Positions 1-64,000 of a DNA stretch of 64,000 bases are shown here, piece by piece (the stretch's first letter is position 1; the number at the start of each line of letters is the position of its first letter). A program made the position numbers and the translations under genes. The notes under the pieces were generated by a model, which had not been told where the DNA came from, ran no database searches, and was given only the letters and a program-made list of their open reading frames with translations. The DNA is from a virus. The stretch is from the IMG/VR virus record IMGVR_UViG_3300035670_010029; one strand, written 5' to 3'.

Positions 1-1
1 T

Positions 2-463
2 ATAGCGCAAGCTATCATGACTGCTGACTGGAAATGGGATAAAGATAGAACTGGACACGAAGGTAAATCAAAGACGAAGTACTCATATAGGAACCAGTGC
101 GCAATATGGGCAATACAAACATATATAACTAACAAGTACAAGAAAAAGAATATGTCTTTGTCTCTTGATTCTTCGTATGATAACTCAGAAGAAGTTTCCT
201 CTTTTGCTGCTAGCATTCCAGACAAGGAAGAGTATGATCCAGCGATTATTGCAGAACAAAACGAGGAAGAGAATAATCTACAGTCCATGATTAAAAATAT
301 TTTAGAATCTGATATCTTATCAGACAAGCAAAGAGATCAAATATATAGTTATTATTTTGATAATAAGACTTTACTACAAATAGGCAAAGAGTATGGCGTC
401 ACAAGAGAAGCCATAAGACAAAATATTCAAAAAGGACTATCAAAGATAAGAGCATATGCATGA
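2..463 (+). CDS. Phage-encoded RNA polymerase sigma-70 family factor (5'-truncated by window edge)
   Basis: Frame is open from position 2 (IAQAIM...). Region-2-like AIMTADWKWD...KYSYRNQCAIWAI, region-3 SLSLD, and region-4 HTH KTLLQIGKEYGVTREAIRQNIQKGLSKIR. Confidence 0.85.
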   Translation: MAQAIMTADWKWDKDRTGHEGKSKTKYSYRNQCAIWAIQTYITNKYKKKNMSLSLDSSYDNSEEVSSFAASIPDKEEYDPAIIAEQNEEENNLQSMIKNILESDILSDKQRDQIYSYYFDNKTLLQIGKEYGVTREAIRQNIQKGLSKIRAYA

Positions 464-812
464 TATATATATCAATGTCGTTGCCAGCATGATTGATGCG
501 GTGACGTACTCAAGATTTTTCATATCGGCAGATGAACAAAGGTATGTCTGTCCTAAATTTTTACTACCTAATACTACCATAAAAATGACTGATATTATCG
601 TAGACTTTTTAAGACAGCATACCAATGTTGAAAAACCAGAAACACTCTATTATGTTTTGCTAAATGTAAAAAAGACAACAGAAACAGAACTTGATATAGT
701 ATACAATGTTCAATTGCCATCCGATACCAAAATATTATCGTCGTATTATTTAACATCCTATAACATATCAGTAATAAATCCATATGTTAGAAAAGCTATT
801 CAATATATTTAG
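456..812 (+). CDS. Hypothetical protein (possibly degenerate Nudix-like fold)
   Basis: 118-aa ORF overlapping the sigma stop; weak resemblance to a Nudix box without the catalytic glutamates. Confidence 0.6.
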   Translation: MHDIYINVVASMIDAVTYSRFFISADEQRYVCPKFLLPNTTIKMTDIIVDFLRQHTNVEKPETLYYVLLNVKKTTETELDIVYNVQLPSDTKILSSYYLTSYNISVINPYVRKAIQYI

Positions 813-1200
813 ATTCAAAAAATCTAAACCTAAAAAACCAGAATTACCACCAGACACAAGTCATGTGTGCAAACTAGAGTTTGGCATTAATAAAGATGGT
901 ACAGTAGACATCACATGCTATTGGCCTGAATTCTCAGAGAGTAGCTCAACCTCTATTATAAATATAGCTTATTTTTATGCTTTAGCTATACACGCGATCA
1001 ATAACGGTCTTTTAGAAAAAGAAATATTAGACACTTTACAAAAAAATTCTACATATGATGAATATGATACTCTTTTTGCTCATAATGTCGTATACAAGCT
1101 ATATGAATTAGAAAAACAAAAAAAATATCGTAATGGTGACATATCCAAAGATCCTCTAGTATTTCCTTTGGACGTATTTAAAAATATGAGTCATCAATAG
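784..1200 (+). CDS. Hypothetical protein
   Basis: 138-aa ORF in a tightly packed + strand gene run. Confidence 0.7.
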   Translation: MLEKLFNIFRFKKSKPKKPELPPDTSHVCKLEFGINKDGTVDITCYWPEFSESSSTSIINIAYFYALAIHAINNGLLEKEILDTLQKNSTYDEYDTLFAHNVVYKLYELEKQKKYRNGDISKDPLVFPLDVFKNMSHQ

Positions 1201-1229
1201 TAGACTTTGCTTACTGTTATTGATATTAT
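1201..1229 (+). promoter_or_regulatory. Sigma-70-type promoter, probably leaderless
   Basis: TAGACT (1201-1206), 17-nt spacer, TG-n-TATTAT (1224-1229); ATG at 1235; no Shine-Dalgarno. Confidence 0.55.
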
Positions 1230-1234
1230 ATGGC

Positions 1235-1687
1235 ATGGACGAATACAACCACAAACATTCTCTTGTCTGGCAAAAATGGGTCGATCCATTTGGGGGCGAT
1301 GATCTAGACACAATCAACATTCCTCCACCTAGCGATATTGGCGATTTTGATGATGATATAGGTATGTCAGATTTGGACGAATCAGAAATAGACCATATTG
1401 ATCAACCAATACATAAAAGTACCAAAGTTATTATGACTCCACTGGGTCTCATTCCATACAATGAAAATACAGCATCTAGCAAAATTTTTAATTTTTGGAC
1501 AGGACATACAAATTTTAATCTGTCTGCTCCTATTGTTGGTATCATTCAAGCATCTGACGGTGTAGAAGCTCTTGACGTATTTACTCGTTATAGATTCAGA
1601 ATAGCTATTGGTCAATTGTTTGATCCTGCCATGGTGATGTCTACAATTACGAGCAATGTTTATTCCTATCTACAAAAAGAAAAATAA
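1235..1687 (+). CDS. Hypothetical protein with acidic N-terminal region
   Basis: ORF track gives 1220..1687; ATG at 1235 preferred because it follows a promoter-like element. Confidence 0.75.
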   Translation: MDEYNHKHSLVWQKWVDPFGGDDLDTINIPPPSDIGDFDDDIGMSDLDESEIDHIDQPIHKSTKVIMTPLGLIPYNENTASSKIFNFWTGHTNFNLSAPIVGIIQASDGVEALDVFTRYRFRIAIGQLFDPAMVMSTITSNVYSYLQKEK

Positions 1688-1689
1688 AT

Positions 1690-2367
1690 ATGGTATCTAA
1701 TATAGATAGAGATAATGACATATACAATATTCATACTTTTGGTTTAGATACCAAAAATAGAGAAATTTATTTACATTCCTATATAGACACAGCAGAAGAA
1801 GAAGGCGTTGAGTATCGCCCAGCTATTATGTTTGAAAAAAATGTAAGATATCTCAATACTTTTGCTGACGATCCCATTTTAGTGCATATGCATTTACCGG
1901 GAGGTGTTTGGGAAGACTGTTTTGCAATGTTTGATACTATCACAACATCTAAATCTCCTATAGTTATATTGGCCTATGCTAAAGTAGAATCTGCTAGTAG
2001 CGTATTGCTACAAGCAGCACATCACAGAGTACTTATGCCCAATGCTCATGTTTTGATACATTACGGATCTTTAAGTATAGACAATGAACATAAAGCTGCT
2101 ATGAGCAGTTTAGCTTGGAGCGAAAAAGAGTCTCAGAAAATGATAGATATTTTTACAGAACGATGTGTTTACAGTCCGATGGCTAGTGTTAAGAATTGGA
2201 AAAAAATGATGGTTAGAAAACACATTCTCTCACAGTTGGCAAATAAGAGCGATTGGATATTAACATCCCACGAAGCCGTAGAATATGGTTTTGCTGACGG
2301 TGTATTAGGAGATAAGAATCATCCTAATATCGACAGCTTAAAACTATTTAAGAAAAAGAAAAAATGA
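1690..2367 (+). CDS. clpP: ClpP-like serine protease (S14 family)
   Basis: HMHLPGG; AKVESASSVLL (catalytic Ser); LIHYG (His); SDWILTSHEAVEYGFADGV (Asp and C-terminal signature). Confidence 0.88.
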   Translation: MVSNIDRDNDIYNIHTFGLDTKNREIYLHSYIDTAEEEGVEYRPAIMFEKNVRYLNTFADDPILVHMHLPGGVWEDCFAMFDTITTSKSPIVILAYAKVESASSVLLQAAHHRVLMPNAHVLIHYGSLSIDNEHKAAMSSLAWSEKESQKMIDIFTERCVYSPMASVKNWKKMMVRKHILSQLANKSDWILTSHEAVEYGFADGVLGDKNHPNIDSLKLFKKKKK

Positions 2368-3041
2368 AGCTATTAGAATACGGTTACTATGATTTTGCTA
2401 GCAATGAGCACGAAACCAAAGAATATATTACTAAAGCAATAAAGTATAAGCCAAACAGCATATTTGTATTACCGTACTATGCTAAACTTTCAAAAAATGT
2501 CCTAAAAGACACATTAATAAATGTAGGCACCACTATCGACTACCCATTTGGGTTATCCGACTTTAAAAGCAGAAATATGGCTGTAGAAACAGCCATTAAA
2601 TCTGGTATTGATATCATAGAGATGATAGCACCAACAAATTTATTATGCAATAGAAAATACGATAAATTTAGAGACGACGTAAGTTACCATAGAGATTTAT
2701 GTGTAAATGCTGGTGTCGAACTGAGATACACATTAGATTATAGAGTATTTACCCTAGATTTACTATATAAGATTGCGCAAATCCTCGTAGGACATAGAAT
2801 ATATACTGTATATCCATCCAGCAACTACTTTTTAGATAATTTGTCCGACAATATCCTAGCATCCGCCCTGATTAATAAAAAAGTGGTCGATTTAAATATT
2901 GTTGTTAATGGTAATGCCTGGACCGACAAACACGTAGATTTACTACTAAGTCATAAACAAATTTATGGTTATAAAACCAATAATCTCTACATTTTAGAAA
3001 ACATTAGTCATAAAATACAACAGATTAATATAGAATCTTAG
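2364..3041 (+). CDS. DeoC (deoxyribose-phosphate aldolase)-like TIM barrel, catalytic lysines lost
   Basis: VGTTIDYPFG and AIKSGIDIIEMI match DeoC, but FVKTSTG reads TVYPSSN and VKASGG reads IVVNGN; 4-nt ATGA overlap with clpP. Confidence 0.75.
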   Translation: MKLLEYGYYDFASNEHETKEYITKAIKYKPNSIFVLPYYAKLSKNVLKDTLINVGTTIDYPFGLSDFKSRNMAVETAIKSGIDIIEMIAPTNLLCNRKYDKFRDDVSYHRDLCVNAGVELRYTLDYRVFTLDLLYKIAQILVGHRIYTVYPSSNYFLDNLSDNILASALINKKVVDLNIVVNGNAWTDKHVDLLLSHKQIYGYKTNNLYILENISHKIQQINIES

Positions 3042-3047
3042 CATTTT

Positions 3048-3056
3048 GGGGTATAG
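3048..3056 (+). promoter_or_regulatory. Candidate phage-specific promoter motif (GGGGTATAG)
   Basis: Variant of the GGTGTA motif recurring in intergenic gaps; 40 nt upstream of the ATG at 3096. Confidence 0.45.
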
Positions 3057-3095
3057 AAAAATGACTATTTCTCACTTTTAAATCTGGAGACCACA

Positions 3096-3644
3096 ATGGC
3101 TGCAATTCAACAAAATGGCTCTGCCGTAACAGGCACCTATTATTCTGGAACATCTACAAAAAATAATCATGGTACAGCCGTCAATGCTGGGGCTAAATCC
3201 ACACTACTAGACAATAAGGCTTTGGGTGGTTCCAACGTCGGCGTATTTGGTTCAACACCAAACGACGGAGATCATGCTGACAAGGCCGTATCAGCAGGTG
3301 AATTTGCTCACGACCATGTTAAGCCCATCACTATGAAGGTAACAAAGGATATTGCTGGTGTTGCCAGTGATGTTCTATCAACAACATCAAGTCGTCCCGG
3401 TTTGCGTCGTAGTATTCATAAACTAGAAGTTTTACGAACCAATAAGATTACTAGTGGCATACGAGCTAATAAATATAACAGATTTACTGGTAGTTGGGAT
3501 TCCGGATATCCTCAAGTTAGTGTTGATACACTAGCAGAAGATTCGGCAGCAAACCCATCACTAGATGTTCCTGGTCAATTAACCTACAAACTAGGTCAAC
3601 CAGTACCAGTTAGTGACAATGATTATAAAGCCAAGACCAATTGA
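3096..3644 (+). CDS. Hypothetical protein, probable abundant virion protein
   Basis: G/S/T/N-rich 182 aa; GGAG RBS; flanked by the promoter motif and a strong hairpin. Confidence 0.75.
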   Translation: MAAIQQNGSAVTGTYYSGTSTKNNHGTAVNAGAKSTLLDNKALGGSNVGVFGSTPNDGDHADKAVSAGEFAHDHVKPITMKVTKDIAGVASDVLSTTSSRPGLRRSIHKLEVLRTNKITSGIRANKYNRFTGSWDSGYPQVSVDTLAEDSAANPSLDVPGQLTYKLGQPVPVSDNDYKAKTN

Positions 3645-3676
3645 TCACACTATCAAAAATTTGTTTATGGTTCGCT

Positions 3677-3710
3677 CAAAGCCAATGATGCGAGAGTGTC
3701 GTTGGCTTTG
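3677..3710 (+). terminator. 15-bp stem-loop with GAGA (GNRA) tetraloop, probable intrinsic terminator
   Basis: caaagccaatgatgc-GAGA-gtgtcgttggctttg followed by ttcacttcct. Confidence 0.7.
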
Positions 3711-3747
3711 TTCACTTCCTAATCAATAGAAAGAGCAAAATACTACT

Positions 3748-4065
3748 ATGTCAGAAACTATTATACATTTCTGGGAAAGTGTTGCCAGTGCGGCAATTGG
3801 TATTATAGTTACTATGGCTGGTTTTTGGGTTATGATAGGAAGAAATATGGCCACAAAAGCAGAAGTTTTACATATGATAGAACATCAGAGCCCATATGTT
3901 CATGATCGTCAATTTATTATGGAAAGGCTGAATAGCGGAAAAGAAAGTCAACTAGCGTTCGCTACTGCTTTACAAAGAAATACAGAGGTAATGAACGAAC
4001 TTAAAATACAGATTGCAATGCTAAGCAAAACATTAGAAACACTAGAAGAAAGAATAGAGAGGTAA
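3748..4065 (+). CDS. Single-TM protein with C-terminal coiled coil
   Basis: Hydrophobic VASAAIGIIVTMAGFWVMIG followed by a heptad-like C-terminus. Confidence 0.7.
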   Translation: MSETIIHFWESVASAAIGIIVTMAGFWVMIGRNMATKAEVLHMIEHQSPYVHDRQFIMERLNSGKESQLAFATALQRNTEVMNELKIQIAMLSKTLETLEERIER

Positions 4066-4068
4066 TAA

Positions 4069-4263
4069 ATGGCTGCCGATATAACAAAAGCAAAAAATAG
4101 TAATCCTATAAAAAATGGTACCTTAGTAACAACCACCTCCGTTCCAGGTTTTTATAGTCAGTCTGATCTTTATGTAAAAAACACTCCAACTATTAGTGAT
4201 ATTCAGACTAAGTATGATGAAAGATTCGATGATCCTAGCTATTATCATGGTAATAATACATAG
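4069..4263 (+). CDS. Small hypothetical protein
   Basis: 64 aa; GAGG RBS upstream. Confidence 0.65.
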   Translation: MAADITKAKNSNPIKNGTLVTTTSVPGFYSQSDLYVKNTPTISDIQTKYDERFDDPSYYHGNNT

Positions 4264-4275
4264 GGGGCTTAATAA

Positions 4276-4626
4276 ATGAAACCAGGTTATCGCACAACAG
4301 AATTTTGGTTTACATTAGTTAGCTTTGTTTTTAGTGGTTTATATTTAATTGGAATAATAGGAGATCCATCACAAAAAGAAGAACTAATTTCCACAGTCAG
4401 TCATGCAGTAGAATCGTGTATATTAATAGGAGGACAATTTGTTATTCTATATAAGTATATAAACAGTAGAAATCAAGAAAAATTAGTCCATGACACCAAA
4501 CCCCAGGCTCCTATAATAGATAAGGAGAAAACAAATGACAAACCACGAACTAATAAAAAACGAACTAGAAAAACTAATCAACCAAGCAAAAGAAAGCCTA
4601 GCAGCCGTAAAAAGACTAGCAGTTAA
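4276..4626 (+). CDS. Putative holin-like membrane protein
   Basis: N-terminal KPGYRTTEFW motif typical of small phage membrane proteins; two hydrophobic segments; very basic C-tail. Confidence 0.55.
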   Translation: MKPGYRTTEFWFTLVSFVFSGLYLIGIIGDPSQKEELISTVSHAVESCILIGGQFVILYKYINSRNQEKLVHDTKPQAPIIDKEKTNDKPRTNKKRTRKTNQPSKRKPSSRKKTSS

Positions 4627-4963
4627 CGAAGCTTGGAAGATATTACAAATTACAACAGCCAGCGTAGTACAAATTTTGGAAAAGTCCGCTTCAGACCTAA
4701 CAGGGCCAGAGAAAAAAGAATTGGCTATGAATCTCATATCAGAGTTTTATGACAAAGTTTTTCTGATTGTCGATGTTCCATTTGTTCCAAATGCCCTAGA
4801 ACCATTTTTACACAAGTATATCAAAGGGTTTTTAATGGTTTTAGTTAGCGCTAGCATAGACGCCTTGGTTACAACATTCAGACAAGTTGGTGTTTTTATC
4901 AAAAAGAAAATAGATCAAAATCCATTTGACCCAACAGTAGTTAATGTATCATATATTAAATAA
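4535..4963 (+). CDS. Hypothetical protein with holin-associated G-x-EKK motif
   Basis: AAGGAG RBS; LTGPEKKELA motif; hydrophobic C-terminal helix; overlaps the upstream ORF by 92 nt. Confidence 0.65.
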   Translation: MTNHELIKNELEKLINQAKESLAAVKRLAVNEAWKILQITTASVVQILEKSASDLTGPEKKELAMNLISEFYDKVFLIVDVPFVPNALEPFLHKYIKGFLMVLVSASIDALVTTFRQVGVFIKKKIDQNPFDPTVVNVSYIK

Positions 4964-4974
4964 GAGAGGATAAA

Positions 4975-5352
4975 ATGAACTTTACAGAGAGTTTCAGTGA
5001 ATTTAGTAGTCGATTAGGGCCAACGGATTTAGCTCTATACGCTGGTGCTGGATTGGTATTATGGGTGTTGTTTAAGGATAAGCTTAGCCCAGTACAAAAG
5101 GTTGTTATAGATTTTGTTAATAAATTAAAGAACAAAACCCCAAAAGTTACACCAACCCCAATAGTTGCAACAGAACAGCCTCATGGTCAAAATGAGCCAA
5201 ATTTATTTTTTGATCTTGTAGTCTCTTGGAAGCAAACAAGAGATTTAGCAGAACGTAGCGGTTGCCAAAAGGCTGTTGAAGTGGCTGATCAAATGTTTCC
5301 GTATTTATCTCCTATGGTTTGTGATCAAAAGGTAGTATCAGATGAAAAATAA
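4975..5352 (+). CDS. Single-TM hypothetical protein
   Basis: LALYAGAGLVLWVLF helix; GAGG RBS. Confidence 0.7.
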   Translation: MNFTESFSEFSSRLGPTDLALYAGAGLVLWVLFKDKLSPVQKVVIDFVNKLKNKTPKVTPTPIVATEQPHGQNEPNLFFDLVVSWKQTRDLAERSGCQKAVEVADQMFPYLSPMVCDQKVVSDEK

Positions 5353-5842
5353 TAGTTTGCTAATTTTAGGTATAGGTCTTTTACTTTTCGGATTTTTAGG
5401 AAATGTAGACTGGACTTCTGTATCTCCTATTAATAATGCTGTTCAGCTAGAAAGTTATGTCGTTGATCCTCCTAGTGATCCAGAAATATTAAAGCAGTGT
5501 GATATTGTTATAGAAATATTTAAAGCTTTTAATGACTCTACTAAAAAAAGAGACGCACTAAAACTTTCTGCTTTATACAATGATATCGCTACTCTAATAG
5601 AGCTAGATGGAGAAAATACTATTATCAAGGATACCAATGCTGTTCGCAAAGCCAATAGTTTGTCTGGTCAAATGTTGAGACTAGACATTAAGGATAAATA
5701 TCCGGGATTAGCTCAAGCTAATCAAAACGTTATTAATGTCGCCATAGGCAATGACGATGTTTTATTAGATGCAGAAAACAGAGCTAAAGCATCACAAGCG
5801 TTCAGAGCATTAAGTTGGGCTTGCTATGAGGGTAGTAAATAA
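5342..5842 (+). CDS. N-terminally anchored or exported hypothetical protein
   Basis: Signal/TM segment LLILGIGLLLFGFLG followed by a helical domain; coupled to the peptidase gene. Confidence 0.7.
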   Translation: MKNNSLLILGIGLLLFGFLGNVDWTSVSPINNAVQLESYVVDPPSDPEILKQCDIVIEIFKAFNDSTKKRDALKLSALYNDIATLIELDGENTIIKDTNAVRKANSLSGQMLRLDIKDKYPGLAQANQNVINVAIGNDDVLLDAENRAKASQAFRALSWACYEGSK

Positions 5843-6768
5843 TGCCGCGTTTAACACCTAATGATCTATATAATCAGTATCGAAAAGGTTTTGCTGGATG
5901 CATATGGGAAGGACACATATTTGATCAGCTAATGCAAAATTCCAAATATGCATTATTTGGTGATGGAGCCAAAACCATAAAAAATAGTGGCAAAGGCAAA
6001 CTATCCTTACCGTACAAGTCTGTATTAAAATTTGATAAAAACCCATATAACGAAAGACAAACAGTAGGAGACTGTGTTTCGCACGGCACCCGTAATGCTT
6101 GCGATATTAGTAGGGCAGTAGAAATAGACATTAAAGGACAAAAAGAAAGCTGGATAACAAGAGGTGCCACAGAAGCGATTTATGGAGCCAGAGGGCACGG
6201 TGGAGAAGGCATGAGTTGCTCTAGAGCCGCTGAATTTGTTAGCAAAACAGGAGGTATTGTTTTACGCAAAAATTATCCTGGGATTGCTGATTTTAGTAAG
6301 TATAATGGAAGTTTAGGAGCAGGATGGGGAGGTCGCGGTCTTCCAGATAAAGTAATTGATTTAGCTGATAATCATCAAATTAAAACAGTTTCATTAGTGC
6401 GTACTGTAACAGAAGCTAGGGATGCTTTAGCTAATGGATATGGTATAGCGGTATGCTCGAATTATGGTTTCAGCAATAAAAGAGACAGTAAAGGATTTGC
6501 AAGAGTATCTGGTAGTTGGGCTCATTGTATGGCATGGATTGCTTGCGATGACACCAATGGAGAACCAGCTTTTCTTGTTCAAAATAGCTGGGGCAAATGG
6601 AATGACGGAGGACACCCTGAATGGGGTCCCATACCAGATGGTTCTTTTTTAATTCACGCTGACGCTGCTGAGGGTATGTTAAAACAAAACGGCTCATATG
6701 CTTTTAGTGATTTTGATGGATTTCCTCCTCAAAAACTGCCTAATTATGGTTTTGTAGACTACCTATAG
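5842..6768 (+). CDS. Papain-like (C1 family) cysteine peptidase
   Basis: RQTVGDCVSHG (oxyanion Gln, catalytic Cys), WAHCM (His), QNSWG (Asn). Confidence 0.85.
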   Translation: MPRLTPNDLYNQYRKGFAGCIWEGHIFDQLMQNSKYALFGDGAKTIKNSGKGKLSLPYKSVLKFDKNPYNERQTVGDCVSHGTRNACDISRAVEIDIKGQKESWITRGATEAIYGARGHGGEGMSCSRAAEFVSKTGGIVLRKNYPGIADFSKYNGSLGAGWGGRGLPDKVIDLADNHQIKTVSLVRTVTEARDALANGYGIAVCSNYGFSNKRDSKGFARVSGSWAHCMAWIACDDTNGEPAFLVQNSWGKWNDGGHPEWGPIPDGSFLIHADAAEGMLKQNGSYAFSDFDGFPPQKLPNYGFVDYL

Positions 6769-6775
6769 TACAGCA

Positions 6776-6784
6776 GGTGTATAG
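6776..6784 (+). promoter_or_regulatory. Candidate phage-specific promoter motif (GGTGTATAG)
   Basis: In the intergenic gap upstream of the structural gene at 6828. Confidence 0.5.
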
Positions 6785-6827
6785 AATACAGTAATGACTA
6801 AGCAAATACCACGAAAGGATATTAATA

Positions 6828-7661
6828 ATGGCTGATCGTAAAATATCTGAATTACCATTCGCACAAAAAGTATTCGATGGCGATTTACTCGTTGCTGTCA
6901 CAGGATACGGACAAAGAACTAACCCTAATGATATAAATAGCGACTACGTGTCTTATATCACCACTAAGATACCGGTTTCTGGTTTTATGGCTCATGCTGT
7001 TAGAGTTAATGAACTAGTAAATGGCGGTACCGGTATTATGGTTGTTCCAGATATTAATAATACTGATCCTAATAATGCCACACCTAACACAATTCAATTA
7101 AACGTTACTGGCGTGGCAATGAAAACACACTATCACACAGTATCAGACATTACCAACTTTGCATCCGGCGTAAGTGGACAAATACAACAAATTATCAGAT
7201 TCCAAACATCAGACCTAGCCTGCTTAGACAACTCAGATACCGAAAGTACTGATCTTAGAATACCTCTAGCTGCTAATTCTATGTATTTATGTGAACTAGG
7301 TACAATATTTGTAAATAATGAAACTGGTTCTGTTATTTCAGGGCTTATCAATGTCACCGGTGATATGAGTGTTAATTATCCAACTCAAATGTATGGAACA
7401 TGGAATAGACTTGGTTTTGACACCAATACTTATCCTTTACACAACTCTTCGGATAATGTTTCTGATTATGGAGTACTAGTAGATGCTTTAGATTCTACAC
7501 AAGTAAATAATCCATTAACCGTAGTCAATAAGTTTACTATTGAAACTACAAGCAATGAAGCAGATACTATCTCTTTTGTTTTTACAACCAATAGTACAAA
7601 CCCAGCAACATCTGGAGTACTCAAAAAGGGTAGTTGGCTCAAAGCAGAAAAAATTATCTAA
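6828..7661 (+). CDS. Putative virion/tail-fibre-type protein
   Basis: N-terminal MADRKISELP motif common in phage fibre proteins; HYHTVSDITNF motif; paralogous ends with the next ORF. Confidence 0.65.
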   Translation: MADRKISELPFAQKVFDGDLLVAVTGYGQRTNPNDINSDYVSYITTKIPVSGFMAHAVRVNELVNGGTGIMVVPDINNTDPNNATPNTIQLNVTGVAMKTHYHTVSDITNFASGVSGQIQQIIRFQTSDLACLDNSDTESTDLRIPLAANSMYLCELGTIFVNNETGSVISGLINVTGDMSVNYPTQMYGTWNRLGFDTNTYPLHNSSDNVSDYGVLVDALDSTQVNNPLTVVNKFTIETTSNEADTISFVFTTNSTNPATSGVLKKGSWLKAEKII

Positions 7662-7674
7662 TTAGGAGCTATCT

Positions 7675-9294
7675 ATGCCAGATAGCAAAATAACTAATTT
7701 ATCTCCATCTCCATATCTATTAGATAGGGATCTGATGGTGGTTGTTACTGGATATTTGAATGAGGGTTCTTATCCTCAAACATGCCAAGTTCCGGTCAGC
7801 TATATTAGAAGATATATCACAAGACTAGATCTTCTATTAAATCCTGTTTCTGGTATAGGTAATTATTACAATAGCGGTTTAAACATATTAAGTATATGGG
7901 GTACCGGCATTCATGCTGTGCCAGGAAATAATGTAGAGATTCAATTTTCTCAAAACACTCCAGCAGGACAAAAATATGGCAAAACTGGACCTATTTGTCA
8001 TAGCGGTATTATATCTACCACGGGGCTAAATGCGTACAGTGGACATCCTTGGGGAAATCTTATAAGAGTTGATACACATAGTCAATGGCCATATAGTGGT
8101 ATTATATCTCAAACAGGGTTAAATATTATTCGTGGTAATCTTATTGATATACAGTTTGACCCAGCATCTCCCGCTGCTACCATTATGCACTCTAAGGACG
8201 GATCATGGGATAATAATTTTAATAAAAACTCTAATTTAGGCAACCCATATCATTCAGGAATAGTTTCTGTAACAGGACTCAATGCCACCAAAGGTAATCT
8301 GATAGATATTAATTTCAGTGCCGACTGGCCACATAGCGGAACCATTAGTACTACTGGTCTCAATATTATAGATGGTAATGGCATAGGATATACTATAGAT
8401 TCTTCTTGGCCGTATAAATATGAAATTTTCAACACAGAAAAAACCAAGTATGGCTCAAGTGTTACTATAAACAATACTGGTACACAAAATTCTAGCACAT
8501 CCAAATTTAATATTTTAACTTTGAGCTATAATGATTTCTATCAATCAAAGACCAATCAAAATTTGTCGTTATTAGCTACCGCATGTTTCAAGGTATCAGA
8601 TATTTCTTTCGGTGATCGTCCTTATGTGCCGGGGGCAGGAGCATTGAACGAACAAAAAATCTACGAGTTGCTACCTATTAGTGGCAGTATTGTAAATTAC
8701 ACATATCAAACGTGTGCTACAGAACAATGCGGAGTAGACGAGAATAACCAGCCTATTTTTTGCGACGTTACTGTTAATAATAATAGTAGTGTTACCATAG
8801 GATACAACGAATTAGCAAATTTTGTACAAAACGATACTTTTAATTACGTAATTAATAGTTTTACCCTCAACATAGGAATCAGTGGAAACGGCAACGATCA
8901 AATTACAAATATACATAGTTATCCTATTACTTTTAGAAATAGCACACAGGGAGGCACAACGTCTCCGTTATATAATACTAAAAACGAAATATATAGAAAT
9001 AATACTGAGCCATATATAGTTAATGGCATAGATCCAATTACCATCAGAGCTTCAGTTAATCTTAATATTAATTCTTCTAATTTCAATACCTCTAATTCTA
9101 TAGCTTTGTGTGCTTTTATCACCAATGTTAGGGCTACTCGTACTTATACAAATACAGCAGACTTTATACCAAACGATCCGTGCGTTGGCGACAATACCAC
9201 AAATAGCTACAGCTACAGCACAACCAGATGCTACTGCCCAACTTCTGCTACTATAGACGCTAAATTTATTAAAGCAGAAAATATAGTCTTATAA
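7675..9294 (+). CDS. Putative virion/tail-fibre-type protein with internal repeats
   Basis: MPDSKITNLS...DLMVVVTGY N-terminus and KAENIV C-terminus mirror 6828..7661; AGGAG RBS. Confidence 0.65.
   Translation: MPDSKITNLSPSPYLLDRDLMVVVTGYLNEGSYPQTCQVPVSYIRRYITRLDLLLNPVSGIGNYYNSGLNILSIWGTGIHAVPGNNVEIQFSQNTPAGQKYGKTGPICHSGIISTTGLNAYSGHPWGNLIRVDTHSQWPYSGIISQTGLNIIRGNLIDIQFDPASPAATIMHSKDGSWDNNFNKNSNLGNPYHSGIVSVTGLNATKGNLIDINFSADWPHSGTISTTGLNIIDGNGIGYTIDSSWPYKYEIFNTEKTKYGSSVTINNTGTQNSSTSKFNILTLSYNDFYQSKTNQNLSLLATACFKVSDISFGDRPYVPGAGALNEQKIYELLPISGSIVNYTYQTCATEQCGVDENNQPIFCDVTVNNNSSVTIGYNELANFVQNDTFNYVINSFTLNIGISGNGNDQITNIHSYPITFRNSTQGGTTSPLYNTKNEIYRNNTEPYIVNGIDPITIRASVNLNINSSNFNTSNSIALCAFITNVRATRTYTNTADFIPNDPCVGDNTTNSYSYSTTRCYCPTSATIDAKFIKAENIVL
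7888..8388 (+). repeat. 4-5 degenerate protein repeats (H/Y)SG(I/T)(I/V)SxTGLNxxxGNxIxIxF
   Basis: HSGIISTTGLN, YSGIISQTGLNIIRGNLIDIQF, HSGIVSVTGLNATKGNLIDINF, HSGTISTTGLNIIDGNGI. Confidence 0.8.
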
Positions 9295-9303
9295 GGTGTA
9301 TAA
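9295..9303 (+). promoter_or_regulatory. Candidate phage-specific promoter motif (GGTGTATAA)
   Basis: Immediately after the stop at 9294, upstream of an AGGAG RBS and ATG 9326. Confidence 0.5.
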
Positions 9304-9325
9304 ATATTGCAGGAGAATAAATTAT

Positions 9326-9493
9326 ATGAAATTTTTAGACAAAATTGCCTTAAACAGACTCATTGCTATAATCACTAGTTTTATCTTGAGCATTATTAAA
9401 ATTTTTGCTCCTAAGAACACAGACCTAGATTTACCCGAACCTCCTTTACGCAAAAAAAGAAAAGATCGACGCAAGGCTAATAAATTATCATGA
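9326..9493 (+). CDS. Small membrane protein with basic tail
   Basis: ATG 9326 after AGGAG; hydrophobic helix LIAIITSFILSIIKIF. Confidence 0.6.
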   Translation: MKFLDKIALNRLIAIITSFILSIIKIFAPKNTDLDLPEPPLRKKRKDRRKANKLS

Positions 9494-9774
9494 AACTATC
9501 TTACTTATTAATGACAACAGTATTATTTACTGCTATGTACTCAGCTCATAATGATTACTCAACCACAAGTGTTGTAACAGTAGTAGGGGCCGTTATATCT
9601 TCTCAAGAACAAGAAAAGGACAAAGTAGACACTAAATACAAAAGAAAAGATTGTCCTGTGTGTAAAGGCAAAGGATGGTACATGAGCGGCGACGGTATTA
9701 AAAAAATAGAATGTCAATATTGTGAACCAGAACAAGAAGAACAATCAACTAAACCATACATAATTAGAAGATAA
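9490..9774 (+). CDS. Signal-peptide protein with DnaJ-type CxxCxGxG...CxxC motif
   Basis: Hydrophobic N-terminus; CPVCKGKG and CQYC. Confidence 0.7.
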   Translation: MKLSYLLMTTVLFTAMYSAHNDYSTTSVVTVVGAVISSQEQEKDKVDTKYKRKDCPVCKGKGWYMSGDGIKKIECQYCEPEQEEQSTKPYIIRR

Positions 9775-10170
9775 ATGAATATCGAGCTAGAAAATAAAGT
9801 TAAACATATCGCAGAAAAAGTATTAAATCAAACCACATGGCCAAAGTCAGAAAATTATGGTAGTGTGATAGCTATTTTGATGGTGGTTAGTATCATTCTT
9901 ACTAGCATACGCATATTACAAGAGTGTAAAAAAAATAGAAAATTTTCTAGTAAAACAGAAAAATACCAAACCTATAAACAAGAAATCAAAGAAGTAAGCA
10001 GAACGCGGTCATGGTTTACTAAACTAAGACTAAAAAAAATAATACGCAAAGAACTCGGTAAGGATGAATATAAACAATATAGTAACGAATTATTGTATGC
10101 TATTCTTAATATAGGAGATACTCTTACGGATGAGGAAGCCATAACACTAGTGGAGGCAGCCAATGTTTAG
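9775..10170 (+). CDS. Single-TM hypothetical protein
   Basis: VIAILMVVSIILTSI helix. Confidence 0.7.
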   Translation: MNIELENKVKHIAEKVLNQTTWPKSENYGSVIAILMVVSIILTSIRILQECKKNRKFSSKTEKYQTYKQEIKEVSRTRSWFTKLRLKKIIRKELGKDEYKQYSNELLYAILNIGDTLTDEEAITLVEAANV

Positions 10171-10414
10171 TATAATGACCTGGATGGTATATGGAATTTT
10201 TGTTGGAGCAATTGCTAAAAGCGTTGTTCCTGGAGAAGAAAATTTTGGATTTTTAAAAACAATTGCTTTGGGTGTGGCTGGATCTTATATTGGTGGTGCA
10301 ATTATGTATCTGTTAGGCAAGTACGAAGCACTAGAACCATCCGGTCTTTTTATGGGTGTTGCTGGAGCCGTAGTAGCTTTAGTTCTATACAATAAGCTTA
10401 ACGAAAAAAAATAA
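10163..10414 (+). CDS. GlsB/YeaQ/YmgE (transglycosylase-associated) family membrane protein
   Basis: W-x-V-x-G-x-x-VG-x-IAK-x-x-VPG, TIALGVAGSYIGG, GVAGAVVAL; 3 TM helices in 83 aa. Confidence 0.85.
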   Translation: MFSIMTWMVYGIFVGAIAKSVVPGEENFGFLKTIALGVAGSYIGGAIMYLLGKYEALEPSGLFMGVAGAVVALVLYNKLNEKK

Positions 10415-10419
10415 TTACC

Positions 10420-10448
10420 TTGCCATCACTAGATACTATTACTATAAT
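10420..10448 (+). promoter_or_regulatory. Sigma-70 consensus promoter
   Basis: TTGCCA (10420-10425), 17-nt spacer, TATAAT (10443-10448). Confidence 0.7.
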
Positions 10449-10493
10449 ATAGTGCTTAGCACTTTTGTAATTACATACATTTAAGTAGTATCT

Positions 10494-12206
10494 ATGCTCA
10501 CCCCTAAAGAACTTTACGAAGCATATTCTATCAGTCCTTGTGGATATTATTACAATGGCAGTTCGTTTCAAGACAATGGAAGAGGATCTCCATATGATCT
10601 TAATAGAATTATTAGATTTTTAAAGCACGTAAAGTATCCATGCTATAGTTCTATAGATACTTCTGAGATTGATGGAACAGGAAATAAACAACTTGCTTTA
10701 ACCTTTAAATTTTTACAAACTCTAGACATAGATGCTTTTGCCGAAGGCCAACCACAAATAGAAAGTGGTACTGCATATAGCGTTAGAAATGCTGCTGATA
10801 TTACTAGGTCATGTTATCTATATGTTAATAATATTATAAATGAGTGGCAAGCACGAATGGCCACAGAATATTTAGAACATTTTTGTGGAAATTCTTTACC
10901 AGACTGTCTTATGATGCTAGGTCCGGATTTAGTAGAGGATAGTGTAGCCTATAATGACAGAGCGCCGAGTACGCTAGGATGTTTTTATCAAGGTGCTGGT
11001 TCAAGATTTTTTTGTTATTCTCCTCCATTAACTGACTCTCCTCCTATTTGTGTGTGTGGAGTAAAACCAGTCGCAATGGGAGACGGACCCGACCCTTGTG
11101 AGGGTAATACAGACGACCCTTGCTGCAAAGATGGTGTTGAATTTGAAAATTTATGCTGTAGAGTCGGGAGATCATCTAGAATAGATTTTTCTTATGTTAT
11201 TCCTGCAGACGACATATCTTATACTTCTAACGTTAGGAATGTATATTTTTCTAGTGCTGTCAATAATATTCAAGATGTAGAGACTTTACTAGAGGAGAAT
11301 ATAAACAGTAAAATAGGGATCAATGACGCATTGGTCTTACCTAATCAACAGGTTTGGGTATTGACAAACGGTTATCCACGCATGGCTAGTTCTTATCAGC
11401 GTAGAAATTTTATACTCAAACACCTAGGTATCCTAGAAAGAAAAGACTATGCTGGTTATGCTAATTTTGTTAGTCCTGGTGGTAGAAATTTTAATGCAAC
11501 TCTAGACGACATTTTTTTAGAACACTTTAGAGACGAATCTCAGCATAGATGCAAAACCATTAGTACAATTTTAGACATACAAAAAAATAAAACTAGTATA
11601 AGCACTAATACAACAGGAATGTTAAACAACATCAAAGACCTCATATATAACGGATACGGCATAGTATTATTGTCAAATGTGGGTTTTCCAAACTTTAGAG
11701 ACTCAACCGGACTGTCTTACCCTGATCGTATATGGTATCAAACATATACTATAATAGGCTATGATGATAGAAAAATAGAATATCCTGAATGCGTATATGT
11801 AATTTCTTGTCCTTTTGGAGATTGGATTGATGGAGGTCATCCGTCATGGGGTCCTTTGCCTCCTGGCTGCTTTTTGGTTACAGAAAGTCATCTTAGATGT
11901 ATGATTAGTTTTTATCCCGGCATGGACTTTTATGATTGCAGGAAACGATTTTGCAATCCCGTATTGTATGAATGTGACGATCCTTCTGTTCGTGTAAATT
12001 TCGATGGATGTGACGGAGCCCCGGAAGAAGGCAAATGTACACCATATTATTGCACTGAACAGCAATCCGCTTTCGGTATGGTATTTGCCATATCTATGAA
12101 TGACGGATTCCCAAAACAAGATTTACCACATGCTGATTTTTATCCAGTATCTTCTATTAGAGAAGCCTTTAAAGAACAAGAGGTATATTTCGATGCCAGT
12201 TCTTAA
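10494..12206 (+). CDS. Catalytically inactive paralogue of the C1 peptidase with Cys-rich insertions
   Basis: Shares LTP..LY..Y, RNA.DI.R, NGYGI...SN.GF...RDS.G and DGGHP.WGP.P.G.FL with 5842..6768; catalytic Cys/His/Asn replaced by Gly/Gln/Cys. Confidence 0.8.
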   Translation: MLTPKELYEAYSISPCGYYYNGSSFQDNGRGSPYDLNRIIRFLKHVKYPCYSSIDTSEIDGTGNKQLALTFKFLQTLDIDAFAEGQPQIESGTAYSVRNAADITRSCYLYVNNIINEWQARMATEYLEHFCGNSLPDCLMMLGPDLVEDSVAYNDRAPSTLGCFYQGAGSRFFCYSPPLTDSPPICVCGVKPVAMGDGPDPCEGNTDDPCCKDGVEFENLCCRVGRSSRIDFSYVIPADDISYTSNVRNVYFSSAVNNIQDVETLLEENINSKIGINDALVLPNQQVWVLTNGYPRMASSYQRRNFILKHLGILERKDYAGYANFVSPGGRNFNATLDDIFLEHFRDESQHRCKTISTILDIQKNKTSISTNTTGMLNNIKDLIYNGYGIVLLSNVGFPNFRDSTGLSYPDRIWYQTYTIIGYDDRKIEYPECVYVISCPFGDWIDGGHPSWGPLPPGCFLVTESHLRCMISFYPGMDFYDCRKRFCNPVLYECDDPSVRVNFDGCDGAPEEGKCTPYYCTEQQSAFGMVFAISMNDGFPKQDLPHADFYPVSSIREAFKEQEVYFDASS

Positions 12207-14850
12207 TTTGTGTGATCCAGCAAAATATTATTCAACGCCGTATGTGTCTGATGATACCAGCGATAAAATTAATAGGATACCGTCATCTAGTCAAGATATA
12301 AACATCATACAAACTTTGGAAGATAATGCTACTCTTAATCTAAATAGCTTAGACGCTTGTGAACTACAAAACATCGCATCAATATCCGTTAAATTTCGTG
12401 ATCCCTCTAGCGCCCTAGAAATAAATGGATCAGCCAACATAAATGTCACAGCTAGATCAGGAGAAACTCAACCTTGGATAGCTAACCATGAGGAATATGA
12501 TATTTCTGATAAGTATGTTATAGAGTCTATTTCTTCTTTGTTTACAACTACTATCAAAGGAATACTACATACCAAAGAAATTAATACTCGTACACTTAAT
12601 ATAGAAAATAATGGTTCTGTGTCTGGCCCTCTTATATCAGCACAAAACGTAAACATTAAAGGTTCGTCTAACTATATTAAATTCGCTAATATTACTGCTG
12701 ACGAAGTATCTATTACTGCTTCTAAAGCAAGAATAGACAACTCAACTTTTGTTTGCTCTCAAAATTATATTCAAAATGGTTCCGATGCATCCCTGCTAAA
12801 CTGCAATATCGTATCTCCATCAGCCACACTAAAACATGGTTATTTTCTAGCATCTCAAATACTTTTTGGTTCTTTGGAGCTAGACAACGGACACATAGAC
12901 GCTGAATGCTCCTATGATTCGAGTCTAGTACAATCTGGAAGTATACCCCTAAAAATAAAAAATACATCTATAGGCGCAAATTTCAAGACTAATGTTCCCC
13001 TATTGATTATGTCTGGACCAGCCGAACTTAATGGAGACATTAAAGCAATACTCATTTCAGGTTCTGTTCCTAATATCAATATAGGACCAAGTGGAATAGT
13101 TGATGTTATAAAAATAAGCACCAGCTCTATAAAAAATAGCGGACAACTAACAATTCAATCAATAACCAGTGGGCAATCATATACTATTAATAATTATGGC
13201 AATGCTTATATTAATGCAATGTCGTCCCAAAGTAGGTTATCTATTAAAAACGATTCATTTGCTAATACGATATTATCAGATACTGACTCTATTATAGAAT
13301 CCTTATCTAATGAAATCTCTGGTGTTATTCAAGCTAATAATTTAGTTATTAATAAATCATTTAGTAATACTGGTAAGTGTAATACCATCAGTAGTATACA
13401 AATCAAGGGAGGTATTAATAATCTTTCTGGTGTGATACAATCAACACACGTAGATCTATTCAATACTAATAATGAAGGAATAATATCTGCTAGTACGGTA
13501 TCTTTATCTGGGTCTTCCATTAATTTAGCTTCTGGTGTTATTCTGGGCAGCACTCTTTTTATTAACAAGACCAAGAACGAAGGGTTTTGTCAGGACGCGA
13601 CATTTACTGAAACAACAGAGAATCAAGGAAAATGCAATAATGCGATACTTAAAAACACAGCTAAAAATAATTATATAGTAAATGAACAAGCAGATTTTTA
13701 TAATACATCTAATAATGGCACTAATGCAATTACTAATATAGCAAATTTTTATGATGATAGTATTAATAATGCTGGGGGTAACTATGCATCAGACAAACTG
13801 TCTCCCGGAATACAGTATAACATATGGAAAACCATGAATTTTAATGATAGCTCATCGAACCAAGGATTGCTTGCGCCCTTGCAACCACTAAACATTAACG
13901 AGTGGCGCGATATCTTAATAAGATCAATCAACGATGGAACTTCGGAGGAATTCTTAAATAAGGATGCCCGTAAAGCTAATTTTTTAAATCAAAGTTTTAA
14001 TACGGCAAATATTTCTGGCAATATCAGTAACACAGGATCCCCCCTTTGCTATATCGTTTTTAACGATAATGCTTATCACAAATCTAGTATTGCACAGCAA
14101 GCTATTTTTCGTGATAATGCATATAATAAAGGAAATGCTATTAGATGTATTTTCCAGAACAATAGTAGTAATGAGGGCACAACGACTGAATGTTTGTTTT
14201 ATAATTTAGCTACTAATAACAGCAATCAAAATAATATTAATGCTATATTTTATGATAACAGCACAAATAGAGGTAAAGTAAAAGATAGTCAGTTTTTAAA
14301 CACCAGGAACTTCGGGGAGGTGGAAGGAACGGTTATATTTTCTGGAGCATCAGCAATAAATATCGCAAAACTATTAAACGTATCTAGTGGTTCATTTTTT
14401 GATAGCGCTAGTAATTTAGGACAAATAAACTCTAGCACAAACATTTATTTCGTGAATTCTTCGTATAATACCGGAACTATTGACGCATCAAATACTGTGT
14501 TTTACAATAACTCATATAACATTGCCAACGGAAATATCCAGTCCACAACGATAGAATTGACCAATAGATCTTACAACAATGGCAACATGACAGGCGGAAC
14601 TACTATGGTTAATAGCCAAAACTATGGATCTATTATAGGCGACACTGTTTTAAATAGCGGATCTGAAAACATAGGATACATTATAGGAAATGCTCAATTT
14701 GTAAATAATTCCATCAATCGCGGTGGCATTATGGGCAATGTTACATTAACACTGGGTTCTGTTAACGAGGGCACTATAACGGGTAATGTTAGTATCGATG
14801 CTACATCTACCAATGTTGGAACAGTAATAGGAGAAATTACTTTATTATGA
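12193..14850 (+). CDS. Beta-helix/solenoid repeat protein (putative tailspike/adhesin)
   Basis: ATG 12193 after GAGGT (ORF track start 12100); Asn/Ser-rich; many F-x-(D/N)-x-(S/A)-x-N-x-G repeats. Confidence 0.7.
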   Translation: MPVLNLCDPAKYYSTPYVSDDTSDKINRIPSSSQDINIIQTLEDNATLNLNSLDACELQNIASISVKFRDPSSALEINGSANINVTARSGETQPWIANHEEYDISDKYVIESISSLFTTTIKGILHTKEINTRTLNIENNGSVSGPLISAQNVNIKGSSNYIKFANITADEVSITASKARIDNSTFVCSQNYIQNGSDASLLNCNIVSPSATLKHGYFLASQILFGSLELDNGHIDAECSYDSSLVQSGSIPLKIKNTSIGANFKTNVPLLIMSGPAELNGDIKAILISGSVPNINIGPSGIVDVIKISTSSIKNSGQLTIQSITSGQSYTINNYGNAYINAMSSQSRLSIKNDSFANTILSDTDSIIESLSNEISGVIQANNLVINKSFSNTGKCNTISSIQIKGGINNLSGVIQSTHVDLFNTNNEGIISASTVSLSGSSINLASGVILGSTLFINKTKNEGFCQDATFTETTENQGKCNNAILKNTAKNNYIVNEQADFYNTSNNGTNAITNIANFYDDSINNAGGNYASDKLSPGIQYNIWKTMNFNDSSSNQGLLAPLQPLNINEWRDILIRSINDGTSEEFLNKDARKANFLNQSFNTANISGNISNTGSPLCYIVFNDNAYHKSSIAQQAIFRDNAYNKGNAIRCIFQNNSSNEGTTTECLFYNLATNNSNQNNINAIFYDNSTNRGKVKDSQFLNTRNFGEVEGTVIFSGASAINIAKLLNVSSGSFFDSASNLGQINSSTNIYFVNSSYNTGTIDASNTVFYNNSYNIANGNIQSTTIELTNRSYNNGNMTGGTTMVNSQNYGSIIGDTVLNSGSENIGYIIGNAQFVNNSINRGGIMGNVTLTLGSVNEGTITGNVSIDATSTNVGTVIGEITLL
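13450..14830 (+). repeat. About 20 degenerate F-x-(D/N)-x-(S/A)-x-N-x-G protein repeats
   Basis: For example FYNTSNNG, FNDSSSNQG, FRDNAYNKG, FQNNSSNEG, FYDNSTNRG, FVNSSYNTG, FVNNSINRG. Confidence 0.8.
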
Positions 14851-15503
14851 TATCATATACTATATCTGTATATAATGAAATTCAAGAAATCAGCTCTTTG
14901 TTAGCTCAATTGACTAAAATAATCTCTAAAGAAGATGAAATAGTTGTTGTTCAAACATACCGGGATCAATCAGAAGTAAATACGGAACTTTTTAAGCAAA
15001 TAAAAAATGTAATTATTAGTTACGCAAACACTTATCAAACATTTCATTTTCAACAAAAATTTGCAGACTTAAAAAATTATGTTAATTCTTTGGCTACTAA
15101 AACCTATATAATAAATTTAGATGCCGACGAGATGGTTACGGAACAAACGTTAAGTTTATGGAAAAACGCCATACAATCTCAAAAAGCAGATCTGTATTAT
15201 GTTCCTAGAATTAATATTGTAGACAGCTATACTTTACAAGATATGCAAAAATATCATTGGAATGTTAATAGTAATGGATGGATTAATTGGCCAGATTATC
15301 AACCAAGAATTTTTATTAACAACAATAATCTCAAATGGGCTGGAGATGTGCATGAGACAATGACAGGAGCGCAGCAAGCGATAGTCTTGCCAGCCAACCC
15401 TTCTTGGGCTATGATACATTATAAGCATATTCTTAGACAAAGAGAACAAAATTCGTTATACGAACAAATAAACAGGGAAAAAGACAATGAATCACATTTG
15501 TAA
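14847..15503 (+). CDS. Glycosyltransferase family 2 (GT-A)
   Basis: ISYTISVYNE, INLDADE (DxD), PDYQPRIF, W.GDVHE. Confidence 0.88.
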   Translation: MISYTISVYNEIQEISSLLAQLTKIISKEDEIVVVQTYRDQSEVNTELFKQIKNVIISYANTYQTFHFQQKFADLKNYVNSLATKTYIINLDADEMVTEQTLSLWKNAIQSQKADLYYVPRINIVDSYTLQDMQKYHWNVNSNGWINWPDYQPRIFINNNNLKWAGDVHETMTGAQQAIVLPANPSWAMIHYKHILRQREQNSLYEQINREKDNESHL

Positions 15504-16059
15504 AAACATACAGGGCTGGTGCAATTTTTATGATCTTTATAACAGCATTATAGATCGACTACCACAAAATTTCTTTTTTGCTGAGGTTGGTGTTTGGAAA
15601 GGACATAGCTTAGCTTATTTCACAGTGGAGTGCATCAACAAAAATAAACAAGGAACAATATACGCTATAGACCATTGGAAAGGATCAGCAGAACATCATA
15701 ATCCATCAGATCCTTCTTATGAGCCCATACTAGCAAATAACCCAGACGGATTGTATCACCATTTTCTGGAGAATATTAAGCCAATACAAGAGTATATTAC
15801 AGTGATGAGACAGTCATCAGAGGAAGCTTCTAAAGTAATTCCTAATGGAAGTCTCGATGCCATATTTATAGATGCTAGTCACGAATATGACGACGTATTA
15901 CACGATTTGTCTTTGTGGATATCTAAAATTAAAAACAATGGCATATTCTGTGGACATGACTACGATTGGCTGAGCGTAAGAACAGCTGTACAAGACTTTG
16001 CAAAAATAAATAATCTAAAAGTGTATCCGACTAGTTCTTCCTGCTGGTTATTAAAATGA
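15487..16059 (+). CDS. Class I SAM-dependent methyltransferase (Methyltransf_24-like)
   Basis: EVGVWKGHS, AIDHW, IFIDASHEY, GIFCGHDY. Confidence 0.88.
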   Translation: MNHICKNIQGWCNFYDLYNSIIDRLPQNFFFAEVGVWKGHSLAYFTVECINKNKQGTIYAIDHWKGSAEHHNPSDPSYEPILANNPDGLYHHFLENIKPIQEYITVMRQSSEEASKVIPNGSLDAIFIDASHEYDDVLHDLSLWISKIKNNGIFCGHDYDWLSVRTAVQDFAKINNLKVYPTSSSCWLLK

Positions 16060-16922
16060 AAATTTTATATGTCACAGATTATCGCAAATCATATAGCTGT
16101 GCAGGATTTGTTAATGACTACTTGAATGATTTAGTCTTTTGTGGCTTAACAGAATTAGACTATACAGAAGTTGTTTCGACCATACCTATCGCGCACCTAT
16201 ACACACCCCTTAAGGAAAGTATTGAGCCTAAACTATTGTGGGGCAAAGGCTTTACAGCTTCTTTTTTACTAGATGCTCTGCCACAATATAATACCAAAGA
16301 TATTTTAGACAAAATCAACAATAAGTATTTTGACTATGTGGTCTACGGTTCTGTACACAGATGTTTGGATGGATATCAAGATTTGTGTAGAATTTATGGT
16401 AAATCTAGAATTATTTTGGTGGATGGAGAAGACAGCACCACTATGCACCCACTACACACAGACCACCTTTACTTTAAAAGAGAATTAATTGATACCAGAT
16501 ATGGTATACCCATACATTTTGCTATTCCCGAAAAGAAAATCAACAAAACTGCTCAACCCAAAACACAGTTTTTTGCAACCGTGATACCTCACCGGTCCGA
16601 AACATATATTTTTAATGATGAAGACAGTTACTATAATGACTATAATATTTCTTATTTTGGTCTAACACAGAAAAAAGCGGGCTGGGACTGCATGAGACAT
16701 TATGAAATTTTAGGAAATAACTGTGTTCCATTGTTTATCGATATCCAAAATTGTCCCCCAAGATGCCTCACTAATCTACCCAAAAATCTTTTAATAGAAG
16801 CAAATAATCTTATTAATAATATGGGTCATTATAATAATATTCAAAAAGAATTAAGTATTTTTACCAGAAATCATTTAACTACAAAAAAATTAGCAGAATA
16901 TTTGATATCTTTTTGGGTATAA
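16056..16922 (+). CDS. Putative glycosyltransferase (GT-B/exostosin-like C-terminal domain)
   Basis: LVDGED, YFKRE, SYFGLTQKKAGWDCMRHYEILGNNCVP; cluster context. Confidence 0.6.
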   Translation: MKILYVTDYRKSYSCAGFVNDYLNDLVFCGLTELDYTEVVSTIPIAHLYTPLKESIEPKLLWGKGFTASFLLDALPQYNTKDILDKINNKYFDYVVYGSVHRCLDGYQDLCRIYGKSRIILVDGEDSTTMHPLHTDHLYFKRELIDTRYGIPIHFAIPEKKINKTAQPKTQFFATVIPHRSETYIFNDEDSYYNDYNISYFGLTQKKAGWDCMRHYEILGNNCVPLFIDIQNCPPRCLTNLPKNLLIEANNLINNMGHYNNIQKELSIFTRNHLTTKKLAEYLISFWV

Positions 16923-16923
16923 T
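16918..16923 (+). promoter_or_regulatory. -10 element TATAAT, 5 nt upstream of the CYTH ATG (possible leaderless promoter)
   Basis: GGG-TATAAT-aatgt-ATG; no canonical -35 and no SD. Confidence 0.35.
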
Positions 16924-16928
16924 AATGT

Positions 16929-17519
16929 ATGAATTATGATTTTATCGAAACAGAATATAAGTATTCGTGCGACCATGTCCCTCTGCAAATGTTTAGGGAT
17001 ACTATAGAAAATATATTTGTACATCAAGACTATAAATTTGCTTATATTAGTTCTGTTGATTGCTATTATTACAATTCACAGTATAAAGATACTTTTATAA
17101 GAGCAAGACTACCTGACGAAAGAGACGTTTTATCTAGCTGTGAACTAACACTCAAACAAAAAATTAATCCAGATATTGTATCTAGAACAGAAGTTAATAT
17201 TCCTTTAGACAAAAATGATTACGATCAAAAATCTATAGACCATTTTTTGCATCATCTTGGTTTTCTTTTTCAGTTTTCTTTATACAAGAAATGCTGGATT
17301 TATTATCTTACTGATATGGAGATTGTATTATATGACATATCTCAGGATCAAATCCATTATAAAAGATTCCTAGAAATAGAAACCAAAACCCCAGATAGTT
17401 TAATACTTGACACAAAAGAAATTCAAAAATTATTACAAAATCTAAGCATAGATAGTAAAACTGACAGATTGGACTCTTCTCAATTCGAAATGTTCTTTCG
17501 TTCAAAGGATCAATCATAG
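16929..17519 (+). CDS. CYTH-domain (triphosphate tunnel metalloenzyme) protein
   Basis: IETEYKY (ExExK), FIRARL, ELTLKQK, RTEVNI, LGF, FLEIET. Confidence 0.8.
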   Translation: MNYDFIETEYKYSCDHVPLQMFRDTIENIFVHQDYKFAYISSVDCYYYNSQYKDTFIRARLPDERDVLSSCELTLKQKINPDIVSRTEVNIPLDKNDYDQKSIDHFLHHLGFLFQFSLYKKCWIYYLTDMEIVLYDISQDQIHYKRFLEIETKTPDSLILDTKEIQKLLQNLSIDSKTDRLDSSQFEMFFRSKDQS

Positions 17520-18220
17520 TGTTACATGTATTTTATAGGATTAGTGACACAGGATACCACAAAGAAAAACCCCCTTATATTAATAATGAGCAATGTCTTA
17601 GAAACTTTGTAAAGGTATTTGACAAAGACATCAACTGTACCATTATTGCAGATAATATTTCAGAACTTACGCTATCAATGATAGAAGAGGTTTTTCCAAA
17701 TGCAACTGTCAAACCGGTTAATGTTGGACATGGAGCCGGCACATTCAATATAGCTCTTGATATAGCTCTAAAATTACAAAATAATCAAGACATAGTTTAT
17801 TTTTTAGAAAACGACTATATTCATCGACCATCCGCACAGCAAATTTTACTAGAAGGTTTTGATCTTAATCCTTCTTTTGTGACTCTATATGACCATCCAG
17901 ATAAATATATGGATCCTGCTCATGGGGGCAACCCTTTTTGCGCAGGAGGTGCTGAGTATACTAAAGTTTATTTAACGAAGTCCTGCCACTGGAAAATTAC
18001 CAACAGTACTACGATGACATTTGCTAGCAGAGTACAGACTCTTAAAGAAACACAAAGCACCATAAGAAAGTGGACACAACAGTCACACCCCCATGATTTT
18101 CAAATGTTTTTGGATCTTAGAGAACAAAATCATCATCTCATATCTTCAATTCCCGGATATGCTACACATGGCGAAACCAAATGGCTTGCTCCACTCTTTG
18201 AATGGGAGTCACATGTATGA
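17519..18220 (+). CDS. Glycosyltransferase, GT-A fold
   Basis: IIADN, VYFLENDYIH, TLYDHPDKY, STTMTF, PGYATHGE. Confidence 0.75.
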   Translation: MLHVFYRISDTGYHKEKPPYINNEQCLRNFVKVFDKDINCTIIADNISELTLSMIEEVFPNATVKPVNVGHGAGTFNIALDIALKLQNNQDIVYFLENDYIHRPSAQQILLEGFDLNPSFVTLYDHPDKYMDPAHGGNPFCAGGAEYTKVYLTKSCHWKITNSTTMTFASRVQTLKETQSTIRKWTQQSHPHDFQMFLDLREQNHHLISSIPGYATHGETKWLAPLFEWESHV

Positions 18221-19032
18221 AATGGTTAAATTGGGCCAAGCAACCCGAAAACAGTATTGCTTACGTAGATATAGAGGAAAATATGTCTCATAATCACTTA
18301 ATATGTCATATTCATTGCATAGAACACGAAAAAACATACTATACAATAGAACAAATACATAAACATATTGATATTTTTGATGGACATAAAATCATAACCG
18401 TTTCTAGTGAACAAGAGCCCATTTCCCAGTCTGCTTCTTTTATGAAGCTCATTTCTGTTTTATCTCCAAAACCAGACACAATAATCATCCCTACTGCCAA
18501 TAATCTAGAAAGAAGAGAGTCTATACATTTTTTTAATAAAGCAGCCCCGCTACTTAAAACTATTTTAAAATATCATCCGACATATTCTAAAAATAATAAC
18601 TATGTATTTTATGCTCACAGCAAAGGTGTAACACACACAGAAAAAAACTATGCGATTACAGCATGGGTAAATACGCTATGGAAGTATAATATATGGTGTT
18701 ATCATGATATGATTAAGCCATTATTAAAATCATATAAATTTATAGGCTGTTTAAAGACATCCAAACAACATGGAATAAAGTGTTCTTGTCATTATCAAGG
18801 CACATTTTTTTGGTTCGATGCCAAAATTCTAAACGATGATAAATTATGGTACCAAAACCATAACCATGTTTTGTCATTAGAAATGTGGCCAGGAATAGTA
18901 GCATCATCAGAAGAGTGTTTTTCTGTTTTCGATTTGCCTGATGGTGATCTATACAAAAAAGACTATTGGTATAACCATTACTTTACAGGAAAGATAGACA
19001 AACCTCATACTGCTTCTTATTATAAAACATAG
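18202..19032 (+). CDS. Putative glycosyltransferase-like protein
   Basis: FYAHSKGVT, HYQGTFFWF, E.W.G motifs typical of phage/giant-virus glycan-cluster proteins; start may be ATG 18217. Confidence 0.55.
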   Translation: MGVTCMKWLNWAKQPENSIAYVDIEENMSHNHLICHIHCIEHEKTYYTIEQIHKHIDIFDGHKIITVSSEQEPISQSASFMKLISVLSPKPDTIIIPTANNLERRESIHFFNKAAPLLKTILKYHPTYSKNNNYVFYAHSKGVTHTEKNYAITAWVNTLWKYNIWCYHDMIKPLLKSYKFIGCLKTSKQHGIKCSCHYQGTFFWFDAKILNDDKLWYQNHNHVLSLEMWPGIVASSEECFSVFDLPDGDLYKKDYWYNHYFTGKIDKPHTASYYKT

Positions 19033-19064
19033 TCACACTGAAACCTAGGCATTTCCAGTCTTTC

Positions 19065-19883
19065 ATGATCTCAACCATAGTACCATCATACAAAAATCCA
19101 AAATGTCTAGAAATATGTATTAGATCATTTATAGATACTCTATATTATTCATCTAATGAATTGATATGTGTTATAGATGGCCATATTCAACTATATGAGT
19201 CTCTTATAAATAAATATCAACCACATAATAATATTCATTTTATATTGAACGAAAATAATCAGGGAATGCCATTTTCTATCAATAATGGAGTTTATTATGC
19301 TAGCTCACAATGGATACTAATTATAAATGACGATAATGTTTTTCCTATGTCATGGGACTCGACACTGTATAAATATAGATCTTCGGACTTAGTTATCTCT
19401 CCTAATCAAATAGAAAAACACCCAAGTATATTTAATTTTATTCAACATGATTTTGGTGATGTAAATAACTTTAGATATGATGAGTTTTTAAAAGCCGAAC
19501 CGTCTTTTAGGCAATCAGGACTGTCTAACGATGGAGAAATTTTTCCGTTCTTTATGAGCAAAAAATTGTTTATGGCTGTTGGTGGTTTTGATTTAATATA
19601 CCCATCTCCATTTGTGTGTGACTGGGATTTTTTCTTAAAATTAGAGTTATTGAATACCAAATTCTCTAGAACTCGTGATATTAACTTTTATCATTTTGGT
19701 AGTGTGGCAACTAAAAAATCTAAAGACAGAACAGATGCCGATAAATTTTCTAATAGCGAAATAATTGCTTCTCAAGTATTTTACAAAAAATGGGGGTTTC
19801 AGCCTCATATTAGCAGGCCATCTAATTCTCATAAGCCAGCACATATTAATGCTCTGAAAGGGATAGTTTTTTATGACACATAA
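19065..19883 (+). CDS. Glycosyltransferase family 2
   Basis: STIVPSYK, ICVIDG, NQGMPFSINNG, IINDDNVF, VGGFD, DWDFFLK, YHFGS. Confidence 0.9.
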   Translation: MISTIVPSYKNPKCLEICIRSFIDTLYYSSNELICVIDGHIQLYESLINKYQPHNNIHFILNENNQGMPFSINNGVYYASSQWILIINDDNVFPMSWDSTLYKYRSSDLVISPNQIEKHPSIFNFIQHDFGDVNNFRYDEFLKAEPSFRQSGLSNDGEIFPFFMSKKLFMAVGGFDLIYPSPFVCDWDFFLKLELLNTKFSRTRDINFYHFGSVATKKSKDRTDADKFSNSEIIASQVFYKKWGFQPHISRPSNSHKPAHINALKGIVFYDT

Positions 19884-20877
19884 GATTCTTATAACAGGAA
19901 ATGCGGGTTTGCTCGGTTCGAACCTGTCAGACTATATTACTCTACAATATCCAGACAAATATACTTTATATGGTATAGACGACCTTAGTGGTGGATATAC
20001 AGAAAATATTAATTCTAAAACTCAATTTTATCCAATCAATATACTAGACAATAATTTTGATAATATATTTGCAGATATTTCCCCTGATTATGTATTTCAC
20101 CTAGCAGCATATGCTGCAGAAGGATTGAGTCCATTTATACGTAGATATAACTATGAAAACAACCTAGTTTGTACTGCTAAGATTATTAACAATTGTATTA
20201 AGCATAATGTTAAAAGATTAGTTTTTACGTCTTCTATGGCCGTGTATGGAAACAATACTGTTCCATTTGACGAAAGCATGACGCCCAAGCCCATAGATCC
20301 CTACGGTATTGCAAAGTATGGGTGCGAAATGGATATTCAAATCGCCGGAGAACAACACGGATTGGATTGGTGCATCATCAGACCTCATAATGTATATGGA
20401 AGAAAACAGAATATTTGGGACAAGTATCGCAATGTTTTAGGAATATGGATGTACCAGCATCTTAACAAAAAACCTCTTACTATTTTCGGTGACGGCGAAC
20501 AAAAAAGAGCTTTTAGTTATATTGATGACAGCGTTGGTCCGCTATTTCGTGCTGCAATAGAACCAACAGCATCCAAACAAATTATCAATTTGGGAGGGAT
20601 TACAGATTGTACAATTAACGAAGCTGCTGATACGCTGTTAGATGTAATAGGAGATGGTCAAAAGGTTTATTTAGAGGGTAGACATGAGGTTAAGTATGCT
20701 TTCTCAACATATCAAAAATCTGTAGATATTTTAAAGTTTGATCATAAAACTTCTTTGAAAAACGGATTAACAGATATGTGGGCGTGGGCACAAACACAAC
20801 CCAATAGATCACAATTTATCTGGAATAGTTACGAACTAGAGAAAGGACTATATTCATTTTGGAACACAACCAAGTAA
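19873..20877 (+). CDS. NAD-dependent nucleotide-sugar epimerase/dehydratase (GalE-like SDR)
   Basis: ITGNAGLLG, FHLAA, FTSSMAVYG, YGIAK (YxxxK), RPHNVYG, IFGDGEQKRAF. Confidence 0.92.
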   Translation: MTHKILITGNAGLLGSNLSDYITLQYPDKYTLYGIDDLSGGYTENINSKTQFYPINILDNNFDNIFADISPDYVFHLAAYAAEGLSPFIRRYNYENNLVCTAKIINNCIKHNVKRLVFTSSMAVYGNNTVPFDESMTPKPIDPYGIAKYGCEMDIQIAGEQHGLDWCIIRPHNVYGRKQNIWDKYRNVLGIWMYQHLNKKPLTIFGDGEQKRAFSYIDDSVGPLFRAAIEPTASKQIINLGGITDCTINEAADTLLDVIGDGQKVYLEGRHEVKYAFSTYQKSVDILKFDHKTSLKNGLTDMWAWAQTQPNRSQFIWNSYELEKGLYSFWNTTK

Positions 20878-21692
20878 GTCTAAAGCAGATAGCGTCTGAG
20901 TCTGTTTATGCGTCTGTAGGAACATTTACTTCTACACAATCCCTAGATATATTATGCGCATATCTAAAACACAATAAGCCATTTTTAGATCATTTCAAAG
21001 ACATTATTTTCTCTGTTAATGGTGAACAATCTATCATAGATCAAATTCAGTCCAAAGTTAAACAGATTCTTAATGCAACAATACATATTGTGGTTTCAGA
21101 GAATCTTGGACATACTTTTGGTACTTTTTTATCTGACTATAAAATATTCGAATATTCTTCACAATTGCCATATAACTATGTTTGGAAATTTTCTAATGAT
21201 GTATTAGTAGACATAGAAATATTAGATAAAATAGTAACTAAAGACGTTGGTTTTTATTACGTAAACAACATAGGATATAATGTATTTAATACATATTCAA
21301 AAGAAGAACTACCAAATGTACTACTAAATCAACAATTTTACTATCCTCAAACAAATTACTACATTATTAAAAATAATATTCAGTTTTTGCCCGACGAAAA
21401 CACTATAATACAGCTTAGGAATAAATATCAAGAAATTCAAAGAACCCAACCTAATATACAACCGTGGCACGCTATAGAGGGTTGTGATTGCGAACACATG
21501 CTTGCTAAAACTGTCGAAGCTAATAATTTATCAAAAGAATACCTTTTATCCGAATATAGCACCAATGCTATAGTAGATTTTATTCACAGTGAAAAAATTC
21601 ATGATGGCAGCCATAAAAATATAGCATATGCAGAGTTGGGTAATCTATGTCATTATCATTATTTAGGACACCCCGTAGCGGTGCTAGGATAG
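20859..21692 (+). CDS. Hypothetical protein, possible GT-A-like
   Basis: ENLGHTFG and WKFSNDV resemble GT-A elements; cluster context; exact start uncertain. Confidence 0.5.
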   Translation: MEHNQVSLKQIASESVYASVGTFTSTQSLDILCAYLKHNKPFLDHFKDIIFSVNGEQSIIDQIQSKVKQILNATIHIVVSENLGHTFGTFLSDYKIFEYSSQLPYNYVWKFSNDVLVDIEILDKIVTKDVGFYYVNNIGYNVFNTYSKEELPNVLLNQQFYYPQTNYYIIKNNIQFLPDENTIIQLRNKYQEIQRTQPNIQPWHAIEGCDCEHMLAKTVEANNLSKEYLLSEYSTNAIVDFIHSEKIHDGSHKNIAYAELGNLCHYHYLGHPVAVLG

Positions 21693-21703
21693 CTTTTTCT
21701 ATC

Positions 21704-21731
21704 TTGACCATTCTCAGCATACTGCTATCAT
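21704..21731 (+). promoter_or_regulatory. Sigma-70-type promoter, probably leaderless
   Basis: TTGACC (21704-21709), 16-nt spacer, TG-c-TATCAT (21726-21731); ATG at 21737. Confidence 0.6.
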
Positions 21732-21736
21732 ATCGC

Positions 21737-22204
21737 ATGAGACCTTCATGGACAGACTATTTTCTCGGGTTGGCTAAAGTTGTTTCTCAACGAAGTCACG
21801 ATATACATACGCAACACGGGTGTGTTATTACAGACCAAAACCACAGAATATTGGGAGTGGGTTATAACGGTTTTCCAAAAAATATGGATGACACACTACT
21901 GCCCACTAGTCGTCCCGACAAATACTATTGGATGATACACTCTGAAAGAAATGCTTTGTCTAATTGTGTTATCAGACCAGACAACGGAATAGCATATGTT
22001 ACCGGTCAATGCTGCAATGATTGTATCATGGCTTTATGGCAGGAAGGCATCAAAACCGTTTACATGATAGATGATCATGGAACCCGTCTTTTTGATGAAG
22101 AAGCAAAAAAAAGATTTGATCTATTTGTCAAAACTTCAGGAATGGAAATTTACAAAGTCTCACCAGACTTCTCTTGGATCAAAAAATTGTGTGGTGTACT
22201 ATGA
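21737..22204 (+). CDS. dCMP deaminase
   Basis: MRPSWTDYFL, GYNGFP, HSERNA, CCNDC zinc motif; ATG 21737 preferred to ORF-track start 21647. Confidence 0.92.
   Translation: MRPSWTDYFLGLAKVVSQRSHDIHTQHGCVITDQNHRILGVGYNGFPKNMDDTLLPTSRPDKYYWMIHSERNALSNCVIRPDNGIAYVTGQCCNDCIMALWQEGIKTVYMIDDHGTRLFDEEAKKRFDLFVKTSGMEIYKVSPDFSWIKKLCGVL
22193..22201 (+). promoter_or_regulatory. Candidate phage-specific promoter motif (GGTGTACTA)
   Basis: At the end of the deaminase gene, about 55 nt upstream of the nrdJ ATG. Confidence 0.4.
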
Positions 22205-22255
22205 GTTATCTTTTATTTTCAGTGTCGCATATATTATTATAATTTAGGAGACCAA

Positions 22256-24451
22256 ATGTCAGCTCTACAAGAATTACAGAATTATACCTTTGTTAGTAAG
22301 TATGCTCGCTGGATAGAATCAGAAAATCGTAGAGAGACATGGAAAGAAGCAGTAGAACGCGTCAAAGATATGATGCACACAAAGTATGCCGATTGCAATA
22401 TAACAGAAGATATAAATTGGGCATACGATATGATGTATAAGAAAAAAGTACTAGGAAGTCAACGAGCCTTGCAATTCGGGGGCGATCCTATATTAAAAAG
22501 AAATGCAAAAATTTATAATTGTACTGCTAGTTATTGTGATCGATTAAGATTTTTTCAAGAATGTTTTTGGTTATTATTATGTGGTAGTGGAACAGGGTTC
22601 AGCGTACAAAAACACCATGTTGCTAAATTACCAGCTCTTTCTCAAGAGCCAAAATCCGAAAACGGCAGAAAATATGTTATTGAAGATAGCATAGAAGGAT
22701 GGGCCGATGCTTTGGGTGTTTTATTAAGCTCATACTTTGTAAAACCAGCTGAAGATAAATTTAAGGAATATAAGGATCAATATGTGGTTTTCGATTATTC
22801 GAATATTAGACCCAAAGGTTCTCCTCTTACATCTGGTGTGGGTAAAGCCCCAGGATTTGAGCCTCTCCAAAATGGTCTCGAAAAAATACGAACTCTTCTT
22901 GATAGATGTGTAGCCAATGGACAAAAAAAACTTAGACCGATTGATGCTTACGATATTATTATGCACAGTAGCGATGCCGTGCTATCTGGTGGCGTTCGAA
23001 GGAGTGCGTCATTAGCATTATTTAGTGCCGATGACGAAGAGATGGCAAAAGCCAAGACAGGCAATTGGTATATAGAAAATCCACAAAGAGCAAGAAGCAA
23101 TAATTCGGCACTTTTGCTAAAAAGCGAAACAACATTCGAAGAGTTCCAAACACTGATGGAAAGTGTAAAAGAGTTTGGAGAACCAGGATTTATATGGAGC
23201 GATTCTACAGAAATGGTTTTTAATCCTTGTGTAGAAATTTCTTTGTGGCCAGTTAATGAAAAAAACGGAAAGTCAGGTTTTCAAGGCTGTAATCTATCAA
23301 CTATTAATTGTTCCTCCATAGTTGATGAAAACGATTTTTATGAACGATGCAAAGCAGCTGCATTGATAGGTACTCTACAAGCAGGATTTACTAGGCTAGA
23401 ATATCTGGGAAAAGATAGCGAGGAAATATTTGAAAGAGAAGCTTTGCTAGGTGTTTCGATGACAGGCATCATGGAAAAGCATGACCTAATATTAACCGAA
23501 AAAGTATTAAAGCAGGGTGCCAAAATTGCTGTCGAAACAAATAAAGAAATGGCCAAAAAAATAGGTATTAATCAGGCAGCAAGAGTAACGTGTCTCAAAC
23601 CAGAAGGCACTAGTAGTAGTATGCTTGGTACCAGCTCGGGCATTCATCCCCACCATGCTAAACGCTATATAAGACACGTACAGGCCAATGTTTTAGAGGC
23701 CCCATACCAACACTTTAAAAATTATAACCCGCAAGCCTGCGAGAGATCCTCATGGTCTGCAAACAATACAGATGAAGTTATAAAATTTCCAATAGAAGTT
23801 CCAGACGGGGCCAAATTAAAGAATCAATTACCAGCAGTTGAAATGTTGTCTATTGTCAAAGACACACAGAAAAATTGGGTCCATTCTGGTAAAAACCGAT
23901 CATTATGTACACAAGAGTATTTAAGCCATAATGTTAGCAATACTATTACAGTGAAACCAGACGAATGGGATGATGTCACAAAATACATTTATGATAACCG
24001 TAAATATTTTGCTGGCATTAGTCTTATTCCACAAAGCGGAGATAAGGATTATCCTCAAGCCCCTTTTACTACGGTTTATACCAGCAGAGAAATTGTAAAA
24101 GAATACGGAGATGCTGCTTTATGGTGCTCCGGACTAATAGAATTAGGCCTAAATGCTTTCAATAATAATTTATGGGCAGCATGTGACTATGTTAGTATGA
24201 ATCAGGCCAAAGAAGATGATAGCGAAGCTAAGCTTAAATTTACAACCAAAATGAAGAATTTTGCTGGAAAATATTTTGAAGGAGATGTTAGACGCTTGAC
24301 ATATTGCATGAAAGATGTTTATAATTGGAAGGTCTATTGTGATTTATACAATAGTTTCAAAAAGGTTGACTATACACAACTTCTAGAAACAGAAGATAAT
24401 ACCGCCGGTATTGAAGAAATTAGTTGCGCAGGAGGAGCTTGCTTACTGTGA
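22256..24451 (+). CDS. nrdJ: Class II (adenosylcobalamin-dependent) ribonucleotide reductase, monomeric RTPR type
   Basis: YNCTA, GGVRRSA, NPCVEI (thiyl Cys), GCNLSTIN, TCLKPEGTSS, C-terminal CAGGAC; no R2 subunit nearby. Confidence 0.92.
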   Translation: MSALQELQNYTFVSKYARWIESENRRETWKEAVERVKDMMHTKYADCNITEDINWAYDMMYKKKVLGSQRALQFGGDPILKRNAKIYNCTASYCDRLRFFQECFWLLLCGSGTGFSVQKHHVAKLPALSQEPKSENGRKYVIEDSIEGWADALGVLLSSYFVKPAEDKFKEYKDQYVVFDYSNIRPKGSPLTSGVGKAPGFEPLQNGLEKIRTLLDRCVANGQKKLRPIDAYDIIMHSSDAVLSGGVRRSASLALFSADDEEMAKAKTGNWYIENPQRARSNNSALLLKSETTFEEFQTLMESVKEFGEPGFIWSDSTEMVFNPCVEISLWPVNEKNGKSGFQGCNLSTINCSSIVDENDFYERCKAAALIGTLQAGFTRLEYLGKDSEEIFEREALLGVSMTGIMEKHDLILTEKVLKQGAKIAVETNKEMAKKIGINQAARVTCLKPEGTSSSMLGTSSGIHPHHAKRYIRHVQANVLEAPYQHFKNYNPQACERSSWSANNTDEVIKFPIEVPDGAKLKNQLPAVEMLSIVKDTQKNWVHSGKNRSLCTQEYLSHNVSNTITVKPDEWDDVTKYIYDNRKYFAGISLIPQSGDKDYPQAPFTTVYTSREIVKEYGDAALWCSGLIELGLNAFNNNLWAACDYVSMNQAKEDDSEAKLKFTTKMKNFAGKYFEGDVRRLTYCMKDVYNWKVYCDLYNSFKKVDYTQLLETEDNTAGIEEISCAGGACLL

Positions 24452-24900
24452 ATACAAATACTGTAAAAAAAACACCAGTCATAAAATATAATCTACTTCA
24501 TGATAATGCTATTCCACCAAAAAGAAATCATGAAACAGATGCTGGTGCCGATCTTTATTCTTTAGAATCAGTGGTTATACCTCCTCTTGGTAGAAGTTTG
24601 ATAAAAACAGGTATATCATTACAGATACCAGAAGGATGGTATGGCAGAATTGCTCCTAGGTCTGGTCTTGCTGCGAAGTACGGCATAGATGTCTTAGCTG
24701 GTGTTATAGATAGTTCTTATAGAGGAGAAATTTGCGTGGTATTACATAATACTGATCCTTATGAAAGTTTTCATGTAAAAGCTTCTCAAAGGATAGCTCA
24801 AATCATAATAGAAAAACATTACAACTTTCATTTTAAGGAAACCTCAATTTTAGAAGACTCCAAAAGATCTAATAATGGTTTTGGGTCTAGTGGACTATAA
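24448..24900 (+). CDS. dut: Trimeric dUTPase
   Basis: AGADL, IAPRSG, GVIDSSYRGE, RIAQ, RSNNGFGSSG; GTG 24448 after GGAGGAG, overlapping the nrdJ stop. Confidence 0.95.
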   Translation: MNTNTVKKTPVIKYNLLHDNAIPPKRNHETDAGADLYSLESVVIPPLGRSLIKTGISLQIPEGWYGRIAPRSGLAAKYGIDVLAGVIDSSYRGEICVVLHNTDPYESFHVKASQRIAQIIIEKHYNFHFKETSILEDSKRSNNGFGSSGL

Positions 24901-24918
24901 TAATAATACTATTATAAT

Positions 24919-24927
24919 GGTGTATTA
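24919..24927 (+). promoter_or_regulatory. Candidate phage-specific promoter motif (GGTGTATTA)
   Basis: In the intergenic gap upstream of phoH. Confidence 0.45.
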
Positions 24928-24972
24928 TTAAGTACGATTGGTACTTTTTACTCTCCTTATAAAGGGCTAAAG

Positions 24973-25695
24973 TTGAGAAAAAACACAAATAAAAATCAAA
25001 AGAAAACTAAAAATGCCAACAATCCTCCAGAAAATCAACCACAAGCTTATCTTAATACGTTAAAACCAAGATCGATTAATCAGCGAGACTATATTAGAAC
25101 CATAGTCGAAAATCACATCACGTTTTGTCAAGGTGTTGCTGGTTCAGGGAAGAGTCATATCGCTATAGGTATGGCTATTGCTTATCTGTTTGAGGGTAAA
25201 GTTGATAAAATTATTATTACAAGACCTGTGGTTGAGTCGGGAGAAAGATTAGGATATTTGCCGGGAACAGCAGAAGAAAAATTACATCCTTATTTACTGC
25301 CATTATTAGATGAAGTAAATCATTTTATTTCTAATGGGCAATATAATACTCTAAAAAGAAATAATAAAATAGAGATAGTTCCATTAGGACTAATGAGAGG
25401 ACGTAATTTTCATAAATGTTTTATTGTTGCAGACGAATGTCAGAATGCTTCGTATGATCAACTTAAAATGCTTTTAACCAGAATAGGACAAGATAGCAAA
25501 ATGGTTTTGACCGGAGATGTCAGTCAATCAGATTTGCATAGACATATGCAGGGAGGGTTCTATAATATTATGAAGGCCCTGTCTGATTTGTCTGGTGTTG
25601 GAGTCTCAGAACTCGACGCATCAGATATAGTAAGACATCCTATAATTGCAGAAATTATAAGACGATTAGAATTCTTCGAAAATAATGAAAAATGA
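24973..25695 (+). CDS. phoH: PhoH-family ATPase
   Basis: GVAGSGKS, ITRPVVE, LGYLPG, MRGRNF, DECQN, LTRIG, GDVSQSD, DIVRHP. Confidence 0.95.
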   Translation: MRKNTNKNQKKTKNANNPPENQPQAYLNTLKPRSINQRDYIRTIVENHITFCQGVAGSGKSHIAIGMAIAYLFEGKVDKIIITRPVVESGERLGYLPGTAEEKLHPYLLPLLDEVNHFISNGQYNTLKRNNKIEIVPLGLMRGRNFHKCFIVADECQNASYDQLKMLLTRIGQDSKMVLTGDVSQSDLHRHMQGGFYNIMKALSDLSGVGVSELDASDIVRHPIIAEIIRRLEFFENNEK

Positions 25696-26263
25696 AAATA
25701 GTCACTGTCTAGTCTTAAATGCAGATTTTTCTCCATTAAGTATTATTCATTGGAAAAGAGCTATTGTATGGTCATATAGATATGACAATCAACACCCATT
25801 GTCTATAGAAATTGTCGATTTTTATAAAGACGATTTCATTCATTGTGTTAATAAAAATATCCCAATACCGGCTGTAGTAAAGACTAAACAATATTTTAGA
25901 ATAAATAGCCACACGGTTAATTTTTCTCGCAAAAATTTATTTATTAGAGACAATTATAGTTGTCAGTATTGTGGCATTAAAAAAGATATTAAAGAATTAA
26001 CATATGATCATGTTATTCCTAAGTCTACATGGAATAATAATGGATCCCCCACATGCTGGACCAATATTGTAACCGCTTGCGTCAGCTGCAATAGAAAAAA
26101 GGGCAATAGAACACCCAAAGAAGCTAAAATGCCATTACAAAATTTACCAGTAGTACCTCGTAAGACACCAAAGTACTTGCCAATAGCCTCTATGTTACTT
26201 AAGATAAGACAAGACATACCATCAGAGTGGTCTATATATTTACCAAAGTCTTATTTAGCATAA
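25685..26263 (+). CDS. HNH endonuclease
   Basis: LVLNADFSPL, RDNYSCQYCG, TYDHVIPKS, NIVTACVSCNRKK. Confidence 0.9.
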   Translation: MKNENSHCLVLNADFSPLSIIHWKRAIVWSYRYDNQHPLSIEIVDFYKDDFIHCVNKNIPIPAVVKTKQYFRINSHTVNFSRKNLFIRDNYSCQYCGIKKDIKELTYDHVIPKSTWNNNGSPTCWTNIVTACVSCNRKKGNRTPKEAKMPLQNLPVVPRKTPKYLPIASMLLKIRQDIPSEWSIYLPKSYLA

Positions 26264-26613
26264 TGCCAACATATTCATATATCTGTGATAATTGTGATCA
26301 TGAATTTGAAATGTTTTTTTATATCAGTAATTACACAGAGCATCCAAAATGTGAGCATTGCAAAAAAAAGAAAACACGGAGATGTTATATCAAAGATGTA
26401 AGCAGTCAACATATGGCAGTCAAAAAAAACGACAGCGAACTTAAGACCATAGGAGACTTAGCTAACAGAAATCGTGATCGTATGACAGAAGAACAAAAGG
26501 TTGAACTGTACAAAAAACACAATTCGTACAAAGAAGAACAGAGTACCAAAGAATTACCAAAAGGTATGTCTAGGATGAAAAAACCTAAATTTAAAACCAA
26601 GTGGACACAATAA
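26263..26613 (+). CDS. FmdB-family zinc-ribbon protein
   Basis: MPTYSYICDNCDHEFE...CEHC; ATG 26263 overlaps the HNH stop. Confidence 0.85.
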   Translation: MPTYSYICDNCDHEFEMFFYISNYTEHPKCEHCKKKKTRRCYIKDVSSQHMAVKKNDSELKTIGDLANRNRDRMTEEQKVELYKKHNSYKEEQSTKELPKGMSRMKKPKFKTKWTQ

Positions 26614-27008
26614 ACATGAGCTATATATATACTCCCACACATATTTACAATAAAGACAATCAAGAACAAACAGAAAATATACAGCTTTTTACTATCGCTG
26701 GTCTAGAGGACTTTTTGGATGATAATAGTTTTCCTCAAATAAAAATAGACGACAAGAGAACATATGCTAAAAAAATCACAAGGATTGATGGTACAATCAA
26801 ATATGCCATAAAAATGGCTCCTGATAAAAAACTGTTTAATCCCATATCCCCCATCGACAAAGATTCTAATAGCGTTTTCCTAGATAAAGTATCCAGATCT
26901 AATGATAAGTTTCGTTCCGTTAATCAGAAAACTTTTGATTGGTATTTAAAATTTTTGTCTACAAAAAATACAGCTTGGCTTTATAATGCAGAAAGAGAGG
27001 CTCAGTGA
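26601..27008 (+). CDS. Hypothetical protein
   Basis: 135-aa ORF in the operon; start 26601 or 26616. Confidence 0.7.
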   Translation: MDTINMSYIYTPTHIYNKDNQEQTENIQLFTIAGLEDFLDDNSFPQIKIDDKRTYAKKITRIDGTIKYAIKMAPDKKLFNPISPIDKDSNSVFLDKVSRSNDKFRSVNQKTFDWYLKFLSTKNTAWLYNAEREAQ

Positions 27009-27014
27009 TTCATC

Positions 27015-27368
27015 ATGAGTAGAACTACAAAACTACACAAGTACGCTATATTATGGTTGCATAGTCAAGGATTGAGTAATGAAGACATAGGTAAAGAAGT
27101 TAAGCTGAGTAGAGATCAGGTTAACAGAACAATATCTCAATATAGTACACCCATTAACAAAGAAGACAAAACACCGACTACAACAGAGCAACATGTTAAA
27201 ACCACAAATAGTAAAAGCAAAAACTTGATGATAACTGATAGCAATGCAAAAAAATTCAAAGTGGCTATCATGACCAAAGATGCCTCTATGCTAAACGATG
27301 AATTAAAGAAAAATAACACTCAAAGCCCTAGCGCAAAAGACTATATATATAGGCCGGATAATGGATGA
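27015..27368 (+). CDS. Hypothetical protein with N-terminal helix-turn-helix
   Basis: QGLSNEDIGKEVKLSRDQVNRTI. Confidence 0.7.
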   Translation: MSRTTKLHKYAILWLHSQGLSNEDIGKEVKLSRDQVNRTISQYSTPINKEDKTPTTTEQHVKTTNSKSKNLMITDSNAKKFKVAIMTKDASMLNDELKKNNTQSPSAKDYIYRPDNG

Positions 27369-27759
27369 AAATATATTGAATAATATTTTAAGTGCAGAAG
27401 AACAGGCTGCTTGGCAAAAGATACAGAGCAAGCTTACGAAACACATTAGTGATATATATCTTTCTAACTTAAAACAACTTGACGAATCTATTCCGTCTGG
27501 TACAAAATATCTGGATCACCCATTACAACCAAAACATATAAGTAACGAGCCAAGAGAAATAATTATTCGTTTACATGCCGAAGTATCCACAATAGACAAT
27601 AATCATCAGCTACAGGATATTACTGAATTATTTAATCATCACTATCATATCCCTGTTCCTGCTAACAGCGATTTTAGAGATAAATTAATACCATTTTTAG
27701 AAAAAGTTGACGATCAGGTCAGCGAATACGCCAAGAAGATACAGTCCAACAATCTCTAG
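27361..27759 (+). CDS. Hypothetical protein
   Basis: 132-aa ORF overlapping its upstream neighbour. Confidence 0.65.
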   Translation: MDENILNNILSAEEQAAWQKIQSKLTKHISDIYLSNLKQLDESIPSGTKYLDHPLQPKHISNEPREIIIRLHAEVSTIDNNHQLQDITELFNHHYHIPVPANSDFRDKLIPFLEKVDDQVSEYAKKIQSNNL

Positions 27760-27764
27760 TTCCA

Positions 27765-28187
27765 ATGCAGAAATATATTTCTCGCTATTCCAATAATAAA
27801 TTGGTATCTGCTGCACAGTATATCACTGAGTTAATATGTGAGCACAAAGCCAAAAAAGATAAAGAAGACTTACACTATAAATTTTGGGAACATAAAAAAT
27901 GGGCTGCTTTCTATAGAAATCAAATTGCTTCAGCGAATAAGTTATTAAAAACATACGATGCTAAAGCTATAATTGATGCTTTGAATAGTTCGTCAGCACA
28001 AAAAATATATTCGTTGCGAGCACCACACCTATTGCCTATGATAGAGCAAGCCCAATACAAAATACGGAATACCCCAAAACCAACAAAGCCAATCACCAAT
28101 ATAGATCGCAAAGCGTCTGTTAGTTTTAATAGAAAAAATCAAATCAATAAAAATATAGTTTCAAAATTAAAGGATCTAGAAGAATGA
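27765..28187 (+). CDS. Hypothetical protein
   Basis: 140-aa basic ORF translationally coupled to recA. Confidence 0.7.
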   Translation: MQKYISRYSNNKLVSAAQYITELICEHKAKKDKEDLHYKFWEHKKWAAFYRNQIASANKLLKTYDAKAIIDALNSSSAQKIYSLRAPHLLPMIEQAQYKIRNTPKPTKPITNIDRKASVSFNRKNQINKNIVSKLKDLEE

Positions 28188-29194
28188 GCCTCAAAGAAGA
28201 CGTTAAGAAAAATTTTGGTTCTGATATCATTTTGAGCGCTAACGCCATAGTTGATCGTGAAGTAGTCACCATCCCGGTGAGTCCTGCAATAGATATCGTA
28301 TTAAGTGGAGGTATACCAGAAGGTAGTTTTGTTATTTTAACAGGACAACCCAAATGCGGTAAAACCGTAACCTCCTTGCATTTTGCTGCCACAGCACAAA
28401 AACCTGAATACAAAGGCGATCTAAAAGAGCCTAGGGAAGTGTATTATCTAAATATTGAAGGTAGAATTAAAAAACGAGATCTAGAAGGTATTAAAGGATT
28501 AGATTTGGATAGATTTCATATTATTGGAAGTCAGCAAGGTAAAATTTTACATGCAGAAGAATATTTACAAATAGCTGAAAGAATTATTAATGAAGAGCCG
28601 GGCTCTGTATTGATTATTGATTCTTATTCAGCTTTGTGTACAGAAGCAGAAATTACCAGCGACATGGATAAAATGCAAAGAGCAGATGGAGCAAAATTAT
28701 TAGCTAAGTTTTGCCGAAAGGTGGCCAATGTTATACCTGTAAATAAAAATATTGTCATAGGCATTACTCATTTAATGGGTAATCCGGGTTATGGTAATGT
28801 TGAATGGAAAGAAAAGTCTGGACAAGCCATAGCATATCAAACAGATATTAAGCTTAAAGCCAAAATGTTCGGTCCGTGGAAAAGCAGTGCAGACGGACCT
28901 CAAATAGGACAAGAAGTCGATTGGCTAGTTATGTGTTCAGCCTTGGGGCCACCGGGAGGAACAATTAAAAGCTTTATTAGATATGGCGAAGGTATAGATC
29001 AAACTATGGAATTAATCACTCTTTGCATAGACCTAGGTATTATACAGAAGGGCGGCGCTTGGTATACGCTGGCAAATGTTGAAGATAAGCCAAAATTCCA
29101 AGGAACGGAAAAGCTTAGACAATATGTTTGCGACAATCCAGCCGTCTACGATATGTTGTATCAAGAACTTAAACAAACCATGGGGATCAAATGA
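28184..29194 (+). CDS. recA: RecA/UvsX-like recombinase
   Basis: IDIVLSGGIPEG, Walker A GQPKCGKT, IIDSYSAL, YGEGID, GIIQKGGAWY. Confidence 0.92.
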   Translation: MSLKEDVKKNFGSDIILSANAIVDREVVTIPVSPAIDIVLSGGIPEGSFVILTGQPKCGKTVTSLHFAATAQKPEYKGDLKEPREVYYLNIEGRIKKRDLEGIKGLDLDRFHIIGSQQGKILHAEEYLQIAERIINEEPGSVLIIDSYSALCTEAEITSDMDKMQRADGAKLLAKFCRKVANVIPVNKNIVIGITHLMGNPGYGNVEWKEKSGQAIAYQTDIKLKAKMFGPWKSSADGPQIGQEVDWLVMCSALGPPGGTIKSFIRYGEGIDQTMELITLCIDLGIIQKGGAWYTLANVEDKPKFQGTEKLRQYVCDNPAVYDMLYQELKQTMGIK

Positions 29195-29601
29195 ATTCTG
29201 TGATAGATCTTGATGGTCGGCTCCAGCAATGGAGCTTGACAGGATCGATTTCTCATGGTAAACTACAGAACAAGTCAGAATTGCACTTGTTAGCAAGGTC
29301 AATACTCAAAGAATGTTTCCCAACATTACAAATCTTAGAAGAAGTATCTATTCCAGTTAGGCGTGGAGAAATACTTTATTTAGATTTTTATTTACCCTTA
29401 AGTAAAAAATGTATAGAGGTACATGGAGAACAACACTATAAATTTGTGCCATTTTTTCATATAGACATTATGGGTTTTGCCAAACATAAAAAAAGAGATT
29501 CTGAAAAAAAAGAGTGGTGCGAGATCAATAATATCAAATACATAGAACTACCATATAATCTTTCGTCAGAGGAATGGAGAGCCAGAATATTAAATGACTA
29601 A
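29191..29601 (+). CDS. Vsr/DUF559-like PD-(D/E)XK endonuclease
   Basis: LDFYLP, IEVHGEQHY, RDSEKKEWCEINNI. Confidence 0.8.
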   Translation: MNSVIDLDGRLQQWSLTGSISHGKLQNKSELHLLARSILKECFPTLQILEEVSIPVRRGEILYLDFYLPLSKKCIEVHGEQHYKFVPFFHIDIMGFAKHKKRDSEKKEWCEINNIKYIELPYNLSSEEWRARILND

Positions 29602-30082
29602 AACTACCAAAGAAGAATTACAAAATTGGGATGTTCTTTTAGACGAATATGAAAAAAATATTGGTATATCTACATATATATCCGATGTTTTGCCAGAAGC
29701 TGAGCTGCAAGAATATTTGGTAATGTCTCGGGACGTTATAGAGAAATTGCAGCCCGAAGATTGTATGCAAATAGCTTATAGGCTCGGACAGTTTGCTTTT
29801 CATATACAAAGAACTATTAACAGAGAAATAGCTCGCTACAACTGGGCTGATGAAACCATTAAAGAAGTTATTGCCGATGATATCAATAACTACAAAGGAT
29901 ACGGCTATATAGAAAAATCTATGCAAGCCATCAAGCACAATGAAAAAGCCAATGCTCTGAATAAAATCAAAAAGTATGCCAAACAAAGGTCTGATAGATT
30001 GTCTTATATAGCCAATTCAATTAAAAATCTGTCTGACATTATTCTTACTATAGCAAGAACAAAGGTGAAACATGGATCTTAA
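29594..30082 (+). CDS. Helical protein, possible UvsY-like recombination mediator
   Basis: All-helical coiled-coil pattern two genes downstream of recA; function inferred from context. Confidence 0.45.
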   Translation: MTKTTKEELQNWDVLLDEYEKNIGISTYISDVLPEAELQEYLVMSRDVIEKLQPEDCMQIAYRLGQFAFHIQRTINREIARYNWADETIKEVIADDINNYKGYGYIEKSMQAIKHNEKANALNKIKKYAKQRSDRLSYIANSIKNLSDIILTIARTKVKHGS

Positions 30083-30476
30083 ACCCGAACAGATACAACA
30101 GATGATATCTTTGCTACAATCAATGCTTGAGGTTTCGCAGTCAAATACATCTAGCGAAGAAGTATCCCAAGAAGATGGGGCAGATAAGCCCGTACATACC
30201 ATCAGAACAGATACCAAAAAAATATCAAGCAAGCCAAGTAAACATAATGATCACAATAATAAGTTTGATAGTATGATGGAGTCTAGGATGCATAAAGAAG
30301 ATACCAAAATAGACAAATTGCTTTGTGTGCATGAGCCAACACCTAGACTCAGAGAATTTACTCCCATGCGCGTGGTTTGTAGAGTGTGTGGTAAACAAGA
30401 GACCATCAATCCTATGTTATTAACAGACACAGCCGAAAGATACAAATGCAACAAGTGTGCTAGGAGCGCCGGATAA
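30072..30476 (+). CDS. Hypothetical protein with C-terminal CxxC...CxxC zinc finger
   Basis: CRVCG...CNKC. Confidence 0.7.
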   Translation: MDLKPEQIQQMISLLQSMLEVSQSNTSSEEVSQEDGADKPVHTIRTDTKKISSKPSKHNDHNNKFDSMMESRMHKEDTKIDKLLCVHEPTPRLREFTPMRVVCRVCGKQETINPMLLTDTAERYKCNKCARSAG

Positions 30477-30478
30477 GA

Positions 30479-31945
30479 ATGATTCTTTCTGACCCATCAG
30501 CTGAAAGAGCTGTATTAGCTGGTATATGTAAGTATGGTGAAGATGCTTACTTAGATATTGCGGATATTATTCAGGATAGTACTTTTACTATTGATAGTAA
30601 TAGTATTATATACAAATGTCTTAAAAATATTTTTGAAAAGAATGCGAATATATCTATAGATATAGCTGCAATTTTTTCTACAGCAGAAGAACTTAATCTA
30701 AGTCATATAGTGTCAAAAAAAGAAGAGGTCCAACACCTAAAAGCTATTTTTGACTTTCCTGTTAATCTAGACAATGTTAGAAAGTTTGCTGCTAAAATTC
30801 GTAAGCTAGAAATAGCTAGGCTTTTACGTAAGCAGCTAGAAAATGCTCAAGATAAAATTTTAGACGTTACAGGCAATGAAACTATTGGATCGATTATTAG
30901 CATTGCTGAAGATACCATTTTTGACTTTACTTCTCTCTTGAACGATACAGATAGTAATCCTGCGTCAATAGGGGACGATATAGAAGAATATATAGAGTAT
31001 TTGTCTACTAATAAAGTTGATCAAGTTGGTATTCCTACTGGTTTTCCAGTATATGATCAAGCTATAGGGGGAGGGCTAAGGAAAAGCACTATCAATGTTA
31101 TAGCGGCTCGACCAAAAGTAGGCAAAACCCTACTATCTGACAATATGGGTTTTCATATAGCTAATAAGCTACAAATACCAGTATTAAATATGGATACTGA
31201 AATGACCAAAGAAGATCATATTAACAGAGTACTAGCAATGATGACCGAGATAGAAATCTCGAACATAGAAACAGGTAAATTTACACAAACACCAAATCAA
31301 CAAACAAAAATACAAGAAGCCGTTCAACAATTGAAGAATACAAAACTATATTATAAATCTATTGCTGGTAAATCATTTGAGGACCAATTGTCTATTATGA
31401 GAAGATGGTTAGTCAAAGAAGTAGGACTCAATGATGATGGAACAGCAAAAGACTGTGTTATTTTTTATGATTATTTGAAACTAATGGATAGTGCCGGAAT
31501 TAGCCAAGACCTAAAAGAATATCAGGTTTTGGGATTCATGATGACATCCCTGCATAACTTTGCAACAAGATACAAGGTTCCTGTGGTTGCATTTGTACAG
31601 CTGAATAGAGACGGTATTACTAAAGAAAGTACAGATACTGCTAGTGGTTCCGACAGAATTATTTGGCTTTGTAGTAACTTCAGTATTTTCAAAAGAAAAA
31701 CTCCTGAAGAAATCTCTGAAGACGGACCTGAGAACGGCAATAGAAAACTTGTGCCTTTGATCTCAAGACATGGAGGTGGATTAGACGATAATGACTATAT
31801 TAACTGCCACATGAAGGGTTGGTGTGCTAAAATTACAGAAGGTAAAACCAGAATAGAAATCTCTCGCGGCGCTAAACAACAAAACGATGGCTTTATTGTA
31901 GACTCTGAATATGATAACAATGAACAAACAATCCCGTTTGAATGA
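30479..31945 (+). CDS. dnaB: DnaB-like replicative helicase
   Basis: AERAVLAG, GIPTGF, AARPKVGKT, DTEM, DYLKLM, VQLNR. Confidence 0.93.
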   Translation: MILSDPSAERAVLAGICKYGEDAYLDIADIIQDSTFTIDSNSIIYKCLKNIFEKNANISIDIAAIFSTAEELNLSHIVSKKEEVQHLKAIFDFPVNLDNVRKFAAKIRKLEIARLLRKQLENAQDKILDVTGNETIGSIISIAEDTIFDFTSLLNDTDSNPASIGDDIEEYIEYLSTNKVDQVGIPTGFPVYDQAIGGGLRKSTINVIAARPKVGKTLLSDNMGFHIANKLQIPVLNMDTEMTKEDHINRVLAMMTEIEISNIETGKFTQTPNQQTKIQEAVQQLKNTKLYYKSIAGKSFEDQLSIMRRWLVKEVGLNDDGTAKDCVIFYDYLKLMDSAGISQDLKEYQVLGFMMTSLHNFATRYKVPVVAFVQLNRDGITKESTDTASGSDRIIWLCSNFSIFKRKTPEEISEDGPENGNRKLVPLISRHGGGLDDNDYINCHMKGWCAKITEGKTRIEISRGAKQQNDGFIVDSEYDNNEQTIPFE

Positions 31946-33071
31946 TCAAGCTAAACTCAAAGTTGTATGTGATCAACTGTGTGATAATATTGAAGACCTT
32001 TTGGGGTCTTTGGATATACAATACAAGAATGGTCCCAAAATGGTGTCCATGAGTTGTCCTATTCATGGAGGAGATAATATAGGAGCATTGAACCTATATA
32101 CTCAGGGAGACTCCTATAGAGGCAACTGGAAATGTCGCACACATGGATGTGAAAAAGTTTTCAAAAGCTCTATCATAGGGTTTATTAGGGGTGTCATGTC
32201 TCATCGTAAGCACGGATGGGAAAAAGATGGAGATAAAACATGTTCTTTCAAAGAAGCTGTTAATTATGCTACTTCTTTTTTAAAGGCAGACCTCAATGAT
32301 ATCAAAATATCTAAATTATCAAGAAATAAGCAATCGTTCACAACTGCTGTTCAATATATTGGAAATAATAAACCAATAATAACACCCACAGGAGGAATAT
32401 CTAGGGCAATAGTACGTAAGTCTTTGGATATACCGGCGGAATACTATTTAAATAGAGGGTATTCAGAAGATATACTTAATAAGTATGATATAGGATTTTG
32501 TAATAATCCCAAAAAAGAAATGTATAATAGGGTAGTAGCACCCATATATGATGATAATCATGAATATCTGATCGGATGTACAGGAAGAAGCATATTCGAA
32601 AAATGTGCCCATTGTAGTTGTTATCACGATCAAAACAATAGTTGTCCAGATAAAGAAAAACGATGGCTTTATCCTAAATGGAAACATAGCTCCAACTTTA
32701 AAAGTCAGAATACTCTATATAACTACTGGTATGCAAAAGATTTTATATCTAAGCTTGGGTATGTTATTATCGTTGAAGGTCCAGGGAATGTTTGGAGATT
32801 AGAAGAAAATCATATTCATAACAGTGTAGCCATATTCGGTTCTTCAATGAGTGATAGACAAAAAATTATTTTGGACTCTTCAGGAGCAATGACTATAATA
32901 GTCTTAACAGATAATGATGATGCTGGCAGGCAAGCAGCAGAACAAATTAAGGCTAAATGCCATAAAACATACAGAGTATTTATTCCAACTATCACAGCAT
33001 CAGATGTTGGAGACATGACGCAAGAACAAATATCTACAGAAATAGTAGGATACATAGAAAGCAAAATATGA
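31911..33071 (+). CDS. DNA primase (zinc finger + TOPRIM)
   Basis: CPIH...CRTHGC zinc finger; IVEGPGN and LTDNDDAG TOPRIM motifs; extra CAHCSCYH...C insert; start may be 31920. Confidence 0.9.
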   Translation: MITMNKQSRLNDQAKLKVVCDQLCDNIEDLLGSLDIQYKNGPKMVSMSCPIHGGDNIGALNLYTQGDSYRGNWKCRTHGCEKVFKSSIIGFIRGVMSHRKHGWEKDGDKTCSFKEAVNYATSFLKADLNDIKISKLSRNKQSFTTAVQYIGNNKPIITPTGGISRAIVRKSLDIPAEYYLNRGYSEDILNKYDIGFCNNPKKEMYNRVVAPIYDDNHEYLIGCTGRSIFEKCAHCSCYHDQNNSCPDKEKRWLYPKWKHSSNFKSQNTLYNYWYAKDFISKLGYVIIVEGPGNVWRLEENHIHNSVAIFGSSMSDRQKIILDSSGAMTIIVLTDNDDAGRQAAEQIKAKCHKTYRVFIPTITASDVGDMTQEQISTEIVGYIESKI

Positions 33072-33658
33072 ATACAATCATTGCTTTTGCCGGAAGAAAA
33101 CAGTCTGGTAAAACCACATGTGCTGAAGCTATTATTAGACATATAAATCAAACATCTCTCAAAGACAGTATTAAACTATACAATTTTGCTGATCCTCTCA
33201 AACAAGATGTCTGTATTAATATACTGGGATTAACATATAATCAGTGTTATGGTACTGACGAAGAAAAAAATCAACCAACAGATCTTGTGTGGAATAAACA
33301 AAGATTATCGGCTAGGGAAGTTATGCAATTTGTTGGAACTGACATTTTTCGCAAAATGAAACCCAATGTTTGGGCGGATGCCACTGTTACTAAAATAAAA
33401 ACAGAAAACCATGATTATGCTGTTATAGCAGACTGTCGGTTTCCAAATGAGGTTGAGGCCATAAAAAATGCTGGTGGTACTGTTATAAAACTAACACGAA
33501 ACCCACATAATTCTGATCATATTAGTGAAACAGCTTTGGATCCAACAAATTATAATCCTTCAAATTTTGATTACGTGCTAGACAATGTTAATTTGTCTAT
33601 AGATGATCAAAACTTTCTGGCTATACAATACCTAAAAACCATTAAAGTCTTACCATGA
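33068..33658 (+). CDS. Deoxynucleoside monophosphate kinase (T4 gp1-like)
   Basis: AGRKQSGKTT, FADPLK, REVMQFVGTD, DCRFPNE, HISE. Confidence 0.9.
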   Translation: MNTIIAFAGRKQSGKTTCAEAIIRHINQTSLKDSIKLYNFADPLKQDVCINILGLTYNQCYGTDEEKNQPTDLVWNKQRLSAREVMQFVGTDIFRKMKPNVWADATVTKIKTENHDYAVIADCRFPNEVEAIKNAGGTVIKLTRNPHNSDHISETALDPTNYNPSNFDYVLDNVNLSIDDQNFLAIQYLKTIKVLP

Positions 33659-34698
33659 TTATTGCTTATCTGCGTAGTTCTAGCTATAATACCCATTCTA
33701 TGTGTGAAATGCAATATTTTTTAGAGTATGTATTAGGCAACAGGTCTCCTTCCGGGAAAAAGGCTGATAAAGGCACAATATGCCATAAGGCATTAGAAAT
33801 ATTAGCTTTTATCAAACTTAACCAACAAAATAATAACGAAACATTTGAAGATGATATAATAGGATTAGTAAACGTTAATACCTACAATTTGGATACTATT
33901 ATAGACCAAGTATACAAACACTATACATCACAATTTACACATCACATATGGGAGACTAGGGACTACAAGGATTGTCATAGCTGGATTTATAAAGCAATTA
34001 ATTATAATGATGGTATGTTCGACCCAAGAAACCACCATATAGTTCAGCCCGAACAACATTTTGATATAGAAATTAAGAGGCCGTGGTCTGCATATAAATA
34101 TGATACTCCAGACGGTGTTATGTCGGGCCATCTGGCAATTAAAGGAACCATAGATCTAATCACAAAGGTTAATGATAACACACTAGAAATCATAGACTAT
34201 AAAACAGGAAGAAGACTGGATTGGGCAACAGGACAAGAAAAAACTCCAGAAAAACTACAAAATGATCCTCAGTTAAGAATATATCATTATGCAATTCAGC
34301 ATCTGTATCCGGATATAGATCATGTTATTGTATCGATTAATTTTATTAACGATGGAGGTATGTTTTCGATCTGTTTTGACAAGTCAGATCTATATCAAAC
34401 AGAAATGATGCTAAAACAAAAATTTGAAACTATCAAAAACACACAAATACCTAGACTTAATAAGACCTGGAAATGTACTAAATTATGTCATTTCGGCAAA
34501 AGCACGTTTGAAAATACCAATATTCTGCCCATTATAGAATACAGAGATAACCAAGTCACACCCAACGGTCAATTTATGACAAAATGTGAGCAAGTCCATC
34601 ACGATATTTCTCTAAAAGGCGTTAAAACAGTCATTGACGAATACACTCGCCCAGGTTATACTGTGGGTCAGTACAAGGCACCAGGAAGCGTAGAATGA
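33655..34698 (+). CDS. PD-(D/E)XK exonuclease (RecB/AddB/Cas4-like, probable Fe-S cysteines)
   Basis: SSSYN...C, GTICHKALE, KGTIDL, IDYKTG, QLRIY, CTKLCH...C. Confidence 0.85.
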   Translation: MIIAYLRSSSYNTHSMCEMQYFLEYVLGNRSPSGKKADKGTICHKALEILAFIKLNQQNNNETFEDDIIGLVNVNTYNLDTIIDQVYKHYTSQFTHHIWETRDYKDCHSWIYKAINYNDGMFDPRNHHIVQPEQHFDIEIKRPWSAYKYDTPDGVMSGHLAIKGTIDLITKVNDNTLEIIDYKTGRRLDWATGQEKTPEKLQNDPQLRIYHYAIQHLYPDIDHVIVSINFINDGGMFSICFDKSDLYQTEMMLKQKFETIKNTQIPRLNKTWKCTKLCHFGKSTFENTNILPIIEYRDNQVTPNGQFMTKCEQVHHDISLKGVKTVIDEYTRPGYTVGQYKAPGSVE

Positions 34699-36566
34699 AC
34701 TATATACCACTTCACTGTCATTCCATGTTTTCTCTTTTGGACGGACTCTCAAAACCTGAACAAATGGCTGATAGGTGCAAAGAGATAGGAGCAACAGCAT
34801 GTGCCATCACGGATCACGGAAACATAGCTGGAGCGGTTAAGTTTTATCTCGCTATGAAAAAGGCCGGAATTAAACCAATTTTGGGTTGCGAATTATATAT
34901 TTGCAAAGAACACCCCTCTATTAAAACCAAAGAGAACAAAAAACTAAGTCATTTTATAGTTTTAGCCCAAAATTATCAAGGATGGAAGGATCTAATCAAA
35001 CTTGTTTCAGAATCAAATAGACCCGAATTTTATTATCATAAACCTAGACTCGATATAAAAACTCTATCGGTCATATCTCATAGTAATTTTATTGGTATAA
35101 CAGGACATCTTGGTTCAACACTTGCTGACCTTATCATAGAACAAGATCAGCTTGTCGATAACTGGGAAAAAATCGGAATAGAGCATATAAATACTTTAAA
35201 GTCTATCTTTGATGATAGATTATTTTTAGAAGCACAATTGATGGACCAAGACAATTTGCCTGTACAAAAAGTATTAACAGACGCCATTAGAAAACTTGGT
35301 AAAAAGACATCAACCAAAGTTATTTGTACCCCAGATGCCCATTACTGCAACAAAGAAGACGCTGTTGATCAAAGGGTTTTATTATGTAACAATCTGAAAA
35401 CGACTTTTTCTGAGGTCAACTCTAAACTTATCAATAATGAAGACATAGCCATGGGTTGTTTTTTTTATTCCGACAATTACCACATTCTTTCTCAAGAAGA
35501 AATGTCGGCACTACACGAACCTATAGAGATAGAAAATACTAACTATGTTGCTAATCTTATCGAAGATTATGATATTATCAGTAAGCCAAGATTGCCTCCT
35601 TTTAAATGTCCTAATAATATGGACGACGCAGAGTATCTTAGGGAACTATGTCGCCAAGGATGGAAAAAGAAAATAGCTAATGTTATTCCAAAAGAAGAAC
35701 ATCAAAAATATGTAGACAGAATTAAATATGAATTAGATGTTTTGCAGGGTGCTGATCTTAGTAGTTATTTTTTGATAGTGCAGGATATCGTTAATTATGT
35801 TAGAGATAACGGGTGGTTGCCTGGACCCGGCAGAGGTAGTGCTGCTGGGTGTCTTGTTTCTTATTTGATTGGTATTACTAACATAGACCCCATACAGTAT
35901 AATCTATTGTTTGACAGATTTTACAATTCTGGTAGAAATTCTGCTGACCATATCTCAATGCCCGATATTGATGTAGACGTTCCGATCAATAAAAGAGAAC
36001 AAATTATACAATATATCAAAGATAAATATGGACAAGATAAAGTTTCTCAAATGGTTACATTCAATACCATCAAAGGTAGAGGGTCATTAAAAGATGTTCT
36101 AAGAGTATATGGCAACATATCATTTGATGAAATGAACCAAATCACTAAAAATATTCCAGACGAAGCCAAGATAGCAGACGAGCTTCAAGAAATGAAGGAA
36201 GAAACAGGAGAATCATCAATCGTTAGATGGGCATTAGAAAACCAGCCAGATAAGCTAAAAGAATGGTGTTATGTAGACGATAACAACGAAATACAAGGAC
36301 CACTTGCAAAAAGATTCGAACAGGCTATAAGATTAGAAGGAGTAAAATCCAATCAATCCAAACACGCTGCCGGTATTGCTATTTCAGCAGAGCCTTTATC
36401 TGATGTGTGTCCTATGGTTTATGATGCTAAAAACGACCAGCTTATTGCCGGAATGGAAATGCAAGACCTCGAAGCTATAGGGGTTATTAAATTTGATATA
36501 TTGGGTATAGCATATTTAGATAAAATCATGTGTATCTCAGACCTATTAAAAAATAAGGAGAGTTAA
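34695..36566 (+). CDS. dnaE: DNA polymerase III alpha, N-terminal half (PHP + palm + thumb)
   Basis: HCHSMFSLLDG, TDHGN, GCE, DAHY, GPGRGSAAG, MPDIDVD, HAAG, KFDILG; ends about 19 residues after the last palm motif. Confidence 0.95.
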   Translation: MNYIPLHCHSMFSLLDGLSKPEQMADRCKEIGATACAITDHGNIAGAVKFYLAMKKAGIKPILGCELYICKEHPSIKTKENKKLSHFIVLAQNYQGWKDLIKLVSESNRPEFYYHKPRLDIKTLSVISHSNFIGITGHLGSTLADLIIEQDQLVDNWEKIGIEHINTLKSIFDDRLFLEAQLMDQDNLPVQKVLTDAIRKLGKKTSTKVICTPDAHYCNKEDAVDQRVLLCNNLKTTFSEVNSKLINNEDIAMGCFFYSDNYHILSQEEMSALHEPIEIENTNYVANLIEDYDIISKPRLPPFKCPNNMDDAEYLRELCRQGWKKKIANVIPKEEHQKYVDRIKYELDVLQGADLSSYFLIVQDIVNYVRDNGWLPGPGRGSAAGCLVSYLIGITNIDPIQYNLLFDRFYNSGRNSADHISMPDIDVDVPINKREQIIQYIKDKYGQDKVSQMVTFNTIKGRGSLKDVLRVYGNISFDEMNQITKNIPDEAKIADELQEMKEETGESSIVRWALENQPDKLKEWCYVDDNNEIQGPLAKRFEQAIRLEGVKSNQSKHAAGIAISAEPLSDVCPMVYDAKNDQLIAGMEMQDLEAIGVIKFDILGIAYLDKIMCISDLLKNKES

Positions 36567-36571
36567 AATAT

Positions 36572-36754
36572 ATGTCAATTAAAAAATTTTTTGATATACC
36601 AGTAGGAACCACTTTTACTCTTAATAATGTTGAATACGTAAAAGTTACAGAAGATAGAATTTCGTGCTGCAAGGTTTTGAATGCAGAAACCGTAACAGAA
36701 CCCAAAACTAAGATTCAGGTTATCCCTATTACAGAAGTTGAAGTTAAAGACTAA
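36572..36754 (+). CDS. Small beta-rich hypothetical protein between the dnaE halves
   Basis: 60 aa; AAGGAG RBS; TAATG coupling to the next gene. Confidence 0.7.
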   Translation: MSIKKFFDIPVGTTFTLNNVEYVKVTEDRISCCKVLNAETVTEPKTKIQVIPITEVEVKD

Positions 36755-37443
36755 TGATTAATTACAACAAAATTTGTGTTTTCGATTTTGAAACCGACGG
36801 GTCTAATCCTTTTGAGTGTAGTCCAGTGCAACTTGCTGCTATTATGATAGATCCGATTAAGCTGGATATTGTTCCTAACTCTGATTTTAATATTTACTTC
36901 AAGCCAGAAGTTTTAGAAAAAGATGACAATTACCAGTATACTACAGACATATTAGATTTTCATGCGAAGGTAAAAGGATCATCAAAAGATGATATTCTGC
37001 AAGAATGGAAAAAATATCCGTCTCAGGAACATTCCTGGTCAATGTTTGTTAATTACTTAGAGAAGTATCATACCAGAGCATCTAAAAAAAGCCAGTTTTC
37101 TGCACCTATAGCTTCTGGTTACAATATATATCGATTTGATTTACATATTATAGATCGTCTCAGCAAAAAATATGGAAACACCAACAAAGAAGACAGAACA
37201 AATCTGTTCTATCCAAGAGATGTTGTTGATATTATGAATTTAATATTCTATTGGTTTGAAAATAATAATGACCTTAAAAATTATACTCTTGATTCTTTAA
37301 GAGAATATTTTGGAATTTCAAAAGAAGGAGCACACGATGCAGCTAAGGATATACAAGACAGCGCAGAAATCTTGATAAGATTCTTGAGACTCCACCGAAA
37401 TTTGTCACAAAAAATTAAGTTTAAAAACGCTTTTGCTTCATAA
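36754..37443 (+). CDS. dnaQ: DEDDh 3'-5' exonuclease (DnaQ/epsilon-like)
   Basis: VFDFETDG (ExoI), GYNIYRFD (ExoII), AHDAAKD (ExoIII). Confidence 0.88.
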   Translation: MINYNKICVFDFETDGSNPFECSPVQLAAIMIDPIKLDIVPNSDFNIYFKPEVLEKDDNYQYTTDILDFHAKVKGSSKDDILQEWKKYPSQEHSWSMFVNYLEKYHTRASKKSQFSAPIASGYNIYRFDLHIIDRLSKKYGNTNKEDRTNLFYPRDVVDIMNLIFYWFENNNDLKNYTLDSLREYFGISKEGAHDAAKDIQDSAEILIRFLRLHRNLSQKIKFKNAFAS

Positions 37444-37445
37444 TA

Positions 37446-39089
37446 ATGATATCTACACAGAATCCCAATAAAAAAAAGAAACTACAATATTCTTGCGGTT
37501 GTTCTTTCAACACCATAGATAATGACTCGGATAAAATAGACTTTGATCCTGTTCATAACCCTATCAATTTTAATTGCTCCAAAACCTGGGCACTTATAGG
37601 AGATGGTAATACTAAGGGTTGTTTTCAGCTTGAGTCTAGATTAGGTAGATCTATGGCTAAAAAACTTAAGCCAACAAACATAGAAGAGCTATCTGCCCTA
37701 ATCAGTATTCTGAGACCAGGATGCTTGGAAGCCGTAAGAGACGGAAAAACTGTGTCCAACCACTACATAGATAAAAAAAATGGCCAGGAATCTATAGACT
37801 ATTATCATCCAGCACTAGAGGAAACACTTGGCAAAACCTATGGAGAGATGATATATCAAGAACAGGCAATGGAGATTGCAAAAAATATAGCTGGTTTTAA
37901 TCTACAAGAAGCAGACATGCTTCGTAAAGCTATTGGTAAAAAGAAACCAGAAGAAATGGCAAAAGTAAAATCTAAGTTTTTGAATGGGTCCAAAGAACTG
38001 GGTGTCGTTTCCTTTGAACAAGCAGAAGAAATTTTCGGATGGATAGAAAAAAGCCAAAGATATTCTTTTAACAAAAGTCATGCTGTTTCCTACGCTGTTA
38101 ATGCTTATCTGTCTGCTTACGCAAAAGCTCATTTTCCTAGGATATTTTTTGCTTCGTACCTAAGATTTGCGAAAGATAAAATTGATCCTAAGGCAGAAAT
38201 TAAAGAACTGATACAAAACGCTAACGCAATGGATATAGGCGTCTATGTGCCAGACATTAGAAATATGAATAAATTTTTTGTTCTCAAAAATAACCATATT
38301 TATTTTGGTCTCACAGATATCAAAGGGTTCGGCGATTCGGTATATAACAAACTATGTGAACTTATAAAAAAAGAACATATAGATTTTGATACTGTGTCTT
38401 GGTTAGAATTTGCATGTAAAATTTTATTGAATATTAATTCTATATCAGCTAAATCATTAATCAAGTCTGGTTCATTGTCTTTTCTAAAGAAAAGCAGAAC
38501 ATCAATGCTTTTCGAATATGAACTATTGGGGAAATTAACCAAAAAAGAAAGCGGTTTTATTTGTGATAGAGCGGATCGATATAAAAATTTAAACGACGCA
38601 TTGCTGGATTTATTCCATAATCATAGACTAACTAATAAAAGAAGCCAGACCATTAATACTATTATACAAACCTTTAATAAGCCCCCGTATTCTCTTCAGG
38701 ACAGCCCGGAATGGATAGCCGACTCAGAAGAAGAAATACTGGGCTGCAGCATCACTTGCTCTAAAGTAGATATGTATGATATTTCTATGACTAATGCAAC
38801 ATGCAAAGACTTTCATAATATGTTAAATACTGATAATATTATTGTGTGTGGAGAAATAGACACTATCAGTATCATTAAAACAAAATCAGGCAAAAATCCT
38901 GGTGCGGAAATGGCCTTTGTTTCGATGAGCGACGGATCAGGAGTGATAGACAGCGTTATTTTCTTTCCAGAGGCTTACAAAGAATTTCGAAACATTCTTT
39001 TTCAGAACAATGTTATTATTGTCAAAGGGAACAAAACAAAGAGCAAGGATGGACTCGTTGTCCAAAAAGCCTATATTCCTAGAACTTGA
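37446..39089 (+). CDS. dnaE: DNA polymerase III alpha, C-terminal half (fingers + HhH + OB)
   Basis: GCFQLES, LRPG, TYGEMIYQEQAM, ADMLRKAIGKK, YSFNKSHAVSYA, FGLTDIKGFG, MAFVSMSDGSG...VIFFPEAY. Confidence 0.95.
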   Translation: MISTQNPNKKKKLQYSCGCSFNTIDNDSDKIDFDPVHNPINFNCSKTWALIGDGNTKGCFQLESRLGRSMAKKLKPTNIEELSALISILRPGCLEAVRDGKTVSNHYIDKKNGQESIDYYHPALEETLGKTYGEMIYQEQAMEIAKNIAGFNLQEADMLRKAIGKKKPEEMAKVKSKFLNGSKELGVVSFEQAEEIFGWIEKSQRYSFNKSHAVSYAVNAYLSAYAKAHFPRIFFASYLRFAKDKIDPKAEIKELIQNANAMDIGVYVPDIRNMNKFFVLKNNHIYFGLTDIKGFGDSVYNKLCELIKKEHIDFDTVSWLEFACKILLNINSISAKSLIKSGSLSFLKKSRTSMLFEYELLGKLTKKESGFICDRADRYKNLNDALLDLFHNHRLTNKRSQTINTIIQTFNKPPYSLQDSPEWIADSEEEILGCSITCSKVDMYDISMTNATCKDFHNMLNTDNIIVCGEIDTISIIKTKSGKNPGAEMAFVSMSDGSGVIDSVIFFPEAYKEFRNILFQNNVIIVKGNKTKSKDGLVVQKAYIPRT

Positions 39090-39113
39090 CACAATGGAAC
39101 GACGACATATGAT
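39086..39113 (+). promoter_or_regulatory. Sigma-70-type promoter for ssb
   Basis: TTGACA (39086-39091), 16-nt spacer, TATGAT (39108-39113). Confidence 0.6.
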
Positions 39114-39161
39114 AGAATATGTTTGGTTTTTGGATTTTTCTTTACAAGGAGATTTAAACAA

Positions 39162-39548
39162 ATGAATATTAATATTCTGCGCGGTAATTTAGCTAGAGAT
39201 CCTGAAGTACGTGTTGTGACTATTAATGGTAAGCAAACTTCTGTAGTAAACTTTACTGTAGCAGTCTCTCGTGAATATACTAAGGCAAATGGAGAAAAGG
39301 ATAAGGTTACCACATTCGTGCCATGTGAAGCATGGGATAGTGGTGCTGAGATAATAGGGGACTCCTTTAGAAAGGGAGACCTAGTAATGGTAGAAGGTTC
39401 GCTACGAAACGACTCTTGGGAAAAGGATGGCGTTAAGCATAATTCTTTGAAAGTCCGAGTTAATAACTTTTCAAAGATTACCAAGCTCTCAAGAAATCGT
39501 ACAGACAAAAGTCTAGACAAGAGCGAAGCTGAAACGGTTGCTTTTTAA
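39162..39548 (+). CDS. ssb: Single-stranded DNA-binding protein
   Basis: LRGNLARDPE, VNFTVAV, CEAW, KGDLVMVEGSL; ATG 39162 after AGGAG. Confidence 0.93.
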   Translation: MNINILRGNLARDPEVRVVTINGKQTSVVNFTVAVSREYTKANGEKDKVTTFVPCEAWDSGAEIIGDSFRKGDLVMVEGSLRNDSWEKDGVKHNSLKVRVNNFSKITKLSRNRTDKSLDKSEAETVAF

Positions 39549-39575
39549 TTATCATCAGAGCATAGGACAATAGAT

Positions 39576-39608
39576 GAAATGGGGGGTGTTTAGTCGCCCC
39601 CCAATTTC
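39576..39608 (+). terminator. GC-rich stem-loop after ssb (terminator or processing hairpin)
   Basis: gaaat-ggggggtg-tttagt-cgcccccc-a-atttc; weak U tail. Confidence 0.6.
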
Positions 39609-39623
39609 TACGCAAATAAAGAC

Positions 39624-41291
39624 ATGACACAAAACAAAAAACTCAAAATATTGATGGTTTCTGAGGCTAGCTTTTTAAGCTCTGGATTCGGAACTTATGC
39701 TAAAGAAATTCTAAGTCGTCTTCATGCCACCAACAAATATGAGATCGCAGAATTTGCTTGCTACGGCAAGGTTAATGATCCTAAAGACCATTCTATTTTG
39801 TGGAGATATTATGCTAATGCTGTAGACGAAAATGATCCAAGACATAAAGAGTATAACAATTCTTTAGAAAATCAATTTGGTAGATGGAGATTTGAGAGAG
39901 TTTTATTGGATTTTCAGCCAGATGTTGTTGTAGATGTTAGAGATTACTGGATGAATTCATATCAGCAATTCTCTCCTTTACGACCATTTTTTCACTGGGT
40001 TCTTATGCCCACAGTAGACTCTTCGCCTCAACAAGAAGACTGGATTGACACATTTTTACATGCAGATGCTATTTTTACTTATTCAGACTTTGGTCGTGAC
40101 ACTCTCTTAGAGCAAAGCAACAACAAAATTAATTACATATCTACAACGTCTCCGGGTGTTGATCTTAATATTTTTCATCCAATCCCTAACAGAGATAATC
40201 TTAGACAATCTCTGGGTATTGCTCCGGGCAGTTTTGTGATTGGATCAGTTATGCGTAACCAAAAACGCAAATTAATTCCCGAGCTATTTTCTGCTGTTAA
40301 GTCTCTTATCAATAATCTTTATCAGCAAAATAATGATTTGGCTAACAATATTTACATATACTTGCATACTAGTTATCCAGATGCGGGTTGGGATATACCA
40401 CAGTTACTAAAAGAATATGAGATAGGAAACAGGGTTTTATTCACATACTCATGTAAAAGTTGTGGATTTTTCAGACCAAAACTCTTTAGTCATCCTGTAA
40501 CATATTGTCCTAAGTGTGGCAATAGGTCTCTTTCTATGCCAAATGTTAGTAATGGACTACAACAAGAAAATCTCAATCAAGTTATTAACTGCTTCGATTT
40601 ATATGTACAATATGCCATATGTGAAGGATTTGGTATGCCACAGGTTGAAGCAGCAGCAGCGGGGGTACCCATAGCATCAGTAGATTATAGTGCAATGTCT
40701 GATGTTGTTAGAAAACTTAATGGATACCCAGTTAGAGTTAATCAATATTTTAAAGAACTTGAAACCAAAGCAATACGCGTTTATCCAGATAATAAGCACC
40801 TTCAGCAAATCATTACCGACTTCATTTCTTTGCCTGATATCCTGAAACAACAAAAAAGACATGAAACCAGAAAATTAACAGAGGAGCACTATAACTGGGA
40901 TAACATAGCTAAACAATGGGAAAATTATTTTGATCATATTACGCTCAGTGGTATGCAAGGCAAGTGGTCATCGAATCTTCCATTAATGAACAATATTAAT
41001 AATTTAGATGGAGACAATGCTTACGACATCATAACCTCGGCTGTTTCAACACATATGCCCCAACACCAGATCATAAGCTCAATGTCTCTGTTAAATATGC
41101 TCAAAGATACAGATTACGGATTTACTCTTAATGGCTTACAAATTCAGCCATACGGACTAGAGCAGGTAAAGAACTCGCTAAACGTAATGATCAACAATCA
41201 TAATACTGCCATACAGGCAAAAAATAATCTTGGATCACTCTCTCCAGAAGACTATATTTCTTACGCACACATGAAAGATAACACTAAATGA
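39624..41291 (+). CDS. Glycosyltransferase family 4 (GT-B) with zinc-ribbon insertion
   Basis: KILMVSE...SGFG, RNQKRK, EGFGMPQVEAAAAGVP (E-x7-E), YNWD; CKSCG...CPKCG insert. Confidence 0.9.
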   Translation: MTQNKKLKILMVSEASFLSSGFGTYAKEILSRLHATNKYEIAEFACYGKVNDPKDHSILWRYYANAVDENDPRHKEYNNSLENQFGRWRFERVLLDFQPDVVVDVRDYWMNSYQQFSPLRPFFHWVLMPTVDSSPQQEDWIDTFLHADAIFTYSDFGRDTLLEQSNNKINYISTTSPGVDLNIFHPIPNRDNLRQSLGIAPGSFVIGSVMRNQKRKLIPELFSAVKSLINNLYQQNNDLANNIYIYLHTSYPDAGWDIPQLLKEYEIGNRVLFTYSCKSCGFFRPKLFSHPVTYCPKCGNRSLSMPNVSNGLQQENLNQVINCFDLYVQYAICEGFGMPQVEAAAAGVPIASVDYSAMSDVVRKLNGYPVRVNQYFKELETKAIRVYPDNKHLQQIITDFISLPDILKQQKRHETRKLTEEHYNWDNIAKQWENYFDHITLSGMQGKWSSNLPLMNNINNLDGDNAYDIITSAVSTHMPQHQIISSMSLLNMLKDTDYGFTLNGLQIQPYGLEQVKNSLNVMINNHNTAIQAKNNLGSLSPEDYISYAHMKDNTK

Positions 41292-42424
41292 ACGCTTTGT
41301 TTATCGGACCATATAGACAAAATGATGGCTGGGGCGCCGCCACCAGAGATTACATAAGGTCTATAGCAACACAGACAAAAAATCTTTCTATTCGTCCAAT
41401 CTACTTAGCCAATAATTTGATAGAAAAGCTAGACGATGACTTGTTGTCATATGAAAACTCCATATACAAAACATATGATGTTGTTTTCCAAAAAACATTA
41501 CCTCATTGCTTGGTTCCGCAAAATATTACTACTAAGAATGTTGGCATATTCACCCTAGAAACCAACAATATATCCCACTCCAATAGCATACATCTGATCA
41601 ACAGAATGAGCGAAATTTGTGTTCCTTCTAACCAAGAAGCACACAGTCTTAAAATCTCTGGTATTAAAATTCCGATCAGAGTTATCTCCCAATCTCTAAA
41701 TACCGAAGCAATAAAAAACCATATATCCAATAACACCCAAAAGCCATTTCCTTTCGACATTATCACATCTAGATCGTTCAAATTTTATACAATTGGTGAA
41801 TATATAGAAAGAAAAAATTTATTAGATATTGTGTTAGCCTTTAATTTGGCTTTTGACATAAATGATAACGTTAGTTTAGTTATCAAAACCAATAAGCCAG
41901 GACTTAACCACCAGCAGTCATATCAATCTATTATGCAAGACATAGCTGACCTTAAAAGAAAGATGAACATCGGCTCCGTAAACAACAAAGAAGTAGTGAT
42001 TACACATAGGTTGTCAGACAACGATATGATGTCTCTACACGACTCATGTGACTGCTTCGTGTCTGCATCAAAAGGTGAGGCGTTTTGCAGACCTGCTGCG
42101 GAAGCCCTGTGTTTCGGTAATGTTCCTATGGTTACAGATCATACCGGAATGATAGACTTTATAAATAACCAAAACGGATTTATCATTAATAGTCATAAAA
42201 CGCCTGTGGTGACATCAGAAAGAACACTCTCTAATGATTTTGATATATATAATGCTCATGAGTACTGGTATCAGCCAAATATTTACTCTATGATAGAGAC
42301 CATGAAAAAAGCCTACCATATGTATCGTAAAGATCAAGATGCTTGGCAAGCTAAAAGACAAGCAGGAATATTATCCATAGAAAAGTTCTCTTACTCACAA
42401 ATAGGACAGAATATATGCATCTAA
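41288..42424 (+). CDS. Glycosyltransferase family 4 (GT-B)
   Basis: DGWG, ERKN, DCFVSASKGEAFCRPAAEAL (E-x7-E). Confidence 0.88.
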   Translation: MNALFIGPYRQNDGWGAATRDYIRSIATQTKNLSIRPIYLANNLIEKLDDDLLSYENSIYKTYDVVFQKTLPHCLVPQNITTKNVGIFTLETNNISHSNSIHLINRMSEICVPSNQEAHSLKISGIKIPIRVISQSLNTEAIKNHISNNTQKPFPFDIITSRSFKFYTIGEYIERKNLLDIVLAFNLAFDINDNVSLVIKTNKPGLNHQQSYQSIMQDIADLKRKMNIGSVNNKEVVITHRLSDNDMMSLHDSCDCFVSASKGEAFCRPAAEALCFGNVPMVTDHTGMIDFINNQNGFIINSHKTPVVTSERTLSNDFDIYNAHEYWYQPNIYSMIETMKKAYHMYRKDQDAWQAKRQAGILSIEKFSYSQIGQNICI

Positions 42425-43353
42425 GTCTATCTATGGTCAATGTACTCCATCAAACATTGTCAGATACCATCAATACAATAGTAGAACCCTCTGCTACTAT
42501 TTTTGATCACATAATGTTTTTGGTTAATCCAAACTATAATTTTTATGTCATTCATCCAGACAACATGCGATACAATGCCGATAATGCTAAATCCTTAATT
42601 CCATCGTATGTTGATCTATATGGCTATAACCTTTATATCAGTCAAAATCCAATGAGCTATGTACAAAATAATTTAGCTCAAATTTTTCATATTAATAGTC
42701 TACTAATATTTCATGCTCATAAGCCTAATAATCTTAAAAAAGAAGACAGAGCCATTATTAATAGCAAAATACATAAGCATACAAAGATATTTTTTGACGC
42801 TAATCAACTTAAAGATTGGCAAATACAAAATAAGACTATGGTGATGCCGTATGGGGTGCCATTAAAGCACATTTCTTATAGTATACAATGCTCCGATAGA
42901 ACCAAAGATGTTCTTATTGTAGGAGACACTCAAAATGTCGTTAACAGAGCGTTACATAGGGCTTTTACTGACAATAATTACTCTTGTGATATTAACGGGC
43001 TGCACCTTTCAAATATTACAGAAGTAAATACGATACTTAATCAATATAAAATTGTGATCGATCTAAATAACAATGGGTGGATAAATTGTTTATGCGCGGT
43101 TGCAGCAGGGTGTTACTCTATACACAGCACTCAACGAACATCAAATATGCAATCAGTTATTTTTGCATCATCACTAGAAAATATCATCTCATCCACACAG
43201 CAATTGTTACAAGAATATGACGCAGTAGACCATCTAAACAGAGTACAAAACGACAGACTCTCTCTTAGAGATAACTATAATTTTGAATTATTCCAAAACA
43301 GCATGTCCAACGTAATAGAACATTTATCGCATCAAGAGGTATTTATCATATGA
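42415..43353 (+). CDS. Degenerate GT-B-like protein
   Basis: MPYGVP, ILNQYKIVIDL, CLCAVAAGC occupy GT-B positions but the E-x7-E motif is lost. Confidence 0.55.
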   Translation: MHLSLSMVNVLHQTLSDTINTIVEPSATIFDHIMFLVNPNYNFYVIHPDNMRYNADNAKSLIPSYVDLYGYNLYISQNPMSYVQNNLAQIFHINSLLIFHAHKPNNLKKEDRAIINSKIHKHTKIFFDANQLKDWQIQNKTMVMPYGVPLKHISYSIQCSDRTKDVLIVGDTQNVVNRALHRAFTDNNYSCDINGLHLSNITEVNTILNQYKIVIDLNNNGWINCLCAVAAGCYSIHSTQRTSNMQSVIFASSLENIISSTQQLLQEYDAVDHLNRVQNDRLSLRDNYNFELFQNSMSNVIEHLSHQEVFII

Positions 43354-43763
43354 TACAAGAAATTAATGTTATAACGCATCCCAGCCAGTCTGTGGAAGGG
43401 TATCAAAATGTTCCTCTAGATCAACTAGGAGGTATCACTAACGGATTTGTTAGAAGTATCATCTGTAATTGTTTGGACTATCTGCCTTTTGGACAAAGAC
43501 AAGTTTTATTTTCAGAATTAGTTAATAAAATATGCATAGAGGGGACCTTAACTCTGCGATTTTTAAATGCTAGTTTATTGCCGAATAAGATTATTTCTGG
43601 CGACATTACTGGAGAAAAGTTATCGGAGATTATATCCAATATATCTTCATGTTGGTCGGAAAAAGAATTTCAGCAAGTCATGCAACAAATAAATAATTGT
43701 AGCATCTCTAAGCTATTCCATGAACAAGTCTATACCGTTGTTTCTATTCAAAAGACTAAATGA
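43350..43763 (+). CDS. Degenerate class I methyltransferase-like protein
   Basis: SIICNCLDYL...LFSELVNKICIEGTLTL echoes the 'VLEH...E..RVLKPGG.L' region; no glycine-rich SAM motif. Confidence 0.45.
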   Translation: MIQEINVITHPSQSVEGYQNVPLDQLGGITNGFVRSIICNCLDYLPFGQRQVLFSELVNKICIEGTLTLRFLNASLLPNKIISGDITGEKLSEIISNISSCWSEKEFQQVMQQINNCSISKLFHEQVYTVVSIQKTK

Positions 43764-44446
43764 AAACTTTATGTTGTGTCATGTCCTATGAGATTACTAA
43801 AGGAATGAAATCTCGTGGACCCATAGGACTACTTAAAAAAAATAACAAATCTGAAGAGCTTATTATCAAACAAATAGATTCTTTAAACTCACTATTTCTG
43901 AATAATGATATTTATGTGGTTACTGGATTTGGCTCAGAAAAAATACAAAAAAGAATACCTTCCAATATCTCTGTTATTGTTAATGATAAATTTAATCAAG
44001 CCAATCAGATGTATGCATTGAAATTATTTTTAAATACCATACAAACAGAAACAAACTATGAAGGCATATTCATTTTAACCTCTAATATTATCATTAAACA
44101 TCTTAGATTAAATGACCCTAATAAGTCATGGGTCCTAACAAAGAGCAAAAATAATCGCACAAAAGACGAATCTTTATTAGGAGTTGGACTAGACAGCACA
44201 GAAAAAATCAATACTATATTCTATAATCTCGGCACACTACTGTGGTGTAACGCCGTCTATCTGTGTAAAAAAGATGTTGAGATCATCAAGAATAACTTAG
44301 ATAAGTATTATGACAATATGTTTCTATTTGAAATGATAAATAAATCTATCGACGAATATTATTTAAACATTGGTATCAACACCCTGTATAGCAATAACGA
44401 CTGTATTATTATCAGAGGACCCAAAGATAAGCACAAAATCATATGA
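43760..44446 (+). CDS. Degenerate sugar/choline-phosphate nucleotidyltransferase-like protein
   Basis: TKGMKSRGPIGLL, YVVTGFGSEKI, VIVNDKFNQANQMYAL; lacks AAGxGxR and the metal-binding GD. Confidence 0.6.
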   Translation: MKTLCCVMSYEITKGMKSRGPIGLLKKNNKSEELIIKQIDSLNSLFLNNDIYVVTGFGSEKIQKRIPSNISVIVNDKFNQANQMYALKLFLNTIQTETNYEGIFILTSNIIIKHLRLNDPNKSWVLTKSKNNRTKDESLLGVGLDSTEKINTIFYNLGTLLWCNAVYLCKKDVEIIKNNLDKYYDNMFLFEMINKSIDEYYLNIGINTLYSNNDCIIIRGPKDKHKII

Positions 44447-45231
44447 GCAAAACCATACTCGTACACCATACCAATAATCCATTATATCGATCTATGATAA
44501 AGTATCTATTCTCTCTACAAGGAGAATCATACCAGATAGATATACGACCACTGCACACTAAATTGTTTGAATCTTTTCATAATGTAAAACCCACAACGGT
44601 GTTCTTGCCTGCTGCAGAGTATACTCAGGAATTTCATGATTTTATTACAGAACATCACAAGAATACATCAATTGTATTATTGATAGACCAGCCCATTGAT
44701 CATCAAGAACTATTAAGATTTTGGAGAGACACACACATTAAGATTGTTGTTAACGAACGATTTGCTGCTCAGTATACTCACAACAAATCACTATTATTTA
44801 ATCATTTGTATGATTCTGACATTTTTCAACATTATGGTCTTGAAAGAAATAATAAAGTTGCTGTTATATTATCACACGACAACAATAAAAACAATAATAT
44901 ATTATCTAGCTGGCTATATCCAGAACAACCCAAATCAACGCTAGTTTTATTCAATAATCCAGAGTTTAAGCATCCCCAAAATATAGGTATTTTTAATAAT
45001 TCTGATCTTAGTATGGTTCTGAATACTTTTTCTTATCTAATAGATATTGAAGATAATTTTGCGGTAGAAGCACAAGCATGTCAAATTAGCAATCTAGAAT
45101 TTTCTAGTATCACAGACATTTTAGACACAACAACATATACTCAAAAACCACACCCAATCGGTTCTGAACAACTAGAAACGCATTGTTACAGGACTTTTGT
45201 ATCAACGAAACTCATATCTTTTTTAAGCTAG
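44443..45231 (+). CDS. Hypothetical protein, possible degenerate GT-B
   Basis: DSDIF, DLSMVLNTFSYLID, FAVEAQAC echo GT-B C-domain motifs. Confidence 0.5.
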   Translation: MSKTILVHHTNNPLYRSMIKYLFSLQGESYQIDIRPLHTKLFESFHNVKPTTVFLPAAEYTQEFHDFITEHHKNTSIVLLIDQPIDHQELLRFWRDTHIKIVVNERFAAQYTHNKSLLFNHLYDSDIFQHYGLERNNKVAVILSHDNNKNNNILSSWLYPEQPKSTLVLFNNPEFKHPQNIGIFNNSDLSMVLNTFSYLIDIEDNFAVEAQACQISNLEFSSITDILDTTTYTQKPHPIGSEQLETHCYRTFVSTKLISFLS

Positions 45232-45240
45232 GACTTTTAC

Positions 45241-45705
45241 ATGAATATCGGTTTTTACTTATTAGATGTAGATATGTCTGAAAAATGTAAAATTATCTTG
45301 CAAGCAATCAATGATTATTGCAAAAATAACAGACAAAATAATGTTGTATTATTTAATAACCAATTTAATGCTGTCGATCTAGATCCCAAATACTATATAC
45401 TACATCTGAATCAGGCAAAGTTTTTTAAAGGTTTACTGTTTGTTTTTGGTACTAAACCAGCTCTATTAACAAACTCCTTTCCTTGTGCTAAAAAACAAAT
45501 AATTTACATGACCGAACCAGAGTGGTCAGATCATCCGGAATTACCATTTACTGTGTGGTCAAATATCTATCTTAATGATAGCACAGAACTACTGACAGAT
45601 AATCTTGATACTTATAATCTAATAAATATATGCTGGAAGAAACCACTGTCCCTAATTAAGTCTTTTGACGCTGAGGCTATTAATAATGTCATACAAAGCT
45701 TATAA
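45241..45705 (+). CDS. Hypothetical protein (MNIGFY start, Rossmann-like half domain)
   Basis: 154-aa ORF closing the second GT cluster. Confidence 0.65.
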   Translation: MNIGFYLLDVDMSEKCKIILQAINDYCKNNRQNNVVLFNNQFNAVDLDPKYYILHLNQAKFFKGLLFVFGTKPALLTNSFPCAKKQIIYMTEPEWSDHPELPFTVWSNIYLNDSTELLTDNLDTYNLINICWKKPLSLIKSFDAEAINNVIQSL

Positions 45706-46477
45706 TTCTTATAGTGATCAACAAAAACGAGAACTTATTAAAGAGCTTTATCTTAAAGATAAAAAGTCTTTTCAAGATATTGCTGATCTATTATCTACTT
45801 ACCCAAATAAAATTAGAAGAGACGCAATCAAAATGGGAATACCCATTAGGGATAAGAGTGCAGCACAATCTAATGCATTGTCTTCTGGTAAGCATAAACA
45901 TCCAACAAAAGGAACAACACGTTCAGACACCACAAAACACAAGATAGGCTTGGCCGTAATGTCTTCTTGGGATAATTTATCAAATAAAGAAAGAAAACAA
46001 AGACAAGAAAATAGCAAACAGCTTTGGGATAGTTTGGATGAAGAAGAAAAAAAATATAGACTTACTCTAGCTCATCAAGCGGTTAGAGATAGTAGCAAAC
46101 AAGGATCAAAGCTAGAAAAATTTTTATTAGAAAAACTGTTATCAGACGGATATAAGGTTGATTTCCATAAAGAACAGATTTTGTCGAACACGAAGTTGCA
46201 GATAGACCTGTTTCTTCCTACTATGAGTATAGCCATAGAAGTCGATGGGCCTTCTCACTTTTTGCCCGTATGGGGAGAGGACACCCTACAAAAAAATATA
46301 GAATATGATCGTAAAAAAAACGGACTTATTATAGGTAAGGGACTAAAATTAATTAGGATCAAGCAAACACATGATTTTTCTATGGCGAGATCACAAGAAG
46401 TCTATCTCAAACTGATAGACGCAATCAAGGAAATTAAAAACAATAAAACTATTACTAATCTGGATATAGAGGACTAA
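45686..46477 (+). CDS. HTH + NUMOD3-like + Vsr/DUF559 endonuclease (homing-endonuclease-like architecture)
   Basis: KSFQDIADLLSTYPNKIRR, HPTKGTTRSDTTKHKIG, IDLFLP...IEVDGPSHF; ATG 45686. Confidence 0.75.
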   Translation: MSYKAYNSYSDQQKRELIKELYLKDKKSFQDIADLLSTYPNKIRRDAIKMGIPIRDKSAAQSNALSSGKHKHPTKGTTRSDTTKHKIGLAVMSSWDNLSNKERKQRQENSKQLWDSLDEEEKKYRLTLAHQAVRDSSKQGSKLEKFLLEKLLSDGYKVDFHKEQILSNTKLQIDLFLPTMSIAIEVDGPSHFLPVWGEDTLQKNIEYDRKKNGLIIGKGLKLIRIKQTHDFSMARSQEVYLKLIDAIKEIKNNKTITNLDIED

Positions 46478-46478
46478 A

Positions 46479-47201
46479 ATGGCAAAAAACAGCAAAGCTC
46501 AGGAAACCGAAAACAAAAATACGGAAGAAACCACAAAAGTAACACCTAATGATTTAGGGTGGACAGATTATGTGTTGTCTTTATTGTCGGACGACGAAAA
46601 AATAGTGGGCAATCCCACAACAGACGGCCTTAGAAGAGTATTTGAAATAGCCTTAAACTGTCACATTGTATCGTCAACAAGCAATGTAATACAAAGTCCC
46701 GACCCGTCAAATGAAAAAAGGGCCACTGTAGTTCACTCTATATCGTACTGTTTAAACGATGCTTCTCTTGAAGCTAAAGGCTTAAATATCGTCTCTATAG
46801 ACGGCTCTGCTGACGTATATTGGGGCAATTGTGACAAAATATATCGTAATCACCCCGTCGCTGTTGCAGAAACCAGAGCAGAAGGTAGAGCTTTGCGTAG
46901 AGCATTAAAGTTGCGTAAAGTAGTAGCAGCAGAAGAATTGGCTAATAATATAGAAGATCATCCAGATGCCAATAGCGTATCTAAAATTAGCAGTAATCAG
47001 ATCAATTTTATGGATGTTTTATCCAAGAGACTTAATATAAATACAATATCCTTATTAAAGGGTCTTGACTTGGAGTTTGACACCATATATAATATATCTC
47101 ATGAGGGTGCTGTTGCGGCTATACAACAATTAACCAAATATCAGCAAGATATATCCTCTATTCCAAATGAACTGATAGGATACCAGGATAACTGGAAATA
47201 A
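46479..47201 (+). CDS. Putative Rad52/Sak-like single-strand annealing protein
   Basis: DGLRR, GSAD, AVAETRAEGRALRRAL, C-terminal ISSNQINF. Confidence 0.6.
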   Translation: MAKNSKAQETENKNTEETTKVTPNDLGWTDYVLSLLSDDEKIVGNPTTDGLRRVFEIALNCHIVSSTSNVIQSPDPSNEKRATVVHSISYCLNDASLEAKGLNIVSIDGSADVYWGNCDKIYRNHPVAVAETRAEGRALRRALKLRKVVAAEELANNIEDHPDANSVSKISSNQINFMDVLSKRLNINTISLLKGLDLEFDTIYNISHEGAVAAIQQLTKYQQDISSIPNELIGYQDNWK

Positions 47202-47203
47202 TT

Positions 47204-47539
47204 ATGAAAGTAATATACAAACCAAATGATAAGCTACAATTTGAATTAGAGGGTTCTGGACAAAAAGAAATTTTTAAAGAATTAGCTATTATTCAAGAAG
47301 TTTTTTCGGAAGAAAAGTGCGGTCTGTGTGGCAGCACAAATTTTAGGTTTGTCGTTAGAAATGTCGATGGAAATGATTATTACGAATTACGATGTCAGGA
47401 CTGTGGAGCTATTCTAGCTTTTGGTCAACATAAAAAAGGTGGCACTCTATTTCCTAAGCGTAAAGACGACAATAATAATTGGCTAGATCACGGCGGTTGG
47501 CACAAATGGCAAAAAGAACACGACAACAAAAAATCATAA
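47204..47539 (+). CDS. Zinc-finger hypothetical protein
   Basis: CGLCG...CQDCG. Confidence 0.75.
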   Translation: MKVIYKPNDKLQFELEGSGQKEIFKELAIIQEVFSEEKCGLCGSTNFRFVVRNVDGNDYYELRCQDCGAILAFGQHKKGGTLFPKRKDDNNNWLDHGGWHKWQKEHDNKKS

Positions 47540-48531
47540 GTTGTTTAGATAAAATAGTATTATACGGATACGACAACGGCATTTGGCCTAGTCTTATTAT
47601 ACATTCTGTTTTACTAACAGTCTTAGCTTTGGTATGTGGTTCTACGGAACCCCCTAAGCCTATTGCAATAGAGCTTTCTTTCACAGACTCAAGCAATGAA
47701 GAACCAATCGAAGATATAGCGGTAGGCATCCTGCCTTCTCTGCAAGAATTGTCTTCTGCGGTAGATGCTTTATCAGGCACACAAAATAAGAATGCTGATG
47801 ATAGTGATAATATTCCATCTATAGATATCGAAAACATCAAAGTTCCTTCGGTAGACGTAGAACAATCGATAACTTATGTGTCAATTACCGATATCGATAG
47901 CCTATTAACAAAAATAGATATTGAAGATGAATCCCTGTCAATCGAAAATACTCAGCAACAAGAATCGTCTCATGTCGCTGTATCTAATAATGATGCAGTA
48001 TCAGCTATCATGGGCTCCCTGCAACAAGGAATAGACAACAATACTAAAATAGTAGGAGCCGCAGCTGCAAGAAATAATAGTTCAGGGGGCGACATAGAAG
48101 GTAGGCTATCTGCGTACGGAGCCAAAACAGGAGATGTTCAAATATCTCTAGCATGGAATACGATAGATGATGTAGATTTACATGTAAAATTTACTCCGGG
48201 TAATGGAATAATAGACAGCATAGACTGGACTAATAGAATTGGTAGACTATCTAATGGTATGTTAGATATTGACATGAACGCTAATAGTACTGCTATATCA
48301 CAATCTCCTGTAGAAAATATTTTTTGGCCCCCTGGCTCATCTCCCAATGGATTTTTTACTGTTTATATCCATTTTTTTAGATCTTGGACAGGAAACCAAA
48401 AAGTACCTGTTGTTGTTAGAATAAAAAACGGAAACAAAATAGAGCAATTCACTGTTATTGCTCAATTATATAGTAATCCTCAGATTGTAAAACAATTCTC
48501 TTATCCTCTCAATAGGACCAAAGGATTTTAG
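47506..48531 (+). CDS. Membrane-anchored YfaP/DUF2135-like protein
   Basis: TM SLIIHSVLLTVLALV, acidic linker, GDVQISLAWNTIDDVDLHV...LDIDMNA...VENIFWP; start uncertain (47479 or 47506). Confidence 0.7.
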   Translation: MAKRTRQQKIISCLDKIVLYGYDNGIWPSLIIHSVLLTVLALVCGSTEPPKPIAIELSFTDSSNEEPIEDIAVGILPSLQELSSAVDALSGTQNKNADDSDNIPSIDIENIKVPSVDVEQSITYVSITDIDSLLTKIDIEDESLSIENTQQQESSHVAVSNNDAVSAIMGSLQQGIDNNTKIVGAAAARNNSSGGDIEGRLSAYGAKTGDVQISLAWNTIDDVDLHVKFTPGNGIIDSIDWTNRIGRLSNGMLDIDMNANSTAISQSPVENIFWPPGSSPNGFFTVYIHFFRSWTGNQKVPVVVRIKNGNKIEQFTVIAQLYSNPQIVKQFSYPLNRTKGF

Positions 48532-48995
48532 CTTTTAATTGGACCCCATTTATTAATCGGACAACTAGCGTCACGATGGGCTAATTTATTTTGATAATTA
48601 GCTTCTCTGACTATTTTACATCCACATAACATACAAGCATTTTCTTTAAAGTGCTCACAACTATTACATATTGTTAATCTGCTGTTTATTTCTTCTTGAG
48701 AACATAAATTATTTTCTTGGTTCTCTTTCTCTTTATCTGCTTGAGCTGCCATTGATCTGGCTATTAGTTCGTTTTCGGCGAATTTAGCTAAATCAACTCC
48801 AGCAGGAATATCTTTATTTTCAGCTACTTGTCCTGTTAGCTGGTTATATGTCATATCTGCTAATTTTTGTTGTTGTTTAAAACACAATATTTTTATTTCA
48901 GGACTATCTAATCCCAGAGTAATACCGCATTCTTTGCACGTATATACTTTTTTATTATTGAACTGCTTACCAGTATATTCAAAATTACAATACAT
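48528..48995 (-). CDS. Cys-rich zinc-binding protein (DUF6171-like C-terminus)
   Basis: CKECG and RLTICNSC...CMLCGC...CPINKW. Confidence 0.7.
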   Translation of the reverse strand: MYCNFEYTGKQFNNKKVYTCKECGITLGLDSPEIKILCFKQQQKLADMTYNQLTGQVAENKDIPAGVDLAKFAENELIARSMAAQADKEKENQENNLCSQEEINSRLTICNSCEHFKENACMLCGCKIVREANYQNKLAHRDASCPINKWGPIKS

Positions 48996-48998
48996 ATT

Positions 48999-51900
48999 TT
49001 ATACCCATACTTTTCCTGTTTTAGCTGATAAAAATTGAGATCTCATATCTTGCGTTGACCAACAATACCAATCCGCAGCAGCACAAGGCATAGGCGGCTC
49101 TTGCCAATTTGGGTCTAATCTGTGTAGGTTATACCTATAATAACTAGATATACCATCAGTACAACCATTGTCTCTAATATAATTTTCAGTTAATACAAAT
49201 GTTGCTGGTATTCTGGGAGGTACTGGATAGAACCATGCATTCCATCCCCACCAATCACCCCATCCTGGTAAAGTAAACCATGATGGGAAACCGAGACTCC
49301 AGCATTGAAATTGCCCAGCTCTATTTATTTGACCGACAAAATCCCAACCGCCACCGTCTGGAGGAGCTTCTGGTAAAGTTAGCGCCGGTATATCCCCTTC
49401 TGGATTTACTGTTGTTTGTCCAGCACAAACTGCTCCCTCTGGCTTTAAAACATCCTGTATTGTTTTTGGCCTAATATATTCATATTCATAGTAAGCTACT
49501 TCTACATTAACATACCATTCTTGTACTTCAACATCTGTTTTCCCAACTGGTCTAGCCTTAAACGATTTGAATGAATAGGTTTTATACTGAGGCATGGAAC
49601 TACAAGAACCAGGGACTATGCCATGCATAATATCTTCTTCTGGTATGTGTACATTTTCCAGGCATCGACCGCCCTGAGAATAACTTTCATCTATAGAAGC
49701 TTTCCATTCATTTAATTGTTCGACAGCTGCTGGTCCTTCGGCCATGGCAGGAACACCAAACTCGCAAATCATTTGACCTAACGGACGATGTGTTCCCTCT
49801 CCTACTGGTTGTCCTCCACAGCCACCCATGAACCATCTGTCCACCGGCACCGCAGCGGGAGTAGACTGCGAGTAACTCATTGATCCTAAACAAGCAAACC
49901 ATTCAAAACCCTCAGAACACTGTTTGCGTAGACTGGATCCAGCACCATAGCACGGAGGACAACAAAAACCACCACCGCCACCAAAACAACAACTATTTCT
50001 ACAAGCTCCTTCTTCGGATTCGTTAGTAGCTCCTATGTTGATCAATGGATTTGGATTAATCTCTCCATATACAAATGTACCAATAATACATTTTCTTTTT
50101 TCTTTTATCGTAGCATAAGTTTGTTTTTGTTCAGGTATATCTATTTTTAATGGAGGTTGATTACAGGGAGAGCATTCCGAGTTAATAGATTCTTGAATAA
50201 CAAAATCAGATGGTAAACTATTGATAGTAATATATGGGCAAGCCCCATTAAAATCTACAATAGCACAGCTAGAGGCCGTACCCTCTTGCGATATAGTTGC
50301 TGGATCGTATGCTGATGATCTTCTCATAACAATCCTAGTATCGGGATAAGTGATGGTTACAGCATAATTATTGTATGTTATAGTACATAAATTTGTTGGA
50401 CATAATGGGTTGTAGGGATCGAATTCTTTGAGTGTCTTTCTATGATAAATATTTTTTACGGTAGCTGGTCTACTTAAGCATTTACGAACAACACATGTTT
50501 CAGTCCAAGGTCCTCCTGGTATATAGTTACCACAATAAGCTCCACATCCTTCACATCCTCCAAAAACATCAATAATTAGATATGAACATCTTGGACAAGC
50601 TCTTGGTCCCCAGCATCCTCTAGCAATACCGGGAGATGCAGGAAATCCACAGTCATAACCAAATGTTTCGTATGTTTCTATTGCTTCTGTTGTAGGGATG
50701 ACTGGATCAAAATGATTTTCTCTATAGGTATGTCCGTATAAAGTAAAGTTATTACGACACACAGAAAAATTATATTGAAAGTCATCTCCTTCTGTTTCTA
50801 CCAATGTTTCTTTACAAGTAGCACATTCTGAGTTTCTATTGCGCCTACAATATGCATATTGAAAATCTTGACATTGATCAAAATTAGCAGTACATCTAGA
50901 GACAGTAGGTCTCGGCTCGTATTGAATACCCGGAGGGAAAATCATGGTTGCTTGATAATTTCCCGGAGTCCATGTTTGTCCAGTGGTCACCGAGACGTCT
51001 TCGCAGGAGTTGTCTGGGGGACCAGACCAACTCTCTCCAGCTTTAACCGCAGAAGCAAAAGAGCCCCAGCTGTAAGTTGCTCTAGTTGTTCGTGATCCAA
51101 CCTTAATAATGGTTTCATTGTCCGAAGATGGTTCGGGGGCGCTGTTATTATTTTCTGTAACTATTAGACTATTTTCTTGATACTTTTCTGTATAAATTTT
51201 TCCATAGATAGGCTGATTATTAAATGTTCCTTGCAAAGCAATGATGGTTTCTGTGTCTGTTTCCTCTCGTACGATGGTAAGGTCTATAATTACTGATCCT
51301 ATAGATATATTAATATTTTTACCAACAGACAATATTCCATCAATAGACAAAGTGCTACTATAAATTAAATTATTAGGAATAATAGAGCGATCATAGTTAT
51401 ATAAAATTTGATCATAAATATCTTTTGCTGTAATTTTAGGTTCACTATAAGACAGCAAATCTCTAATAGTTAATGTTTTATTTTCTTGAAGCAGAATATC
51501 TTTATTGATAGGAATTTTTTCTCCGTGCATTATTCTAAACAATATTTCATTTGCCATATCGTCTGTTTGTTTGATTAATAAAGGATGGTCCTCTACTGTA
51601 GTAAGGTTGGACTGAAATCTACTATCTAGTGTACTAAACCTCAGATTAAGAGGCCTAAGCATATCAGAAGAACAGCTATTTGTTGAATCTAGCCATGAAT
51701 CAGGTTTAATTTCGAATCTTTTTATTGTGGTCACCGATTTTGTGCCAAATGAATTATAGTTTCCAGCATCATAAGATATAATATATGGAATACCATCAGA
51801 CACAGAACGCAACGATAGGGTTCTGTTTTTTGCTATTTTAAATTCCGAGGTCAGATTTACAGATCCTATATTTTTAATTTCGCATGGTTGTTGACCACAT

Positions 51901-54900
51901 ATAGTGGGATCATCGGTGTCGCAATAAATGGGATGACTATAAAAAACTTGTTTTCTAATCTCTGTAGTGGAACCCATATTAGAAGGTAAAAAAGAATTAC
52001 TTGTGGAAGATAGTGTACTTATGCGTGAAGAAGGATTAAAAACTCTATAACAATTAACAGACTCTTCTTCGTCTATTACGGAAGTTTTGTTGGTTTTATT
52101 TAACCAATAAATCGGATCGTCTATACGCAAAGTAGTAGAATAAATTGTTTGAGTAGGAACGAAAGCTGAAACCAGCTCGGTGTCCGAAGGTAAATTGATC
52201 CAAAATTTTCTATCACTACTAGCATTGGGATCAATAAAACTACCCCACTCATAATCATCGGGCAACTCATTATACAACGAAGTTGTTTTGATTGTTCCAG
52301 AAATGGGTTTGGTGGAAGATTTTATTAAGTTATTTAATGAAGATATAATAGGTGAACTACTTGTTGTAGAAAGCAAATTAATATCCATAAAAGGCAGATA
52401 ATTATGATAATTTTCTAAATTAGTACTATAAAATTTATCGCTATAATCAGTATTATATTTTTGATGTATATTGTAATATACTAAATCATTATGATCAATA
52501 GTATATGTAATATTGTTATTAGAAACAAATATCTGATATCTATGTTGATTTTGTAGATGATTATTAACAATCAGTTTATAAAAAGTATTTTTATATGTAG
52601 GAGTAGGATACCAATACGATGCATCAACATTGACGGACGTTAAATCGTCTAATATTTCGCCATCATAATACAAAACATCTCCCCACTTAGTCTTTTGAGG
52701 ACTACTTAGATAAGTATCAGATTCTGATCTTAACCATAATGTAGGAACATATACAGTTAAAGAATACTGTTTTATGATGTTCTCGTCCTGCTCTGCCAAG
52801 AAAAGCAGTAGAGGATCTATCATATTATATCCGCTGCGAACCTTATTTTGTAAAAGAAATTTTGTGTAGACTTGTATCTTGGTCGCTTCGTTACCCGTAA
52901 AGAAACTGGTAACAGATTTATCGAATTTCACTAATAATTCTTTTTTAAGAATAGTATTAGTATCTAATTCTCCTCTATTATTGTATAAAGCTATTTTGCG
53001 ATTAACATTTTTTCTAGAGTTATATACATAGCCCGCTCTATTTGTTGCGCTGTATGGGATATGTAGATCGCTAAAATTATGATACAAATAATTGTAATCT
53101 GTGGCCACATAGGATTCTGGACTAGTTTTATTAGGACCACGATATATCCATCTACGACCATCTCCAAATTGTACGATACTACCAAAAGTTATTTTGTTTT
53201 GGGCTTCTTCGCTCATGGTACCAACGTCATCTAAGGATGCTATTTGAATAGGTATTGAGGGATCAATTTCTGGCACCATAAAATAATATCTTGATCCAGG
53301 AAGAATAATGGTCTTATCACTAGATACTTCAAATTTATCAAATAATATGGGACTAATAGCATTAGTTGAAAAATCAAATTTTGTTGTATGATTGCTAATA
53401 AAATTGAGTGGAACGTGCTGCTTAGGGGATATGGGAATAAATCCGGGAATATTCAAAGAATCTGTTTTATGATGAACATACTCAAACCATGATGGTCTAC
53501 CCACGAACGTATAATTTTGATGTTTGTATCCATACCTATTAGGAATTATCGCATTATACCAATTACCATTAATTTGCAGATAAAGTCTTGGCTTGCGGTG
53601 TCTGTCAAATTGACTAATGTTGTTAAATAAATTTTGAATAGATTCGTCTATGTCACCTACAAGCACGGTCCCCGCATCATAAAAATCATTGTATAAAGGT
53701 TGGTCATAATATATTTTATTATTTTTGATTGGGGACAAACCATGATAAGTAGAGTCTGTGGTTAAACCACTATTGGGATGAAAAAATCCTTTTTGTAGCG
53801 TACCCTGCATTACTGGAGGATCGATACCAAATGCCAATATTTGTTTGCGGGGCCTGTTGATGAAATTTAAACTAACAGTAACTGTTTCGTCTCCTCTAGA
53901 AGTTATTCCAGGATCTCCGTACGATACCGGCTGGCCGAATATATAATCTTGTCCGGAAACCAAATCGCCAGACGGAGGTGCCAATACGTATTTTTCGTCT
54001 TTAGTTAGTTTTTCTAGATATGGATTTTGTAAATAAACAGATAGGGCTGTGGGTATCGTGCTTCCTTTAGGAAAAAAATTTAAAATCTGGTCTTTCCATA
54101 TGGTGTTGTCGCTACTAGCTCCGGCTCCTGATGGAGCAATATTAATTTTAGTAAAAAATCTTTTCCATGCTGGATTATTTCTTGCAGTAAAATAAAAATC
54201 ATTAAAAGTATATAGAGCAAACCTTGCTGCTAGATCTCCGTATTCGCTAACGGAAATCAATACATCCGAATGATCAGTAGAAAATTGTTCTGGTTTTACA
54301 ACCCATTCGCTATTTACATAGTTTTTTAATGATATCGAAATTGATCTTTCACAACCATAGGGCTGGTCTGGAATAATTTTATTCGTTAGTCTTGGTAAAG
54401 AACCCCCTGCCGTTAAAACTCCTTGACCAAATAAGCTATCAAGCTCGGATTGAGAATAACCACCATATTTCCTAAGAGTAGGAGAATTTTTAGTAGAAAG
54501 ACCAGGCAGAAAAACATCAGCATAACCATAAGTATTGCCGTCACAATTGTATGGATGAGCTGAATAATCACTAATATTTAACCCATAACACTTGCACGCG
54601 TTTAGATCCACGGGAAAACGCTTACATGACCAAGAAGAGGTACTAGAAGATTGTAATTTTTCGGCATATAATCCATATATTTTTAGTCCTATGTCCTTGG
54701 TAACAAAAGACAGCTTAGGATTTCCTGGAGTAATAGTGCTATTAAGTCTATCAAATACTGTTAATCCGTCTTTATTACCAAAAGATCTACTGCGAAAAAA
54801 AATACCATTATCTTTATGAAATGCAATAATATCTATGTATGGATTAAAGGCTAGAGCATTATACGATCTTTTTATTCGTAAAGTATCATCAGAAATATAT

Positions 54901-56960
54901 CTTTCTTTTCTATTTCCTGGCGGATTTTGAGAATTATTAAATCTTTTGGCTAGCTCAGTAAAACAAAAATCTCCGTCTCTACATAAAGATAGTTCGGCAT
55001 CGGGCACCAAATAAAACGAAGAATTTTCATCACAGTCGTAACAAAAACTTAACGGATCTTCACTATTTACTATTCTAGGATAACTATCCTCAAACTTAAT
55101 ACAGGTAGCAGACGATGGAACAGACTTGATGCGAGAATTATTGAGATATAGTGTAGAATAATTATTAAAGTCATATTTGGTTACAATAGCGGTATCATTT
55201 GTTACGGCACAGGTTTGCTTGTGTCTAAGCTCATCAAAACACGCCGTAGATAAACTGGTAGTACCTAAAGCAATAGTTTGATCGTAATAAAAATTTTTAT
55301 TGTAATTCCTAGTACCACACGAACGTATTTCTCTGCAATTAATATTTCTAAATTTTGTGTCATTTTTTTTGATAGCTAGATCAAAATCTATGTCCACATA
55401 GAAAGAGTCTGTTTGAGTGGGAATCGTGAAAATTATATCTTGTGAGCTATTTGGAGGAATCCACAGATATGCTCCATATTTATTAACCAGTGTATGAATT
55501 AATTCTTTTTTATTGCTTATGTAATATAGATTACTCACAGAGTCATATTTCGTTGTAACCAACATATCACGATTAAATACATCAATTTGTTGCAGAGCGT
55601 TGTACTGGTAGTTTGTTAAAAAAGAACTTTTGTTAAGATCAACAGTTACCTTATCGTAAGCTGGAGCGGTAGCCAATAAGGCTGCTTGATTAAGTGTTTT
55701 GATAGTATCAACGCCATTTGTAGACAAAAGCGTATTATATATGCTAAAAAACTGAGGATAAATATTGGCTGAAATATACATGAATTCTGAGCCAGACGGG
55801 ATAATGCATGATACCTCGTTATTGTCTACGATTTTTAAACCGGACGGACATCCCTTTATGAAACTACTACTATCTCCTACATCAGGCTCTGGCTCGGGAC
55901 CATCATTGGTTGCAAAAAAAATATCGCCAGGAGAAATATATAAATCTATACCTTTTAAAGGTCTTACATCATTTGGGCGATTAATATCAAAATATCTATA
56001 CCAACCTATAATTCCAGACGTATAATTCCATTTCCAATATGAACCAATTTTGTCATTATTAATATAGATGTTGTTGTATGTTTGTTTGTCGAAACCGTAG
56101 GGAGTTTCCTGAAAACTAGACACAGACGGAATATTTATTCTTTTATTCTGATCATTTGACCCTATTAATCCAGATAGCTTAGGAAATAAAGTTTTATATT
56201 CTGTTTCATAATCAGTATTAAGCTTGGTTAAAATAAAATTACCACATGTTTGACTTTTAAGCTTGGCTTTAGTGAAGGATTTATTGTGTAGGTTTTCGCT
56301 ATCGTGTTGGGTATAAATTTTATTATATGGAATTTCACTAATAGTATCTTTTATTTTCCAGTCTATACATAAATCAGCTCCTGCTATGCTAGATATATTA
56401 TTTTCAGGTATAGTAATAAATTTTTCAAAACCCAGTCCAGCATTAGTACAAGCAGGAAACTCTGACATATATTTAAAATCTAAGAAACCAGAAATATAGC
56501 TATGATTTAATACAGGAATTTTAGGAATGTAATCATCCTTTTTCATACGAATATCACAAGCTCCAGAGCAGCACCCCCCAGCTTTCAAGTCAGCTGATTT
56601 TTCTCCATTAGCATCTACTAAATTCCAAGATTCTATACTAGAACTACCGCAATAATTACAACTAAGATTCGAGTCTTGAAAATCTTCGAACTGAGAATCA
56701 GTAACATTGTTCAAACCAGCGTCACTGCAATTACACGGAGAAAAAGAAGAAGCTGTACCCAAACCAGCCATAATAAGAGGTTCACAATATATAGCATTAG
56801 ACTGACTTGCAGTAATAATAATCGGTTGCCATAGGCCGCTTGTATTGATGTTGTAAGCCCCTATTAGGCTTCTGAGTTTAGAAATATCTATAGATACATT
56901 AGCAGCATCTAAATCAGCATCTAAAACCAAACTTTTATTAAAAATAGCACAATCACTCAT
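48999..56960 (-). CDS. Giant (2653 aa) putative virion/tail protein with Cys/Gly/Trp-rich C-terminal region
   Basis: Uninterrupted ORF; beta-rich, S/T/N-rich; lies in a - strand run of structural-type genes. Confidence 0.75.
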   Translation of the reverse strand: MSDCAIFNKSLVLDADLDAANVSIDISKLRSLIGAYNINTSGLWQPIIITASQSNAIYCEPLIMAGLGTASSFSPCNCSDAGLNNVTDSQFEDFQDSNLSCNYCGSSSIESWNLVDANGEKSADLKAGGCCSGACDIRMKKDDYIPKIPVLNHSYISGFLDFKYMSEFPACTNAGLGFEKFITIPENNISSIAGADLCIDWKIKDTISEIPYNKIYTQHDSENLHNKSFTKAKLKSQTCGNFILTKLNTDYETEYKTLFPKLSGLIGSNDQNKRINIPSVSSFQETPYGFDKQTYNNIYINNDKIGSYWKWNYTSGIIGWYRYFDINRPNDVRPLKGIDLYISPGDIFFATNDGPEPEPDVGDSSSFIKGCPSGLKIVDNNEVSCIIPSGSEFMYISANIYPQFFSIYNTLLSTNGVDTIKTLNQAALLATAPAYDKVTVDLNKSSFLTNYQYNALQQIDVFNRDMLVTTKYDSVSNLYYISNKKELIHTLVNKYGAYLWIPPNSSQDIIFTIPTQTDSFYVDIDFDLAIKKNDTKFRNINCREIRSCGTRNYNKNFYYDQTIALGTTSLSTACFDELRHKQTCAVTNDTAIVTKYDFNNYSTLYLNNSRIKSVPSSATCIKFEDSYPRIVNSEDPLSFCYDCDENSSFYLVPDAELSLCRDGDFCFTELAKRFNNSQNPPGNRKERYISDDTLRIKRSYNALAFNPYIDIIAFHKDNGIFFRSRSFGNKDGLTVFDRLNSTITPGNPKLSFVTKDIGLKIYGLYAEKLQSSSTSSWSCKRFPVDLNACKCYGLNISDYSAHPYNCDGNTYGYADVFLPGLSTKNSPTLRKYGGYSQSELDSLFGQGVLTAGGSLPRLTNKIIPDQPYGCERSISISLKNYVNSEWVVKPEQFSTDHSDVLISVSEYGDLAARFALYTFNDFYFTARNNPAWKRFFTKINIAPSGAGASSDNTIWKDQILNFFPKGSTIPTALSVYLQNPYLEKLTKDEKYVLAPPSGDLVSGQDYIFGQPVSYGDPGITSRGDETVTVSLNFINRPRKQILAFGIDPPVMQGTLQKGFFHPNSGLTTDSTYHGLSPIKNNKIYYDQPLYNDFYDAGTVLVGDIDESIQNLFNNISQFDRHRKPRLYLQINGNWYNAIIPNRYGYKHQNYTFVGRPSWFEYVHHKTDSLNIPGFIPISPKQHVPLNFISNHTTKFDFSTNAISPILFDKFEVSSDKTIILPGSRYYFMVPEIDPSIPIQIASLDDVGTMSEEAQNKITFGSIVQFGDGRRWIYRGPNKTSPESYVATDYNYLYHNFSDLHIPYSATNRAGYVYNSRKNVNRKIALYNNRGELDTNTILKKELLVKFDKSVTSFFTGNEATKIQVYTKFLLQNKVRSGYNMIDPLLLFLAEQDENIIKQYSLTVYVPTLWLRSESDTYLSSPQKTKWGDVLYYDGEILDDLTSVNVDASYWYPTPTYKNTFYKLIVNNHLQNQHRYQIFVSNNNITYTIDHNDLVYYNIHQKYNTDYSDKFYSTNLENYHNYLPFMDINLLSTTSSSPIISSLNNLIKSSTKPISGTIKTTSLYNELPDDYEWGSFIDPNASSDRKFWINLPSDTELVSAFVPTQTIYSTTLRIDDPIYWLNKTNKTSVIDEEESVNCYRVFNPSSRISTLSSTSNSFLPSNMGSTTEIRKQVFYSHPIYCDTDDPTICGQQPCEIKNIGSVNLTSEFKIAKNRTLSLRSVSDGIPYIISYDAGNYNSFGTKSVTTIKRFEIKPDSWLDSTNSCSSDMLRPLNLRFSTLDSRFQSNLTTVEDHPLLIKQTDDMANEILFRIMHGEKIPINKDILLQENKTLTIRDLLSYSEPKITAKDIYDQILYNYDRSIIPNNLIYSSTLSIDGILSVGKNINISIGSVIIDLTIVREETDTETIIALQGTFNNQPIYGKIYTEKYQENSLIVTENNNSAPEPSSDNETIIKVGSRTTRATYSWGSFASAVKAGESWSGPPDNSCEDVSVTTGQTWTPGNYQATMIFPPGIQYEPRPTVSRCTANFDQCQDFQYAYCRRNRNSECATCKETLVETEGDDFQYNFSVCRNNFTLYGHTYRENHFDPVIPTTEAIETYETFGYDCGFPASPGIARGCWGPRACPRCSYLIIDVFGGCEGCGAYCGNYIPGGPWTETCVVRKCLSRPATVKNIYHRKTLKEFDPYNPLCPTNLCTITYNNYAVTITYPDTRIVMRRSSAYDPATISQEGTASSCAIVDFNGACPYITINSLPSDFVIQESINSECSPCNQPPLKIDIPEQKQTYATIKEKRKCIIGTFVYGEINPNPLINIGATNESEEGACRNSCCFGGGGGFCCPPCYGAGSSLRKQCSEGFEWFACLGSMSYSQSTPAAVPVDRWFMGGCGGQPVGEGTHRPLGQMICEFGVPAMAEGPAAVEQLNEWKASIDESYSQGGRCLENVHIPEEDIMHGIVPGSCSSMPQYKTYSFKSFKARPVGKTDVEVQEWYVNVEVAYYEYEYIRPKTIQDVLKPEGAVCAGQTTVNPEGDIPALTLPEAPPDGGGWDFVGQINRAGQFQCWSLGFPSWFTLPGWGDWWGWNAWFYPVPPRIPATFVLTENYIRDNGCTDGISSYYRYNLHRLDPNWQEPPMPCAAADWYCWSTQDMRSQFLSAKTGKVWV

Positions 56961-56962
56961 TG

Positions 56963-59900
56963 TTATGTCCTAGTAGACTGTAGTACCCATGATCCGTTTA
57001 AATATACAAATAATCCTACGCTATTAATATTAGCATTCAAATTTAATGGATTACTAAAATTAGTTTGATAATTATCTGGAGTAGCATCAGCTGGCGTTAT
57101 GGTAGACCTATTATAAGCCTTATATATTGTGGCTAGTGTTGGACCAATAATGGTACCAGAAGTAATAAATGGTTGATTATATATAGGCTCATAAAAACCA
57201 TTGTCACTATTATATTTGCAATATACAGCTCCGCCTCTTGGCGCAGAAAATAGTCTGGACCCATCTTTAACAAACACAAGCTTACGCAAATTATTTGGAA
57301 GAGGATCGTTGCCCAAATATCCTTCTAAAATAGTACCTCTAACTGGGTCGGTGTCTACAAGATCGTTTTCCAAAACAACCCATACAGGCTTATAATTATT
57401 TCCTACAGTCCATACTCCAGCGTCATCGTCCCACCTTAAATCTACCGGTCCTACAGGCCATGTAGACGGTAATTGAGCCCACCCCTTATAAAAAGAATTT
57501 TCTTTATACGGCTTAGAATATGTTCCATCAGCTTGTAAGATTTGATTTTTATATACCGGATTATTACTTGAATCTCTAACAATATTTCCATTTTGAATTT
57601 TAAATTCTCCGGAAGAATTAGGTACGGGATATCCTTCAGTGTCATAGCCCCACCCATGAACCATTAATGGTCCTCTTAAGCCAAAAAATCTTACATTATT
57701 ATCAGCATAATTACTATCTATAGCAGAGGACAAAGCAGCCCTAAGACCTCCTTCTGCTTGATCCATAGTGTGTCCAAAAGCTACCGTATCTATCGAATGA
57801 CCACAAGCATCATTTTGTTGTTTGTTAGTATTGCAATTAAACTCACTGCTACTAGCTGACATTATCATAGGATTTAAAGTATATCTATTAATAATAGCAT
57901 TATTACCAGCAAAAGTATTTTGGCTACTATTAATAATAGTCAAATCATCTCCACTAGCAACAATAAATGGAGGTATCATTTCAGCTGGTCTTATACTATT
58001 CTTGTACGATTGTTCTTTCTGCGCATCTGGTACACAAAACCTACAATCGATAGTATATAAAGTCCTAGCAGTACGCAAACCATCAAAAGATAAAGCAGCA
58101 GAAGTCTTGGTCAATATTGATGTGTCTAGATAATTATATTTTAACTGTCCGGTACCATTACAATGAGGACATTTGGTACGACGATATGGAGAGATAGAAT
58201 ATGTGGAACCATATGGAGTTGGATAAAAAGATATTGGGGATAAAATACCATCCATGCTCATAATACTGGTATTGGAATAAGACATTTCTTTAAATACTGA
58301 CGGCAACTCTCCTGGGTCGTAAATCGATACTTGTGTTTGTTGTCTTACCAGATTCTTAGGACTAGAAGCAATGGTATTGGGTATTGATGGTCTTAGGTGC
58401 CAAGTAGGACTAAAATCTAGCTCATCAGCCGCATCGTTAATAGAACTATTTTGATGAACAAAAGGGTATGCGTTACCTACAAGCACATTGACGGGACTCC
58501 AGTTCATGGCTTTGGGCCTACTATCAGAAAAATCACTAGTGATGGCATCGCGAGAAGTACTCAAAGAAAGTGTTCGAATATTATCAGCAATTTCTTTTCG
58601 TCTTCTAAGACTCTCTCTGCCTATTTTAGCTATATTCTCTGCTGCTTCTTTATTATAAAAACCTAATTTACGACTATAGGTTCTTAAACCAAAAGTGGTT
58701 TTTACCCCGTCTTCTGCTATCGATGATACTATACTATTTATAACAGGACCCATATTTGCATCTAATAAACGATAACCTACACCTGCTGAGCCATATTGTA
58801 TACCAGCAACTGTTAAGCTGCCATTTTCTAGTACTTGTTGATAATTATTGTCCTCGGCTATTTTGCTTAAAACAGCAAAATCCAAATTCTCTATGCCTCC
58901 ATAATTCCATGGCGTAAGTTCAGAATCAATTTGTATCTTCACCCCGCCAACAATATTATTTGTATAGGTGGTAGAATCTGTTGGGTTGTCAGGAAAAATT
59001 ATATTACGAATTAAATTGGGATGAGAAGACCACGGACCATACGTATAATTATTTAATCTAACAGGTATACAAGCAAAACAGGGCATAGCGGCCCGAGGAT
59101 TAATTTCCATATTAGCGGATGAAGTATTGGCCCCATTAAAAGCTGTTCCGTCAACTAAAGCCCTGCTACTTTGAGCCCACATCAACATAGCATGATTATG
59201 GGCAATATTTATATTGGCAAAAGCACCTCTTATGGAAGGAAGAGATAAATTTGAGGCTGAACCTGGGGTATCCACGCCGAACGCATCAAACATAATCAAG
59301 TCTTCCATCATTGTACTAACCAAAGACCGTGGAGATCTTATCCAAACAGGACTACTAGAAGATACAACACAATAAGTCGCATCATTAGTAAACAACAATT
59401 TTTTGTTAAATTTGTTTTCTGAAGCAGCGTCTACTGTGGAGCCCTTTGTATATATTTTATACTTATCTCCATCTGCTGGACTTTGCCCATGAGCTGCTGG
59501 ATAAGCAGAAGGAAATGTGCTCGTAATAGATATTGTGGGTCTACTTACTAATGGTCCTGTTGGTAATGTTGGTATGGATGAAGTTTTATATGGTAATACA
59601 TATATTTCATCAGCACTCATTGTAGGAACCAAAGGAAAATACCAACTGCTACTTCCTGGACGGATAGCTCTAGCCAAACTTAGAATATTGTCTATCAGAC
59701 TATTATTACTAAGTTTATTAGCTATATTGTCCATTGTGGGAGAGTAATACTCTGCTATATTATTGTAGCCAATGATAACTCCAAATTTACCATCTTCTCC
59801 AGCTAAACTATTCGCTACATTTGACCCTATAATTATGGTATCATCAAGAAAATTACCTTCTTCTTCCCATCCGCTATCTATAATTTCATACTGATATTGT

Positions 59901-62164
59901 CTATTGCCAGCTTCATCTAAATAAAAACTAACTGCTGGCAGTCTAACCAAATATTCTTTACCATAGTGTCGTGAGCCTAAGTCCTGAAAAAAAGAATGCA
60001 GTTTTTGTAATACTTGTAATATAGCTTCGCTATACGCTATAGATGAAGTAGGAGAAACAGTGTCTCCGACAGGAGGAACAACAGGCATAGCAGTTGGCTT
60101 TCCTCCATCTTTAACAACTCCTAGTCCGTCGATAAAAACCTTATTCGCAATTGTAGTACCATATGTATTGCGAATATAAGAGTATATAATTTGTCCAGTA
60201 CTAAGTTTAAAACCTAGTTTAGTCATCTGAAAAATATATGTAAGCCAATTATCAAAGCCGCTCATTGCTGCTCTAATTTCATTTTCCCAAACTATAAAAC
60301 TACCAGACAAAGAGTATGTGGGAAAAAAAGAAGAGATATCTGCCATACTTATGGAAATTTGTAGCTGTGATGTTCCCTTGTCGAAAAATACTTTTCTAAC
60401 ATTGCCATATGCGTCTCTACCAAAATACGGACTAATCAAATCAGCATATAAAGGATAACTACCAGAAGAGCCTCCAGAGCCATCATTAGTACCAAAAGAA
60501 CCCAAAGACGGAGTACTAGTTTCGTACGCTCCTGTTGTAACATTCATTGCGCTATGAGCTAAAGAAACAGAACCAAAATATGTAGATGACGGTGTCTCTT
60601 GAGCTACCGCGGCACCATCTATAAACGCATAATCATACCATCTCTGTCGATGAGCTAAGGGTTGTCGAACAGTATTACGACTGTTGCCAGAATTTAAATT
60701 ATTAACACTGAGATCAGTATTATAATCTATAGAACTTCTAGAGTCTGGTTCAAATCTGTGATAACTACGAAATCTACTAAGAGTATTTGAACTAACTTGA
60801 TATAGTCTTTCTTGTGGTCCTCCGACAATAACGGATCGAACATTTTCATCAGAAAACTCTTGCCCAACCGATGCATTAAGTACAGCATCGTTGCCAGATA
60901 ATGTGTTAAAAAAATTGCGTAAAATATTAGGAGGCGGTTGAATTCTTCTAGAAATGACACGAATTTTGATAATGCCAGAAAAATTGGCACTACTAGAAGG
61001 CAACAAGTCTACAATAAAATCACATCCAGCTCCTTGACAACAAAAATCTATAAAGTCTATAATGCTCATTTCTGTTTGTGATAACATTACTCCCGGCGGA
61101 GGAGCAGGCACTTCAGAAATATCTAAAGCAAATAAAGATCTATTGATACCATCTACCGCCGATGGGGCTTTGAGTAGTCCAAGCTGAGAAAGAGGAATTG
61201 TTTTAAATAGTTCACTATCAGGATTGATCATCAGAGCAGGATCGTTGCCTATTTTTTTGACAACACTTTTACCAACAATAGCTCCATACGGAGAAAAAGA
61301 ATTTTGTATTCTAGTAGTAGTGTTTCCTAACAATGTTATAAGAGTGGAATAAACTAAATTTGCTGGTATGCCTCTTTCGCTAACCTGAGACTTTCCGAAA
61401 CCTGTAGATTCTAAATATCCATAAATGTTAAATATATTAGGAATATTACCATCAGCTATACTTCCATTAAAGTTACTTATACTAGTATTTCCATAAGGAA
61501 CAGCTATTGTTCCTCCAGTAGTATTAAGTTTAGTACTAATAGATCCACCATATTTTTGTAGAATAAGTTGACATCCTTTTAATAAGCTACTACAACTAGA
61601 CAGTTCTATATCATATAGCCCATTGTTACTATAAGTCCACTTTTTAATATATCCACCAAACTGTATGTTATGAAACTTAAAATAAGTAGGACAACCTATA
61701 ATCAAATATTGCCATCCAACAAAACCAGGATCTTCAAGAGTAAGCTTTTTACGAGCGCTACTACCTCCATTAGCCAATAACGATGTTGCCCAATGTATTT
61801 TTCCGTCGTCCTTGATATCGGCATCTAAAGCACCTACGTCTTGTAGATCTCTATAATTCTCTTTATCTATTAGATTTTGAGCAATATTTTTTAGTACAGA
61901 CTTAGAGTCTGTATTGCTTAGAGATTGACTATCAAACAATGTCGAAGTTTGTGCTGTGCTTAACATATTGTTAAGTTCTGTGTCTAGTGCTGTATATGAA
62001 CCATCTTGAGGATGCTTAGATCGATCTTCTACTAGTTTAATGGTGCAAGTACTGGCGTCTGCACCCCAGCCTAAATTGATATTAAAATCACTAATACTAC
62101 ATCCTAAAAAAAGTGTTTGATTAAATGGTCCTACTTTTTTAAAGTCAAAATTACAAACTGGCAT
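56963..62164 (-). CDS. Large (1733 aa) putative tail/baseplate hub protein
   Basis: N-terminal FLGCSISDF...LGWG...CTIKLVED tail-hub-like strands; LRGPLMVHGWGYD and WPVGPVDLRWD motifs; CPHCNGTG...CRFC insert. Confidence 0.7.
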   Translation of the reverse strand: MPVCNFDFKKVGPFNQTLFLGCSISDFNINLGWGADASTCTIKLVEDRSKHPQDGSYTALDTELNNMLSTAQTSTLFDSQSLSNTDSKSVLKNIAQNLIDKENYRDLQDVGALDADIKDDGKIHWATSLLANGGSSARKKLTLEDPGFVGWQYLIIGCPTYFKFHNIQFGGYIKKWTYSNNGLYDIELSSCSSLLKGCQLILQKYGGSISTKLNTTGGTIAVPYGNTSISNFNGSIADGNIPNIFNIYGYLESTGFGKSQVSERGIPANLVYSTLITLLGNTTTRIQNSFSPYGAIVGKSVVKKIGNDPALMINPDSELFKTIPLSQLGLLKAPSAVDGINRSLFALDISEVPAPPPGVMLSQTEMSIIDFIDFCCQGAGCDFIVDLLPSSSANFSGIIKIRVISRRIQPPPNILRNFFNTLSGNDAVLNASVGQEFSDENVRSVIVGGPQERLYQVSSNTLSRFRSYHRFEPDSRSSIDYNTDLSVNNLNSGNSRNTVRQPLAHRQRWYDYAFIDGAAVAQETPSSTYFGSVSLAHSAMNVTTGAYETSTPSLGSFGTNDGSGGSSGSYPLYADLISPYFGRDAYGNVRKVFFDKGTSQLQISISMADISSFFPTYSLSGSFIVWENEIRAAMSGFDNWLTYIFQMTKLGFKLSTGQIIYSYIRNTYGTTIANKVFIDGLGVVKDGGKPTAMPVVPPVGDTVSPTSSIAYSEAILQVLQKLHSFFQDLGSRHYGKEYLVRLPAVSFYLDEAGNRQYQYEIIDSGWEEEGNFLDDTIIIGSNVANSLAGEDGKFGVIIGYNNIAEYYSPTMDNIANKLSNNSLIDNILSLARAIRPGSSSWYFPLVPTMSADEIYVLPYKTSSIPTLPTGPLVSRPTISITSTFPSAYPAAHGQSPADGDKYKIYTKGSTVDAASENKFNKKLLFTNDATYCVVSSSSPVWIRSPRSLVSTMMEDLIMFDAFGVDTPGSASNLSLPSIRGAFANINIAHNHAMLMWAQSSRALVDGTAFNGANTSSANMEINPRAAMPCFACIPVRLNNYTYGPWSSHPNLIRNIIFPDNPTDSTTYTNNIVGGVKIQIDSELTPWNYGGIENLDFAVLSKIAEDNNYQQVLENGSLTVAGIQYGSAGVGYRLLDANMGPVINSIVSSIAEDGVKTTFGLRTYSRKLGFYNKEAAENIAKIGRESLRRRKEIADNIRTLSLSTSRDAITSDFSDSRPKAMNWSPVNVLVGNAYPFVHQNSSINDAADELDFSPTWHLRPSIPNTIASSPKNLVRQQTQVSIYDPGELPSVFKEMSYSNTSIMSMDGILSPISFYPTPYGSTYSISPYRRTKCPHCNGTGQLKYNYLDTSILTKTSAALSFDGLRTARTLYTIDCRFCVPDAQKEQSYKNSIRPAEMIPPFIVASGDDLTIINSSQNTFAGNNAIINRYTLNPMIMSASSSEFNCNTNKQQNDACGHSIDTVAFGHTMDQAEGGLRAALSSAIDSNYADNNVRFFGLRGPLMVHGWGYDTEGYPVPNSSGEFKIQNGNIVRDSSNNPVYKNQILQADGTYSKPYKENSFYKGWAQLPSTWPVGPVDLRWDDDAGVWTVGNNYKPVWVVLENDLVDTDPVRGTILEGYLGNDPLPNNLRKLVFVKDGSRLFSAPRGGAVYCKYNSDNGFYEPIYNQPFITSGTIIGPTLATIYKAYNRSTITPADATPDNYQTNFSNPLNLNANINSVGLFVYLNGSWVLQSTRT

Positions 62165-62179
62165 AATTTCCTCTGTCTG

Positions 62180-63700
62180 TTAGGTATTACCACAACGACT
62201 ATATTCCCAAGTTACTGTTCTAGATAGTCTGTTTTCTGTTAAATTTAATGTTTCTGTGTCTTCCTTTAAAAAACCTGTTTCTGGAGATTTTGGCATAAGC
62301 CCTGATATATAACTATTTACTTTCCTCCTAATGCTCAATGGAAAGTCGTATTTTTTTAATCCTGTTGGTCTTGGAAAAACTCCTTCGTATGTTACTGTTC
62401 TTACACCAATCCCAGCAGCATTGGTAGTGGATAGTATCACAGGACCTAATCGTCGGCCAATAACAAAAATTTCACTAATAGACTCTACTGGATTGCTTTC
62501 TCTAACATTAATAGTTTCTGATAATGCTTCTGGTATCAAAGATAATGGCCTATTATTATAGGTAAAACTATATGATATGCTACCTTCGGTAGGATTAAAA
62601 CCCTCTGTTACGGAAACAGGTGTGGGATTAATAGTATTAGTAAATGTTGCAGGAAATTCTTTATCTCCATGCCATGAATACGTATATTTTTGCAATATTT
62701 TATCTTGTGTTAGAGCTAAACCATAAAGACTACCAGTAATTAAAGAATAGCCCGATACCGCATTGGCATATTTATACGATTTATTTAATCCTGAAACTTC
62801 TGGACGAATATCCATGATTCCGCTTTTACCGAAACCGGGAGAATATACCCCAGTAGCTAATTGTAAGCCTTGAACCTTACCATTAATTTCTATTTGTCTA
62901 ATATAATTAGCATCTATACTTAATCCTATACTATCTGTTATTATATATGGTTCTCCGCTTTTAGAAATAAAAGTATCTGTAATAGTATAAGTACCATCGG
63001 TTTCACTAGCTGATATATTTCTAGTTTGATTATACAAAGGAAAGTCTTCGTATTTAAAAATACCAGTAATAGGAGCATACGACTCCCTATTTCTAATCCA
63101 TTCTTTTGCTTGATATAAAGCCCCCTTGCTGTCAACAGATTTGCCTGTCGCTCCCAAAGTACGACTAATTCTATATGCTGGAATATATTGATCTCCATAC
63201 CAATAAGACTGATCTTCTATTGCTTCTAGTCTATAAGAATCCTGCACATCTGACACATGATACCCATAATTATAACCATTACCAAAAGTACCAGTTAATG
63301 GTATGCTAATTTCAATACTATAATTAATAGTATATGCCCAATGATTCTCATTTTCTGAAAAAGAAATATTTTTTACGGCACCAGTATCATACACAACAGT
63401 TTGGCTTCCACACCCTATAACCAATCTAGTATTATTATTAGCCATAATGCTGCTTTTTAAGCCGGATGCTTTTTGAAATAGCTCTACAATGCTGGTTGTG
63501 CCCCCAGTAGCTGTTTTTGGGGCATTTTGTTCGGTCATTTTTTGTGTATATACAACACCATCAAGTGTGACCAACATCTCCGAAGACAAATAAGACCCAT
63601 CTGATGCTCTATTGTTCGACATAGTTATAGCAAAATTGGGCACTGGGTATCCTTCTTTGGAATCAAAACTAAAATTGCCATAATTAATATATGTCTTCAT
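62180..63700 (-). CDS. Putative tail/baseplate structural protein
   Basis: Repeated beta-sandwich-like modules (ITMS...VTLDG, ISRTLGATG, IEINGKVQG, ISYSFTY). Confidence 0.65.
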   Translation of the reverse strand: MKTYINYGNFSFDSKEGYPVPNFAITMSNNRASDGSYLSSEMLVTLDGVVYTQKMTEQNAPKTATGGTTSIVELFQKASGLKSSIMANNNTRLVIGCGSQTVVYDTGAVKNISFSENENHWAYTINYSIEISIPLTGTFGNGYNYGYHVSDVQDSYRLEAIEDQSYWYGDQYIPAYRISRTLGATGKSVDSKGALYQAKEWIRNRESYAPITGIFKYEDFPLYNQTRNISASETDGTYTITDTFISKSGEPYIITDSIGLSIDANYIRQIEINGKVQGLQLATGVYSPGFGKSGIMDIRPEVSGLNKSYKYANAVSGYSLITGSLYGLALTQDKILQKYTYSWHGDKEFPATFTNTINPTPVSVTEGFNPTEGSISYSFTYNNRPLSLIPEALSETINVRESNPVESISEIFVIGRRLGPVILSTTNAAGIGVRTVTYEGVFPRPTGLKKYDFPLSIRRKVNSYISGLMPKSPETGFLKEDTETLNLTENRLSRTVTWEYSRCGNT

Positions 63701-63703
63701 GTT

Positions 63704-64000
63704 TTAACTCCGCTTCTGATAGGTCCAAGTTTTTGATCTGCTATATCTACCATTAACAATATCTGTATTAATATCATCTTTAACTAATTTACTAATAAAT
63801 GTACTTTTTACTTTAATTGGATCAAATTGATCTAGAACAGTATTAATATATGTTGTTGTTTGAGATGGTAAAAATCCTGTAGTAGAAGGAAAAGACCCTT
63901 CATAAGAAGCAGTACGAGAAGAAGAAGAGTAAGTACCCATATCTTGATACAAAGGACGACGAGCTATTACTGGTAATTGAGCATACGACCTAACACCATA
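63704..64000 (-). CDS. 3' end of a paralogue of the 62180..63700 protein (truncated by window edge)
   Basis: Frame open to 64000 (YGVRSYAQLPVIARRPLYQDMG...SRTASYEG...YSRSKTWTY) aligns with EIFVIGRRLGPVI...VRTVTYEG...LSRTVTWEY. Confidence 0.75.
   Translation of the reverse strand, partial: YGVRSYAQLPVIARRPLYQDMGTYSSSSRTASYEGSFPSTTGFLPSQTTTYINTVLDQFDPIKVKSTFISKLVKDDINTDIVNGRYSRSKTWTYQKRS

Follow-up and report, generated by a model that had tools for sequence, protein, structure and literature searches.

The stretch of DNA analysed here (the window, 64,000 nt) comes from an uncultured aquatic jumbo phage whose relatives form a very large family. Four tightly packed genes on its plus strand (34695-39089) encode, in order, the N-terminal half of a DnaE-type DNA polymerase III alpha subunit (DnaE-N), a 60-aa protein, a DEDDh exonuclease and the C-terminal half of the polymerase (DnaE-C; Table 1). 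The stop codon of DnaE-N (36564-36566) and the start of DnaE-C (37446) enclose a gap of 879 nt that holds the other two genes, and from first to last the neighbouring genes lie 5 nt apart, overlap by 1 nt (TAATG) and lie 2 nt apart. The gap and junction lengths agree with the initial annotation, whose other observations on these genes were likewise reproduced on the sequence. The end of DnaE-N contains a Shine-Dalgarno-like AAGGAG that lies 11 nt ahead of the 60-aa gene's ATG and points to putative translational coupling of the two. The synteny of the upstream replication genes is kept in more than 100 loci, and the downstream gene for the single-strand DNA-binding protein (SSB) is preceded by a promoter-like site (39086-39113) that matches at 11 of 12 positions, the best in the region.

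Table 1. Features of the split polymerase locus and its neighbours (positions in the window)
Feature	Position	Strand	Description
Upstream replication genes	30479..34698	+	same direction as DnaE-N
DnaB-like helicase	30479-31945	+	DnaB Pfam family on the syntenic gene of relative L132
Primase	31911-33071	+	primase Pfam family on the syntenic gene of relative L132
dNMP kinase	33068-33658	+	Pfam DNMK
PD-(D/E)XK nuclease	33655-34698	+	Pfam PDDEXK_1; stop overlaps DnaE-N start
DnaE-N	34695..36566	+	623 aa; PHP, palm, thumb, first helix of fingers
Shine-Dalgarno-like AAGGAG	36555..36560	+	within the last DnaE-N codons; read from sequence
60-aa microprotein gene	36572..36754	+	accessory; main clade only
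DEDDh 3'-5' exonuclease	36754..37443	+	229 aa; candidate proofreading subunit
DnaE-C	37446..39089	+	547 aa; rest of fingers, helix-hairpin-helix, OB fold
N-terminal arm of DnaE-C	37446..37565	+	residues 1-40; alignments and model secondary structure
Single-strand DNA-binding protein gene	39123..39548	+	directly downstream of DnaE-C; Pfam SSB 7e-24

DnaE-N carries what defines the catalytic part of a family-C polymerase, a PHP domain and a Pol-beta-like palm with three Asp. It matches an uninterrupted Pfam PHP domain (4.9e-37, residues 6-181) and the complete DNA_pol3_alpha profile (PF07733, 3.5e-75, positions 1-260 of 260), and aligns with residues 7-625 of Taq alpha and 6-568 of E. coli alpha (mapped on the solved structures 2HPI/3E0D and 2HNH/5FKU, respectively). 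All three catalytic Asp (D424, D426 and D601) lie in this half and are invariant in 83 sequences, as are the positions of the intact, nine-residue PHP metal site, where H7 and H9 were scored only in the 71 sequences with a matching N-terminus. Proofreading could even be the task of this metal site. The remaining family-C features are in DnaE-C, which matches DNA_pol3_finger (PF17657, 5.4e-46, positions 23-164 of 166), HHH_6 (PF14579) and OB (PF01336), aligns with Taq alpha 648-947 and contains the motifs FQLES, RPG, YQEQ, LRKAIGKKK and YSFNKSH, the key residues of which are invariant in the alignments.

On profiles of full-length DnaE the two halves are complementary without loss and without overlap, being adjacent both on TIGR00594 (N covers 1-575, C 575-1022) and on phrog_405 (N 42-616, C 622-1077). 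DnaE-N ends 19 residues past KFDILG, as noted earlier, and the break maps to approximately residues 569-591 of E. coli alpha and 626-647 of Taq alpha, one helix into the fingers. The proposal that palm and fingers are on separate polypeptides is hence correct to within about 20 residues according to the structure alignments. What sets the locus apart from DnaE as usually defined is that the enzyme is not a single polypeptide.

The N-terminal arm of DnaE-C, recognised already in the initial annotation, has no counterpart in contiguous DnaE and proved in alignments to contain a conserved motif, F.Y.CGC.F, in which C17, G18, C19 and F21 are conserved at 90% or more. Residues 12-23 are modelled as a beta-hairpin, and the mean pLDDT of the AlphaFold2 single-chain model of DnaE-C is 86.9. 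Among six contiguous relatives the arm was not found in the five with a readable junction (P0030 was left out), nor was it found in the split loci L031, L024 and L027. Its absence from these three split lineages means that it cannot be essential for assembly. The CGC beta-hairpin arm is a new observation.

The exonuclease between the halves matches Pfam RNase_T (1.5e-12) and phrog_192, 'DNA polymerase exonuclease subunit' (5e-19). It has the DnaQ/epsilon motifs ExoI-III, and across 81 sequences the DEDDh residues D11, E13, D129, H194 and D199 are all conserved apart from one gap at D11. The NCBIfam epsilon models score it at only 21-23 bits against cut-offs of 186-236, and about 30 residues follow the last motif, without the long C-terminal tail of the epsilon type, the segment by which epsilon binds the PHP domain of alpha. 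From its sequence it appears to be only distantly epsilon-like and a candidate proofreading subunit. The 60-aa protein, which has no match in Pfam, PHROG or NCBIfam, is predicted by AlphaFold2 (mean pLDDT 94.4) to be a small five-strand beta-barrel of the SH3/KOW/Tudor type. Matches to this fold are weak (Foldseek E of at least 0.04, VIA Z of at most 5.4), and the modelled SH3-like barrel is a new observation. An alignment of 43 sequences (A1) has an invariant F15 and an invariant C32-C33 pair. The gene is missing or replaced in a more distant marine clade (L032-L050), and since it is absent there it cannot be essential for assembly.

The order DnaE-N, exonuclease, DnaE-C, with N and C as separate genes, is found in 84 distinct viral contigs of 40-100% identity, and all junctions are bridged by contigs from other samples and studies, which excludes chance and an assembly chimera. 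The break is at the same position to the residue in all split forms, and among the 150 best clusters at 50% identity some 139 consist of N-halves that stop there. The exonuclease/C junctions of relatives are mostly -1, -4 or -8 nt. Ka/Ks ranges from 0.013 to 0.062 for DnaE-N, 0.005 to 0.049 for the exonuclease and 0.012 to 0.064 for DnaE-C (with the near-identical pair L012/L013 set aside), values that indicate strong purifying selection on all three, and from 0.02 to 0.32 for the 60-aa gene. The two halves are equally constrained and retain their catalytic residues. Pairwise identities of N, exonuclease and C also co-vary (r 0.94-0.97, Mantel p 0.001), N with C at r 0.97 and the exonuclease with either at r 0.94-0.96. 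Of the three to four subunits put forward initially, N, exonuclease and C are co-inherited, and the 60-aa protein lies outside this invariant core.

Contiguous DnaE genes are nested within the split clade on the N-half tree, where the split rows do not form one clade (AU p 0.0046), and this nesting, itself a new observation from the sequences, implies that the gene was re-fused or was split repeatedly. The early-branching lineages are without exception split, and the contiguous relatives keep an orthologous exonuclease gene elsewhere in the replication module. Probably there was a single split, at the base of the aquatic phage clade, and probably at least two later re-fusions, in lineages that now carry the exonuclease gene elsewhere. 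The non-monophyly of the split rows could also be explained if the exonuclease, alone or together with the 60-aa gene, were a mobile cassette that was repeatedly inserted into dnaE at a permissive or targeted site, with many origins of the split, the contiguous genes being those never invaded. Consistent with this, DnaE of the cultured Rossellomorea phage phiT1 (gp20/gp19/gp18) is cut in the same loop, apparently independently of the split clade, while its close Bacillus-phage relatives are contiguous; the phiT1 cut is likewise a new observation. We consider such a cassette quite improbable, however, because the exonuclease co-diverges with both halves and persists in the contiguous relatives, no flanking repeats or endonuclease domain were found, and the split state of all early-branching lineages and the identical break position also speak against it.

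Whether the two halves together still constitute a polymerase must also be considered. The complete genomes of four relatives (192-231 kb) encode a single DnaE palm and no polymerase of family A or B, and the split DnaE is the only DNA polymerase there. Neither a clamp nor a clamp loader could be recognised among their genes, which would fit a scenario in which the host Pol III replicates the phage and one or both halves have been repurposed, for instance as a PHP nuclease or phosphoesterase in the case of N and as a DNA-binding factor in that of C. This is very improbable in view of the invariance across 83 sequences not only of the three Asp but also of the palm and fingers dNTP-binding residues and the HhH and OB modules, of the equally low Ka/Ks and the co-divergence of the two halves, of their position in a helicase-primase-SSB replication module, and of the lack of another polymerase in the complete relatives.

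How the halves might be joined was addressed by searching for splicing elements. None of the four ORFs has a Hint, intein or homing-endonuclease domain in Pfam, PHROG or NCBIfam, and no Hint family is seen in N or C in Pfam at E <= 0.01. The same tools detected the contiguous inteins of relatives P0010 and P0052 and, in L088, a split intein with an endonuclease ORF inside the N half, at another site of the gene, and the initial conclusion that there is no intein therefore holds. The same is true of introns, as there is no Rfam match at E <= 1 over 33500-40000 and the intergenic spaces are 5, -1 and 2 nt, which gives no indication of a group I or group II element. The N half extends only 0-5 residues past the homologous helix, and its last residues and the first residues of C vary among relatives, with no conserved splice nucleophile. 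In some relatives unrelated genes separate the parts, an RCC1-repeat gene between N and exonuclease in L023/L024, and a methyltransferase, a pilin-like protein and ThyX (3.6 kb) between exonuclease and C in L102, which fits independent genes and not splicing. Covalent joining by an unrecognised mechanism (non-Hint protein ligation, RNA trans-splicing or an 879-nt ribosomal bypass) is extremely improbable, since the shared reading frame of N and C in the source phage (37446-34695 = 2751 = 3 x 917) and the exposure of the lineage to splicing elements, with inteins common elsewhere in the gene family, are countered by the lack of any Hint domain or Rfam intron, junction residues that are not conserved, an N-to-C offset in L002 that is not a multiple of 3, a gap made up of two conserved genes under selection, and halves up to 3.6 kb apart.

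Because nothing was found that could splice the halves, a non-covalent assembly is the most likely form of the split enzyme. We are thus fairly confident, from the comparative sequence evidence, that this phage replicates its DNA with a Pol III alpha of the DnaE type that consists of two polypeptides associated non-covalently. DnaE-N would provide the PHP domain together with palm, thumb and the entire active site with its three Asp, and DnaE-C the fingers, the HhH duplex-binding element and the OB fold. Both would be translated from one operon, together with the exonuclease and, in the source clade, the 60-aa barrel, and the abutting and overlapping stops and starts favour coupled translation and balanced amounts of the products. 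We infer that the halves join across the native palm-fingers interface, with the CGC hairpin arm possibly helping association, and that the exonuclease would join as an epsilon-like proofreader; the stoichiometry and activity of the complex and the role of the 60-aa protein are inferred in the same way. It is less likely, and in our view doubtful, that the cut, instead of being a mere tolerated accident, is a functional design in which the exonuclease (and in most lineages the 60-aa barrel) is built into the palm-fingers joint with the arm as a clasp, a design that evolution could also undo, as it would have done by re-fusion at least twice. If so, it would be a non-covalent counterpart of the inserted exonuclease of PolC and would perhaps allow the fingers or the proofreader to be exchanged or regulated.

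Contiguous DnaE, in sister uncultured phages (P0008/L131, P0030/L132 and P0065/L133) as in bacteria, has the same domain order, catalytic residues and module synteny, and DnaE-N is 42-53% identical to the sister forms. Here, by contrast, the cut lies some 20 residues inside the fingers, the two parts are encoded by separate genes on either side of the exonuclease gene, and the C half has gained the hairpin arm. In PolC of Firmicutes, a single polypeptide, a DEDDh exonuclease domain is inserted in the PHP domain. The present locus likewise has a proofreading-type DEDDh exonuclease within the polymerase region but is not PolC, as its PHP domain is uninterrupted and the exonuclease is a separate ORF, which stands between palm and fingers only in the order of the genes. 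Cyanobacteria also encode a family-C polymerase in two genes, dnaE-n and dnaE-c, the products of which are rejoined by the Ssp/Npu split intein at Y/CFNKSH. That arrangement does not apply here either: there are no Hint fragments and no conserved +1 Cys/Ser nucleophile, YSFNKSH is uninterrupted at residues 206-212 of DnaE-C, as initially reported, and the break is approximately 208 residues upstream of the cyanobacterial one, which profiles NF007079 and NF005616 place at the FNKSH site.

In the fractured genes known from metagenomes there is likewise an ORF between the halves, in that case a homing endonuclease accompanied by a split intein (Dassa et al., 2009, PMC2677866). Relative L088 carries a true arrangement of this type, at another site, whereas here the ORFs in the middle encode an SH3-like microprotein and a DEDDh exonuclease that is conserved and inherited together with the halves, with no endonuclease, intein or Hint domain, and a fractured gene was rejected. 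Polymerases made as two separately translated pieces without a splicing element, as here, are known in family B. These precedents include gp43A/gp43B of Aeromonas phages 25 and 44RR (Petrov, Ratnayaka and Karam, 2010, as cited in PMC2988022), of which the phage 25 proteins are described there as co-purifying and active (PMC2988022), and DNAP-N/DNAP-C of PhiKZ, which form a stable and active 1:1 complex (Basu et al., 2026, PMC13648687). Both are cut inside the palm, unlike the family-C enzyme described here, which is cut between palm and fingers. Neither has a proofreader gene between the halves, because the N piece itself contains the exonuclease domain, and in PhiKZ the two genes are far apart.

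Split DnaE has been noted in Microbacterium phages of cluster EF (e.g., Ajin genes 61-63; Jacobs-Sera et al., 2020, PMC7302621), and group 2.2 jumbo phages have a 'minimal split Pol III alpha' (Iyer et al., 2021, PMC7824862). No biochemical test of these two or of the phiT1 split is reported in the cited literature. Like the present locus, cluster EF and phiT1 have a two-piece DnaE with a small ORF between the pieces and no annotated intein, but the cluster EF cut is at the PHP/palm border and phiT1 has no exonuclease between its halves, while the protein of group 2.2 is a minimal catalytic core that lacks PHP and is encoded at distant loci, next to a family-B polymerase. Intein-free split polymerases in family B, and split DnaE at other sites in cultured phages, are thus already known. 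As to the 'different architecture' proposed initially, alpha is indeed in two chains, but the system is best described as DnaE with an epsilon-like exonuclease and not as a new class.

The two halves of Pol III alpha, DnaE-N and DnaE-C, are exactly complementary on full-length DnaE models. DnaE-N covers positions 1-575 of TIGR00594 and 42-616 of phrog_405, and DnaE-C covers positions 575-1022 and 622-1077, with Pfam PF07733 complete in DnaE-N (positions 1-260 of 260) and the finger domain PF17657 in DnaE-C (positions 23-164 of 166). Because DnaE-N aligns with residues 7-625 of Taq alpha and 6-568 of E. coli alpha in the solved structures, and DnaE-C with residues 648-947 and 592-853, the cut lies in a loop past the first fingers helix. 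The first ~30 residues of DnaE-C are without a counterpart in contiguous enzymes. The ORFs and spacings of the initial annotation proved correct in every number: between DnaE-N, the 60-aa ORF, the exonuclease gene and DnaE-C there are 5 nt, a 1-nt overlap (TAATG) and 2 nt, and an AAGGAG lies within the final codons of DnaE-N, 11 nt upstream of the next ATG.

Features of the split polymerase locus and of the region upstream of it in the window
Feature	Coordinates	Strand	Remarks
Ribonucleotide reductase	22256-24451		upstream of polymerase genes
PhoH-like protein	24973-25695		
HNH endonuclease	25685-26263		directly after PhoH-like protein
UvsX-like recombinase	28184-29194		upstream of polymerase genes
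DnaE-N	34695-36566	+	623 aa ORF; PHP and Pol III alpha catalytic domain (Pfam)
PHP metal site	34695-35345		within DnaE-N
60-aa ORF	36572-36754	+	between DnaE-N and exonuclease
DEDDh exonuclease	36754-37443	+	229 aa; Pfam RNase_T
DnaE-C	37446-39089	+	547 aa; fingers, HHH_6, OB fold (Pfam)

The arrangement is very widespread. Two scans of IMG/VR yielded 130 loci, and the order dNMP kinase, PD-(D/E)XK nuclease, DnaE-N, (small ORF), exonuclease, DnaE-C, SSB is found in 84 distinct N/C combinations, with N halves of 606-665 aa (mostly ~620-630), C halves of 516-550 aa and an exonuclease/C junction commonly of -1, -4 or -8 nt; pairwise identity extends from ~45% (N), 33% (exonuclease) and 40% (C) to 100%. 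The breakpoint is conserved together with this synteny, as the proposal of a genuine split had called for, since in an alignment of 83 N-halves every chain stops at one position behind the helix MLDKIMTIxDLL, while the last residues vary; the starting residues of DnaE-C are likewise variable. A small clade of N-halves (P0148, 762 aa, and its relatives P0107, P0129 and P0149) carries C-terminal extensions, that of P0148 being a circularly permuted YpsA (SLOG) domain fused behind the palm. The junctions are real, as Logan contigs from another sample of the study that probably yielded the window, and from two freshwater studies, bridge them at 96-100% identity. Among the 150 best hits of an exhaustive HMMER search over 1.84 billion cluster representatives, ~139 are N-halves with the same end position, some of them intein-bearing, and six are contiguous DnaE proteins. 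These best 150 hits reach only E ~1e-126, hence the family, with at least ~139 clusters at 50% identity from freshwater, marine and subsurface phages, must be larger still. There is no close cultured relative, given that a DNA similarity search against 50,697 GenBank phages gave no match and the best protein identity among them is 34%.

No recognisable element that could rejoin the halves was found at the locus. Profile searches (Pfam, PHROG, NCBIfam) found no Hint, intein or homing-endonuclease domain in any of the four proteins, and the same tools detect inteins in relatives, including contiguous ones in the N half of P0010 and P0052, which upholds the view that the split is intein-free. The absence of an intron, also part of that view, agrees with an Rfam scan of 33500-40000 that gave no match at a permissive threshold. 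The end of DnaE-N leaves no space for an N-intein of ~100 residues, alignments of the N- and C-halves reveal no conserved nucleophile at the break, and neither flanking direct repeats nor a + strand terminator was found at the junctions. The YSFNKSH motif, where cyanobacterial split-DnaE profiles put their break, is intact in DnaE-C (residue ~207/208), as the initial annotation had noted. Inteins do occur elsewhere in the family. In the related locus L088 (4044-7120) the N half is itself a fractured gene, consisting of a 471-aa piece (PHP, partial palm and N-intein), a 264-aa endonuclease-like ORF with weak matches to Phage_endo_I/TnsA, and a last piece with the C-intein and the remainder of N, and L088 also retains the intein-free cut before the fingers. 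Such phages encode their polymerase in three pieces, one break being mended by an intein and the other lacking one. Fractured N halves are also seen in L098 and L099, and at other sites in L122 and L073.

In some relatives further genes separate the parts. L023 (10060-12435) and L024 (8507-11095) have an RCC1-repeat gene (792 or 863 aa) inserted ahead of the exonuclease gene, after DnaE-N or the 60-aa gene, and in L102 (4361-7853) the exonuclease gene is separated from DnaE-C by five genes (3.6 kb), among them those for an FkbM methyltransferase, ThyX and a DUF1559 pilin-like protein with an N-terminal pilin-type methylation motif; the same spacing is 2.6 kb in L112 and 1.0 kb in L114. No splicing model survives these insertions, which fit DnaE-N, the exonuclease and DnaE-C being independent genes.

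Purifying constraint on all of these genes is indicated by their Ka/Ks values, 0.013-0.062 (N), 0.005-0.049 (exonuclease), 0.012-0.064 (C) and 0.02-0.32 (60-aa gene), once the near-identical pair L012/L013 (Ks near zero) is set aside; the values are equally low for N and C, and decay of one half, which would have undermined the original claim, is not seen. Little or no variation is seen at the three polymerase Asp, at GRGS and KH of the palm, in the finger motifs or at the five DEDDh positions, the exceptions being one gap at D11 of the exonuclease and a different residue at K210 in three of 83 sequences. All nine positions of the PHP metal site are kept (H7, H9, D16, H41, E66, H86, H138, D214, H216), with H138 replacing the usual Cys and with H7/H9 deviating only where the start codon has probably been called wrongly, which suggests that a PHP proofreader may exist besides the DEDDh exonuclease. 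N, exonuclease and C diverge in step, their pairwise identities being correlated over 84 loci (r 0.94-0.97, Mantel p 0.001), and the exonuclease gene is therefore co-inherited and not an independently moving insert. The split DnaE is the only polymerase of four related genomes scored as 100% complete (192-231 kb; two have terminal repeats), which carry the loci L012, L055, L071 and L062: each has a single DnaE palm and none has a family A or B polymerase. Pfam profiles for the beta clamp (PF02768) and clamp loader (PF13177) found neither in these four genomes, where divergent versions are possible.

Two accessory pieces are less constant. The 60-aa protein belongs to a conserved family with invariant F15, C32 and C33, and is modelled as a five-strand SH3/KOW/Tudor-like barrel (pLDDT 94) whose fold matches are generic only (SH3/KOW/Tudor/EF-P-domain-I; Foldseek E >= 0.04, VIA Z <= 5.4); it has no named relatives, and the ESM Atlas gives only viral hypothetical clusters. 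Its gene is outside the invariant core, because it is missing or replaced by a 37-aa zinc-ribbon-like ORF in a more distant marine clade (L032-L050) and an unrelated 72-aa ORF takes its position in L031. The position is occupied by a CxxC...CxxC micro-ORF of 37 aa in L032 (9862-9990) and by nothing in L039, L049 and L050. The arm of DnaE-C carries the motif F.Y.CGC.F, in which C17, G18, C19 and F21, like C44 beyond it, reach at least 90% conservation, and residues 12-23 are predicted to form a beta-hairpin. The arm is missing in all five of the six contiguous relatives that have a readable junction (in the sixth, P0030, no FQLES anchor was found) and in three split lineages. An inter-subunit zinc site made up of the arm CGC and the CC of the 60-aa protein was considered and rejected because the two do not strictly co-occur, the clade L032-L050 having the arm and lacking the gene and L027 having the gene and lacking the arm.

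Contiguous DnaE genes occur in phages with identical module synteny, where the exonuclease gene directly precedes DnaE (L133), precedes it with one intervening gene (L132) or lies a long way downstream (L131). In N-region trees rooted with Gram-positive and gut phage DnaE (FastTree, and IQ-TREE on 48 rows), the aquatic clade has a support of 100, every early branch within it is split, and contiguous forms are found nested inside it at two or three points. A tree with all split rows in one clade, a group named after the tree had been seen, is rejected by the AU test (delta lnL 131, p 0.0046; LG+G4). Every split form is broken at exactly the same residue and the exonuclease gene is co-inherited, so the simplest history is a single split that was reversed by re-fusion at least twice, with repeated splitting as the alternative. 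The same loop is the site of the break in DnaE of the cultured Rossellomorea phage phiT1 (PV767480.1, L135:2989-6271; 52.8 kb), which is divided into gp20 (573 aa), gp19 (49 aa) and gp18 (469 aa), with no exonuclease between. Its Bacillus-phage relatives, 056SW001B and PK-1, have a contiguous DnaE, so the phiT1 split looks independent, and the loop after the first fingers helix appears to be a permissive site.

All bacteria replicate with family-C polymerases, and work on these enzymes has, to our knowledge, dealt with single alpha chains or with chains that inteins rejoin. Here is a very large natural family in which the palm, with the active site, and the fingers, which bind dNTP and template, are on separate chains, so the palm-fingers connection would be dispensable, given the assembly that we infer. 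It is a ready system for questions of fingers movement and proofreader recruitment, it offers engineering natural split points and assembly elements, and its nested contiguous genes allow gene fission and re-fusion in an essential enzyme to be tested with real data.

Known split DnaE genes differ from this one. The cyanobacterial split DnaE and metagenomic fractured DnaE loci rely on split inteins (PMC2677866), and a minimal, PHP-less split Pol III alpha was described by Iyer et al. in T4-like jumbo phages that also have PolB (PMC7824862). Unlike the enzyme described here, DnaE of the Microbacterium cluster EF phages is cut at the PHP/palm border; in phage Ajin (PP978814.1, L140:3501-6998) a 63-aa ORF separates the pieces, which have 344 aa and 751 aa. 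Fragmented bacterial DnaE genes were regarded as likely errors by Timinskas et al. (PMC3919608). In annotation, the N and C halves of the present family should not be labelled pseudogenes or fragments. A literature search found no paper on a palm/fingers cut with an exonuclease gene inside. Mechanistically, N and C would be translated off a single message with coupled starts and would come together at the native contact of palm and fingers to form an enzyme like Pol III alpha, with the DEDDh protein as a putative epsilon-like proofreader, perhaps aided by the intact PHP site. Intein-free split family-B polymerases are precedents for such a mechanism, of which we infer assembly, stoichiometry and activity: the Aeromonas phage 25 proteins gp43A and gp43B purify together and are active (Petrov et al. 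2010, as described in PMC2988022), and the structure of the stable 1:1 complex of PhiKZ DNAP-N and DNAP-C has been solved at 2.1 A (PMC13648687).
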